A stretch of 53,363 bases of DNA from Nitrososphaeraceae archaeon (lineage in GTDB: Archaea > Thermoproteota > Nitrososphaeria > Nitrososphaerales > Nitrososphaeraceae), in NCBI GenBank assembly GCA_035297365.1, contig DATGZA010000009.1:1-53363 (forward strand), in the 5' to 3' direction. Positions 1 to 53,363 of the stretch are shown here, piece by piece (position 1 is the stretch's first letter; each line of letters starts with the position of its first letter). Below the pieces are notes generated by a model. That model was not told where the DNA came from, did no database searches, and saw only the letters and a list, made by a program, of their open reading frames with translations. A program made the position numbers and the translations under genes.

Positions 1-493
1 TGACAGGGAACAAGAAAGTAAATAAATACAGAGAAGAATACATCATTATCATCAATCGTATGTTCTGTTTCTATTCTAATGATCAAGGATTGTTAGAAAG
101 AAATAGCACCTTATAGATGAATAAATATCGTTAAACTAACACAATCATGAAACTGCTAGAAAAAATTTAGATCAAAAAAAATTTGATATTATTATAGATA
201 AGCATTTTTTATTCGATTTAAGAACATATTGATTAATCAGATGTAATAGTATCTAAATCTAATAAAAACTTTATATACATTTGAAAATATTATTTATATT
301 CCTCATAAATTTAAATCGTTTTATCGATTTGGTATTTTAAAATTTAGTCTACCTTCTATTCTATCAATTTTCAGTTATTTTTTTTTTTGGTTAATTCATT
401 CTTTAATAAAATATCGCTAAAATAATCAAATAACAATCACTCAAAATTGTTCTGTTTCCGATCAATATAAGAATAAGTGTTTTAAATATATAC

Positions 494-709
494 ATGTCTA
501 TGGATAAAAAAACAAAATCTAGTAGTAAAGATACAAAATCTACTAAATCAAAAGCAATTCAGAAAGCAACAACACCTGCAAAAAAAGCCAGTACAAAGAA
601 AGCAACAACACCTGCAAAAAAAGCCAGTACAAAGGAAAGTGATAAAGTGAACATATCACCTGAAAATGTTACTTCGCAACAAATCCAATCTGAAACTACT
701 GAACCTTAA
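494..709 (+). CDS. Small Lys/Ser/Thr-rich protein with histone H1-like KKATTPAKKAST repeat
   Basis: 71 aa ORF, very basic N-terminal part, internal 12-aa duplication, AT-rich TATA-like sequence just upstream. Confidence 0.6.
   Translation: MSMDKKTKSSSKDTKSTKSKAIQKATTPAKKASTKKATTPAKKASTKESDKVNISPENVTSQQIQSETTEP
561..634 (+). repeat. 36-bp tandem repeat, 2 copies (AGAAAGCAACAACACCTGCAAAAAAAGCCAGTACAA)
   Basis: Exact copies at 561-596 and 597-632, in frame within ORF 494..709. Confidence 0.95.
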
Positions 710-902
710 GAGATTGACTGTAATTTGATCATAACTGAAAATCAATAATATTCGCCTTATTCAACTATATTATTTTATTTTTATTTTTTGAAAAAATGAT
801 TCGGATTCATTTTTCTCGATTTTTTGAGATAAATGTTAAAATAAATTAAATAAATTCTATGCTAATTATATATAACGTGTTACTTTGTAGCAGATATATC
901 TT

Positions 903-1493
903 ATGATGAACTTACGTATACATGAATCTACAAAATTACTTTTTATGAAATTACTCAAGATTTTTGAAGAATCAATCGATAGTGTAGTTATATTAACCAG
1001 AGCATTTAGTGTTTCAAATGTCATTCATATGGGAAAATTCTATAATGGAATTAAATCAGAACCATACGTTAATCATTCACTTCGAGTAGCACTAATAATG
1101 GCAGGAGAATTAAATATAAAAGATAAACATGTAATTGCTGCAGCTATACTTCATGATATATTTGATAAAACATATGCAAATCAATTCCAAGACAATCTTA
1201 ATGATGTAATAGGAGAGCAATCACTAAATCTTGTTTTATCCGTCAAGAAATATGATGTAAAAGATATGAAAGTCGAACAATATCATAAATTACTTTTAAA
1301 AAGTTCAAAAATTCTCAGATATCTTATTCTCTCTGATAGACTAGATAATATTAGAACCCTCAAACAAAGTCCTCATAGAGATAGGATTAGTCGATATAAA
1401 GAAGAAACTCAAAACTATTTTTTACCTGTTGCCAATTTAACTGATGATAGCTTGGTCTTTAAACTATCTGTTGCTCTATATGAACTCAAATAA
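903..1493 (+). CDS. HD-domain protein of RelA/SpoT hydrolase (Mesh1/small alarmone hydrolase) type
   Basis: Motifs EPYVNHSLRVA, AAILHD, LSDRLDNIR and KEET match the (p)ppGpp hydrolase HD domain; the usual HDxxED reads HDIFDK. Confidence 0.75.
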   Translation: MMNLRIHESTKLLFMKLLKIFEESIDSVVILTRAFSVSNVIHMGKFYNGIKSEPYVNHSLRVALIMAGELNIKDKHVIAAAILHDIFDKTYANQFQDNLNDVIGEQSLNLVLSVKKYDVKDMKVEQYHKLLLKSSKILRYLILSDRLDNIRTLKQSPHRDRISRYKEETQNYFLPVANLTDDSLVFKLSVALYELK

Positions 1494-2324
1494 ATAGATA
1501 ATACCTAACTAACATCAGCTAACTAATATCTATTTTTGTGTTATTTTTGGTTCTTAAATTCAGTCAAATTGAATTTGAGAATAGTTTAACGAAAAGTATT
1601 TCTTTTTTTGTCACATGTTTTTAGAATGGCAGAGGATATATCCAAAGTATTTTTGCATAAAGAGATCTGACTATTTAATTGTGTCATGATCAAAGGTTGT
1701 GATTTAATAATATTAGATATTAGCGATATTCATTTGGATACGTTTACAATATTTAGATATGAATTTACGATTATTAGATCGAATACAAACTCCAACTATT
1801 TTGATTAACAAAAGTTCATTTACAAATTCTTTATAAAAAATGATTATTATGCTTAAAATGATATTTTCAATGTCTATATCTATAGAATATACAAATTTAG
1901 TTAGCCGGTATATTTAGAGAAATAGAAATTGATGTTTCATTGTTTGATGGTCGACTCAGAGGAAGTAAATCTGTGTGAACTTGGATTTAATAAAGATTTG
2001 ATATGTCGTATTTATAAAAGAAGGAATGTAATTGTAATCATATATATTGTTTCAAAGAAAAGATGAAACACTAGAAAACATCAACATATAAATCATAATA
2101 TTACTAATGTATCATTAGAAGTTATTGTCATGTCAAACACAGTTTCATTTTTTCAGAGTGGAATTTACTTTCAACTTAAAAATACATAGATTTGATACAA
2201 TTTTTTAATAACCTATAGAATAAAGTTGTATCATTTATTTTATCTAAATTGATTAACTGAGCTTTAAATCACTGAACCTAGCACATATATTTTTAGTTAA
2301 TAGTTATCAATACATGTATAATAA

Positions 2325-3310
2325 ATGAGAACATCTAAACTAGATAATGCCTACAACAAGGAAACAGACACCGATACCAGAAGAAGATACTGTTGGTTAG
2401 ATTGATAGTCAAATACAAACAACATACAAAAGATTTAGCACAAGAACTACATAGATCTAGAGCTTGGGCATACAAATTGTACAAAAGGTAAAATAAGTGA
2501 CTGGATGGATTAAAAGATTAGCTAACTGGTAGACTTTCGGTACCAGAAGATGTAATGATAAAGATAAGACAAGAATTATCAGATACCAGCACTAGATGGA
2601 TTTTAGACATGTCGTGGATCTGGTATACAGAAAGATTGCAGTACAATATTATCAAGTACATAGTTACAGCTTACTACACAGATACCACTTTAGTCAAAAA
2701 GTACCGAGGAAAAGATTTGTAAATATTGTATCAGTAAAGGAAAAGAAGAGATTTAGAAAGAGCAAAACGCATTCTGAAGTATCTAGAGCATGATTAGACT
2801 ATACTTGTAAAGGATGAATTCATCTTTGTATAAGATTACGTAATCAGAAAAAGGAAAAAGGAATGAATTTCTGCAATTAAAAAGATCTATTATAACGGTA
2901 ACAGGCTCTCGCAAAAGAACAACTGTTTTTGGTTGTCTTTCAATACACTCGAAACAGTTTTTCAAGATATATGAAATTTAATAGTATTAGATTTGTTGAC
3001 AAAAAAAGTACAGAAAAGATTTTGTAAATTTATTGTGTTTGTAGATAGAACAGACCCCCATAGTTCTAACATCACAAGAAAATTTCTTGGAATTAAGATA
3101 CTATAAAAACTAGAATATTTTCCACTGGTATGGCTAGAATTTAAACCAATAGAGGAACGCTGGAGACAGGCAAAATACAACATACTTTCCAGTTATTATC
3201 TTACCTTTGATGATTTGAACTATCTAATTCTAGTTATTATATACTATAGATTCAAACTGGATACTATGAAGTATCTATCTGTCAATGTCTATGGATTAAT
3301 GTTATTAATA
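2325..3310 (+). pseudogene. IS630-family transposase remnant (multiple stops and frameshifts)
   Basis: Manual translation across frames gives DLAQELHRSRAWAYKLYKR (HTH), LDGLKD, DFRHVVDLVYRK...KVPRKRFVN (winged HTH; ORF 2596..2793), VTGSRKRTTVFGCLS, VFVDR..PH and IEERWRQAKY (DDE region); boundaries approximate. Confidence 0.8.
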
Positions 3311-3458
3311 TGATCTTGCTTTTGAAGATTTTATTTTTCATGAAATGAAAAAAGACATGGTTTGTAATAAAAAGTAACAAATTTGAGTTTGAGGTTATTA
3401 ACATAGTCAAAGAAGGTATAAAAATAATTTATTGATAGATTATATTATTAATTATCAA

Positions 3459-5369
3459 TTATGATGTTAAAATTTTTTTTATTTTATATTTTAGCAGGTC
3501 GTTAATCTTTTTACCATCTACTTTTCCACGAAGAATAGTCATACTTTTTCCCATCAAAGTACTTATTGAATCCATTTCTTTTTTTTGAATAATGTAAAGG
3601 TTTTCTTCTATTATTTTATCTAAAATCTTATCAAGCTCTTTATCACTTATTGATTTTATTCCAAGTAGAACTATTGCAGATTCAACAGTAGATGTTTCTT
3701 TTTTCATTAGTTTTTCAAAAATCAGAAAGACGGATTCTTTTGCGATTTTATTTGAATCTAGTTTCTTAAAGATATTTGTAATAATATCTTTTGTTAATAC
3801 AGATGAATCAAATCCTTGTCTTTCTAAATTAATTACGTCTTCTGTAAGTTTTGAAGCTATAAAAGAAGGAGGAATTTGTGTTGAGGATGATACTTCCTCG
3901 AAAACCTCGAAATAATTTGAGTCGAAAATCTTTTCGCTCAATATTTCGTTCATTTGATATTTTTTACTTAATTGCTTTATTATTTCGTTCCATGATTTGG
4001 GAACTTTCTCAATAAGAGAACCCAAAAGATCGTTGGTTATAGTGTATACGGGTATATCTGTCTCCGGATACATTCTAGCTGATCCAGGTTTTGGTCTACT
4101 ATAGATAGTTTTTCCATCTATAGATGCAGATCTGGTCTCGGAGGGAACCCCAAATTTTACAATATCAAGTCTCTTGCATATTGCATCAATAGCAATAGAC
4201 ATCTTCTCTTTAGGTCCTCCAATCATTATGAAACCGTCTTTTTCATCAATAATTTCTAATTTTTCTTTTATTTTTTTAACTTCTTGTTCTGTAATTCCAT
4301 AATTTGGCAACTCATCCGAGTGAAATATACCACCAAAACCATAAAAGCGTACCAATTCTCCCAACTCTTTTCCTATTCTTACATTAGGATATGGTTCAAA
4401 ACCAAAAAAACCTTTAAAACTTTTGACTCTGATTGCATTAATAATGTTATTCTTATCTCTTAATAGTTTCTTGATCGTTTTTGACTCTGAATCTTTCAGA
4501 ATATTACTTATTTCAAGAATTTTGTCTTCTGTTAATGACTCTTCAACTTTTCTTACTTTTTTTAATTTTTCTGCTATTAACATTAAACCATGTTGTCGAA
4601 TTGACTCATACTCTATCACTTTGATCAGTTGGTCTAATCTTTGTACTCCTTTTACTTCAACTATTCCATTCCCATTGTTAATAGATATATTAACATCTTG
4701 TCTAATACTTCCTATCCCTCTTGCTACTCTTTTACTTGCACGTAATAACCTTCCCAAAGTAAGTGCGATCTTCATTATTTCAGATGGATTTCCAGTAACT
4801 GGCTCTAATGCAATTTCTACCAATGGGATTCCAAGTCTATCTAATCCAAATTCTTTAATGTTTCCATCATCAGATAACAATTTCCCAGAATCTTCTTCTA
4901 GGCAAATCGTTTGTACTCCTATCTTTTTATCATCAACCTGTAAGTACCCTCCATATGAAATTAACATTGTTCGTTGAAATCCACTTGTATTAGAACCATC
5001 TATAACTATTTTTCGCATTACATTGATTTCATCCACTACTTTAGAATACAATGCTAACGAAATAATTAATGCAGTTTCTAAAGCATCTTTATTTATTTCA
5101 TGTGGCGGTTCTTCATCAGCTTCAACTAGACAAGTAGATCCGAAAGAAGAATAATATTTGATCGTTTGCATTTTAGAGAACTCAAACATACTAGCTTGGT
5201 CATATAACCCAAGCTCACTTTGAGTAGGACGTAATTTTCTTAAGAAAGATGAATTATAATCTTGAGTTTCTGTGCAACTGCAATTACAAAACAATTTATT
5301 TTTTGTTAACAGTTGTTGATGAATCTCGAAACCAACTTTTACGATAATTTCTTTTGAATTTATAGTCAC
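3459..5369 (-). CDS. gatE: Glu-tRNA(Gln) amidotransferase subunit E
   Basis: VGFEIHQQL, MRKIVIDGSNTSGFQRT, LDRLGIPLVEI, RGIGSIRQDVNIS, GSARMYPETD. Confidence 0.98.
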   Translation of the reverse strand: MTINSKEIIVKVGFEIHQQLLTKNKLFCNCSCTETQDYNSSFLRKLRPTQSELGLYDQASMFEFSKMQTIKYYSSFGSTCLVEADEEPPHEINKDALETALIISLALYSKVVDEINVMRKIVIDGSNTSGFQRTMLISYGGYLQVDDKKIGVQTICLEEDSGKLLSDDGNIKEFGLDRLGIPLVEIALEPVTGNPSEIMKIALTLGRLLRASKRVARGIGSIRQDVNISINNGNGIVEVKGVQRLDQLIKVIEYESIRQHGLMLIAEKLKKVRKVEESLTEDKILEISNILKDSESKTIKKLLRDKNNIINAIRVKSFKGFFGFEPYPNVRIGKELGELVRFYGFGGIFHSDELPNYGITEQEVKKIKEKLEIIDEKDGFIMIGGPKEKMSIAIDAICKRLDIVKFGVPSETRSASIDGKTIYSRPKPGSARMYPETDIPVYTITNDLLGSLIEKVPKSWNEIIKQLSKKYQMNEILSEKIFDSNYFEVFEEVSSSTQIPPSFIASKLTEDVINLERQGFDSSVLTKDIITNIFKKLDSNKIAKESVFLIFEKLMKKETSTVESAIVLLGIKSISDKELDKILDKIIEENLYIIQKKEMDSISTLMGKSMTILRGKVDGKKINDLLKYKIKKILTS

Positions 5370-5416
5370 AATGATTATGATATAAAATGTATATTTTAAT
5401 CATTGTACGAATTATA

Positions 5417-6817
5417 TTATAGAATATGAGAAATTGGAATAATTTCATTTGATATATTCTCCTGCATTATTTTTATAATTGAAGTATGATCACTTTCATT
5501 AGCTAAAAGCCACATTGCCTTTACTACAGCAGCCTCGGAAAGCATATTGGACAATGGAATTACTCCTATCTTGAGTAAATCTCTTCCAGTATCATAAACA
5601 TTCATGTTCGTCCTACCCCAAATACATTGTGATGTCATAAATACTAATACTCCTAAGTCAATTGCTTTCTTTATGTAAGGAATGCAATTTTTATTTATAT
5701 GTCCTAACCCAGTTCCTTCAATAATGACAATCTTGTTTCCTTGACTAACAACATATTCTATCAACATTGGATTAAAACCTGGATAATATTTTAATAAAAA
5801 TACTCTATTATCAAATTTAGACCTAAAAATTTGATATTTTACTTTACCTTTTTCATATTCAACAGATCTCTTTTTCAGAATAATATTTGAAACCACTTCA
5901 TGATTTAAGTAGATTTGATTCTTGTTAATAGTAGCAACAGGCAAGACATCAATTGATTGAAATGCATCTCTTTTGCTTGTGTGATTTTTTCTTACTCGTG
6001 TTCCAATATGACAAGCAAGAACATCGTCAGACAAGCCAGAATGCATGACAATGAATACTCCGGAATAATCTAGTCTACTTGCACAGATAACAGCTCCTAT
6101 TAAATTTGAAGATGCGTCAGAAGAAGGTCTATCAGAAGATCGTTGTGCACCTACTAGTATTACTGGAATTGGAATATTTTGTAATACAAAACTCAATGCA
6201 GAGGCAGTATAACTCATAGTATCAGTTCCATGTGAAATAATAATCCCGTGGTACATACCCAAATTTATTTTCTCTACGATCTTGTTAATAATTAAGTTCC
6301 ATTCATTCGGTCCTATATTTTCACTATATTCGTTAATCAAAATTTCAGTATCAATTTTTGCATAGTCTGATATTTCCGGAACAGAACTATAAAGATCTTG
6401 AGCTGAAAGAACAGATGTGACACCTCCAGTTCGATAATCTATTTTACTTGCAATTGTCCCTCCTGTACTTAATAACAAGATTTTAGGTTGGTCCAAATCC
6501 GTTAATCTAATAGTATTAGAAAAATGGTTATTACCATTAGCATATTTAACATTTTTATATGAGGATGTTTTGTTTACTAAATTTGTAGATGAAATCAAAT
6601 GTATGGATTTGATTCGTTCTATTTTTATACCAATATTATAGCCGTTATTTAGTTTTATTACAATATGATCTTTCTTACCATATTCATATCCAGGCATTAA
6701 TCTTCCAGTAACTACAGTTTCATCAGTTAAAACAACATTAATAACTTCACCAGTTTTGGTATTTTTTAGTATGGACGCAACCTTATCATTTTTTGACATA
6801 AGATAAGAGATTATCAT
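5417..6817 (-). CDS. gatD: Glu-tRNA(Gln) amidotransferase subunit D
   Basis: IKLNNGYNIG, STGGTIASKIDYRTG, HGTDTM, GAQRSSDRPSSD, RKNHTSKRDAF; adjacent to gatE. Confidence 0.98.
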   Translation of the reverse strand: MIISYLMSKNDKVASILKNTKTGEVINVVLTDETVVTGRLMPGYEYGKKDHIVIKLNNGYNIGIKIERIKSIHLISSTNLVNKTSSYKNVKYANGNNHFSNTIRLTDLDQPKILLLSTGGTIASKIDYRTGGVTSVLSAQDLYSSVPEISDYAKIDTEILINEYSENIGPNEWNLIINKIVEKINLGMYHGIIISHGTDTMSYTASALSFVLQNIPIPVILVGAQRSSDRPSSDASSNLIGAVICASRLDYSGVFIVMHSGLSDDVLACHIGTRVRKNHTSKRDAFQSIDVLPVATINKNQIYLNHEVVSNIILKKRSVEYEKGKVKYQIFRSKFDNRVFLLKYYPGFNPMLIEYVVSQGNKIVIIEGTGLGHINKNCIPYIKKAIDLGVLVFMTSQCIWGRTNMNVYDTGRDLLKIGVIPLSNMLSEAAVVKAMWLLANESDHTSIIKIMQENISNEIIPISHIL

Positions 6818-6858
6818 AGATAATTATAACTTAACTTAATCCCATAATAATACTAAAG

Positions 6859-7401
6859 TTAAGTGACATCAAATAATTCTTTATGTTTTTGCCAGATTTT
6901 TTTTAGTCTGTCTATCCCATTTATATCTTGAATTATTTTGGTAGTTTCTGGGTGTACTAATTGTTTCCAATCATCATCTCTGATCATATAGTCTCTTATT
7001 AATGTTCCAGAAAACTTTTTTCTGTGATGTAATTTTGGTTGAATTGTCTTTATTCCCCGCTCTTTATATAATACAATTGTGAACGGATCGTTAGTAAAAA
7101 CTAGTTCATATTTTGGGACCAATAAATCGATATTATGTGTCCAAAGCGCATGCACTCTTGTATCTGATACTGGAATGATAAGTATTTTACTAATATCAAT
7201 CTCCTTAACTTTGATTAGAGTATTTCTTATCATTTGAATTCGTTCGCCAGCTGTAAATGGATTTCTCAATTCATGACTGTTTTGTGCACTTCCCACAATA
7301 ATAATCAAGAAAGCAACAGTTTTTAGAACGGATTTGATAGTTTCGATATGACCATAATGTAATGGTTGAAAACGACCTATAAATAATCCTGTGAGCATCA
7401 A
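6859..7401 (-). CDS. nadM: Nicotinamide-nucleotide adenylyltransferase
   Basis: FIGRFQPLHYGH, GSAQ, NPFTAGER, SGTLIR. Confidence 0.93.
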   Translation of the reverse strand: MMLTGLFIGRFQPLHYGHIETIKSVLKTVAFLIIIVGSAQNSHELRNPFTAGERIQMIRNTLIKVKEIDISKILIIPVSDTRVHALWTHNIDLLVPKYELVFTNDPFTIVLYKERGIKTIQPKLHHRKKFSGTLIRDYMIRDDDWKQLVHPETTKIIQDINGIDRLKKIWQKHKELFDVT

Positions 7402-7509
7402 TAGTGAAATAATGGTGAAATAAATAAATGTTAATTTAGAAAAACATTTCAGGTTGGTATAAAATAATATTTTATTTTGATAGTTACTTGCTGGTTTGAT
7501 GTCCAGAAA

Positions 7510-7842
7510 TTAAATTTTGATATTAATCAGAGATAATCCAATAAACATTGATAATATAATTACAGAAAATCCTCCTGCCAAAAACCCGTACTGAGTTTTT
7601 GGTGTTGTAGCAAACCCTGATTTGTAGACTAAAAAAGCCCCACTCATTCCAACAAAAAGTATCAATGTGATAATAATTGTTTCGCTTATAGTTTGTACTG
7701 ACCTAGAGGGAATGAAAGTTATTCCTTCAGGTAAATTTGAGCCTTCAAGTATAGCATTTATTAAACCAGAAGATAATGCAAAAAATATAACTAGATAAAT
7801 TATTGATATTATAAGTATTGGTTTTGACTTAAAGTTCAACAA
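7510..7842 (-). CDS. 3-TM membrane protein, OST3/OST6/OSTC(DC2)-like oligosaccharyltransferase accessory subunit
   Basis: Three hydrophobic helices; SGLINAILE..P...F....QTISE pattern resembles the GGIIYDVIVEPP...F....QYIME region of OSTC. Confidence 0.55.
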   Translation of the reverse strand: MLNFKSKPILIISIIYLVIFFALSSGLINAILEGSNLPEGITFIPSRSVQTISETIIITLILFVGMSGAFLVYKSGFATTPKTQYGFLAGGFSVIILSMFIGLSLINIKI

Positions 7843-8192
7843 GAAAGCATGTATGTATAAGTATAAATACTTTTATTTATTAATGGATTCTTAATTCATA
7901 ACTTCTATTTGTTAACCTCTATCTCTTAAAGCTTTTAATATCAATATGTATTTAATAGAAGACAAATTTATTGAAATGTATTATTTGTTCGGCTAAATGT
8001 TTTAATAAAAAATTATTGTTTTAATCATAATCTAGCATTAAAAAGTCTCAAAAAAGGATACATAAAATGGTCCGATGCATTTTCAAGCAATATATCTTGG
8101 GATGGATATTTATCAAGATTATTGAAAATTGAAGATGCTGGAATTTGGATAATGGATATTATTAACTATGAATTAGAAAAAAAATGAGGATA

Positions 8193-9839
8193 TTACATTT
8201 CACCCATACCACCAGGGGGCATACCACCAGGGGGCATACCACCAGGAGATTTACTTGATGCAATTACATCATCAATTCGTAGAATCATTGATGCCGCTTC
8301 TGTCGCGGATTTAATTATTTGTTCTTTTACACTTAAGGGTTCAAAGATATCCATTTTGGACATATCTGTGATTTTTGCGCTTCTTGCATCAATCCCCATC
8401 CATTTTGCTCCTTTACTTTGTTTTGCTCTTAGATCAGTTGCTGTATCGATTGGATCCATACCTGCATTTTCTGCCAATGTAAGTGGTATTACTTCCAAGG
8501 CTTCTGCAAATTTCTCAGCTGCTAATTGTTCTCTTCCAATTAATGTACTAGTCCATTCTCTTAACTTGCTAGCAACATAAGCTTCTGGAGCTCCACCCCC
8601 TGCAACTATCGCTGGTTTTTCTAAAACATCTTTAGTTACCATAAGTGCATCGTGAATAGAACGTTCTGCTTCATCTACTACTCTTTGAGATCCTCCCCGT
8701 ATCAAGATTGTTACCGATTTTGGATGTTTACATCCTTCAACGAAAACCCATTTATCAGTCTCTACTTTTCTTTCTTCTACCAAGTCTGCACTTCCCAAGT
8801 CATTAGAAGTAAGATCTTCAATGCTGTTTACTACACGAGCGTTAGTAGCTCTTGCCAATTTGGTCATATCACTTTCTTTTACTCTACGAACTGTCAATAT
8901 ATCTGATTTTGCCAAATAATGTTGGGCAATGTCGTCAATACCCTTTTGACAAATAACTACATTAGCTCCAGAAGATTTAATCTTTTCCACCATATCTTTT
9001 AGCATTCTGTTTTCTTCCTCAAGAAACATTTTCATTTGATCTGGTGAACTAATGTTTATTTTGGCATCAAATTCGGTTTTTTCTATTTCTAAAGCACAAT
9101 TTAATAAGGCAATTTTAGCTTTATCTATTCTTTTTGGCATGCCACCGTGTACCACTTCTTTGTCAAGAACTATTCCTTGAATTAAAGTTGTATCTCTCAA
9201 CGATCCTCCAGCTTTCTTTTCTACTTTTACATCATCTATGTCTACTTTATTTTTAGAATCAACGCTTTCTACAACTTGTAAAATTGCCTTAACTACAATC
9301 TCAGCTAACTCATCTGCTTCTTTTGATACTAACTTTGTTTGCATTGATGTTTTTGCTACTTTAATTAAACTTTCTTTATCATTTGCATCAATTTTTTGTG
9401 CAATTTTATTAAGAATTTCAATCGCTTTTTGAGCACTCTTTCTATATCCATCTACAATTATTGTTGGATGCACATCTTTTGCAATCAACTCCTCTGCTTT
9501 CTCAATTAAAGCGCCAGCCAAAACAACAACAGAAGTTGTACCGTCTCCAACCTCATTGTCTGTTGCCTTACTGATTTCTACCATCATTTTTGCCGCAGGA
9601 TGTTGTACATCTATTTCTTTCAGAACAGTTGCACCATCATTTGTAATTGTAACATCACCTAGAGAATCCACCAACATCTTGTCCATTCCACGTGGACCTA
9701 GACTTGAGCGGACGATTTCAGCTATTAGCTTTGCTGCAGTAACGTTGTTCTTTTGAGCATCTCTACCTTTTGTTTGAGTAGATCCTTCCTTTAATATTAA
9801 CACTGGTACACCACCAGCTGAACCTTGTTGAATTGACAT
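8193..9839 (-). CDS. ths: Thermosome (group II chaperonin) subunit
   Basis: SLGPRGMDKML, TNDGAT, GDGTTS, GGGAPE, GGM-rich C-terminal tail. Confidence 0.98.
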   Translation of the reverse strand: MSIQQGSAGGVPVLILKEGSTQTKGRDAQKNNVTAAKLIAEIVRSSLGPRGMDKMLVDSLGDVTITNDGATVLKEIDVQHPAAKMMVEISKATDNEVGDGTTSVVVLAGALIEKAEELIAKDVHPTIIVDGYRKSAQKAIEILNKIAQKIDANDKESLIKVAKTSMQTKLVSKEADELAEIVVKAILQVVESVDSKNKVDIDDVKVEKKAGGSLRDTTLIQGIVLDKEVVHGGMPKRIDKAKIALLNCALEIEKTEFDAKINISSPDQMKMFLEEENRMLKDMVEKIKSSGANVVICQKGIDDIAQHYLAKSDILTVRRVKESDMTKLARATNARVVNSIEDLTSNDLGSADLVEERKVETDKWVFVEGCKHPKSVTILIRGGSQRVVDEAERSIHDALMVTKDVLEKPAIVAGGGAPEAYVASKLREWTSTLIGREQLAAEKFAEALEVIPLTLAENAGMDPIDTATDLRAKQSKGAKWMGIDARSAKITDMSKMDIFEPLSVKEQIIKSATEAASMILRIDDVIASSKSPGGMPPGGMPPGGMGEM

Positions 9840-9969
9840 TTATCATTTTCACCTTAAAATTATTTCTAAAGAAACTGACAGAATTTGGCATATTTTAATT
9901 TTATGCAATATATAACATTATACGAAATAGTTTGCAAGTTTTTTAGTATTAAAAAACAGTTAAATTTGT

Positions 9970-10452
9970 TTATTGAAATAAGGAATCGTATTTTCCAGAG
10001 TTAATGTCAGTATACAGATCTTTTGCAGGTTTATCCTCAACCTTTACTCCGCTACTAACACAAGATCCAATAATCTCTTTAGAACAATTCTTCAAATCTA
10101 AAGCATAAGATACATCAATCTTCATTCTTGCAATTTTGACTATGCCAGACATGGATATATTTCCAACATAATCCTTTCCTGATGTTCCTGAACCCTTTGT
10201 AATTCCAGCTTCTTTTGCAATTAGAGCAGTTGTAGGAGGTATTCCTACTTCAACAGTAAATTTTTTAGTTTCAGAATCAACTTCCACCTTAACGGGAACT
10301 TTCATACCAAGGAAATCTTTGGTCTTTTCATTGATTGTGTTTACAACTTGTAATACGTTAATCCCCAAAGGCCCTAATGCAGGTCCTAAAGGAGGTCCAG
10401 CACTGGCTTCTCCTCCAGTAACTAAAGCAGATATTGATTTTTTATCGCCCAT
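9970..10452 (-). CDS. rpl11: 50S ribosomal protein L11
   Basis: GGEASAGPPLGPALGPLG, VGIPPTTALI. Confidence 0.97.
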   Translation of the reverse strand: MGDKKSISALVTGGEASAGPPLGPALGPLGINVLQVVNTINEKTKDFLGMKVPVKVEVDSETKKFTVEVGIPPTTALIAKEAGITKGSGTSGKDYVGNISMSGIVKIARMKIDVSYALDLKNCSKEIIGSCVSSGVKVEDKPAKDLYTDINSGKYDSLFQ

Positions 10453-10551
10453 ATCGGAAAAAATAACAGTCCGAAATATAAATGGTCATCAAATTTTGTT
10501 AAGATCTATAAAAATAATATAACTGAGTAAAAATATATTAAATTATGAATA

Positions 10552-11211
10552 TCAAGTGATTATTTTCTTCAAGTAATTTGCATCAACGGTAACAGGGATT
10601 TGATATGGAGAATCTAATAGTACAACAGTAGCTTCTTGCTTTTCATAATCGACACGTGTAATTTTTGCTTTCATGGATTTAAATGGACCTGCAACTACTT
10701 CGACAGTATCATCAACATTCAATTCGGTAACAACTGGTTTTTTGATAAGATATTTTTCAATATCGCTAAAAGGAAGATCACCTCGTATTTGTCCTCTAAC
10801 GTGCCTAATACCATATAGTGCTTCATACACAACATTAGAGTCGGATGCTTCAACTATCACGTAACCTTTAAAATGTTCGAGGATGAGAATAGAGCGTAAG
10901 TTGATCTTTTTAGAGTTTATCTTATTTTGTAATATATTAGCAACAATATTTTCCTGTCCTCCAGTTATTCTAATTGCAAAAAATTTTGAATCTGAATCTA
11001 GTAACTTATTTTTAAATTGTGTTTCTTTAGATTCTTCTTGCTTGGATGTGATAGAATTTTTAGGTTCTTTTTGAATATCTTTGTCAGAATCATCTGAATT
11101 TATACTTTTTAATAAGGCGTCTTGATTAAAATTTGACTCTTTATTATTTTCATCATTATTGTCATAATCAATTATATCATCAAGATCATCCAGATTTTTT
11201 TTATTTTTCAT
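10552..11211 (-). CDS. spt5: Transcription elongation factor Spt5 (NusG family) with acidic N-terminal extension
   Basis: NGN domain (FAIRITGGQE, KGYVIVEA) plus KOW (VEVVAGPFK); upstream of rpl11. Confidence 0.95.
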   Translation of the reverse strand: MKNKKNLDDLDDIIDYDNNDENNKESNFNQDALLKSINSDDSDKDIQKEPKNSITSKQEESKETQFKNKLLDSDSKFFAIRITGGQENIVANILQNKINSKKINLRSILILEHFKGYVIVEASDSNVVYEALYGIRHVRGQIRGDLPFSDIEKYLIKKPVVTELNVDDTVEVVAGPFKSMKAKITRVDYEKQEATVVLLDSPYQIPVTVDANYLKKIIT

Positions 11212-11417
11212 TAATTTTAATTCAATACTTAACGATTTGAAGTATTTTATAAATTTAATTTATGTTAAATGTTATAAAATATTAGTATAAATTTAATAAT
11301 TATTCAAGAGATTAAAAATTATTTATTTGGAATTATCTCTAAATTGGGTAAAAAAAATCCATATTTGAGGTCAAAATGGATAAGTATTTAATAGATAATA
11401 GATCTATTCAATAAAAA

Positions 11418-12422
11418 TTGACTGAATCTATACAAGTAAATCAATTGGATTTACTCGATAGAAAAATTTTAAATGAAATTCAATGGCTTTTTCCTCTTAC
11501 TGATAAACCTTTCTTAGAGATTGCCCAGCATCATAATACTACAGAAATTGACATTATGAATAGAATTTCAGCTATGAAAGAAAATGGATTAATAAGACAG
11601 ATAAACGCAATCTTTGATACAAGAAGATTAGGTTACAAAAGTGCCCTAATAGCATTTGCAGTAACGCCAGAGAAATTAGATTTTGTAGCAAATGAAGTTA
11701 ACAAGCATCCTGGTGTAAGTCATAATTATGAAAGAAACCATGAATTCAACATGTGGTTTACTTTAGCGATACCTCCTAATTCAGAAATGAAAGCTACTTT
11801 GGACAAAATGGCATCTCTTGATGGAGTAATTAAATATAGATTATTGCCTACACTAAAAATGTACAAGATAGGAGTAAAGTTGGATATGGTAAATGATGAT
11901 TCTATAAATCCTAAACCAACTGAAGAAATTAAGGAATTAAATCCAGAAAAAATTCACCTAACAGAACTTGATAAAGATTTTATCAGAGAATTACAAAAGG
12001 ATTTGGAAATAATACCAGAACCATTTGTGAAAAGTGCTGAAAAATTATCTATTAACACTGAAGAACTTTTTGATAAGGCAAGAGAATTTGAAAAAGATGG
12101 GATAATGAGACGATATGCTGCTATATTACGACACAGGGATGCAGGATTTACTGCAAATGGTATGATAGTATGGAAAGTTCCTGATAATATTATTGACAAA
12201 ATAGGATTCAAATTGGCAACTTTTTCCCAAGTGAGTCATTGTTATAGAAGACCAACATATCCGGATTGGGAATTTAATCTTTTTAGTATGATACATGCAC
12301 GCAGTTTTGATAGTGCCGAAAAAATCGCAAAAGAAATATCTAATACAATAAGAATCTATAATTACAAGATTCTTTTTAGCTCAAGAGAGTTTAAAAAGGA
12401 AAGGGTAAAATATTTTGAGTGA
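11418..12422 (+). CDS. ahbAB: Siroheme decarboxylase, fused AhbA-AhbB (NirDL/GH-like, Lrp/AsnC fold)
   Basis: Two repeated HTH+RAM modules with VSHNYER and VSHCYRRP (HxYxR), NLFSMIHA, REFKKER. Confidence 0.88.
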   Translation: MTESIQVNQLDLLDRKILNEIQWLFPLTDKPFLEIAQHHNTTEIDIMNRISAMKENGLIRQINAIFDTRRLGYKSALIAFAVTPEKLDFVANEVNKHPGVSHNYERNHEFNMWFTLAIPPNSEMKATLDKMASLDGVIKYRLLPTLKMYKIGVKLDMVNDDSINPKPTEEIKELNPEKIHLTELDKDFIRELQKDLEIIPEPFVKSAEKLSINTEELFDKAREFEKDGIMRRYAAILRHRDAGFTANGMIVWKVPDNIIDKIGFKLATFSQVSHCYRRPTYPDWEFNLFSMIHARSFDSAEKIAKEISNTIRIYNYKILFSSREFKKERVKYFE

Positions 12423-12492
12423 ACCAAAAATTTTTATTTAATTTATCATAGAATGAATTAAAATTATATAACATATTAGCAAGATAAGCAAT

Positions 12493-12930
12493 GTGTTGAC
12501 ATCTGAAATACAACCTCCAGATCCTAAATCTATTAGATTACTAGAAATATTTGATCTGGCAATTATGAATGAACTTTCGTATATCTTGAAAGAGAGAATA
12601 ATAGAATCATTTAGTATCGATTCATTTACAACTTCTGATCCATTTAATCACAATAAGAATTTTCGTTATTCGACTATTGTTGATAAAGAAAATCCAAATA
12701 GGATAGTTGCGATTATGTGTATTTTCGAGGATTCAGACAAATACTCTTTGGATTGGAAGAAAATTGATATAAAACGATTGCAAGAAATAGTAATATCTAC
12801 AGATCAAGCCAAGGAATTAAAATACGAATTAATGCCAAAAGATACTAACAATTTTTATCAATTAAGGGTAAATGGTAAAGTAATTGGATCTATCATGTTT
12901 GCTTTCCAGATATGTGGCCTACATGATTAG
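12493..12930 (+). CDS. Hypothetical protein
   Basis: 145 aa ORF with globular composition, co-oriented downstream of ahbAB. Confidence 0.75.
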   Translation: MLTSEIQPPDPKSIRLLEIFDLAIMNELSYILKERIIESFSIDSFTTSDPFNHNKNFRYSTIVDKENPNRIVAIMCIFEDSDKYSLDWKKIDIKRLQEIVISTDQAKELKYELMPKDTNNFYQLRVNGKVIGSIMFAFQICGLHD

Positions 12931-12968
12931 AAATATGTACGAATAAGCAAAGAATATTCATGGTGAAA

Positions 12969-13670
12969 TCACAATATCGGTTCCCTTTGTATATGCAATG
13001 TGTTATTTGGTAGTATTTCGATGCCCATGATATCTAAAATGGGTATAGCTCCCTCCTTTTCTCTTGCTAGTATGCTTGCCGCAATTTTCAATCGATAAGA
13101 AGAAGTCCATTGCTGTCCTATTTTGTATTTTCCTCGTATTTGCATAGGAATAATTTTAATAACTGTCACCTCTTTTACAGAACACATTTTTGAATCAAGT
13201 CTTTGATACTTTCCTTCTTTTTGATATTTTTCCATCAGAGCATTAAGAGCTAAAGCTTTTTCTTCATAATTTTCAACTATGAACGATTCCCCCTTGATTA
13301 CTGTACTAATATAAAGAGTATCTGCCTGAGACGCATCTGTGGGATGAAAGTAATATGATGGCAGGAAAGCTATATGTTGATCTACTTCAAATCCTACTTT
13401 TGAATTCCTTTTAATATTATCTATCTTTTCTCCATAAGGATAAGAATGCATGTATATGGAATGTTGGTTTAATAAAGCAGAATGGTTCTTATGGTTATTG
13501 GTTTGGATGTAAACAAAATTCATTGGTATGACCTGTGGATAACCATTGCTATCTATCGTTGCAAGTCTACCAACTAATTGATTATTAAGGAAATTTATTA
13601 TATTTTCTATAGATTGAATTTCTAGTTTTTTTATTAACTTCAACAGGAATCGCAATTTTATAAATATCAA
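12969..13670 (-). CDS. Pyridoxamine 5'-phosphate oxidase-like FMN-binding split-barrel protein (NimA/PaiB-like)
   Basis: GRLATIDSNGYPQVIPMNF, IYMHS, GEKIDNIKRNSKVGFEVD, YISTVIKG; true start may lie downstream of the listed one. Confidence 0.85.
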   Translation of the reverse strand: MIFIKLRFLLKLIKKLEIQSIENIINFLNNQLVGRLATIDSNGYPQVIPMNFVYIQTNNHKNHSALLNQHSIYMHSYPYGEKIDNIKRNSKVGFEVDQHIAFLPSYYFHPTDASQADTLYISTVIKGESFIVENYEEKALALNALMEKYQKEGKYQRLDSKMCSVKEVTVIKIIPMQIRGKYKIGQQWTSSYRLKIAASILAREKEGAIPILDIMGIEILPNNTLHIQREPIL

Positions 13671-13768
13671 ATATATTATATTTAGGTATTCGATATATTA
13701 TATAGCTGACATTTCAAAATTTTTTCTTAAATGGATACATATTATTTTAACAAATTGAATAGACGTGA

Positions 13769-14494
13769 TTACAATAACTTTTTTTGATATGCTAAATGTT
13801 TTTCCTCATATTCGAAATCAAGAATCTTTTTTATTTTTTCTGCCCTGGCAATCCCAAATCCTGGAATCATAGCTAATTCCGCAGTCGAAGCATTAATTGC
13901 TTTTAATGGTGTCTTGAATTTTTCAAGTAATTTTAGGGCAAGTTTATCTCCTATTCCTGGTAATGAAGATAATATAGATAATTGCTGTAGTTGTACATGA
14001 TTTGCTTTCTTAATTTTCTTTATCAAAGGACCATTTAAAAATAAATTTGATTGCAAGATCTTATTCGACAATGAAATTAAAAATTTTGATGTATATTTTG
14101 CAGATGGTGAATGAATAATAGGTATTCTGAAAATTATTGCCACTGTTGCTAGAGCATCATAAATTTGGGTAATTTTGTTTAAAGAGATTTTTTCTTTTTG
14201 ATGGTAATCAATTTCATTTTCAATATCAGTTTTTAATTCAAGTATATTTCCTTCTACTATTAAGAGAGGTTTTGAATAAAATTGCAACAGATCTGAACAT
14301 TGAACAAAAAGTCTCCCATCATAAATAGAACTAACCAGATCACCTATAGTCTTTCTTTCGATAGCAACTTCAGAAGATACAATATAATCCCCGACCACTA
14401 ATCGTGCAAAATCTACATGTACACCATTATCGATTAAGAATTTTGGAATCTTACTATTTCTTTCTCTTTCATCTACTACAATCCTAAATGACAT
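13769..14494 (-). CDS. xpf: XPF/ERCC4 structure-specific endonuclease (short nuclease + HhH2 form)
   Basis: IVVDERE, GDY, IERKT..D, LIVEG, two HhH motifs (LPGIG, IPGFG). Confidence 0.93.
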   Translation of the reverse strand: MSFRIVVDERERNSKIPKFLIDNGVHVDFARLVVGDYIVSSEVAIERKTIGDLVSSIYDGRLFVQCSDLLQFYSKPLLIVEGNILELKTDIENEIDYHQKEKISLNKITQIYDALATVAIIFRIPIIHSPSAKYTSKFLISLSNKILQSNLFLNGPLIKKIKKANHVQLQQLSILSSLPGIGDKLALKLLEKFKTPLKAINASTAELAMIPGFGIARAEKIKKILDFEYEEKHLAYQKKLL

Positions 14495-14556
14495 AGTTAA
14501 TTATTCACGAAACTTATTTTGGATAACTCAATGTTGATATATCATGATATTTGAAA

Positions 14557-14931
14557 TTATTGTTGTTGCTGGTTAGATGATGCTCCTTTAATCATTTGGT
14601 TAATTTTATTTTCAACTTCTTTTAGATTTTCCTTTACTCTTGATTCTTGTTTTCCTAGTACCATAACTCGAGTATTTGCCAATTCTTTTTTTTCAGATAG
14701 TTCTTTTTCGACACTATCTTTTTCTGTTTTTATTAATAAAGGCCCTGCAGCTTTATAAATAGAATCAGAAGGTTTGGTTTTATTCAATTCCTCCAACGCT
14801 CTATCCGTTTCAACAATTTCTAATTCAATCTGTTGTTTTTGCATCATTATTGCTTGTAGATTTTGTTGAAGTTGTTGTAATCGAGATATTTGTTCTTTAA
14901 GCCAAGGAGGTAATTCATTTTCTTGACTCAA
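14557..14931 (-). CDS. pfdB: Prefoldin beta subunit
   Basis: ELPP..Q-rich coiled coil, ALEEL, IYKAAGPLLIK. Confidence 0.95.
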   Translation of the reverse strand: MSQENELPPWLKEQISRLQQLQQNLQAIMMQKQQIELEIVETDRALEELNKTKPSDSIYKAAGPLLIKTEKDSVEKELSEKKELANTRVMVLGKQESRVKENLKEVENKINQMIKGASSNQQQQ

Positions 14932-14971
14932 CTTGATAATTAATAATGATATTTAATATAAATTTATTTTG

Positions 14972-15244
14972 TTAGATATCAAACGATTCAATCAAGCAAC
15001 AATTCGCAGTTTTGACCAATCTAAGATAAGAATTAATTGTTGATCTAAAACTTGATACTTCTCGGGCAATTATGTCTATTGAAAAAAGGTTTTTATCTTC
15101 GTTGGCAGTTAATTTAACTGAAGGAATTTCCAATATTTTTATGTCTGGCTCTAAGGCTATAAATATTGATTTAATAAAGTCCTTATTTTGTTTATCTGAT
15201 AATAATTTGAAAGAAATATTGATTTTAGCTTTGAAGCTTTTCAA
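14972..15244 (-). CDS. pcc1: KEOPS complex subunit Pcc1
   Basis: ALEPD and FRSTINSYLRL motifs; conserved position between rpl37ae and pfdB. Confidence 0.85.
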   Translation of the reverse strand: MKSFKAKINISFKLLSDKQNKDFIKSIFIALEPDIKILEIPSVKLTANEDKNLFSIDIIAREVSSFRSTINSYLRLVKTANCCLIESFDI

Positions 15245-15464
15245 TATTTATATCGTATGCCCCAGAGGCTACCTTCAAATTACATTTTGGGCAATACCAA
15301 ATTCCAGACGCAATTCGATCAAATCTTAAGGAGCTACAGGTTGGACAACGTCTTTTTTGTTTAAGTGTTTTATAAACAGTTCCGTATCTTTTTCTCAATG
15401 TCGCACCAAATTTTACACCGAGACCCTTAAGTGCCGTTTGAGTTTTTGTATTTCTTTTAACCAT
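15225..15464 (-). CDS. rpl37ae: 50S ribosomal protein L37Ae
   Basis: GVKFGATLRK, CPTC, RIASGIWYCPKC, SGAY. Confidence 0.96.
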   Translation of the reverse strand: MVKRNTKTQTALKGLGVKFGATLRKRYGTVYKTLKQKRRCPTCSSLRFDRIASGIWYCPKCNLKVASGAYDINIEKLQS

Positions 15465-15467
15465 TTG

Positions 15468-16286
15468 TTATTTCACGAGCTCCTTTATTTTTTTTCTTAT
15501 TTCCTCTCCTTTATTTCTTGCTATTTCAGCCACATATTTTATTTGATCCAAGGTAAAAGAACCATTTGAACCCTTTTGAATGGCAGTATATTCTCCATTA
15601 GAATTAGTAGTTATTGTTATTCTGGATTCCATACATGATTCTTCCTCCGCAGTAGGATCTAACATAATAGCATTTCCTATTTTTATTGCAGTTATTGATA
15701 CTGGTAATGTCGTAATCGGAGGGTCTTGTTTATTGCCTGTATTCACAACTTGATCATTTTGTATTTCGAAAATTGGTAATTTACTACTAGCTAGGGCACA
15801 TACTACAGCATAGGATGTAGCATCAAATAGATTACCATCAGCGTTGATAACACTACAGTCTACAAAAATGGTATAGACAATTTTCCCAGGGACCAAAACT
15901 AATTTTTCAAGGTCAACCATTTCAGATTCTCTGATTCCCCTATCAACCACCCTAGCAAGCTCTATGGTATCTTCATCTGGTGGACCTGGTTCTACAAAAG
16001 GAGAAGCTGTGGGTAAAACTTCAGCAGTAACAATTAGAGCTCCCTTATGTTCTAATCCCTCAAATGGTTCACCGGTCTCAACCTTTACACCTGCAATAAC
16101 TTCAGAATTTCCTAATCTTACGAGAGCAGATCCATTTGCCTTTTTGATTACATCGAGATCTATTTCAAGTGTTCTGAGATCATCTAAATTTCTACCGTCA
16201 AGTCTTTTTTTATTGTTTAATAAGTCTAACATTTGACGCTTGCGGAGATATTCAATTATTATTGGAGACTTCTTTGATAAGCTCAT
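15468..16286 (-). CDS. rrp42: Exosome complex component Rrp42
   Basis: RLDGR, GSALVRLG, EPGPPDE, ELARVVDRGIRES, DGNLFDA. Confidence 0.96.
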   Translation of the reverse strand: MSLSKKSPIIIEYLRKRQMLDLLNNKKRLDGRNLDDLRTLEIDLDVIKKANGSALVRLGNSEVIAGVKVETGEPFEGLEHKGALIVTAEVLPTASPFVEPGPPDEDTIELARVVDRGIRESEMVDLEKLVLVPGKIVYTIFVDCSVINADGNLFDATSYAVVCALASSKLPIFEIQNDQVVNTGNKQDPPITTLPVSITAIKIGNAIMLDPTAEEESCMESRITITTNSNGEYTAIQKGSNGSFTLDQIKYVAEIARNKGEEIRKKIKELVK

Positions 16287-17050
16287 TATTCTTTTACCTC
16301 CTCACTAGTTTCTTCGTCTGTGGGGATATCATTACCAAAATATTTTTCCATCAAAGCTTTTCTTTGTATTTCATAAACCATTTTACATCCCTGTACTGCT
16401 TTTTCCAAACATTCAGTAAATTGTGATTGAGTGAGTACTCCATCTAGTTGTAGTAGGGATATTTGTTCAAGATTGGGTAGATAAGCAACAGGCATATCAG
16501 CTGAGCCTTCTTTATCTTCTACATCATTGATATCGAGAACGATTTTGTCGTTTATTTTTCCAGATGCACAAGCTGCTACCAAATCGCGCATGTTAATCCC
16601 TGCATCAGCCAAGGCAACAGATGCTGCAGTTATTCCAGCACATCTAGAACCACCATCAGCTTGTAATACTTCAACAAATATGTCTATAGCCGCACGAGGA
16701 TAATCTTCTAATACAACAGCAGGTTCTAAAGCTTCTCTCATAACCTTAGATATTTCAATTTCTCTACGAGATGGAGCTGGGTTTTTACGTGTATCAGTCG
16801 AAAATGGGGACATGTGATATCTGCATCTTAATACACATTTATCTGGTTGAGCCATATGTTTTGGATGAACTTCTCTTGGTCCATACACAGCTACAATTAT
16901 TTTATTTTTGCCAAATTCAATGAATGCAGATCCGTTTGCATTTTTTAAGATTCCAACAGTAAGTTTAATTTCTCGTAATTCGTCTATTGAACGACCATCT
17001 GTACGTTTTCCATTTTCATCTACCAAAATTGTTTGATTCATGATCTTCAA
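16286..17050 (-). CDS. rrp41: Exosome complex component Rrp41 (RNase PH)
   Basis: RTDGR, VYGPRE, PSRREIEISKV, QADGGSR, DMPVA. Confidence 0.97.
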   Translation of the reverse strand: MKIMNQTILVDENGKRTDGRSIDELREIKLTVGILKNANGSAFIEFGKNKIIVAVYGPREVHPKHMAQPDKCVLRCRYHMSPFSTDTRKNPAPSRREIEISKVMREALEPAVVLEDYPRAAIDIFVEVLQADGGSRCAGITAASVALADAGINMRDLVAACASGKINDKIVLDINDVEDKEGSADMPVAYLPNLEQISLLQLDGVLTQSQFTECLEKAVQGCKMVYEIQRKALMEKYFGNDIPTDEETSEEVKE

Positions 17051-17062
17051 TCCTCCAATTAG

Positions 17063-17890
17063 TTAAGAGGAATCTCCTGAAGAGGTTTTTGTAATTTCAT
17101 TATTAGTATCATTATTGTTTTCAACATCATTTGTTTTTGAATTGTTTTCGTTATGGCTATTAATGTATGCCTCGTTATTACCAGAAGAATTATTTTCAGA
17201 CTCTACTTGTAATTCATCCTTTACATTTAACAAATCCTTTATCTTTTGAGTAAGGTTTGATGTATGTGCTTCTTCTTCAACCATTTTTATAGCTTTAAAT
17301 GCAAGACCTATTCCTTCGTCATTTTTGCCACTTACTACTAAAATTCCATTTTGACCTATCAGTATCTTTGTTTGTGTAGCTTGTTCTATTGTTTGTATCA
17401 TTGATCCTCTTTTACCTATCAAACGTGGAACACGTGTAGAGGATATTTTTAAAAATTTACCATGAGAAATTTTTCCTAAATCTCGTTCTTGAATAGTCAA
17501 CATAGGGTCTCGTGTTCTATCAAATGCGATTATTCTAGTTGTAACGAGATCTCCTGGAGCAAATCTTTTTTTCATATCATCTCTTGCTGGAGAAAAATCT
17601 CTTCCAAATACATCTTGAGCAGGTAAATGAGCTGAAAAACATGAATTAATATCTACTTCCCATGATAATGAAGAATTATCAATTATTTTTCCTATGACAA
17701 TATCATTAATCCTAGGAATATATATCCCCGATAATGGAATTACCTTTATTCCATCTTTGCTTAATTCTGCTATTCCTATTCGTGTAGCTATAATGGAATT
17801 TTCTTTTCTAAATACATTCATCAGAGGTTTATAATTTCCTTCTATAATAACATCTCCTGGAATAACATACTTTCGCTTTATTTCTAACAT
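17063..17890 (-). CDS. rrp4: Exosome complex component Rrp4 (S1+KH) with Asn/Glu-rich C-terminal tail
   Basis: VIPGD, YIPRINDIVIG, VPRLIGKRGSMI, IGQNG, EAHTSNLT. Confidence 0.96.
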   Translation of the reverse strand: MLEIKRKYVIPGDVIIEGNYKPLMNVFRKENSIIATRIGIAELSKDGIKVIPLSGIYIPRINDIVIGKIIDNSSLSWEVDINSCFSAHLPAQDVFGRDFSPARDDMKKRFAPGDLVTTRIIAFDRTRDPMLTIQERDLGKISHGKFLKISSTRVPRLIGKRGSMIQTIEQATQTKILIGQNGILVVSGKNDEGIGLAFKAIKMVEEEAHTSNLTQKIKDLLNVKDELQVESENNSSGNNEAYINSHNENNSKTNDVENNNDTNNEITKTSSGDSS

Positions 17891-18020
17891 AAATTCGGAT
17901 ACATCTCCTTGTTAACAAAAATTACAAAGGAAAGCATCTCATCCATATTTCGATATAAATTTTTATGATCTTTTCTCAAGTCCAATTTCCTATTTTGATA
18001 AAAGATATTTATTATTGTTA

Positions 18021-18710
18021 TTATTGTTCCTGAATTTGGGCAGAACCTTTAGTTACCGAATTCATCCTTTCAACGAATGTTCCTTTTATCCCAGCATTTA
18101 TTTCAACAATAACCCTTAAAGAACCATCTTGCAACCATTTTTCATCTTTTAATTCACCGATATTTTTCAGAACGTTATAAGACGGTGCGGAAAATTGTGG
18201 TGGAATAGTTACTAGCAATTGCAGGTTTTCTGATTTCAATGGTAAAATTTTTCGTAAAGATTCAATAATTTTCTTGGTTTGATCTTCAGGTTTCTTGAAT
18301 GGATCTATTGTTAATCTTACTTCTTCCATTGCATTTTGTATTCGTAGTGGAGGATGAGGAAGATGTGTTTTTGGATCAACGAAATTTCTATTGATATATT
18401 GAATAATCTGTTTTTTCTTTTCTTCTACCATTCTTCTACGTTGATCTGTTGTTAGATTAACTTCACCTTGTTCTAGTATTTTTTTAGCAATTTCAATCGA
18501 GTCTGTAGTTTTGAAATTCCTAATTAGTTTTTCGTCAGCTATTCTAGTTCCTTTATTTGCATCTGCATAAATTTCATCAGAAATCAGAATATTAGATAGA
18601 TCGATTTTTTTCCCAAGTTTATAATCCAATGCGGGATCTGGTTTTACTAAAATCTCGAATTTATCATTATCTATAACTAAACGAACTATAGTGGGTTTAT
18701 TATCAATCAC
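18021..18710 (-). CDS. sdo1: Ribosome maturation protein SBDS/Sdo1
   Basis: FEILVKPD, LTTDQRR, DPKTHLPHPP.RI..AMEE, DPFK. Confidence 0.95.
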   Translation of the reverse strand: MIDNKPTIVRLVIDNDKFEILVKPDPALDYKLGKKIDLSNILISDEIYADANKGTRIADEKLIRNFKTTDSIEIAKKILEQGEVNLTTDQRRRMVEEKKKQIIQYINRNFVDPKTHLPHPPLRIQNAMEEVRLTIDPFKKPEDQTKKIIESLRKILPLKSENLQLLVTIPPQFSAPSYNVLKNIGELKDEKWLQDGSLRVIVEINAGIKGTFVERMNSVTKGSAQIQEQ

Positions 18711-18805
18711 AAAGTAATAGAAATCCTATTAAGTATTTATGCATGTAGAGATTTATAACATAATAATACTGATTGCTATAATAAAGCAATAAAATATTCG
18801 ATATT

Positions 18806-19258
18806 TTAACGATATGATTTTTGTTTTTTTCTTCTTGCACCAGGACCTCCAAATTTCTTAGATTCTGTCTGTCTTGGATCCCCTGCGAGAAGATGTCTAT
18901 CAAATTCATTTATTTTTTTACGGATATCTTGTCGAATACTCTTTGATAATGGGTGATCCTTTGGATCTCTGTCACCCTTTGCCTCACCGGCTAACGCTCG
19001 CGATATTGCAACTGCGGTAGCGAAGGCTTGTCCCATAAATCCTCCGCCAGCCACTTTTACATTGATGTCAACTTTATTGCGTAAATCACCAACTACATTA
19101 ACTGGCGTTAGGATTAGTTCTCTAGATACCTCTGGTTGTAAAACCTCTGCTGGAATATTATTCACTCTGATTTTTCCATTCCCCTTGGAAATAGTTGCAA
19201 CTGCTCTTGATGTTTTTCTTTGTCCTGGATAGAGATCAACTGTTGTTGTTTTTGTCAT
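18806..19258 (-). CDS. rps9: 30S ribosomal protein S9
   Basis: RKTSRA, GGGFMGQA, DPRQTESKKFGGPGARRKKQKSYR. Confidence 0.97.
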   Translation of the reverse strand: MTKTTTVDLYPGQRKTSRAVATISKGNGKIRVNNIPAEVLQPEVSRELILTPVNVVGDLRNKVDINVKVAGGGFMGQAFATAVAISRALAGEAKGDRDPKDHPLSKSIRQDIRKKINEFDRHLLAGDPRQTESKKFGGPGARRKKQKSYR

Positions 19259-19262
19259 TTTT

Positions 19263-19802
19263 TTATTCTCCTTTCCATCCTATTTGTTTTGCAATGTCTC
19301 CAATTGTTATATAATATGATTCTGGTTTAGTTATTTTTGTATCATCAAATATTTTCATTTCATTCGAACGAAATTCTACAGGTATTCCTATATATACTCT
19401 TAATCTTCTAAATGCAGAGATTCCGCTTGATTTTTTCCTTGGTGTCATGCCCCGTACCATTTTTGTCAAGATTCTATCAGGTCGTCTTGGATGATAAGGT
19501 CCATGAATAGGATTTGTTATAGAACTTACTTCAAGACGTTTTTTATAATCGTCAATTGTTTTATAACGATTTCCAGATATCATGGCCTTTTCGGAATTGA
19601 CAATAGTAACCCTATTGCCTTGAAGTAAAAGTTTTGAAACACGGGAACAAACACGACCAGCTATACAAGAAGATACATCAACTATTATTTGGTTTTTAGA
19701 ATTATTTTTGTTTGCATAACTAGAATTACTATTGATATCTTTTTTAGATTTATCCAATGATTCGAACACCTTTTCCATCAGGATATTGTTGAACAAGTTC
19801 AT
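19263..19802 (-). CDS. rpl13: 50S ribosomal protein L13
   Basis: IAGRVCS..SK.LL.G, GPYHPRRPD, VRGM, RLRVYIGIP; real start probably downstream of 19802. Confidence 0.95.
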   Translation of the reverse strand: MNLFNNILMEKVFESLDKSKKDINSNSSYANKNNSKNQIIVDVSSCIAGRVCSRVSKLLLQGNRVTIVNSEKAMISGNRYKTIDDYKKRLEVSSITNPIHGPYHPRRPDRILTKMVRGMTPRKKSSGISAFRRLRVYIGIPVEFRSNEMKIFDDTKITKPESYYITIGDIAKQIGWKGE

Positions 19803-20139
19803 TTATAGTAATAACTTCTCCCCCGCAATCAATAACCTTCTTCATTGCTGTAACCGAAATAGAAAAACAACTTAGAATTATTTTATGATTGATAATACCA
19901 GAACCCAATACTTTGCCTGGAACGATAACAATATCACCTTCCTTAGTAATATTGTCCAATTTACTAACGTTTACCTCAGAACGATTAGACCTAGAACTTT
20001 GAAACTTTTTTTCTATAGATTTCCAAATTGGACTTCCACTTCTTTTGTATGCATTACGCAAACTTGATTTAGTGTTATCATTCAATGTATTAGTAAACAT
20101 ACTTGTGACCTTATCATGTTCCATTACAATAATCCCCAA
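19750..20139 (-). CDS. rpl18e: 50S ribosomal protein L18e
   Basis: PIWK, EVNVSKL, IVPGKVLGSG, PDGKGVRIIG. Confidence 0.95.
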   Translation of the reverse strand: MGIIVMEHDKVTSMFTNTLNDNTKSSLRNAYKRSGSPIWKSIEKKFQSSRSNRSEVNVSKLDNITKEGDIVIVPGKVLGSGIINHKIILSCFSISVTAMKKVIDCGGEVITINELVQQYPDGKGVRIIG

Positions 20140-20149
20140 ATAAACCTAC

Positions 20150-20827
20150 CTAGTTCCCTTTTTGGAAATCTAGAGATTTTATCACCGTACTGAAATTATT
20201 TAATTTTGAATTTATTATATTAATAGCAGCCATTACTGTTTCCTCTGCTGTTAGAGACCCAATAGTTTCTATTATCAAAATCGATTCATTTGTTTCATTC
20301 CCATCCTTTACTATTGCAGCAGTAGTGGGCTGCCATTTTGCATGATCTTTACCTATTCCTAATCTAGCATATGCTTCAAATTTTAATTTCTGTCCAGGAG
20401 CAAGAGTGATTATAGGAATATTATTGCTCACTGGTTTCACATATTCATCTTCGGATACAAGATCTCCTGAAGTAACAAGTTTCGTCTTTTCAGAAGATTC
20501 GGAATCTAAAATTAGTAATACACGACATTTAGAACAACCTAAAGTATTATTACAATCACATTTGTCAGGCAAAATGAATCTATTCAATTCTGTTCGTAAT
20601 GGAATAAGACCTAGACGGTGAGCAACTGCTTCATCGTGCATAACAGAAGAATTTTCTAAAATTACCACATCGTCTATTGCTAAGATAGGAATCTCACTAA
20701 TTGAGATTCTACGAATGGCATTTAAATACTGTCTTGGAATGTTATTAAATTTTAGGATTATTTTTTGATCTGTTTTTTCTAAAATATTTATAGATGAAGT
20801 CAATATTAAGTGAAGTTTTTTGTCCAA
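20150..20827 (-). CDS. rpoD: DNA-directed RNA polymerase subunit D (Rpo3)
   Basis: NAIRR, NSSVMHDEAVAHRLGLIPL, CDC...GCSKC, GKDHAKWQP. Confidence 0.97.
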   Translation of the reverse strand: MDKKLHLILTSSINILEKTDQKIILKFNNIPRQYLNAIRRISISEIPILAIDDVVILENSSVMHDEAVAHRLGLIPLRTELNRFILPDKCDCNNTLGCSKCRVLLILDSESSEKTKLVTSGDLVSEDEYVKPVSNNIPIITLAPGQKLKFEAYARLGIGKDHAKWQPTTAAIVKDGNETNESILIIETIGSLTAEETVMAAINIINSKLNNFSTVIKSLDFQKGN

Positions 20828-20997
20828 AGCACTCTTAAAAATCTACCGACCAACACCGAAAAAGAAAAACATATCTAATGAAATTATAACCTCGCATTGT
20901 CCATTAGGATATAAGGTATAGCAAAGATATCATAGCCAATCAATTTGAAAGTAGTCCAATTTGAATGATATTACAGAATATAAGAAAATCTGTTATT

Positions 20998-21156
20998 TCA
21001 GGTATCAATATTTGTTGGTGGATGATAATATTCTACTAATTTCTTGGAGTAACAGTCCCCACATAAATAGCCCAATACGTTCCACTGTTGCATAGGTTTG
21101 TATTTAAAATTATTAATTTCATTATTACAAACTGTACATTTTGTGGAATTAGACAT
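20998..21156 (-). CDS. 52-aa small zinc-finger protein (below the ORF-track cutoff)
   Basis: Manual translation MSNSTKCTVCNNEINNFKYKPMQQWNVLGYLCGDCYSKKLVEYYHPPTNIDT*; CxxC...CxxC. Confidence 0.8.
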   Translation of the reverse strand: MSNSTKCTVCNNEINNFKYKPMQQWNVLGYLCGDCYSKKLVEYYHPPTNIDT

Positions 21157-21321
21157 TTTGTTTATTAAACAATTGTAGCATTATAAATATGATGATAACA
21201 TCTTTTTTTTATTAATGAAATAAACATGCATATGAAATCAACATCAAAATATAATGTAAATTTAAGTTATATTTCAAAAAAATTAATTAGGACCTTTCTC
21301 CATCCATGATTAGTTAGATAA

Positions 21322-21822
21322 ATGGGAGTTAATGAAAAGATTATTTTTTTGGGAATTCTTGGCTTAGGTGCCATAGTGGGAATTTTAACATATACAATAT
21401 TTATGGGACTTGAACCTACCCCAGGAGATACACGTTCTATTTATAGAAAAGATTTACCACCGGATACTGCTCAAGCAAGTGCGGGAGCAGAAAAATCGCA
21501 AATTAATCCTGCGTCAATTAAAGCTAATGCGATATTGACAATTTTGGAAGGAGCAGCAACTCAAGGTAATCCACCTTATGATCCAAAAGAAATGTCTGTG
21601 AAGAAGGGCGATGTTATTAAGGTGGATAATAAGGATACAGTACCTCATACAGTTACTAATGGTGAAGGTCCAAATGACTCTAATTCTGGAAAAATATTCG
21701 ACACTGGTATTACTAATGCAGGAGAAGCTTCAATAATAGATACAAAAAATATTGACCCTGGTGACTATCCTTATTATTGTACAGTTCATCCATATATGAC
21801 AGGAAACTTGAAGATACAATAG
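21322..21822 (+). CDS. Membrane-anchored blue (type-1) copper cupredoxin
   Basis: N-terminal TM helix; NKDTVPHTVT and YYCTVHPYM supply His, Cys, His, Met ligands. Confidence 0.92.
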   Translation: MGVNEKIIFLGILGLGAIVGILTYTIFMGLEPTPGDTRSIYRKDLPPDTAQASAGAEKSQINPASIKANAILTILEGAATQGNPPYDPKEMSVKKGDVIKVDNKDTVPHTVTNGEGPNDSNSGKIFDTGITNAGEASIIDTKNIDPGDYPYYCTVHPYMTGNLKIQ

Positions 21823-21921
21823 AAATCTAGAGTCAATTTTATTTTTTTGATCAAGCAGTGAGTCAGACCTTTATTTCATGAGGATATCCTTATATTATGT
21901 AAATAAGAATACTATTCGTTT

Positions 21922-22698
21922 ATGGCTTTTTTAGAGATCAAGGATTTACATGCAAGTATCGAAGGAAAAGAAATTCTTACTGGTTTGAATTTAAAGATAG
22001 AGAAGAATGAAGTCCACGCCATTATGGGTCCTAATGGATCAGGTAAAAGTACATTTGCAAACGTACTTTTGGGTCATCCCAAGTATACAGTTAATTCAGG
22101 TGACATTCAGGTAAAAGGAAAGAGTATTCTGGAGTTATCTACTGATGAAAGAGCTAAACAAGGATTATTTCTTGGTTTTCAATATCCTATAGAAATCTCT
22201 GGTGTAGGATATAGCCATTTTTTGAGAAATGCTTATAATACTTTGAATAAATCATTAATGCAGGATCAAAAGAATCGAGAAGTTTTTCTCACTGTAAAGG
22301 AATTTCATGAATATATAAAAAGAAATTTGGATGATGTTGGATTAGATCCTTCATTTCTAAGCAGATATCTGAATGAGGGTTTTTCTGGAGGAGAAAAGAA
22401 GAGATCTGAAGTAATGCAGATGCTCGTACTAAAACCAAATATTGCTATATTGGATGAACCAGATTCTGGTCTAGATATTGATGCAGTAAAATCAGTTGCT
22501 GAAGCGATTAATAAATTAATTGACACAGGTGCAGGAATAGTAGTAATAACTCACTACGCCAGAATCTTGAGATATCTTTCAAAACTCGATAAAGTTCATG
22601 TTATGGCAAAAGGAAAAATCATTAAATCTGGAGGTAAAGAATTATCTGAAGAATTAGAGAGCAAGGGATATGGGTGGTTGGGTCTAGATGAGTCCTAG
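21922..22698 (+). CDS. sufC: Fe-S cluster assembly ATPase SufC
   Basis: MGPNGSGKST, FQYPIEI, RYLNEGFSGGEKKR, LDEPDSGLDID, ITHY. Confidence 0.96.
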   Translation: MAFLEIKDLHASIEGKEILTGLNLKIEKNEVHAIMGPNGSGKSTFANVLLGHPKYTVNSGDIQVKGKSILELSTDERAKQGLFLGFQYPIEISGVGYSHFLRNAYNTLNKSLMQDQKNREVFLTVKEFHEYIKRNLDDVGLDPSFLSRYLNEGFSGGEKKRSEVMQMLVLKPNIAILDEPDSGLDIDAVKSVAEAINKLIDTGAGIVVITHYARILRYLSKLDKVHVMAKGKIIKSGGKELSEELESKGYGWLGLDES

Positions 22699-22820
22699 AT
22701 CAGATTGACTATCTTATTAAAACATAGAATTGTCTATTAAAAACACAACGAATAATCTCTCTAATGATCATAAATTGATTACTAATAATAAGACTAATTT
22801 AATAAGAAAGATGTGTAATA

Positions 22821-23495
22821 ATGAATACTGAAAAGCCTGTATTCCTGAATTTTTCTTTTTTCAAGGTTGATCCAAAATGGCGATGGCTAAATGAAATAGG
22901 AAAGGAAGAAGCCATTAAAGAATTCGCTGACTTACTGGAAGTAGCTAATACAAAAATGAAGGTTATACCATATTCTACTGTTGGACTTAGAGATGATGCA
23001 GATTTTATGTTATGGATGATTTCGGATTCAGTAGAAAAAATGCAAGTATTTACATCAAAGATTTATTTGACGGTATTAGGGAAATACGTAGAACCTTCTC
23101 AAATTTATTTGTCTTGTTCAAGAAGATCCGTATATTCAAATCAAGTAAAACCAAGTTTTACAGATGATGTGAATCCATTACGATATAACATAGTATATCC
23201 ATTTATAAAATCTAGAGAATGGTATCTTCTGCCGTTTGAAAAAAGAAAGAAAATGATGGATGAACATATAGAGGTTGGAAGAAAATTTCCTAATATTAGA
23301 TTAAATACATCATATTCTTTTGGTCTTGACGATCAAGATTTTATGTTAGCTTTCGAAACCGATGATCTTAACAGTTTTCAGGATTTAATAATTCAATTAC
23401 GGGAAACTGAAGTTAGTAGATATGTGATTAAGGATACTCCTATGATAGTTTGTGTATACAAAAAGATTGATCAAGTCATTAAGAGTTTGGGATGA
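22821..23495 (+). CDS. Chlorite dismutase/coproheme decarboxylase (ChdC/HemQ) family protein
   Basis: YSTVGLRDDADFMLW, YPFIK, WYLLPFEKRKKMMDEH..VG, SFGLDDQDF. Confidence 0.88.
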   Translation: MNTEKPVFLNFSFFKVDPKWRWLNEIGKEEAIKEFADLLEVANTKMKVIPYSTVGLRDDADFMLWMISDSVEKMQVFTSKIYLTVLGKYVEPSQIYLSCSRRSVYSNQVKPSFTDDVNPLRYNIVYPFIKSREWYLLPFEKRKKMMDEHIEVGRKFPNIRLNTSYSFGLDDQDFMLAFETDDLNSFQDLIIQLRETEVSRYVIKDTPMIVCVYKKIDQVIKSLG

Positions 23496-24169
23496 AGAAT
23501 GGAATGATAGCATTAAAAGAATGGGCGATTGTATGTAAAGCGTTAGAAGAAGGAAAACAAATTTTGTTACTTCGTAAAGGGGGAATTATGGAATTTAGAA
23601 AAGGTTTTGAGATGAAACATAATGAATTTTTTCTTTATCCCACATATGAACATCAGTCTAAGAATTCGATCAAAGATGAATATATACCATATTTAGAAAG
23701 TTTGTTATATGACAGACACTATAATGAAAAATATGATTCTAACAAAAATACTATAAATTTATTTGCTCAAGTATATGAAATTATTGAGATCACAGATAGA
23801 GCAATTTTACCAAAATTACAAAATTATCATATATGGAATAATGAATATGTTACTATTCGTATGAATTATAATCCTACTAAGCCACTTAATGTATTATTAT
23901 TAAGAATATTTAAAATTAAAGAACCTTTACTTGTAGACATCAAAGACGAATGGGCTGGATGTAAATCATGGTTAAATATTGATGTAGATAAAAAATGGGA
24001 AAATTTTGAATTGACGGATTATTTGAATATAGGGTTAAGAGATAACAGCAATATTATTGGAAATGATATAGATGACAATAATAAAAAAACTCTAATAGAG
24101 CCAGTATTAAATGATTATAGATTCAATGAGATCGCTAAGGAGATTAAGGAGGCAGTATCTAATAAATGA
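23492..24169 (+). CDS. DUF1802 family protein
   Basis: ALKEWAIVCKAL..GKQILLLRKGGI.E, FFLYPTYEHQ, GCKSW; 4-nt ATGA overlap with upstream gene. Confidence 0.88.
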   Translation: MKNGMIALKEWAIVCKALEEGKQILLLRKGGIMEFRKGFEMKHNEFFLYPTYEHQSKNSIKDEYIPYLESLLYDRHYNEKYDSNKNTINLFAQVYEIIEITDRAILPKLQNYHIWNNEYVTIRMNYNPTKPLNVLLLRIFKIKEPLLVDIKDEWAGCKSWLNIDVDKKWENFELTDYLNIGLRDNSNIIGNDIDDNNKKTLIEPVLNDYRFNEIAKEIKEAVSNK

Positions 24170-25188
24170 AATATAGAAAATTAGGAAGAAGTGGAATAAA
24201 AGTAAGTGAAATTGGATTTGGAGCATGGACTTTAGGTCTTGATTGGTGGGGTAAGAAGATTGAAAATGAAGATGCGATAAAAATATTAAAAAGGGCCTAT
24301 GATATTGGTGTTAATTTTTTTGAAACTGCAGATATGTATGGTAATGGCAAAAGCGAAAAGATTATTGGACAAGTATTTAAAGACATGCGAAATGAAGTAA
24401 TTTATTCGACTAAGTGGGGATATGACATGTATAGTCATCAACAAATTGGACATAATGAAATTCCGCAAAAACATAATATTGATTTCTTGCAATTTGCATT
24501 AAAGGAAAGTATGTCTAGATTGCAGACAGATTATATTGATGTATATAGTATGCACAATCCAAAAATAGATGCAATCAAAAATGATCTTTTATTTAATATG
24601 TTGGATGATTTAGTCAGTAAAGGAGATATTAAAAGTCATGGTGTAGCTTTAGGTCCAGCAATAGGATGGGAAGAAGAAGGATTGTATGCTATGAAAAATA
24701 GAAATATTACTAGTCTCCAAACAGTTTATAACATCTTAGAACAAGATCCGGGTAGATCTTTTTTAAATGTTGAAATAGATGCACAAAATAAGAAAAATAT
24801 ACAAGATAAAACATATGATGTAGGAATAATGGTTCGAGTTCCTGATGCATCAGGAGTATTAACAGGTAAAGTAACTGAAGCGACCACCTTGAAAGAAAAC
24901 GACCACCGAAGCTACAGAAAAAAAGAGTGGATTATAGAAGCAATGAAAAAAATTGAGAAGATGAGACCTATAGCTGAATCAAGGGGATGGACAATACCAC
25001 AATTAGCTATCAAATTTATTTTATCACAAGAACCTATTTCTGTTGTTATTCCTACAATATTGGATATTGAAGAACTGGATTCATTTGCTGAAATGGCTGA
25101 TGGAAAATACCTTAACAAATCTGAGTTGAATCAAATACAAGAATTATATAAAAATAATTTTTATGTTAGTAGTATGATCCAAAATTAA
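24166..25188 (+). CDS. Aldo/keto reductase
   Basis: YRKLGRSGIKVSEIGFG, FFETADMYG.G.SE, TKWG, RLQTDYID. Confidence 0.93.
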   Translation: MKYRKLGRSGIKVSEIGFGAWTLGLDWWGKKIENEDAIKILKRAYDIGVNFFETADMYGNGKSEKIIGQVFKDMRNEVIYSTKWGYDMYSHQQIGHNEIPQKHNIDFLQFALKESMSRLQTDYIDVYSMHNPKIDAIKNDLLFNMLDDLVSKGDIKSHGVALGPAIGWEEEGLYAMKNRNITSLQTVYNILEQDPGRSFLNVEIDAQNKKNIQDKTYDVGIMVRVPDASGVLTGKVTEATTLKENDHRSYRKKEWIIEAMKKIEKMRPIAESRGWTIPQLAIKFILSQEPISVVIPTILDIEELDSFAEMADGKYLNKSELNQIQELYKNNFYVSSMIQN

Positions 25189-25353
25189 ATAAAATTCTAT
25201 AATCATATTTCTTTTATTTGGAGATATCTTTAATGATTATTTTAATAAGGAATAGATTAGCTATGAATTTTCCTTATAAGTATGAGCTGTTATGAATAAC
25301 ATAATTTTTTAAAACATTAGACTGAAGGTAGGATTCGGTCTTTTGAGTCAATA

Positions 25354-25545
25354 TCATTTTTCTACTATTTTAACTGTCGTCGAAGAATATTGCAATTCTT
25401 CTTCAAATTCATCTTCAATTAAAAAATCATTGTACTGCTTTTTACAACAGAATTTTTTGCACTTTGTTATAATGAAATTTGGACCATTTAACTGTTTTTC
25501 AGAACATTTTTGGACAATCCCATGTTCTAGAGGAATTATATCCAT
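25354..25545 (-). CDS. Small Cys-containing hypothetical protein
   Basis: 63 aa ATG ORF co-oriented downstream of mcm; C...CKKFCC plus acidic stretch. Confidence 0.5.
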   Translation of the reverse strand: MDIIPLEHGIVQKCSEKQLNGPNFIITKCKKFCCKKQYNDFLIEDEFEEELQYSSTTVKIVEK

Positions 25546-25661
25546 GATCTCATTTAGATTGACGTTTAATACGTTAATTTTAATTTATAATTATTTTTCA
25601 CATTTATAATCCTGTTTATATTTTAAGATAGATAAAAAATAATTAAATACAATAGGAAATT

Positions 25662-27731
25662 TTATGCCTTAGCATAATATCCTGATTTTCGTTCATATAT
25701 CTGCCCATTTTGCATAGCTTTATTGATAAAATTCTTTGCATCATCTTCTGAAAATCTTCCCGTCTGTGCAAGTTCCTGAATAAAGCTTTTTTCTTCTACG
25801 TCATTCTTATCCTGTCCAGATAAAGCATTAAAAATTTCCATAAATAATTTCAATTTTGATATTTCACTTTGAGGTTTGCCATGTAAAACACCTAGATCTA
25901 CTTTACCAGTATTAACATCCACTCCTGCAGTTTCTAACATAGTCTGTATCAAATAAATTGCTCGTTCTGCATCTTCTGAATCTACATAATCTTTTAATAA
26001 TAATTTAGATCGTGCAGTTGCAAGTCTTACTAATCCTTCAAGCTGCCTTGGAGTGACGGTTATCATACCCTCAGATTCTACATTTCTCATCTTCATGTAA
26101 TAATTTCTTATCTTATCAATTGCTTCCACCGTTAATTTTGGTTCCATATTTTTTGAATAAGCAAGATATTTGCTAAAGATATCTGTATCAATCACAGATT
26201 GACTATTTCTTTCTGTGTCTCTATGTATTTCTAGGATATGACTAGCAATAAGATTATCTTTTTCCCTTTCTGGCGTATCTCGTATCACATAAACGATATC
26301 AAATCGTGTCAGGAGTGGAATCGGTAAATTTACATTTTCTGTAATATTTTTGAACGGATCATATTTTCCATACAATGGATTGGCAGCTGCTAAAATCGAG
26401 GTTCTTGCATTTAGTGTTGCAACTATTCCTCCCTTTGCAACCGAACAAGTCTGCTGTTCCATAACTTCATGAAGAGCTGAACGATCTTCAGGTTTTATTT
26501 TATCAAATTCATCTATGCACACTAATCCTTGATCTCCCAATACAACAGCTCCTGCTTCTAACATCATGATGCCAGATTTGTCTCTAATAACTGCAGCTGT
26601 CAGACCAGCAGCTGTTGTACCTCTCCCCGAAGTGTAAAGTCCTCGCGGAGCTATTTTAGCTGCAAATTTCAACATTTCAGATTTTGCTGTTCCTGGATCT
26701 CCGACTAAAAGAACGTTAATATCGCCCCTTCTTGCGGATCCGTCATCTAATATTTTCGTTACTGATCCAACAATTAATAACAAGATCACTTCCTTAATCA
26801 CTTCATGACCGTAAATATGTGGAGCATAAGATGATATCAAGATATCATAAGAATTACTTTTGTTTGCGAGTGCAAAAATACGTTTCTCATCTTCATTACT
26901 TATTTCTATTCGTTCCATCGTCCTGTTATCTTTATCTCCAGCTCTACCTCCAAGATATTCTATATTATTACCTTCCATCCTGAGTTTAAAGAGACTTGTC
27001 TTTACATGTTGAGATAATTGTTCTTGCTCTATTCTTACAATTCCAGTGAGTAGAATTCTATCTCCTGGTCTACATTGATCTACCAAGTCACCAATAACAG
27101 TAACTTCAAGATAATGTGGTAGATGGCCTGCAGGAAGGTCTTCTGGTAGTTCCTGTAATCTTACCATTTGGAAATCAATAAAAATACTAGTATCTGGATC
27201 CATTTCCAATTCCTTTTCTGAACATTGTTTACATTTTAATGGTTTTTTTAATACTAAACTTTTTAGTTGTCCTTCATTTATTTCACCACAACTAAGACAT
27301 CTATAACCAATTTTTTTTGCTAGGGGTTTGACTTCAGACGTTCTTACTACCATACCAGAAACTCCAATTAGCTTATTAATTGCTTCTGCATTTATTTCTC
27401 GTAACCCTTTTTGTACTGTATAATTTCCTATTCTAACTTTAATATTATTCGATATTTCTTCTGCATAATCTGGATGAATTTCATAAAGTACAGAAAAAAC
27501 TGCTTTGTTAAATGCTTCTAGCATCTCGTCTGGATCATCAGTAATCTTCTTTGCTAGATCAGGTTTGAATGTATCAAAATCAATGTAATCAACTAATAGA
27601 GAAGTAGAATTTGCTGCCATCATGTTATTAATTCTATCAAAATATTTGTAATTTCCAGATCTATCTTTAAACGCACGTAAAAATTCTTCTAAATCATTAA
27701 CTATAGCAGATTCAGTTTTAAGTTCAGCCAA
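25662..27731 (-). CDS. mcm: Replicative helicase MCM
   Basis: Zn finger CLSC..CKQC, GDPGTAKS, GLTAAV, CIDEFDK, LLTRFD, TPRQLE; no intein. Confidence 0.98.
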   Translation of the reverse strand: MAELKTESAIVNDLEEFLRAFKDRSGNYKYFDRINNMMAANSTSLLVDYIDFDTFKPDLAKKITDDPDEMLEAFNKAVFSVLYEIHPDYAEEISNNIKVRIGNYTVQKGLREINAEAINKLIGVSGMVVRTSEVKPLAKKIGYRCLSCGEINEGQLKSLVLKKPLKCKQCSEKELEMDPDTSIFIDFQMVRLQELPEDLPAGHLPHYLEVTVIGDLVDQCRPGDRILLTGIVRIEQEQLSQHVKTSLFKLRMEGNNIEYLGGRAGDKDNRTMERIEISNEDEKRIFALANKSNSYDILISSYAPHIYGHEVIKEVILLLIVGSVTKILDDGSARRGDINVLLVGDPGTAKSEMLKFAAKIAPRGLYTSGRGTTAAGLTAAVIRDKSGIMMLEAGAVVLGDQGLVCIDEFDKIKPEDRSALHEVMEQQTCSVAKGGIVATLNARTSILAAANPLYGKYDPFKNITENVNLPIPLLTRFDIVYVIRDTPEREKDNLIASHILEIHRDTERNSQSVIDTDIFSKYLAYSKNMEPKLTVEAIDKIRNYYMKMRNVESEGMITVTPRQLEGLVRLATARSKLLLKDYVDSEDAERAIYLIQTMLETAGVDVNTGKVDLGVLHGKPQSEISKLKLFMEIFNALSGQDKNDVEEKSFIQELAQTGRFSEDDAKNFINKAMQNGQIYERKSGYYAKA

Positions 27732-28302
27732 GTTTGTTCACCGCCAATTGTTTAAATGAATAAGAAGAATTATGAATGAAATTATACAGTTCTATTTCTT
27801 CCGCAGACAGCTTTCTTTCCAAGTCTGTTGTGAGAGATGACGCAGCAGCTAATTTAACAATTTTCTCTATTCTTGAAGTTATAAAAGAATTGAGAGAAAC
27901 TAATATAGGTTCTTTTTCACTTTCCTTTAATCTTTTGATATAATCATTTACTCTTATATAAAAATCGATGTCTATTCCGGATAAATCATGAGGTTTTGAA
28001 ATTCTTTCGCGATTTAAAGATCTAGAGATATATACTAAAACATCAATATCGTGAATTTCTACATTTCCATTAGCTTCCAGAATTTTCGCTAGCCATCTAG
28101 GAATAGAAGTAATTTCACCATCTTTTCCTTCAAGAGAAAGATTATCTAAATTTATTGAGACGTTTTTTTTAAAAGTTATTCTGATGTCTTCCATGAGATA
28201 TTTTGCATAATAGAATTTTTGAATAAATTCTATCCTGTATTTGATATTATCATAATTATAGATATTATTAGCGCTATTACTTTCTGCCATCGTGTGACTC
28301 AC
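27724..28302 (-). CDS. gins: DNA replication complex GINS subunit (Gins23-like)
   Basis: IPRWLA.IL B-domain, DFYIRV, RIEKIVKLA, LSAEE..LY; overlaps mcm start. Confidence 0.88.
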   Translation of the reverse strand: MSHTMAESNSANNIYNYDNIKYRIEFIQKFYYAKYLMEDIRITFKKNVSINLDNLSLEGKDGEITSIPRWLAKILEANGNVEIHDIDVLVYISRSLNRERISKPHDLSGIDIDFYIRVNDYIKRLKESEKEPILVSLNSFITSRIEKIVKLAAASSLTTDLERKLSAEEIELYNFIHNSSYSFKQLAVNKLG

Positions 28303-28474
28303 CTGTTTTTATATGAAGACCATAATATTAAATCAACTTAGACTAACTATTATTATTAACAAAACAATTTGGTTGAAATGATTGCCAATATATGATATTT
28401 TTAGAACTATAAAATTGGTCTTATAGAAGATAAGAAGATATTAATAAACTTATTAAATTTATACTCTATTTAGA

Positions 28475-29503
28475 ATGCCTCCAAATGCCAATGATACTAA
28501 CATATCCGACTTAATGTGGGTAGAGAAATATCGGCCTAAAAAAATTGATCAGATAGTTAATCAAAAGGATATTATAAGATCTCTAAAAAATTTGATTAAA
28601 AAACCAGATGAGATACCACACTTGTTGTTTGCGGGTGCTGCAGGTATTGGGAAAACTACTACAGCTTTATGTTTATCAAAGGAATTATTGGGAGAGGGAT
28701 GGAGAAGAGATGTTCTTGAGCTAAATGCTTCAGATGAAAGAGGTATAAAGATGGTTCGAGAACGTGTTAAGGAATTTGCTGCGGTAATCAAACTTCCAAG
28801 TGGAAAAGATTTGAAAGATCCTAGTAATAAAAATGACAGACAATATAGAATCATAATTCTTGACGAAGCAGATGAAATGACATCAGAAGCACAGACAGCA
28901 TTAAGAAGGATAATTGAGGATAGCTCTAAAACAACAAGGTTTATTATAATATGTAATTATCTTTCACAAATAATTGAGCCTATTCAAAGTAGATGCGCAG
29001 TATTTCACTTTACTAAATTAGGGGAAAAAGAAATAGTAGAGCATTTAAAGAAGATTTGTAATAGCGAAGGAATAGAATACAAGGATCAAGCTTTATTAAA
29101 GATTTATAACTACACAGAAGGGGATTTGAGACATTCTATTAATATACTTCAGACAGCATCAGGATTTGGTGAAATAAATCTTTCAAATGTTAATGCAGCT
29201 ATGGGATTATCAGGAAGATCAAAAATTGGTGAAGTGATAAAATTGTCTCTAGAGGGTAAATTTGATGATGCAAGAATCAAGCTACTGGAATTATTATTTG
29301 TCTATGGATTATCGGCTGCGGATTTTTTCAAGTATTCTTATCAAGAAATAAAAGATATGAAACTTGAAAACATTGAAGAAATAATGTCGATAATGGCTGA
29401 ATATGATTACAGATTATCAGTTGGAGCTCATTCAGAAATTCAACTAACTGCATTTCTTGCTCAATTAGCTAGAATAGGTTCTAATAATAAGTCAAAAAAA
29501 TGA
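28475..29503 (+). CDS. rfcS: Replication factor C small subunit
   Basis: WVEKYRP, GIGKTT, LELNASDERGI, ILDEAD, PIQSRC, GDLR. Confidence 0.97.
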   Translation: MPPNANDTNISDLMWVEKYRPKKIDQIVNQKDIIRSLKNLIKKPDEIPHLLFAGAAGIGKTTTALCLSKELLGEGWRRDVLELNASDERGIKMVRERVKEFAAVIKLPSGKDLKDPSNKNDRQYRIIILDEADEMTSEAQTALRRIIEDSSKTTRFIIICNYLSQIIEPIQSRCAVFHFTKLGEKEIVEHLKKICNSEGIEYKDQALLKIYNYTEGDLRHSINILQTASGFGEINLSNVNAAMGLSGRSKIGEVIKLSLEGKFDDARIKLLELLFVYGLSAADFFKYSYQEIKDMKLENIEEIMSIMAEYDYRLSVGAHSEIQLTAFLAQLARIGSNNKSKK

Positions 29504-29554
29504 AATGTCAACGAGAGTATTTTATTATGTTAATTTAATAAATATATTAAAAGT

Positions 29555-30289
29555 ATGTCTTTTATGTTAAACAGATCGGATATATCTTCTCAGTCTGTAG
29601 TTTGTATTGTTAGCGGTGGTTTGGATTCTATCTGTACTGCTGCTTATTTGAGAAAACAAGATTTCAACTTGTATATTATAACGTTTAGTTATGGTCAGAG
29701 GGCCATACATGAAATAGAATGTGCTAAGAAATTTTCAGATTATCTGAATTTTAAAGAACACAAGATTGTTGATATATCGTTTATGAAAGAAATTTATGGA
29801 GAAACAAATGTTTTAACTGACAAACAACAGAATATTCCAGAAAATTTTGATTATAAAATAGTTGTACCTCTAAGAAATGGGATATTTATTACTATTGCCA
29901 CTGCATGGGCTATGAGTATTGGAGCGAAAATAGTTGTTTACGGGGCTCATAGTGATGATCATAATTATCCAGATTGTAGGCCGGAATTTGCCTTATCCCT
30001 TTGTAAGGCTTTAAATTTAGGAGAGAGTGATGGGATTGTTCTGGGATTCCGTAATAAAGTTGAAATTTGGTCTCCAGCTGTTGATAAAATAGATAAATCA
30101 AATCTGATAAAAATGGGGTATGAATATTTAGGAGATAAAATCTTTCAGACATGGAGTTGTTATTCAGATGGTATCAACATCGGAGAAAGAAGAATACATT
30201 GTGGAATTTGTGAATCGTGTATAAATAGAAGAATAGCTTTTAAAAACTCCAATATACGTGACAAAACAGAATATGCTTACAAAAGATAA
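29555..30289 (+). CDS. queC: 7-cyano-7-deazaguanine synthase
   Basis: SGGLDS, YGQR, VPLRN, YPDCRPEF, TWSCY, CGICESC..R. Confidence 0.95.
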   Translation: MSFMLNRSDISSQSVVCIVSGGLDSICTAAYLRKQDFNLYIITFSYGQRAIHEIECAKKFSDYLNFKEHKIVDISFMKEIYGETNVLTDKQQNIPENFDYKIVVPLRNGIFITIATAWAMSIGAKIVVYGAHSDDHNYPDCRPEFALSLCKALNLGESDGIVLGFRNKVEIWSPAVDKIDKSNLIKMGYEYLGDKIFQTWSCYSDGINIGERRIHCGICESCINRRIAFKNSNIRDKTEYAYKR

Positions 30290-31004
30290 AAAAGTGCAGC
30301 TTAGCGAAATATTTACAAGTATTGAAGGCGAAGGAATTTTCTTTGGTACAAAGACCATGTTCGTTAGAATGGCAGGTTGTCATTTGCGATGTTACTGGTG
30401 TGATACCGGCTATGCTTTATCATTGACTAGTGGAAATTCTTATCATATTGATGAGGTAAAAAAAATGATCAAGGAGAATTTAAAAGAAAACACATACAAA
30501 ATTAATTTTACTGGTGGAGAACCTCTAATTCAATATAGAGCAGTAAAAGAATTAGCAAGATTCATCAAAGAAGAGATCGGTTTAAGAACATATATAGAAT
30601 CTTCTTGTTATGACTTTAATAGATTTAACGAGATTCTTCCCTATTTTGATATTTGTAAGATTGAATTTAAAATGAAAGATTCAATGGTGGTTGAACCTGA
30701 ACATTATTATAATCTTCTAGAAAATGAATTAGAATGTTTAAAGATAGCCATTAAAAATAATAAAATTACTTATATCAAAATAGTGGTTTCAAATAATACA
30801 GATATTAATGAATTCAAGAAATTGATAGATACCATTTTCAGTATCATACATGCAGAGAGCTTAGCAGGATTTATAATACAGCCTACTACTAAGATAGATG
30901 AACCAACTGTGGATAATTTGTTGAAATTTTACGATCTGATTTATCCAAGGTATAATGATGTTAGGGTTATTCCTCAGTTACACAAAATAATAGGAGCAAG
31001 TTAA
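30258..31004 (+). CDS. queE: 7-carboxy-7-deazaguanine synthase (radical SAM)
   Basis: EIFTSIEGEG, CHLRCYWCDT, FTGGEP, IPQLHK. Confidence 0.94.
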   Translation: MTKQNMLTKDKKVQLSEIFTSIEGEGIFFGTKTMFVRMAGCHLRCYWCDTGYALSLTSGNSYHIDEVKKMIKENLKENTYKINFTGGEPLIQYRAVKELARFIKEEIGLRTYIESSCYDFNRFNEILPYFDICKIEFKMKDSMVVEPEHYYNLLENELECLKIAIKNNKITYIKIVVSNNTDINEFKKLIDTIFSIIHAESLAGFIIQPTTKIDEPTVDNLLKFYDLIYPRYNDVRVIPQLHKIIGAS

Positions 31005-31011
31005 ATAAAGA

Positions 31012-31620
31012 ATGTCCGATAAAAGGATACAAAAAACTGGGATACAAAAAACTGGTTTTATGAATAAAAATAAAATTGAGAAGATAATACGACAGTTGCT
31101 TATAGAATTAGGAGAAAATCCCAATAGAGAAGGATTGGTCGAGACTCCTAGACGTATTGCAGGTATGTATGAAGAGATTTTTTGTGGATATGGAATGAGT
31201 TCCGAGCTGGATGTAAGCTTCAGTGAAGAAACTAATGCAATAATTGTAAGAGATATACAATTCTATAGTATGTGTGAACATCACATGCTTCCATTTTACG
31301 GAAAAATTCACATAGCGTATATTCCAAATGGAAAGGTATTTGGTATCTCAAAACTTGTCAGACTGACTGAAAAGTATTCTAGGAGAATGCAAATACAAGA
31401 AAGATTGACTAAGGAGATTGCTGATGAAATAGCCAAAAGAGATGTATCGGGTGTACTAGTAATAATTGAAGGGGAACATCTTTGTATGAAAATGAGAGGA
31501 GTTAGAAATAATAGTTCAATACTAACAGTTGCATATAGGGGCGTATTTGAAGAGAAGGACCTTAGAGAAAACGTACTTTCCTTAATCTATACAAGGCAAA
31601 ATAATATAAGAAATATATAA
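31012..31620 (+). CDS. folE: GTP cyclohydrolase I
   Basis: REGLVETPRR, SMCEHHMLPF, GISKL.R, QIQERLT, HLCMKMRG. Confidence 0.96.
   Translation: MSDKRIQKTGIQKTGFMNKNKIEKIIRQLLIELGENPNREGLVETPRRIAGMYEEIFCGYGMSSELDVSFSEETNAIIVRDIQFYSMCEHHMLPFYGKIHIAYIPNGKVFGISKLVRLTEKYSRRMQIQERLTKEIADEIAKRDVSGVLVIIEGEHLCMKMRGVRNNSSILTVAYRGVFEEKDLRENVLSLIYTRQNNIRNI
31025..31054 (+). repeat. 15-bp tandem duplication GGATACAAAAAACTG x2
   Basis: Exact copies at 31025-31039 and 31040-31054, encoding IQKTG-IQKTG in the folE 5' region. Confidence 0.9.
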
Positions 31621-31744
31621 AAAATATCGAGTTTGTGTATATTTAATGATTTTTGATTATGAAAAATAGAGAGAGCAGAAATTATTTTATAATTTTTATA
31701 ATGAGAAGGCTTATAATAAAGTAAATTTTTTATAGGTAAGAAGA

Positions 31745-32014
31745 ATGGCAGAAGCGATCTTTAGAGTCCAGTCTCATAAGTTCACTCAAGACAACATTCA
31801 AGGAACATTAGTTTGTTCAAAATGCGATGAGGTATTCTCCAAGGAATTTTTACTGGATCTTGAGGGACAAACTACAGAATTTAAGTGTCCAGTTTGTGGA
31901 GTTACTGGTGAGGCCGATCTACCTTTTAAGACTGCTGAAGAGAGAGAAGAATTTGATGAAGATTTGGATGAAATTGAAGAAGAGAATGGTGATGAATTTG
32001 ATGAAGAATATTAA
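31745..32014 (+). CDS. Zinc-ribbon protein with strongly acidic C-terminal tail
   Basis: CSKC...CPVC, then EEREEFDEDLDEIEEENGDEFDEEY. Confidence 0.8.
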   Translation: MAEAIFRVQSHKFTQDNIQGTLVCSKCDEVFSKEFLLDLEGQTTEFKCPVCGVTGEADLPFKTAEEREEFDEDLDEIEEENGDEFDEEY

Positions 32015-32261
32015 AGAAAGTATGTTTAATAAAGAAATTTTTTATCATCACGAACTATTTTGATAAAAATAATAAACTACTAAATTAATTTATTAATTAT
32101 GATTCAATGTCAAAAATGTGGAAGGGTCAAATTTTATTCTTTTAATTTTATCTTCTCGAAATTTATTTGTAATGAATGTTATTTAATAATCAAAGAAAAA
32201 GAAGATCAAGTAAAATGAAGTAAAGCATTTCTTAGAACTATATATATAAATATATGGGTCA

Positions 32262-32729
32262 TTATTGTTTTGAACCACATTTTATACAAAATTTAGAATT
32301 ATATTTGAGTTTAATGCCACATTCAATACAAAATTTTAGTTCTTGATTCTTGGAGTTTGATAGAAAATTAGAATCAGCTGTACCAGTTTTTTTTAGAAAA
32401 TGATCATCATCAGTATATTTATTCTCGGAAGATGATGAATCTGTTCTGTTAAACATATCAGTAATTGCTCCTGTTGGTCGAAAACTTTCATCTACATCAG
32501 GTAACAAATTGGTATAAATACTATTATCATTGTTTGATTCATTATCCTCTGAAATATCCTTTTTAGTTTCTAAAAAGAGCATTAATCTTGGTACTTGTTC
32601 CCCTTGAAATTCTATAATTTCGGATAACCAATAAACAAACTTTTTTAATGTCATTTCTGGAGTAGAAAAAGTTAGAGTATGTGTAGACATATATTCTTCT
32701 GCTGCGGATTTACCATTAAATAGTTTCAT
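32262..32729 (-). CDS. Protein with C-terminal zinc ribbon
   Basis: FCIECG..L...SKFCIKCGSKQ. Confidence 0.82.
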   Translation of the reverse strand: MKLFNGKSAAEEYMSTHTLTFSTPEMTLKKFVYWLSEIIEFQGEQVPRLMLFLETKKDISEDNESNNDNSIYTNLLPDVDESFRPTGAITDMFNRTDSSSSENKYTDDDHFLKKTGTADSNFLSNSKNQELKFCIECGIKLKYNSKFCIKCGSKQ

Positions 32730-32762
32730 GATTATTAAATAAATATCGTTGGTTGTTTTTAA

Positions 32763-33296
32763 TTATTGCGAATTACCGCATTTACTACAAAATTTTGCTT
32801 TGGCTGGAATAGATATTCCACATACAATACAATTTTTGATTTTTTTATCATCTACAATACCAAGTGGAATAGATTTCGCATCTGTAGGACTGGATCTTTC
32901 AAGTTCACTATCTACTGGACGACGACTAGGTTCGAATATAGAAATTGTGTTTCCTCCTACCTGACCTCCACCGCTAACAAATCCTCCGATTCCGAAATCG
33001 GTTGAACCTTCTTTAGATGAGGGATCAACAAATCCTCCAGTTGAACTCTTTAATGAAGAGCCCTTATCAAATGCTGATTTTAATTCTAGTATAACTCTAA
33101 CAGCTAAAAAATTCAAGGCTGAGCTTGCAATTAGATACTTGCCGATGCTTGCAAAATATTCTTTATCATTCATTTTACCTTGTTTGAATCGTTGAGTAGA
33201 ATCAATTAAAGATTCATATTGATTTTGAGTATCATCAATTAATTGTTTTAATTTTTCAGTTAATCCTCCCAGGGTATCTACACCAAAAGATGCCAT
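32763..33296 (-). CDS. Protein with helical N-domain and C-terminal zinc ribbon
   Basis: CIVCG..IP..AKFCSKCGNSQ; 33 bp from the next zinc-ribbon gene. Confidence 0.82.
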   Translation of the reverse strand: MASFGVDTLGGLTEKLKQLIDDTQNQYESLIDSTQRFKQGKMNDKEYFASIGKYLIASSALNFLAVRVILELKSAFDKGSSLKSSTGGFVDPSSKEGSTDFGIGGFVSGGGQVGGNTISIFEPSRRPVDSELERSSPTDAKSIPLGIVDDKKIKNCIVCGISIPAKAKFCSKCGNSQ

Positions 33297-33817
33297 AAAT
33301 AGAAGATGAATGAATTGGGCTTAATAAAGTTTGGATGAAAATTTTAAAGTTATTTGTTGTTGTTATTAATTTGAATAACTTTATTACATGATATATTCTT
33401 GGTTATGTAAGAATATGGTGAAAACATAATATATTCTTAGAATATATATTAATAGTCCGTTGGTTTTTAACACTTTCGTGCTAATCATTAGAATTCTTTC
33501 TTCTAATAGATTCTTTTCAAGTGATCCTTCTGGTATATAGAATCTAGCTGATTACAACAGATCAATTATTTATAAATTGAATAATGTAATAAAGTCAAAC
33601 GTATTGTGAACAACAAATATCAACAACAAAACGGAGATTATAGAGACAGTATATATTGTCTTAATAAATATAAAATTCATGAAAAAAACTTCATGTTATG
33701 TAGGATTTTCTTTTTAATTGAGAAAAAGGATTATGATTATTCAATTAGAAATATTTTACGGAGCTGATTAATAAAATATATCCATATAGATCTTCAATTT
33801 CAAAATACTTTAAGATT

Positions 33818-34192
33818 TTGGATTTAATTATTATAGGTTTAGTAATTTTTATTTTGCTCGGTTTTTTTGCATATGATTACAAATTTTTCGGCTTTAATGA
33901 ACAAATAATAAACATTCCGCATAATTTAAAATACTATTTTGATTCATTACTTTGGATCTTATTCATAGTTTTAATATTAGATTTATATTTGAAATATAAA
34001 GTTACTAAGAATTGGAAGATTTTTATAAAAAAATATTGGATAGATGTTACAATGACTATATTGATACCAATTGTTTATCCTTTTAAATTTATGAAAGTCT
34101 CGATTAAAACCTACAAAATGATAAAAACAGCAAAATATACGATTAAAATAGCTCAAAAAATTAAAAAGATTAAATATTTTTTTAAGAGATAA
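33818..34192 (+). CDS. Membrane protein resembling an isolated voltage-sensor domain (S1-S4), no pore
   Basis: TM helices; S2-like LILDLYLKY, S3-like FIKKYWID, S4-like Lys every 3-4 residues; frame stays open upstream to a CTG at 33764. Confidence 0.6.
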   Translation: MDLIIIGLVIFILLGFFAYDYKFFGFNEQIINIPHNLKYYFDSLLWILFIVLILDLYLKYKVTKNWKIFIKKYWIDVTMTILIPIVYPFKFMKVSIKTYKMIKTAKYTIKIAQKIKKIKYFFKR

Positions 34193-34910
34193 GAGTGTAC
34201 ATGAATTTAAAAGTGATATATATTTATGCATTGAAGTTTTGTTAAATCTATTCGTAAAATTAGTAATTTTCATTTGAGCTCAGCTTCTTTTTTATTGATT
34301 ACATCATAGGGATCGAATTTAAAAGGATAAAATTTTATTTGTTGATGTTATACATAATTTTTTAAGTCTGAGGTACACTCTAGAAAATTTGATAATTTTA
34401 TGAAAAAAGTTGTTATTTGACTATCGAATGAGAGAGATGATAATTTATTGATATTATTAAAAATTATATCTTTCTAATTATTGATTTCCTCGATTATAGA
34501 ATATAGTAGTTATTTCAATAATTGCTACAAGTGTTCATATGATTTTAGATCTATCCGATCTCTCTTTTTATCAATTATTTATCTCATAAAATTGACGTAA
34601 TGATAAATATCCCTCTACGATCAACATAAATAAAATGGAAATACAATTATTGGAGGGTTGGAACTACATAGGGAGAAACATTTAAAAAATTCTAAATAAT
34701 CTGAAAAATCAGTACGTATCATCTGGAAATCATATCCAAAGCAGGTAGTACCGGCTCATCTCATACATTCCAACGATAAAAAATAGAAGCAAAGAAATTA
34801 AAATTTCATTTTTGTTATATATTTAAAATAATATATAATTACATTCTTCGCATAAATTGAATAAACCATGATTTGAATTTCTTACAATATTGTGGTTATC
34901 TGATCTATTA

Positions 34911-35195
34911 TTATGTTGCCTTTTCGATCTCATTACAAAAAAAATAACATACCGTATACTCATGATCACGATTATCAAATCTACTCATACAACAATCTGA
35001 AACTTCATAAGATTCATCATCTTTCACTTTTAATAATAGTTGATATTTTGGAATTTCTGATACAGAATCTTTCATTTTCATAGTTATTTCCTTTAATAGA
35101 GGATCTGATGATGAAATAAGAAAATGACCTTCATATCGAGCGGTGATTCCAGGAAAATAGAAAAGTTCCTGAACATTCAATACTCTATTTAACAT
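34911..35195 (-). CDS. Hypothetical protein
   Basis: 94 aa ATG ORF with globular composition. Confidence 0.5.
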   Translation of the reverse strand: MLNRVLNVQELFYFPGITARYEGHFLISSSDPLLKEITMKMKDSVSEIPKYQLLLKVKDDESYEVSDCCMSRFDNRDHEYTVCYFFCNEIEKAT

Positions 35196-35569
35196 AAAAA
35201 AATGAGTGATCTTATATTATTTAAATTAAAGCTTTAAAATTGATATTTCAATATATCTTTTTAAAAATGAAGAATAATAATGTAATATAAATTTAATATT
35301 TAGTACTGGTAAATTAATTATATGAAAGTTTTATTATAAAATTTTATACTATACGTTTTGTCTTTAAATACATATATTAAAATAATATTGTCATGAAAAG
35401 AACGATACGAAATTCGGTTTACTTTCATATTCTAATATTTGATTATGGAAATTGTTTATATTATTATATTAGATTAAGAAAACATGAATAATTTTCTAGA
35501 TTGATTGTCAATACAAAAATTTTAAAAAGTATTAATAAATTCATTTGATTTTTTCATTATTAAATAAAA

Positions 35570-36925
35570 ATGAAATATAGAAAGATTGCCAAATATGATT
35601 TTATGATATTACTCATTTTTTTATCTAGCATATTACTATTTCCTAACATGTCAGGACAAGTTAATAGTCAGATAGTGATCAACAAAACAGATAAATCTAT
35701 TTTTATGAACAATAACCAAAATCAAAATTATATTGATGATGGAAGTATAAAAATCCCTAATCAATTTATTATTTACCTTAGGGATACTGATTACAATGGT
35801 TTAAATTCTATCGATCCATTAGAATTTTATGAAGAGGAATTAAAAAATACTGGAACAGAATTATTATTTACATACAACCATGTAGCAAAAGGTTTGGCTA
35901 TAAAGATTCCCGATGAAGGTGTTTTAGAACTACTAAAAAGTAATCCAGTTGTAGAATACATAGGCCAAGATAGAATAGTATCAATTTTTGATCATCAGAA
36001 TACATTTGCTCAACAAACTGAACAAAAATTGCCTATGGGAATTGATAGAGTAGACGGTGATTTAAATTTTATTCAAGATGACATGCATTTGGTTAATGCT
36101 GACATTGCAATTTTAGATACAGGAATAGATTTACATCACAATGATTTAAATGTATATCAACAAACAACATTTATTCCTGGAACAAATTCAGCGGATGATG
36201 ATCATGGACACGGTACACATATTGCGGGAATAGCTGCTGCTAAGAATAATTCTTTTGGTACTGTAGGTATAGCACCAGGAGCTAGACTGTGGGCAATAAA
36301 AGTTCTTGAGGAAAATGGAGCAGGAGATATTTCTACCTTAATCAAGGGTTTAGACTATGTAGTACAAAATTCAGATCAGATCGATGTAGCAGTATTAAGT
36401 CTTGGATGTGAATGTAACTCTAGAGCTTTAAATATAGCAGTAAACCACGCAGTTAATGCAGGAGTAACACTTGTTGTTGCTGCAGGTAATGATGGAAAAA
36501 ATGCACGAACATTTTCTCCAGCTAATAATCCCAATGTAATAGCTGTTTCTGCAATTGTAGATACAGATGGAAAGTGCGGAGGAAATGGACCGAATACAAT
36601 GTACGGAGCAGATGATACCTTAGCAAGTTTTAGTAATTATGGAGATGTAGTAGATATTGCTGCACCTGGTGTAGAAATTTTTTCTACGTACAAATCTGGT
36701 TCTTATGCTAGTTTAACAGGTACTAGTATGGCTGCTCCTCACGTTGCTGGAGCTGCAGCATTATATATAAGTACACATCAAAATTCATCACCGGTAGAAG
36801 TCAAAAATCATTTAATTGCATCAGGATCACATATATCAGATTTTTGTGATGGAAATGGTCTTGGGTATTTTTCAGCAGATAAAGATAATTTTCATGAGCC
36901 ATTATTGTATGTAGCTAATAAATAG
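35570..36925 (+). CDS. Secreted subtilisin-like S8 serine protease with propeptide
   Basis: Signal peptide, I9-like prodomain (PNQFII, VEYIGQD), catalytic ILDTG, HGTHIAG, AAGN, GTSMAAPHVAG. Confidence 0.96.
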   Translation: MKYRKIAKYDFMILLIFLSSILLFPNMSGQVNSQIVINKTDKSIFMNNNQNQNYIDDGSIKIPNQFIIYLRDTDYNGLNSIDPLEFYEEELKNTGTELLFTYNHVAKGLAIKIPDEGVLELLKSNPVVEYIGQDRIVSIFDHQNTFAQQTEQKLPMGIDRVDGDLNFIQDDMHLVNADIAILDTGIDLHHNDLNVYQQTTFIPGTNSADDDHGHGTHIAGIAAAKNNSFGTVGIAPGARLWAIKVLEENGAGDISTLIKGLDYVVQNSDQIDVAVLSLGCECNSRALNIAVNHAVNAGVTLVVAAGNDGKNARTFSPANNPNVIAVSAIVDTDGKCGGNGPNTMYGADDTLASFSNYGDVVDIAAPGVEIFSTYKSGSYASLTGTSMAAPHVAGAAALYISTHQNSSPVEVKNHLIASGSHISDFCDGNGLGYFSADKDNFHEPLLYVANK

Positions 36926-36938
36926 AATTATAATAAAT

Positions 36939-37202
36939 CTAGTTTGCTGGTGGAGGAAGTGATTCTGGACATACTTGTATACAGACTTTATCTTTTGGAC
37001 AAGGCGGCATCGAACATATTTTAGAATGATTTGCGATCATAGACTTTTCTGTAATATTCTTACTATTTTTTACAGTAGTAGAATTATCAAATGTTACTGT
37101 ATTATTTGCTTGATTTTGTATTATTCCTTCTATATTATTAGAATTGAACAAAATAGTAATCAATACAGATAGAGAAATAAAAATGATTATAATTAATTGC
37201 AT
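36939..37202 (-). CDS. Small secreted/anchored protein with Cys-Pro-rich C-terminus
   Basis: Hydrophobic N-terminus, several N-x-S/T sites, CSMPPCPKDKVCIQVCPE. Confidence 0.7.
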   Translation of the reverse strand: MQLIIIIFISLSVLITILFNSNNIEGIIQNQANNTVTFDNSTTVKNSKNITEKSMIANHSKICSMPPCPKDKVCIQVCPESLPPPAN

Positions 37203-37855
37203 ATAATATATCAGATAGATCTTTATATATTTAAAAATTAGTATTTAAAATAGTTTTAATATCTTAATTTATAAAATTCATATTGAAATGAATTTCACAT
37301 ATTGGTAACATATGATTTTGTTATCAAGTTCAATTATATATAAAGAAACAAATAATACAAATACAAAATATAATCAAAGTTATCATCAGATGATCTTGAA
37401 GAGTAAATCTATACTTTGGATAAACTATTATATTATGTAGAATTCCCATGTCAACATCTTCATTTGTCCTATTAATTCTGTATTACGATATACTGCTAAT
37501 GACATGTTAAGTCGTGAGATGAATTCCATAAGTTGAATATATTTCACCTTCATTTTTTATTTTTAGATATTAAAAGATTTAAACATCAAAATCTGATGTA
37601 TATTGAGTAAAGTAGATCTCTTGGATTCACATAATACCAATTAATATCATTATTGACGATGCAACTAATCCCGTTAATATACTAAACCCAGATAAAAAAA
37701 TAGTTTGTTTTCTCATTTTATACTAAATAATATTTTTTCATTTATACGATTCTAAGAATTTTTCTAGCTGAATATTGTATCAAAGATTTTTATATAAAAT
37801 GTATTTAAGTTTTTTATTTAAGTATATTAGTATATGTTACTAATTTATTAAAATA

Positions 37856-40438
37856 TTATTGATGATTGTATAATATCTGTCTTTGAGAATTTTCATCATC
37901 ATTAACCATAATTGAATGATAATTATTCCCTTCTATTTCTGCGTGAGATATTAGAAAAATTTGCTTGAAGCTTTTATCATTTATTAATATATTCATTATA
38001 ATATTTCTTCTGGCTTCATCTAAGCTAGTTAATGGTTCATCTAAAATTATAAAATTGATCATTGGAATCTTTTTTTCTATATATTTAAAAGGTCTTATAG
38101 TTGACATAAGTTTTGATATGGCTATTCTAAGTGCCAAACCAAGCGCAGATTCATCTCCACCACTTAATTGTTCTTTGCTTTTTTGAACTCCATCTTTATC
38201 ATCTAATAGAGTCATTGTTAATCCATGAGATATTTTGTCTTTGATTTTTCGCATGGTACTTGATACATTTGCTATTTTATATCTTCCTTCAGTAAAAGGT
38301 ACAAGATAATAATTTGTGCTTCTCATTAAAACACTAGCAAGTTTACCTTCAACTATATCATTTGATATGAATCCATCAATTTCACCAATTAGAAACAAAA
38401 TATGCCTCAATGCATTCTCTTTTTCTTTTAATTCTTCTTCTGATTGAAGTAGATTATTAATTCTTTTTATTCTTAGATTGATCTCATTTCGTAACAAGGA
38501 AACATCGTCTTTAATGATTTCAATTAAATTAGATTTTTCTTTAATATGTATTGTTAGATCAGTTCTTTTGGAGATCAATTCATCAATATTTTGACACAAA
38601 AAGGGCCTCAATAGATCTTCTAAATTTACTATTTTTAAATTTTTATAATATTCTATTAAAAATTTATTAGTTGATTCTATTTGTAATTTTGCTTGATTTT
38701 GTTGTGAAAAAAGACTATCTATTTCATTCATTAATCTTATTAAGTTTATATTTTCTGATCTAAGTTTATCTTCAAAATTTTTGACAAGTTCTCTTGATGT
38801 AAAAATCTCATTTTCTTTTTTCATTATTTTTGAAAATAGATCATCAATTATTTTATATGTTGACTTGGATATTTCATAATTACATTGAGATAATTCTATA
38901 ATAGAATTTAGCTCGTCATAAAAGTGAAATCGTTTTTCTATCATTCCACTAATAATTGGAACGAGAAATTCTAAAGCTTGTTTTATATTTTTTTTATTAT
39001 CTAATTGTTTTTCTATTTTTTGTAATCGTTTTTCTATAATATCGATATCAATTTTAACAATATTTTCTTTTCGAGAAATATTATGTATTTCTCTTCTTAT
39101 ATTTGTAATCAAAATAGGATTATTATCTATAACATTTGAACATATTGGACAAGTATTATTATTACTGATATATTCCATACTACTTTTTTTAATATCAGAT
39201 AAAATTTGATTTGTATTTAGAAGATGTTTATGTTCATCTAATAATTTAACATTCTTGTCTTTTTCATTTCCAAGATTTTTTATATCCTCATCATTTTTCT
39301 TTATTTCTAGTTTTATATCTTGTAAATTATCAATAGAAATATTTTGAAAATCAAATGATGATAATCCAGACTGTAATACTAGACTTTTGATATGTTTCTC
39401 ATCACTTTCAATATTTTGTAAAATATCTCTAGCATTTTTAATATTACTTATTTTTGGATATTTTTGAATTTCTTCTAATAACATATTTATGGTAATATTT
39501 AGATTAAATATTTTATCTTGAAACTCTTTAATTCGATTTTTTTGAACTGATAAATTTTCTTTTTCGCGATCTGTAATTTTTTCTATATAATTTAGATTTT
39601 CTTGGTTTTTGTTAATAGTTTCAATATTTTTTTTTATCTCAAGTAATAATTCCTTTTTTGGATATGTAGCAAGAACATTCTCATCATGCAATAATTCTTT
39701 TTGTTCTATTGATAATTTTTCTTCTTTATCTTTCAAAATATTATTTTGCTTGTCTAATTCAATTCTTTCTATCATTAAATTTCCTATTTGAGTATTCAAA
39801 TTATTTATATCTTGATTAAGTTTATTTACTTTTTTTCTTAAATAATTTTTAATCTTGAAGTCAAATTCTTCCAAACCAAAGAGATTCTTTATAAGATCTC
39901 GTAATTCACTTGGATCAGCTAATGCCAGTTTATCTACCTCTTTTTGTCTAATATATATTGTTTTTTCTATAGCTTCAGGATAAATTCCTAATAGCGATTC
40001 TATTTCTCTATTAACTGTATTCGTTCCTCGACAGATTTGAACGAACTTACATTTATTATCATTGTTTACTCTCTCTTCCTTGAAGAGTAATGCAGAGGAT
40101 TTAATCGTGTTATTAATACTATAATTAGTTTCATTTTTTTGTAATTTTTTCTTTACTACCTCCATAGTTCTAATGACACGATATTGAACCTCACTAATCT
40201 CAAAAGTAACTATAACTTCACATTTTAATTCTCCATTTTTGATCAGTATTTTTCTATCTTTTTCTGCCATTAATTGTTCTCCTAAAATTCCCCAAAGAAT
40301 CGCTTCAATGAAACTTGTTTTTCCCATGGAATTTTTTCCCTTAATAAAAAAAAAGCCTTCTTTAAAATATCCATCTGAAGGAATTGAAATATTATGAAAA
40401 GGTTTAAAATTTCGTGCTTCAATTTTTAATATTTTCAT
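37856..40438 (-). CDS. rad50: Rad50/SbcC-like SMC ATPase
   Basis: Walker A GKNSMGKTS, Q-loop IYIRQ, central CPIC zinc hook, signature LSGGD, Walker B/D-loop ILDEPLTSLDE, ISH. Confidence 0.92.
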   Translation of the reverse strand: MKILKIEARNFKPFHNISIPSDGYFKEGFFFIKGKNSMGKTSFIEAILWGILGEQLMAEKDRKILIKNGELKCEVIVTFEISEVQYRVIRTMEVVKKKLQKNETNYSINNTIKSSALLFKEERVNNDNKCKFVQICRGTNTVNREIESLLGIYPEAIEKTIYIRQKEVDKLALADPSELRDLIKNLFGLEEFDFKIKNYLRKKVNKLNQDINNLNTQIGNLMIERIELDKQNNILKDKEEKLSIEQKELLHDENVLATYPKKELLLEIKKNIETINKNQENLNYIEKITDREKENLSVQKNRIKEFQDKIFNLNITINMLLEEIQKYPKISNIKNARDILQNIESDEKHIKSLVLQSGLSSFDFQNISIDNLQDIKLEIKKNDEDIKNLGNEKDKNVKLLDEHKHLLNTNQILSDIKKSSMEYISNNNTCPICSNVIDNNPILITNIRREIHNISRKENIVKIDIDIIEKRLQKIEKQLDNKKNIKQALEFLVPIISGMIEKRFHFYDELNSIIELSQCNYEISKSTYKIIDDLFSKIMKKENEIFTSRELVKNFEDKLRSENINLIRLMNEIDSLFSQQNQAKLQIESTNKFLIEYYKNLKIVNLEDLLRPFLCQNIDELISKRTDLTIHIKEKSNLIEIIKDDVSLLRNEINLRIKRINNLLQSEEELKEKENALRHILFLIGEIDGFISNDIVEGKLASVLMRSTNYYLVPFTEGRYKIANVSSTMRKIKDKISHGLTMTLLDDKDGVQKSKEQLSGGDESALGLALRIAISKLMSTIRPFKYIEKKIPMINFIILDEPLTSLDEARRNIIMNILINDKSFKQIFLISHAEIEGNNYHSIMVNDDENSQRQILYNHQ

Positions 40439-40448
40439 TATGAATCAC

Positions 40449-41747
40449 TTATTCTTTCAGAGCTTCAAAGAAAAATTTAGCCAATAAATTCGAATCTAAA
40501 TTGTGTTTTTTTAGATCTGCCTTTCTAGTAGAATCCACATATTCTTTAAATTCTTGTTCTGGATCTTCTATCAAATATTCAATAAATGGATCATCTTGTC
40601 CAATTTTATTACTAGATTCATTAAAATCTGAGTAATGTGGAACATCTAAAATAAATTCCACAATATTATATTCATTACTATCTAACGCAATCTTATTTAA
40701 ATATGATGCTATTTCATTAGGATGAAAGGAAGATCCATAATTTTTGTTACCTTTTAAGCTAATTTTAACTCTCGCGGCCGTAGAATAATTGTATTCAACA
40801 TTCAAATCATGTTGTTTAAATATATCCTTAACTCTTTCTATAATTTGTATATTAGTATCATTTTCTAATACTTTTACTTCTTCTACAATTATTTTTCTTT
40901 GACGTTTAAAAAATTTTGGATTTATTTTTAATTTATGTTCATGAGAATTTATATTTATTATTAAATAACCTTTTTGATAACTTTGTTCCCCAAAACTCCA
41001 TAGCTCTGTAGAACCAGAATACCATGCTGTATCAGTTACTTGTTGCATTTTATGGTTATCTCCAAGAGCTACATAATCATAGTTTGCCATTAAAAAATCA
41101 CTATGTAACGTATTATTTTCTATCATTCCATGAGCTAATCCAACATTTATCATATTAGGATCAATGTTATTATTTTGAATTAAAATCCATTCTTTGTATT
41201 TTGTAAATAATTGAGACATATCGTTAGATTCGATTGATGGATGAGCATGAATTCTTAAGTTTAGTTCTTGGAAGTCTTTGAACAAAGGTTTCTTGTCTCT
41301 AATACTATCTCTTATATCAAAATAGGTAAATAGATGAACATTATCAAAGAGAATTGGATATTCACTCAATGTAGAAATTCGGTATTGTGTATATCTTCCA
41401 TGATTTCCGTCGATAAGCACTATAGGTATCTTATTGAGATGTAATGTTTTAAACGTCTCTGCAACAACTTTCCTAGCAAGTTCCGGTGGTGGATTGGGAT
41501 CATTTGCTGAAGGAGTATCAAAAAAATCTCCACTATGTAAAATAATATCTGGTTTTAGATTACTATCAGTTATAATTTCGTCTACGAATCTCTTCCAGAC
41601 ATTATAGAAATCATCTTCGATTGGCTTTATTTCTTGATTAATTATAGAAGGTCTTGTTCTTTTTGGTCTTTTACCAAGATGAGTATCAGAAATATGAATA
41701 ATCTTTAGAATAAACCTATCACCCTTATTTGGTAAATAAATAATCAT
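40449..41747 (-). CDS. mre11: Mre11/SbcD-like metallophosphoesterase nuclease
   Basis: HISDTHLG, HSGDFFD, DGNH, AHG, ALGDNH, YSGSTE..SFGE, KGY. Confidence 0.92.
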   Translation of the reverse strand: MIIYLPNKGDRFILKIIHISDTHLGKRPKRTRPSIINQEIKPIEDDFYNVWKRFVDEIITDSNLKPDIILHSGDFFDTPSANDPNPPPELARKVVAETFKTLHLNKIPIVLIDGNHGRYTQYRISTLSEYPILFDNVHLFTYFDIRDSIRDKKPLFKDFQELNLRIHAHPSIESNDMSQLFTKYKEWILIQNNNIDPNMINVGLAHGMIENNTLHSDFLMANYDYVALGDNHKMQQVTDTAWYSGSTELWSFGEQSYQKGYLIININSHEHKLKINPKFFKRQRKIIVEEVKVLENDTNIQIIERVKDIFKQHDLNVEYNYSTAARVKISLKGNKNYGSSFHPNEIASYLNKIALDSNEYNIVEFILDVPHYSDFNESSNKIGQDDPFIEYLIEDPEQEFKEYVDSTRKADLKKHNLDSNLLAKFFFEALKE

Positions 41748-41752
41748 TCAAT

Positions 41753-43639
41753 TCAAAAATCATAACTATCTTGAGTATAAGAGAGATTGTTTTTTGACAT
41801 TTGATTATATGACAATAGTTTATTTTCTTTGATAAAACTTTCAGATAGATTAAAGACATTTAAAAATAATGGGGTTCCAGCAAATGAAAGTGGTGAAACT
41901 GGACCCTGACTCATAAAGGAATATTTTTTAGACTTAGTATTAAATGAGTTTGCAGGATCAGTAAATGACTTGTATAATTTGATAGCATTCTGGTCTGATA
42001 CCAACTCTTTCATAGTTACTAGATCGCTTCCTAAAGATAATCCAAACCCACAAAAAAGTATTCTTAATTGTTGCAATATGTCTTTGTGGATACTTGATAA
42101 AGAAGTACTAATAAACATCCATCCAAGTCCATATTTTCTAGTAGTTCTTACAGCATCTAATAATGCTAATCTTACATTTTCTAAATCGTTGGAGTTTTCA
42201 TATTTTTCTCTCCTTGCGAATCTATGTGCTTCATCCAATACAACTAAAGTATTTAAAGAATTATTTTGTTCCCAACTTTTTTCTCCCAAATAGATTAAGC
42301 CATAAAGAAGTCGCTTTAGAACTAGAGCTTGTATAGTTTCATTCCAATAATCTAATTTCATGTTATGAGCGCTTTGTAAAGAGAGATCAACTATTATCAT
42401 AGGTTTGTCATCAAAAGTAAATTTCTTTAGCAAGGAGTCTACAGTTTGTGCACCAGGTCTATAATGAAATAATTGACACATAGGTTTCCAGATTTTTTCA
42501 TAAATATAATCCTCATCTAATTCAGAAAGAACAGTGTTTAATCTTGACCGTGGTTCTGCTGTAGAATAGATTAGTAATTGAATATTTGGATTATGCAAAA
42601 TATTAAGTACTTTGTGAAATGATTCTAGTTCTACTAGATTGGTTAGAGTTATATGTTGTCTACTTTTTAATTCATTAATCAAAATATTTGCTGCATCTCT
42701 TTTATTTTCTCCCTTTATTGATAAATATGAAAAGAATGATGATTCATATAGAATTTCTTCAAAAAGATCCCATCTATCTAATATTAGATTTCTAATATTA
42801 ACTACTTCAAATTTTTTACCTAAAGATAATAAAACTTCTTTCATATTTATATAAAATGCATTATTTTTTTGCCTATTATAGATTTCAGTTGTATCAAAGA
42901 TTGTTTCTTTTGAAAACTCACCTACTGGATCAAATATCAATAATCCCATTGAGGGATATTTAGAATACGCCATAAAAATCATTTTAGCTAATGTTGATTT
43001 TCCAGAGCCTGTTGTACCAAATATTCCTAAATGATATGCTTCACCAGCTCCGTTGGGACCATCACCGAAATGTTTGAACCACATAGGTAATTTGGTTTTT
43101 GATCCATAAACATGTCCAAGATAAAATAATTTATCCAGATGTTTTTCTAATAGGGAATCTAACACGGCATCGTTTGTTAAATGAATGAATGTTCCTGTAG
43201 GAGGTACAGTTCCTAATAAACTAGTATCAAAAAAATTTTCCTCTTTATTATTACTAAATACTGCACTACACAGGAGTTTTCCGACATGTGTATCTTGAAT
43301 ACCACTTATAGGATTAACTAGACCTCTTTGTCGTGCAACAGATTTTATTGTTGGATCTTCTAACAGTGCATTTTTAAGCTCTATTTCAGTGATTTGTCCT
43401 AAGGAATAATTGGATTGTGAATCCTGTATGTATTTAAAAATCACTAATTCGCCAACTAATTTTTTAGTTACTGCATTATGTAAAATATTTAGACTTAATT
43501 CACTTGTAGATGATGGTGAGCCTATCGTACCTATAGGTTCGGTATTTAACAGTAATTGGTCTAGTTTATGATCACAACTTGATTTTATATCATAGTTTTC
43601 ATTATATTTGTTGGAATCATAATTTGCATTATTTTTCAT
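41753..43639 (-). CDS. herA: HerA-like ATPase/DNA translocase (HAS barrel + DUF87)
   Basis: N-terminal IGTIGSPS barrel, HLGIFGTTGSGKS, FDPVGEF, VVLDEAHRFA, RKYGLG. Confidence 0.92.
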   Translation of the reverse strand: MKNNANYDSNKYNENYDIKSSCDHKLDQLLLNTEPIGTIGSPSSTSELSLNILHNAVTKKLVGELVIFKYIQDSQSNYSLGQITEIELKNALLEDPTIKSVARQRGLVNPISGIQDTHVGKLLCSAVFSNNKEENFFDTSLLGTVPPTGTFIHLTNDAVLDSLLEKHLDKLFYLGHVYGSKTKLPMWFKHFGDGPNGAGEAYHLGIFGTTGSGKSTLAKMIFMAYSKYPSMGLLIFDPVGEFSKETIFDTTEIYNRQKNNAFYINMKEVLLSLGKKFEVVNIRNLILDRWDLFEEILYESSFFSYLSIKGENKRDAANILINELKSRQHITLTNLVELESFHKVLNILHNPNIQLLIYSTAEPRSRLNTVLSELDEDYIYEKIWKPMCQLFHYRPGAQTVDSLLKKFTFDDKPMIIVDLSLQSAHNMKLDYWNETIQALVLKRLLYGLIYLGEKSWEQNNSLNTLVVLDEAHRFARREKYENSNDLENVRLALLDAVRTTRKYGLGWMFISTSLSSIHKDILQQLRILFCGFGLSLGSDLVTMKELVSDQNAIKLYKSFTDPANSFNTKSKKYSFMSQGPVSPLSFAGTPLFLNVFNLSESFIKENKLLSYNQMSKNNLSYTQDSYDF

Positions 43640-43647
43640 ATTCTTTT

Positions 43648-44850
43648 TTACATCCCACTTTCTGTTCTATACGAATGCATTATAAAAATGATATCAGAGA
43701 CGTCTTCTCTAGTATTGTCTTTTTCAAGTTCTGCTAAACTATTCGTTAGAATTTGTTTATATGCAGGAATGGCTGGTGCTATATGCTTAACTATGCGATC
43801 TGCAAGATAGAGAGGATATGGCTCTATTATTGATGGAACGATACATTGATTTTTTATTGTTTGAAGTAATGGATGTAGTCTGTTGTTATCAATAGCTATC
43901 GAATATGGAATTTCTATCCTCAAAGCTGGCGACCATTTGTATGGCTTATAATATATAACATGAAGTTGTGTAATTTTTTCAAGCACATCATTCATTAAGC
44001 TTTCGAGCTCGTTGTGTTCCTTTTTGGAATTTTCATTATTTTCATAATAAAAATTTGGAATTTTCATATGCCAATTTTCTTTGATTGTAAATGGTCTTGG
44101 TATTGTGTATTCTCCCTCGTTTAATATCAAAGTTAAAATGGCGCGATCATCATAGTCTCTGGGCCAATCAAAAATATCTCCAATGTCATTTCGTGAAGTA
44201 TATTTTGGTATTCCTACCCATTGTTTTTCTACATTACTCGATTCTAAAATTATCTTATAAGAGAGTAGAAATTCCTTGTATGAATCTCTGATTTTATTGG
44301 CGGTAGTTGTTTTTCGTTTTTCTATGAAATCAATCGCTTTATACATATGTATAAGGCCAGTTGTAAGTGATCCATCCAAGAAAATTAGATTATATGGTGA
44401 ATTGGCTGCTAAATTTATCTCCATTTCAATCATTAGACCTCTTGCAGCAATCATATTTTCAGGATCATGTTTTTCAGTATTGATAAACACGTTATGATTT
44501 GGTGATTCCCATTTTCCCTTTTGTTGATTCGAAGACATTAAACCTTCTACACCTACAGTTCCTATAGCAATAAGATCAGTTCCAAGAAGTCTTTCTATAG
44601 CATACGCTCCATCTACTGCACAACACGTCAACGGTTGAGATTTTATTTCAGAATCATTTTTTAAAATACAGGATTTATCTAATTGGGAACGAAAGTAATT
44701 TTTTTTCTTTTTAATAGTATTGATTGAATTAAATAATTCGGTTCCAATCTGTGTTGTTTTGGATAACATTTCTTCAACCATGGAGGCTGGAATATCTAAA
44801 AATGGGTAATTACTAAAATTATTGTAAGTTGTTGCATCATTTCTACTCAT
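43648..44850 (-). CDS. nurA: NurA-like 5'-3' nuclease
   Basis: AVDGA, IFLDGSL, GIPK, YDDR, LRIEI, EPYPLYLAD; directly upstream of herA. Confidence 0.88.
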   Translation of the reverse strand: MSRNDATTYNNFSNYPFLDIPASMVEEMLSKTTQIGTELFNSINTIKKKKNYFRSQLDKSCILKNDSEIKSQPLTCCAVDGAYAIERLLGTDLIAIGTVGVEGLMSSNQQKGKWESPNHNVFINTEKHDPENMIAARGLMIEMEINLAANSPYNLIFLDGSLTTGLIHMYKAIDFIEKRKTTTANKIRDSYKEFLLSYKIILESSNVEKQWVGIPKYTSRNDIGDIFDWPRDYDDRAILTLILNEGEYTIPRPFTIKENWHMKIPNFYYENNENSKKEHNELESLMNDVLEKITQLHVIYYKPYKWSPALRIEIPYSIAIDNNRLHPLLQTIKNQCIVPSIIEPYPLYLADRIVKHIAPAIPAYKQILTNSLAELEKDNTREDVSDIIFIMHSYRTESGM

Positions 44851-45936
44851 GAATTATATCCAAATTGTTATTGTTTTTATTTAATTTTAATGATTGGTTT
44901 TTTTAAAAGGTCTATCCATCTGAGATTTATGTTTTATACTTTATATTAGACATATATTACCATTATTTTATAATATTGAAATATCGCAAGGTTTTAGACT
45001 TGAAGATATGTTTATTTCTATAAAATGAGCTATTAGTTATTATATTAACTATAAAGCTACAGAAATTCCAAATTTGGTCTAAAATTAGACATTAAAAACA
45101 ATATGAAAGTAGACGTAATATGTATATTTCTTTAGATTAATAGATAGATGTAGTGAATTTCTAATTTTTAATGATCCATAAAAATATGTAATTGTGTAAT
45201 TGAATCTTTAGATTCACATAAAATATGTCTAGTTTATATAATAAATGCATGATATATCAAATTAACATAAATATAGTATATTAGGTTATAGGAGAAATAA
45301 TTTTCAATTATTGCTTTAGTAATAATTTTAGAGGATCTGGGGAAATAGTACTTTTATTTCATGTATAGCTATATGTTTGTCGAAGAATGGATGTTGAAAT
45401 TGCAACATTTGTCAGAGGATATATTATGAATGTCGAACAATGGCTTGAAAATTCAAGCTGTAAAAGTAATGATTGCGATAGAATTTAATGGAGCATGTTG
45501 AGAAGATTAATCTTATAATAAAGGGTGTACTGATAAAAATGGCTATCCTAAAGTCATCGAATTCAATCATCCACAAGAAGTAAAATGTGAGTAATTACTT
45601 TTATATTTTGGCTTATTCGTGATGTTACTACAAGAGATAGACAGCGTTCAGATATAAAATACAACATATCTTAATCATTTTATTTTAATCCAGAACAATA
45701 AATAGCTAAAAAACCGAAAAATGGGATGAATAAGCAAATTTAATAATAACCACTGTAATTATTTCGTTTAACTTTTTAATAATTTTTTTAATATCGCACT
45801 ATTTTCAGCTAAAACAATAATATTTTACTTTCAATTCTTACATTATTTTAGAGTATACATCTCAGAATAGCTGGAATTTCAGTTTTAACAATAGAAATAT
45901 AAAACTTTTTATAAATTAGATTAATTTATTTCCTTA

Positions 45937-46200
45937 ATGAAAAAAATCTTAACAATAGCAATAATGGCTCTTGCAATAGGCATTATTGGTATAGCAAGCA
46001 ATTCAATGAATATATTGGCTCAAATGAATCCAGACGATCAAATGTCAGAGGGAACAAATGGTATGAATGCTACAAATGCAACAGCAGCAACAACTGCAAT
46101 GGCAGGGACAACATCAGATTCTCAACAGATTTCCAATAATGGTGATGACAAAGATGGCGAAGATGACAAAGATGGCGAAGATGACAAAGATGATGAATAA
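45937..46200 (+). CDS. Small secreted low-complexity protein with acidic repeat tail
   Basis: Signal peptide MKKILTIAIMALAIGIIG, Thr/Ala/Asn linker, DDKDGE repeats. Confidence 0.75.
   Translation: MKKILTIAIMALAIGIIGIASNSMNILAQMNPDDQMSEGTNGMNATNATAATTAMAGTTSDSQQISNNGDDKDGEDDKDGEDDKDDE
46144..46192 (+). repeat. 18-bp tandem repeat GATGACAAAGATGGCGAA, about 2.7 copies
   Basis: Copies at 46144, 46162 and a partial at 46180. Confidence 0.92.
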
Positions 46201-46414
46201 TTAAGATAAAAACAAAATCAATTCATATATTTTTTTACCAAACCAAATATTATGAAAAGATTAATCTGGTATAATTAATGTAGTTCAAAATAATTTATTT
46301 TAAATCAAAATCATAAAATTATGATTATTTTATTTAGGTATTAATAGATTTTTCTTCCAAGTGGTATTTATTCCCAAAAAATTATTATATTAATTTTGTA
46401 TAGATCTGTCCTCT

Positions 46415-46969
46415 TTGAAATCGAATTATAAGAATATTGTCGGTATCTTGGGATTAATTATATCTTTTTTTGGCACCATCTTCTTTGGTTTAGAAACAAT
46501 ATATGGATCTGAAGAATCATTTTCATCATCTTTTCTAATATGTATTATAGGAATAATATTAGTAGGGTGGTGGCTTAAGCATGTAAAAAGAATTGGAATA
46601 AAGATTGCAATGACTATTTTGTTGATCGGTCAGTTATTAATATTTTTATTTCCTGAAAGTATTTTTCCTTTGGATAGAAATTATGGTAACAATATGACAT
46701 TTTTTGTTTTTATAGTTTTCCTCATTGGCATTACTGTATCTATTAAGAGTATTAGAAAAAGATATAAAATACGTCAAAACTTTTCAAAATCTATAAAGAA
46801 TCAGATACTTCAAAAACAGAGACACAAATGTGCAGCATGCAGAAAAATGCCTCCATTATTACACTTTGATCATAAGGATGGAAATAGATCTAATAATCGT
46901 TTAAAGAATTGTCAGGCTTTATGTCCAAATTGTCATTCAATAAAGACATTAAGACAGATAAGAGGATAA
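46415..46969 (+). CDS. Four-TM membrane protein fused to C-terminal HNH endonuclease
   Basis: Four hydrophobic segments, then CAAC...FDHKDGNRSNNRLKNCQALCPNCHSIKT. Confidence 0.88.
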   Translation: MKSNYKNIVGILGLIISFFGTIFFGLETIYGSEESFSSSFLICIIGIILVGWWLKHVKRIGIKIAMTILLIGQLLIFLFPESIFPLDRNYGNNMTFFVFIVFLIGITVSIKSIRKRYKIRQNFSKSIKNQILQKQRHKCAACRKMPPLLHFDHKDGNRSNNRLKNCQALCPNCHSIKTLRQIRG

Positions 46970-47079
46970 AAAATGATATATAAAATTAAAATCAAGGAAA
47001 TTAATTCCTTTGCTTTTTATATGATTTGGTGCTGTTAAATGTAATATGTTCTATTTTGAATGAACCCTTGATTTGATTG

Positions 47080-47760
47080 TTACATTTTATACATGAACGA
47101 TAACTTAATCCAATTGTATACATACTTTGGATTAGATTTTTATTTTTTGTAAAGAAAAAATCACGAAAACATTCTGTTCTGTGAAATACTGCATTACTCT
47201 TTCTTTCCTTTCAATTAAACTTTTTTTCTAAAGGTCAGTACAATTGATCTTTTAGATCTAGAAAATACATTTCTATGCATATCATGTGCCACCATCTGTA
47301 TATACTACATATCTTTCATACTTGTCAATTAGTAAATACATAAAATTATCCGCTACAAACATGTTTGTTCCCTTGCAAATATGTATTCCAAGCATAGATT
47401 TGTGAACTGCTTCGATTACAAACCCAAAATCAGTAATGATAATCTCATCAGAATATAATAATTACAGCTAAATCCATTTTCTTAAATTAATAACCTCGTT
47501 AAAGTGTTTCATACAAAATTAAAGTGTTAAATATCATAATGTCTTATAATATAATAACCACTGAATAATTTGTCTATAGCGAATTTCTGTAGCAGTATCC
47601 TTCCACAATCTAATGCCAACATAATGCCTCGTTACAACCTATGGACAATTTCAATACTCACATTCGGTGGTGTTGGAGAGAAAGATCTAGAATAATCATA
47701 TTGATATCCAACCATTGCGGCATGGTAGATATCTTTAATTACTTTCACAAACTCTCCAAC
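47080..47760 (-). pseudogene. IS6-family (IS240-like DDE) transposase remnant
   Basis: Reverse strand gives IEAVHKSMLGIHI...NMFVADNF...DKY...VYTDGGT*Y, KSLIER..RVMQYF and VYNWIKL with stops and frameshifts; boundaries approximate. Confidence 0.8.
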
Positions 47761-47996
47761 GACATTATTAAGTTTCAAGTTTGAATTTTTTTCATATATC
47801 TTATGTCAGGTATGAATATCTATCTATAGATGATAATAAGATTTAGTAAATATTTATAATATATCAAAAAAAAGAGCTATCTTGGACTTATAATTGACTA
47901 ATAATATAATTTGTTTATAGGAGGATAATATTGAGATAGGTTCTAATAGCATGAACAGATTTTGTAGTTACTTTATTAATTAAAAAAAATTCTGCT

Positions 47997-48128
47997 TTAT
48001 ATGATCTTGATTTCCATTATCGGTTCTTGCTCCAAGTCTTTTCTTGTCGCAAAGAACTCGAATACTAATACTGTCGCTGCTAGTGCTAAACTAGATACAG
48101 TTGATAGAAGAAATATTTCACAACTCAC
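47997..48128 (-). CDS. Possible 43-aa single-TM peptide
   Basis: GTG-start frame VSCEIFLLSTVSSLALAATVLVFEFFATRKDLEQEPIMEIKII*. Confidence 0.3.
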   Translation of the reverse strand: MSCEIFLLSTVSSLALAATVLVFEFFATRKDLEQEPIMEIKII

Positions 48129-48368
48129 GTATCTTACATGTTATATTAAACAACAAATTATTTTAATATTTTCTCAAAATTGAACTAAGTATATCAAAGA
48201 ATTAATTTTTATTTATTTACAGGACAAAGTTTTTTTACCAATTTATCAACTTGCTGTAAATGAAATTCCAATATTATATAGTATGTCTCCTATGAAGTTA
48301 TGAGGAACGAAAAGAATTATTTAGAAGACAACATGAAAGATATTGAATTTCATATTATTGTCATGTTT

Positions 48369-48563
48369 TCAAATTTGTTCGAATAGATTCAATGTTATAT
48401 AGTACAGAATTTCTAAGTTTATTGAAAAGATATTTACCTTATAAATATTGGTGTTAAAATCTACAAATTTTTCTTGGGTTTGACCAAATACTACATTTAA
48501 GGTTAAACCTATGATTACTAAAATTATTGAAATTATAACTACATATAGATTGAACCTTTGCAT
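48369..48563 (-). CDS. Signal-peptide-bearing ORF, probably a truncated secreted-protein gene
   Basis: MQRFNLYVVIISIILVIIGLTLNVVFGQ followed by a short tail. Confidence 0.35.
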   Translation of the reverse strand: MQRFNLYVVIISIILVIIGLTLNVVFGQTQEKFVDFNTNIYKVNIFSINLEILYYITLNLFEQI

Positions 48564-48823
48564 TTATTCGCTGATCGACTTAATCAAATAATTGAGTGAT
48601 ATAAGATAGAGTTTTTATATATGATAAAAATTCATTTCATTTTTTTTTAAAATTTTTAAATTCTTTATCATATTTGTCATTTTCTATATCCTTTATTGAT
48701 ATATTTGTCTAGTTATTTTAAAATTTAAACTAGAATATACTGTATTTAATTGTATATAACAAAAGAAAAAGTACATAGTTAATAGTATTAATCTTAATAT
48801 CCTTAGTATTCCTGTAGATAAGC

Positions 48824-49282
48824 ATGTCTACAAATACAAATACAAATACAAATGAAATTGCAAAGTCAATAAATAAATTCCAAGATGAATCCAGAAAGAT
48901 ATACGAAAATAATATTGAAAGAATAAATCAATATCAGAACCAAATTATTGATACAAGTAAACACATTGCTGATAACTATATTGAATTACAAAAGAATACT
49001 GTCAATATCTATCAATCGACATATAGTCAAATCCTTGAGAATTTATCTCATTCATATTGGAAGGATTCAAATATTCCAGATAGATTTACTGAAGCATATA
49101 ATACAATCAACAAAAATGCTCTTGATAATATTACTGATACAACAAATTTCATCAATGAAATTGCTTTAAGAAATATAGAAACAGCCAACAAATCTATTGA
49201 ATATGCACAAAGATATTTCAATGATACAACTCGAAATTACTTCAACTATATCAGAAAATTAGAAAGACCTTACAACAAATAA
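48824..49282 (+). CDS. Asn/Gln-rich amphipathic helical protein (phasin-like)
   Basis: No Cys or Gly, helical periodicity, IADNYIELQK motif, ACAAAT x4 at the 5' end, T-rich tract after stop. Confidence 0.75.
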   Translation: MSTNTNTNTNEIAKSINKFQDESRKIYENNIERINQYQNQIIDTSKHIADNYIELQKNTVNIYQSTYSQILENLSHSYWKDSNIPDRFTEAYNTINKNALDNITDTTNFINEIALRNIETANKSIEYAQRYFNDTTRNYFNYIRKLERPYNK

Positions 49283-49419
49283 ATCCTTCATTTTTTGTAC
49301 TATAATAATTCCTATTATTATATCCTGATATTTTTTAAATTATAGATTTTTTTATTTATTTTATTTATCAATGACAATTTAAAAAGTTCATTTTTTTCAA
49401 TAATAAATATATTTTCTTA

Positions 49420-49850
49420 ATATAATCATTTTCTAAAGTCATCTTTATATAGATTAAGGTTTATTATATATATCATCTGTATAATCAGAATTGTTACCAA
49501 ATTCTAAATGTTAAACGAGTTTATACTGATCTGTGTCAATGAATTTTTTTATCCATTATTTATCACAATCTATTATGGTATTATTTGATTTTGTTGTTTC
49601 TATTGAAAATCAAACATCAGAAAAATCATCATATTTCTATATATGTTTCTACTAATTTAGAATCTTCTAACAATTTCATATGATGCAGAATAGGCTGTTG
49701 TCCTTATTCCAATGATTTTTGTCAACTGATTAAAATATAATGGTTCCTTTGAAAGTAATAATAAATTTTTCTTCTCATTGAATTTCCTAAAATATCTAAA
49801 ATTAGATCCGTATCTCCAGAATTCTGAATATTTTTTATTTCTGATTTCAA
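49420..49850 (-). pseudogene. ArsR/Phr-type winged-helix regulator remnant
   Basis: DLILDILGNSMRRKI / LLLSKEPLYFNQLTKIIGI / GQQPILHHMKLLEDSKLVETY across frameshifts; 3' end approximate. Confidence 0.72.
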
Positions 49851-50532
49851 TTTATAAAATCTATCAAAATATTAATAATTTTCATATATATATTATCAAA
49901 CAGTATTTTTATAATTTTTTAAGCAAAAAAATTGATCTGAATCTTGTTTTTTACATATCATGGATACTGTTCATTCCTCCTTTCATACCACGAGATGCGG
50001 ACCGGAAGTTTTCAGTATTGTCCGTTTAAAGGCAATAGATTTTAACTCAAAGAGAAGAGATAAAAGAATTTTCTTTACTGGACTGCTGAACACTGGTATG
50101 GTAAAGACTGACAGGGTAAAAATATAGCACCGGTAACAGTGCATGAAGAACGCAGGTATATGGAACAGGAGTTAGAGCCTGTAATAGAGACCAGATAGTA
50201 GTCTACCAGAGAAGTGGACAGTATGAAGTCTACTACATTCTTTTCAGCAAGAAACCGATAGAGAAAATAATTGTTAAATCAACATATGATAATAAGTAAC
50301 AGATTCGATTTATGTGAAACACCAACAGTTAGAAACCATCAATTCTCTTATGACTAGTTCGTTAACACTCATGTGATGAATGCATTTCAATGATAATGAC
50401 GAATGGTGATCCTCCTAGATACGAATACGATAAGAAACAACAGCAGAAGAAAGATACCGAAGTCTAGAAATAGAACAAGCAGTATTAAAATTTTCCATAA
50501 ATAATTAAATAAAACCAAGTTGTAATAAACAC

Positions 50533-50808
50533 ATGAGATACATACTAATAATTTTATTATTAGCGACTACTGGTGTATATTTTAGTCTACCAGTTATTTC
50601 TGCACAATTTACTGCTGATATAATGATTACAGATATGCGTACTACTCACACAATACTGGAAAAAAATGTAGATGAAGTAATTACATTACTAAAAAATAAT
50701 AATACGGCTGAAGCTCTAAACCTGCTCGACGGTGTGAAAATGAAAGTTCATCATATGAATTCTATGTTCGATGATCTTGTGTGGGAATTGTCCAATAGAG
50801 GACATTAA
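50533..50808 (+). CDS. Small secreted helical hypothetical protein
   Basis: Signal peptide followed by an amphipathic helical body, 91 aa. Confidence 0.7.
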   Translation: MRYILIILLLATTGVYFSLPVISAQFTADIMITDMRTTHTILEKNVDEVITLLKNNNTAEALNLLDGVKMKVHHMNSMFDDLVWELSNRGH

Positions 50809-50876
50809 TCTACTGTATGATAATAAAACCCTTTACATTATTTTTCTCATAGAAATATAAGGATAATAATAATTAA

Positions 50877-52375
50877 TTATTTGGGAACAGAGTTACTTTC
50901 TATTTCTTTGTCTTTTGTATTTTTTGCATTACTTTCTGAAAATTGTTCTTCAATCTTGTCTAATTTCTCTATATATTCCTTGCCGAAAATTCTGTCTTCC
51001 TGTTGTGTCTGTTTAAAAGTTTGTTCTGTACTCTGCCAGTTAATTCCATTATTTTCTCATCCCGTTCCTTTTGCTTGTCTAGAGTTTCTGTATAAGCAGA
51101 GTAGAATAGGATCATTGTGTAATTTAGATTTGAACAAAATTGAGCATCGGGTTTATTTGATTTATTACAATTATGACAGGTTTTTGCATTCAGTATATTT
51201 TTTGTATCTTTTATACTATAACCTTCAATTCCGATGCTTCCAAAATAGATTTAGAAGATTTGTTTACAATGCAATGAATGTAAATCACGGGTCTTTTTAA
51301 AGAGATTGTTCAGCTTGCTTGGTCTCTCAAGGTATGTTCTTTCAAAATCAATGATTTTACAGTCAAGCCGAGTGTCTTTGTAAGTATGGTGTACAAGATT
51401 TTGTTAACAAATTTTTAAGATATCATTTTCTGGTCTTGGAATTAATTTGTTATCATTACATAGTAACTTGGGAAAATAACTTCTTATAGATTCATGTATA
51501 AATTTTGTATAATGAGTTTTACTTAGTTGTTCTCCAAAATTACTATCTGCTAGAGATATAAACAAAAAAAGTATTGGGATTGTTGGCCTTGGTAGGATGA
51601 GAATCAATCCAGTCTTTAACGTATGGTATCGAGAAAATGCGGAAGGGTTCTATATTTCGTCTTGCTTTCTATTATGTCACTTCTGTATATTGTGTACCGT
51701 TAGATGATACTTTGAATTTGATATCCTTTAATCTTAGGACAAGTAACTCATGCAGCCTGCAGGAAGTATCGTTTGCCATAGCATGATAACAACGATCTCA
51801 TTTTTCTGGACAATATTTCAAGAATAGTGTATGATCTTCACTGGTCCATATATCAGAGGGTTTATAGGTTGATGTTTCCTTTCTTGAAAGTTGTTTGATT
51901 CCCTGCATACAAGCAGGAGTAATCCAATTCTTTTGGTCCAGTTCGCCATTATTATGTTCATAGTTATATTGATTGTATAGTCACCTGAAAAATTTATTTA
52001 AAACCATTTGCCTGCTGTTATATGTTCCTATCCATTTGTGATTAGGATCGTCTGATTCTTTTTTTCTTTAATGAACTCGAATAGGTAATTATATCTTCTT
52101 TTGTTATTTTTTCAAAGTCTTTGTAACCTAGATATTTATTAAATAAACAAATGGCTATGATATGCGTTGATATTGTACTGGATTTAACATTCTGGACATT
52201 ATGTTTATATTGCAGAAATTCATAAAGGATTGTTGCATTTTGTAGATTTATCAAAGTCATTTTTTAAAAAGAGAGTTGTAATAATGGGATGATGTTACTC
52301 CTTTGCTTAGTGACTGGATCTTTTTTCCAAGTCTATGGTAATGACATCGTCGTTATTTGCATAGGTCTTGGTCAT
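50877..52375 (-). pseudogene. Tyrosine recombinase/integrase remnant with C-terminal zinc ribbon
   Basis: DPNHKWIGTYN..QMVLNKFFR, STYKPSDIW, DRCYHAMANDTSCRLHELL.LRLKDI (catalytic Arg box), PY..RHSA, LKEHTLR, CHNC..NKPDAQFC; many stops and frameshifts; includes ORFs 52042..52260 and 51404..51607. Confidence 0.85.
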
Positions 52376-52439
52376 TAATTAACAAGAGAAATTCCGTTCT
52401 ACTTCTTTATTAAAGGTGCGTATAATCCCATGACTACCA

Positions 52440-52464
52440 TGGAGGGGATGGGATTCGAACTCAT
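52440..52464 (-). other. tRNA 3'-end fragment (T-arm + acceptor 3' strand), candidate att site
   Basis: Reverse complement ATGAG-TTCGAAT-CCCAT-CCCCTCC-A; no D or anticodon arm; about 65 bp upstream of the integrase start. Confidence 0.7.
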
Positions 52465-52540
52465 TCCTTGTATTCACGGTTTATACTCAAATATTGCTAG
52501 AGTAATGTTTATGGTACTTCTATCGATTGTGGGAACCTCA

Positions 52541-52916
52541 CTAAAAAGAATATTCGTCATTTTTCCAGGATTCTGTTATTGTAGCTTTTGCATTATCTTT
52601 ATCTTTCTTTATTTTAGTCTCTTCCGGTAACCTGTCAACCTCCTTTATTGTATTATACCTTATTCCATACTCCAGTGCATACAAATGTTTACACCTTTCG
52701 GACCTATTTGATTCAAAGTCTTTACAACTGCATCATTGAAAGACTGAAGGGTTAAATCTTACAAAGTAGTATCTTGAATCACTACTTTCAGATTCGACAT
52801 AATAGGTATTCTTATTCTGGAGGTGGGTATATATTTCGGGATAGGGAGATTGCCTTCCCCTTATTCGCTTGCCTGTCCTTTGTTTTTTCAATTTGTTTAG
52901 AAACTCTTTGTTTCAT
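52541..52916 (-). pseudogene. SWIM zinc-finger protein remnant
   Basis: TYYVESESSDSRYYFV...Q*CSCKDFESNRSERCKHLYALEY...SWKNDEYSF*; CxCx(n)CxH with an internal stop. Confidence 0.75.
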
Positions 52917-52918
52917 GT

Positions 52919-52945
52919 TATAGTATACTGTGTATAGTATACTAT
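52919..52945. promoter_or_regulatory. Tandem palindromic boxes TATAGTATACT x2, candidate operator
   Basis: Copies at 52919-52929 and 52933-52943; ATAGTATACTAT (52934-52945) is a perfect palindrome; lies between divergent SWIM and RHH genes. Confidence 0.5.
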
Positions 52946-53035
52946 TGAGAGTATATCCATTATATCTGATAGTAGTTAATATAATTTATATACCGATTAG
53001 TATAAAGTGTAGTTATGAAAAATAGTATAATCAAC

Positions 53036-53176
53036 ATGGTGAAGACTATCAAGATTAGCGACGAGATACATGCTAGACTTTCAAAACATGGGTGCATTGG
53101 GGAGACTTATGAGGATGTTATTGAAAGGTTGCTAGACTTCTATGATAGTAAGGGCAGACAACAAATACAGAAATGA
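53036..53176 (+). CDS. 46-aa ribbon-helix-helix DNA-binding protein (CopG/antitoxin-like)
   Basis: Manual translation MVKTIKISDEIHARLSKHGCIGETYEDVIERLLDFYDSKGRQQIQK*; KTIKIS beta strand and GETYEDVIERLL helix. Confidence 0.82.
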   Translation: MVKTIKISDEIHARLSKHGCIGETYEDVIERLLDFYDSKGRQQIQK

Positions 53177-53363
53177 GTCAAAATAATATTTATCCTAAAA
53201 CATGTACCTATGGTTGTGGCTTAATCTATTGGAATACTTCTGCAAATGAATATTTTGAAGTTCTAACACAAAAAAACATATCTGTACTAACAAGCCATGT
53301 ACTACCAGTACCAGACAATCAGCAACAAGTATGACGACTACTAATACTTAACCAACTTTTTAC
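53173..53363 (+). pseudogene. Small Cys/His protein coupled to the RHH gene, probably frameshifted
   Basis: ATGA overlap; MSQNNIYPKTCTYGCGLIYWNTSANEYFEVLTQK, then an A7 run after which the alternative frame reads HICTNK. Confidence 0.5.

Follow-up and report, generated by a model that had tools for sequence, protein, structure and literature searches.

We analysed a stretch of 53,363 nucleotides from a Nitrososphaeraceae archaeon, an ammonia oxidiser from soil (contig DATGZA010000009.1), hereafter called the window. Between positions 37,856 and 44,850 it carries four genes, all on the minus strand, in the order nurA-herA-mre11-rad50. The first-pass annotation had described them as intact and tightly packed, and the ORF list returns exactly the same limits, with gaps of 8, 5 and 10 bp. 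The operon and its closest surroundings consist of the following features:

37203..37855, no strand: non-coding stretch 3' of rad50, without ORFs of 60 aa or more; collinear with close relatives
37856..40438, minus strand: rad50, 860 aa; SMC-like ATPase whose long coiled coil carries a zinc hook at its centre; sole Rad50 of the genome
40449..41747, minus strand: mre11, 432 aa; metallophosphoesterase nuclease, thaumarchaeal in type; sole Mre11 of the genome
41753..43639, minus strand: herA, 628 aa; hexameric ATPase of the FtsK/HerA superfamily, type A clade
43648..44850, minus strand: nurA, 400 aa; divergent NurA nuclease of the type A clade, heading the operon
44851..45936, no strand: AT-rich non-coding stretch 5' of nurA, without ORFs of 60 aa or more
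46415..46969, plus strand: small membrane-anchored protein with an HNH motif, 184 aa; a neighbour, with at most a putative link to the system

The long non-coding flanks noted earlier are real (37203-37855 and 44851-45936). The upstream one presumably contains the promoter. Its first part (44851-45028) is collinear with the close relative G017 at 96.9% identity. Beyond this point, G017 has about 1 kb of extra sequence holding a DDE transposase, immediately upstream of its nurA. As for composition, the operon had been called very AT-rich. This applies to rad50 alone (23.8% GC), whereas nurA (31.8%), herA (29.4%) and mre11 (27.8%) lie inside the range of the genome (mean 30.5%; 26.1-35.5% between the 1st and 99th percentiles of 5-kb windows).

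The nearby HNH nuclease is present as the 184-aa ORF at 46415-46969. Its translation presents hydrophobic N-terminal stretches and a C-terminal Cys/His HNH motif. It matches Pfam HNH models weakly (1.3e-3 and 3.3e-3) and the PADLOC ZorE/HNH model at 4.8e-8. The gene is kept in G017 with 93% DNA identity. The integrase debris reported in this flank was recovered as well, in a 72-aa ORF at 52042-52260 that matches Phage_int_SAM_4 (3.9e-6). The reported IS debris was not, as the scanned flank ORFs of the window lack transposase domains. The upstream flank holds dispersed repeats in addition to the HNH gene and the integrase fragment, and this content is a point against a repair function. A PADLOC scan of the flank found no defence system, a point in favour of it. 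The left flank consists of core genes at 25.6-31.6 kb (MCM, RFC, QueC, a radical-SAM protein and GTP cyclohydrolase I).

Proteins encoded by the operon

The 400-aa product of the first gene is a NurA, with the RNase H-like NurA fold and a conserved acidic active site. Alone, this protein matches no Pfam, NCBIfam or PADLOC model. Within its family, 43 of the 61 aligned members match PF09376, and the family profile matches the NurA of P. furiosus (3tai) with the AVDG(A/S) motif aligned. Residues D80, E144, D159 and D351 are among those invariant across the family. The AlphaFold (AF2) model has a pLDDT of 92.6, and its top Foldseek matches are all NurA proteins. The best is 2ygk from S. solfataricus (2.4e-11), followed by 9x1m and 3tai.

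HerA matches DUF87 (E 8.5e-14) and conserves a Walker A motif (GTTGSGKS, position 208) and a Walker B motif (LVVLDE, position 465). It is 43-55% identical to bacterial HerAs encoded after NurA, and the mean column identity is 54% across 21 archaeal and bacterial sequences. A PDB search with the type A HerA profile gave as best match the HerA of the HerA-DUF4297 anti-phage system (9c1m, 7.5e-12), which speaks against a repair role. The archaeal repair HerAs 4d2i and 9x1l appeared in the same search at only about 4e-4. The protein scores 22 bits with NCBIfam HerA_Thermprot and 25.6 bits with HerA_antiphage, both having a cut-off of 800. The best of the PADLOC HerA models gives 54.8 bits.

Mre11 matches Metallophos (6.9e-11) and sbcd (1.7e-17). 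It is alignable to the Mre11 of M. jannaschii (3auz/3av0), with the DxH, GD and GNH motifs present and a 9-residue insert after motif I. Its relatives are named Nitrososphaeraceae, Nitrosotalea, Nitrosotenuis and Thorarchaeota. Likewise, Rad50 matches SMC_N (6.7e-17) and Rad50_Halo (2.1e-24). It contains Walker A at position 34, the CPIC hook at 430, the LSGGD signature at about 758 and Walker B (FIILDE) at 796. The catalytic motifs are all intact in the operon proteins. All four proteins are far below the NCBIfam equivalog cut-offs (for example, Mre11_Sulfo, 38 against 500 bits; Rad50_Halo, 86 against 1000 bits), which counts against the repair function.

Copy number and distribution

The operon had been proposed as a second resection machine. 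In a genome that is 97.1% complete, family-model searches found one Mre11-like gene, the only match above noise, and one Rad50-like gene. The remaining SMC_N matches correspond to SMC, UvrA and ABC ATPases. Because the genome has no other Mre11 or Rad50, the operon is not a second machine. The search suggested for a second locus did find a NurA-HerA pair on another contig (C26), but this pair lacks Mre11-Rad50 and is not a canonical four-gene locus. Next to it lies an HNH+HIT gene. The HerA of the pair reaches 2.7e-39 with the 'type III coevolved' HerA model of PADLOC. The pair on C26 is the patchy locus and the more accessory-looking item, not the operon.

Among 24 congeners, HerA is present in 21, Mre11 in 22 and NurA in 20. 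One of the genomes without matches, G002 (69% complete), lacks HerA and NurA and has Mre11. Another, G006 (73% complete), lacks all three, and in G020 the contig begins inside herA. Gene order and adjacency are preserved in the relatives, in favour of repair. The flank is collinear with two close relatives at 88-97% DNA identity, and G017, G012, G010 and G009 all share the subtilase neighbour. MCM and the operon share one contig in G017, G014, G010, G009, G015 and G023. Both diverge in parallel: where MCM identities are 98/98, 92/92 and 88-90%, those of HerA are 99/98, 88/87 and 80-82%. A search of 72,556 plasmid records gave seven matches, each with at most 31% identity, and neither this search nor the phage search returned close homologues. 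The idea of a horizontally mobile accessory island therefore fails at the genus level, where the locus is conserved, syntenic and linked to MCM. Patchiness among close relatives, variable location and plasmid or phage links were all absent at this level.

At the family level (Nitrososphaeraceae), type A NurA-HerA has a patchy distribution, in which pseudogene remnants occur and other operon types alternate with it. It was found in none of the order's other large families (0/74 and 0/73). This distribution, together with the remnants, indicates that type A can be lost, against the repair reading. Only one complete congener, G016, the most divergent in MCM (86%), is without type A. It carries a full type D nurA-herA-mre11-rad50 operon, at a site that is empty in the genome of the window. 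The gene order, which had been considered unusual, is thus shared with this type D operon. In g21, the sole strong HerA match is a type A NurA-HerA, with Mre11 and Rad50 located elsewhere.

Type A is decayed or absent where another type occurs, which favours repair. G043 has type D and a type A HerA bearing a stop. Some g18 genomes (G099, G127, G133 and G058) present stop-ridden type A fragments or a copy with one stop. The closed g18 genome G041 has type E, and g30 has no type A. In RNA-library contigs from four studies, nurA and herA are covered at 95-99% identity, and one such contig spans the nurA/herA junction; this is a weak hint of expression, as DNA carry-over is possible.

Two halves of different affinity

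The operon is a chimera. It joins a thaumarchaeal Mre11-Rad50 to a NurA-HerA pair of an otherwise bacterial clade linked to DruA. The proteins had been described as unlike the housekeeping orthologues. That is correct for NurA and HerA, whose clade also includes bacterial proteins, and the HerA and NurA motifs singled out in the first-pass annotation are the consensus of this type A clade. It does not apply to Mre11, which is thaumarchaeal. Together, mre11 and rad50 make up a thaumarchaeal module of two genes, which other genera carry on its own.

The type A clade is common to at least 10 bacterial phyla, including Chloroflexota, Bacillota, Nitrospirota, Poribacteria, Latescibacterota and Planctomycetota, among others, with HerAs up to 55% identical. 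In the trees, the Nitrososphaeraceae sequences form one well-supported group (98 for HerA, 100 for NurA) beside bacterial sequences. Type A HerA is very distant from the remaining HerA types in the family. In this lineage, the type A nurA-herA pair occupies the place that the more canonical nurA-herA(-mre11-rad50) types have in sister lineages.

Outside Nitrososphaeraceae, DruA, the signature gene of Druantia type I, is directly upstream of the pair in 36 of 37 loci. The DruA matches are full-model (Pfam, 1e-62 to 1e-112; PADLOC PDLC00002, 1e-85 to 1e-115). Genes for toxin-antitoxin modules, STAND NTPases or conjugation adjoin some of these DruA-NurA-HerA triads (HepT, PIN, NB-ARC and a TraG-like gene), and many triads are surrounded by ordinary metabolic genes. 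DruA (PF14236) is absent from the window, from the whole genome and from all 43 loci of Nitrososphaer- organisms, 28 of which have at least 1.2 kb of upstream sequence.

Compared with the unnamed bacterial triad, the operon has similar proteins (NurA 36-46%, HerA 43-55% identical) and the same succession of nurA and herA, with a short gap or overlap. It differs in lacking DruA and in having mre11-rad50, since none of the triads has an adjacent Mre11 or Rad50 homologue. Compared with the archaeal end-resection clusters, it has the same four kinds of protein in one co-oriented cluster, the NurA fold, the Mre11 and Rad50 motifs, the zinc hook and the Walker motifs of HerA. Its order is different from that of the model clusters, given in PMC13748450 as herA-mre11-rad50-nurA in Sulfolobales and nurA-rad50-mre11-herA in Thermococcales. 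Moreover, its HerA and NurA stand at a great distance from the archaeal proteins studied experimentally (NurA 2ygk and 3tai, HerA 4d2i, HerA-NurA 9x1m). The operon resembles these clusters in clustering, folds and motifs, but its proteins do not reach the equivalog cut-offs for orthology to the studied ones. The closed g30 genome G053 has a type E set that cannot be aligned to the operon beyond the ATPase motifs. A 2026 paper (PMC13707971) reports NurA-HerA-Mre11 in Nitrososphaera-related MAGs and reference genomes, which likewise speaks against an unusual gene order. In its account Rad50 is undetected in those MAGs and the genes are untyped, whereas here rad50 directly follows.

The NurA-HerA pair of Deinococcus radiodurans (7f6d) also goes without DruA, and it serves end resection according to literature cited in PMC12977600. 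However, its structure matches that of the window's NurA only weakly (rank 31, E 9.7e-4), and the HerA profile did not recover it at E up to 0.01. Anti-phage systems such as HerA-DUF4297 (9c1m), Sir2-HerA and TdpAB (8wet/8wfd) similarly combine a HerA hexameric ATPase with a nuclease. The HerA profile matches TdpA at 1.1e-6, and the NurA model matches chain 8wfd_G at 6.2e-5. Unlike Sir2-HerA and HerA-DUF4297, the operon HerA has NurA and Mre11 as neighbours, with no Sir2 or DUF4297 effector. Nor were genes for phosphorothioate modification seen in the window. PADLOC also gave weak matches of Rad50 to LmuB of Lamassu (2.9e-12) and to mad3 of MADS (8.2e-16), and of HerA to mad8 (8.2e-13), but the similarity concerns only the generic ATPase head. 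We rejected Rad50 as a Lamassu LmuB: it bears a zinc hook, its gene adjoins mre11, and an LmuA-type effector is absent.

Repair and defence readings

The operon is most likely the housekeeping machine of the cell for processing DNA double-strand ends, in homologous recombination and fork repair (we give this a probability of about 0.6). Homology with the archaeal complexes studied so far suggests a mechanism in which a Rad50 dimer, held together by the CPIC zinc hook, and the Mre11 nuclease would bind and trim DNA ends. A HerA hexamer would then pump the duplex into a NurA dimer. The latter would digest it, resulting in a recombinogenic end. The four proteins would act together, on chromosomal breaks. 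The intact genes and motifs, the NurA fold, the sole Mre11-Rad50 of the genome, the genus-wide synteny and the divergence parallel to MCM all argue for this function. Against it, the nearest NurA-HerA relatives outside the family stand behind DruA. Two literature statements also count against it. A 2026 study of T. kodakarensis HerA-NurA (PMC12977600) describes degradation of both strands and questions the role in resection. A 2026 review (PMC13748450) describes bacterial NurA-HerA as mainly defensive.

The operon might instead destroy invader DNA, a role suggested for it earlier, although we consider this unlikely. Mre11-Rad50 would detect free ends when linear DNA of a virus or plasmid enters the cell, and HerA-NurA would degrade both strands processively. 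The pair would retain its putative defence role from the bacterial triads, with Mre11-Rad50 replacing DruA as sensor. The near-constant presence of DruA, with full-model matches, before the bacterial relatives lends this idea unforeseen support. The triads beside toxin-antitoxin, STAND NTPase or conjugation genes, the closeness of the HerA profile to an anti-phage HerA in the PDB, and the family-level patchiness and decay of type A point in the same direction. So do the HNH gene and integrase fragment in the flank and the antiviral roles proposed for HerA-NurA in PMC12977600 and PMC13748450. However, the archaeal loci, like the genome of the window, are without DruA, and the defensive role of DruA-linked pairs is itself putative. 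The only Mre11-Rad50 of the genome sits in this operon, which is stable and syntenic in the genus, near replication genes. Many triads stand among metabolic genes, plasmids and phages show no excess of type A, NurA has no PADLOC model, and the HerA and LmuB/mad3 matches are weak.

It seems more doubtful still that one machine, like bacterial RecBCD, serves both to resect breaks in the chromosome and to destroy foreign linear DNA that lacks protection, with the C26 pair having a separate accessory role. The sole copy and genus-wide conservation fit its repair side, and the DruA link of the clade fits its defence side. PMC12977600 cites an earlier suggestion that Sulfolobus HerA-NurA digests in two modes, which agrees with dual use, as does the C26 pair, patchy and with its HNH+HIT neighbour and 'type III coevolved' match. 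Nevertheless, the present observations do not set this dual use apart from repair or defence. We found in the operon neither a Chi-like site nor a modification gene, nor any other discriminator of self and non-self.

Housekeeping end processing remains our preferred function. There is a small chance that the nurA-herA half is a domesticated piece of a widespread and as yet undescribed bacterial system, DruA-NurA-HerA. A branch of Nitrososphaeraceae would have dropped DruA and wired the pair to its own Mre11-Rad50. The resulting four-gene machine would sense free ends and degrade linear invader DNA, possibly acting in repair as well. If this were true, the triad of bacteria would represent a new defence system related to Druantia, NurA-HerA being its effector, and it would offer a first handle on how DruA acts. 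The unusual feature of this operon is its chimeric make-up, rather than its gene order or its copy number.

The four genes and their flanks

The first-pass annotation described an intact, tightly packed array of nurA, herA, mre11 and rad50. Four minus-strand open reading frames (ORFs) lie at exactly the limits it reported, with intergenic gaps of 8, 5 and 10 bp.

43648-44850, minus strand: nurA, ORF of 400 aa, first in the operon
41753-43639, minus strand: herA, ORF of 628 aa (DUF87, 8.5e-14)
40449-41747, minus strand: mre11, ORF of 432 aa (Metallophos and sbcd, 1.7e-17)
37856-40438, minus strand: rad50, ORF of 860 aa (SMC_N; Rad50_Halo, 2.1e-24)

The catalytic and structural motifs are intact. 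Rad50 has Walker A at 34, the CPIC hook at 430, LSGGD, and Walker B (FIILDE) at 796. Mre11 keeps DxH, GD and GNH, and HerA has Walker A at 208 and Walker B at 465.

HerA and NurA are a textbook pair. The window protein encoded by the 400-aa ORF has itself no match in Pfam, NCBIfam or PADLOC. Searched exhaustively with HMMER, 1.84 billion representatives gave 393 clusters of relatives (E <= 0.001), and the Pfam NurA model recognises 43 of the 61 aligned family members. In the family profile, the AVDG motif lines up with NurA of P. furiosus. An AlphaFold model from the single sequence had a pLDDT of 33 and was discarded. The model built on the family alignment reached 92.6, and its ten best PDB matches are all NurA (first 2ygk, 2.4e-11). 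Taken together, these family matches, the motif and the structure identify the ORF as NurA. Annotators should be warned that KEGG or Pfam thresholds overlook this NurA, and NCBIfam equivalogs overlook all four proteins.

With limits, identities and motifs in agreement, the four-gene observation is confirmed. The genome (2.52 Mb in 110 contigs, the window being the whole of one, C9; 97.1% complete) has 30.5% GC, and the names borne by near-identical proteins and loci assign it to the Nitrososphaeraceae. Low GC holds for rad50 alone (23.8%), but the other three genes lie inside the genome range. The HerA and NurA motifs singled out as divergent are the consensus of a clade shared with Bacteria, here called type A.

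Core genes stand to the left of the operon, followed by two zinc-ribbon proteins and then a subtilase. To the right is a gene-poor stretch, with members of small multi-copy families and a contig-end repeat common to three other contigs.

25.6-31.6 kb: MCM, RFC, QueC, radical-SAM protein and GTP cyclohydrolase I, core genes
46415-46969, plus strand: HNH-motif protein of 184 aa, putatively membrane-anchored: about four hydrophobic segments at the N-terminus, HNH at the C-terminus
52042-52260, minus strand: fragment of 72 aa, N-terminal domain of a tyrosine recombinase (integrase)
53170-53363: contig-end repeat, the last 140-194 bases recurring at the ends of contigs C96 and C47 and inside C51

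Since these last bases recur on three contigs, the repeat probably broke the assembly there. The protein at 46415-46969 is kept in close relatives; a membrane-anchored HNH is unusual. The stretches 47053-47438 and 48824-49282 have copies, 64-75% identical, on at least five other contigs of the same genome, and the second is an Asn/Ile-rich ORF of 152 aa with no family match. PADLOC found no defence system over both operon flanks, and Rfam and tRNA scans of the window returned nothing.

RNA libraries of four studies yielded short contigs over nurA and herA, which is no proof of transcription. Over mre11 and rad50 the cover is partial, and the uncovered parts are uninformative. One RNA run (X17) contained a joint, 37827/44874, that looked like an operon-less allele. 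Its basis is a 178-base contig with two AT-rich matches of 18 bases each (TTTTTTATTTAA-like); the rest of that contig does not fit, and we rejected the joint as a low-complexity artefact.

Copy number and distribution

The operon had been proposed as a second resection machine. Model searches of this 97.1% complete genome argue against it: there is one Mre11-like gene (remaining matches <=22 bits) and one Rad50-like gene. Other SMC_N matches are SMC, UvrA of a uvrABC cluster and ABC ATPases, not Rad50. A separate NurA-HerA pair, type B, does exist on contig C26, but without Mre11 or Rad50 beside it.

G000:C26:52915-56734 (L017:6916-10735), minus strand: NurA of 635 aa (24.8 bits) and HerA of 643 aa, overlapping by 20 bp
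L017:11087-12079, divergent to the pair: HNH+HIT fusion gene, whose HIT part matches PADLOC ThsC (6.9e-11)

The HerA of this pair matches the PADLOC 'type III coevolved' HerA at 2.7e-39. Among 24 congeners the pair turns up in only about 10 (61-97% identity) and is frequently fragmented. Its relatives at 29-36% (type C) are found in other families and in three congeners, G017, G012 and G018. It is this pair, rather than the operon, that looks accessory.

Relatives were draws of metagenome-assembled genomes, so absence means not found in the genomes searched. They were searched by protein query, which may miss remote homologues; family models covered the own genome and five genome handles. Among 24 further genomes drawn from the genus, HerA is present in 21 (80-99% identity), Mre11 in 22 and NurA in 20. 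G002 (69% complete) has Mre11 without HerA and NurA, G006 (73% complete) has none of the three, and the contig of G020 begins inside herA. G016 (97% complete) lacks type-A HerA and NurA as well as the window-type Mre11. Wherever contigs permit, gene order and adjacency are unchanged. Two close relatives are collinear with the window from ~35.7 kb to ~48-50 kb, with DNA identities of 88-97%, and the operon proteins of G017 are 96-99% identical to those of the window. The subtilase is also a neighbour in G017, G012, G010 and G009. MCM and the operon share one contig in G017, G014, G010, G009, G015 and G023. Identities rank in parallel: 98, 98, 92, 92 and 88-90% for MCM, and 99, 98, 88, 87 and 80-82% for HerA. 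It follows from this presence, with kept order, flank and MCM contig and MCM-like identity ranks, that at genus level the operon acts like a chromosomal locus passed on vertically. The notion of a mobile island is at odds with this stability and synteny.

Some relatives differ in detail. In G017:C10, one of the two collinear relatives, an IS with a DDE transposase (PF01609, 4.9e-11; L050:14204-15055), absent from the window, is inserted directly upstream of nurA. The G017 mre11 is an open frame whose first codon is not ATG, GTG or TTG. Four Mre11 matches have one in-frame stop each (G018:C12:10343-11614, G024:C25:9760-11043, G003:C378:1845-3107 and G045:C3:558-1859). Such stops and the odd start may be assembly errors, decay or unusual starts.

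In the family (120 genomes), type-A HerA is patchy. It occurs in genus g21 (11/14), g22 (2/2) and g20 (1/1, at 43% identity and with a stop). Genus g18 has it in 4 of 14 genomes, as one 60% copy interrupted by a single stop plus three fragments, of which two contain stops, and g28 has one good match in ten genomes. Genera g29 and g34 have fragments only, and g25 and g30 weak matches of about 1e-3. It was not found in g19 (0/7), g32 (0/11) or g33 (0/7) of this draw. Short herA fragments lie at G099:C8:47670-48157, G127:C2:2623-2892, G079:C106:550-990 and G133:C288:3063-3191. Most of these g18 and g34 fragments carry in-frame stops, and they look like decaying remnants of the type-A module. In an order draw of 300 genomes (E <= 1e-20), type-A HerA was found in 23 of 73 Nitrososphaeraceae genomes. 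Outside the family there was one case, G181, and the two largest other families gave no match (0/74 and 0/73).

The g21 type-A pair has no adjacent mre11-rad50. In the g21 genome G072, metallo-beta-lactamase-fold genes stand on both sides of the pair (L053:8062-9057 and L053:13127-14095), the downstream one on its strand.

The Mre11-Rad50 module has an archaeal distribution of its own. Named relatives of Mre11 are in Nitrososphaeraceae, Nitrosotalea (55%), Nitrosotenuis (48%) and then Thorarchaeota (31-35%). At order level, the window-type Mre11 is in g1, g22, g25 (3/3, G073 of these flagged unpublished) and g34. Family f13 has it in three genomes; its match at 55% identity is in G346, likewise flagged unpublished, so this one point depends on an unpublished genome. 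The g25 and g34 mre11-rad50 pairs are solitary and lack an upstream nurA-herA.

Where type A is missing, other sets occur. G016 carries a type-D operon, nurA(388)-herA(534)-mre11(479)-rad50(861), in the same order as the window's, at L059:6512-13351 (G016:C232). Pfam recognises both its NurA and its Rad50 hook. The orthologues of its flanking genes are adjacent in the genome under study, where C63:66289-66496 is an empty site of about 200 bp. In G016 the subtilase lies 1.1 kb from a contig end. Type D is also in g32 (5/11), g26 (2/2), G043 and one g21 genome. Type E is a further HerA, Mre11 and Rad50 set in closed g30 and g18 genomes, with NurA in g30. The window proteins align with types D and E only around the ATPase/phosphoesterase motifs (22-37% over parts). 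At least five HerA-NurA types (A-E) alternate among genera of one family.

A NurA-HerA clade shared with Bacteria

NurA relatives were found at 336 loci in 185,579 species genomes; the counts that follow are from the best 80 of these 336. They comprise 43 Nitrososphaerales and 37 other loci, of which 36 are bacterial and one is labelled 'Thermoproteota archaeon'. On the bacterial side are, among others, Chloroflexota (many orders), Bacillota (including Caldanaerobacter), Nitrospira, Zixibacteria, Ignavibacteria, Latescibacteria, Poribacteria, Thermogutta and a spirochaete. In 77 of the 80 the gene after nurA is herA; in the other three the contig stops before it. Identity to the window's proteins is 43-55% for the bacterial HerAs and 36-46% for the bacterial NurAs. 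An mre11 comes after herA in 21 loci, without exception of the g1 or g22 kind; none of the 37 non-Nitrososphaerales loci has one in that position.

Of the 55 rows in our HerA tree, 17 are Nitrososphaeraceae, 2 other archaea, 32 bacteria and 4 outgroups; 24 near-duplicate Nitrososphaeraceae rows were left out. The NurA tree had 51 rows. Nitrososphaeraceae form one well-supported group in both (98 for HerA, 100 for NurA), and the two other archaeal sequences are placed among bacteria. We tried to root the HerA tree with the family's other HerA types. Their branches are as long as 2-9 changes per column, which makes the root unreliable and with it any direction of transfer between the two domains; we name no donor. 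Because the clade is broad in Bacteria and limited to a subset of one archaeal family, the distribution favours an import of NurA-HerA into archaea.

The bacterial members are coupled to DruA, the Druantia type I signature gene. By Pfam, 10 of 12 bacterial loci have a full-length DruA (PF14236, 1e-62 to 1e-112) as the gene immediately before nurA, and by tblastn it is upstream in 36 of the 37 non-Nitrososphaerales loci among the best 80 (the exception is L098). It matches PADLOC PDLC00002 over the whole model (1e-85 to 1e-115). By tblastn, none of the 43 Nitrososphaerales loci among the best 80 has DruA (28 with at least 1.2 kb upstream), nor does the locus of G181 or any part of the genome under study.

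Examples of the DruA-NurA-HerA triad:
L106:6821-10898
L138:6788-10957
L086:6538-10867

Among the best 80, the triad is in at least ten bacterial phyla and the 'Thermoproteota archaeon' (L084-L141). Its surroundings vary, with some toxin-antitoxin, STAND NTPase or conjugation genes and many ordinary metabolic genes. In a Poribacteria record (L122:6028-7980), DruA is fused to an N-terminal DUF4096 (IS4/5 transposase N-terminus). Neither PADLOC v2 nor NCBIfam r20 has a model that matched the triad NurA, and NCBIfam has none for DruA. The literature searched, in full text, gave no description of the triad or of a DruA coupling of this clade. One paper naming DUF4338 and HerA describes DUF4338 as a GNAT-like domain.

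The triad is a candidate for a new Druantia-related system. The coupling across many bacterial phyla offers a hypothesis for the role of DruA, and it bears on the debate of whether HerA-NurA is a repair or an antiviral nuclease. For defence biology, this by-product may matter more than the archaeal finding.

Role of the operon in Nitrososphaeraceae

On these data, the proposal of a duplicate machine on a mobile island is refuted. We favour, with a probability of about 0.6, a lineage-specific, stably inherited resection operon in which a foreign-type NurA-HerA would take the place of the canonical one. Genomes with types D or E have type A absent or as remnants, type A is the only HerA-NurA in g21, and G016 has D and not A. 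These three observations favour an equivalent function of the types, and the pattern suggests a single working set in each genome. A pure defence system, closer to the repurposing first proposed, seems unlikely to us. In its favour, the type-A clade is linked to DruA, type A is dispensable across the order, and the HerA profile matches the anti-phage HerA 9c1m more closely, at 7.5e-12, against about 4e-4 for archaeal repair HerAs. Two recent papers also raise doubts whether HerA-NurA resects at all (PMC12977600, PMC13748450). Weak PADLOC matches were also read as Lamassu and MADS, and membership tests led us to reject both. A dual use, in repair and defence, would draw on both bodies of evidence, and we hold it quite improbable.

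For the preferred resection operon, the consequence concerns the family as a whole. The alternation of types shows that soil ammonia oxidisers have no single common inherited end-resection set. A native Mre11-Rad50 joined to NurA-HerA of a clade shared with Bacteria would be a clear example of modules being exchanged within a core DNA-repair pathway.
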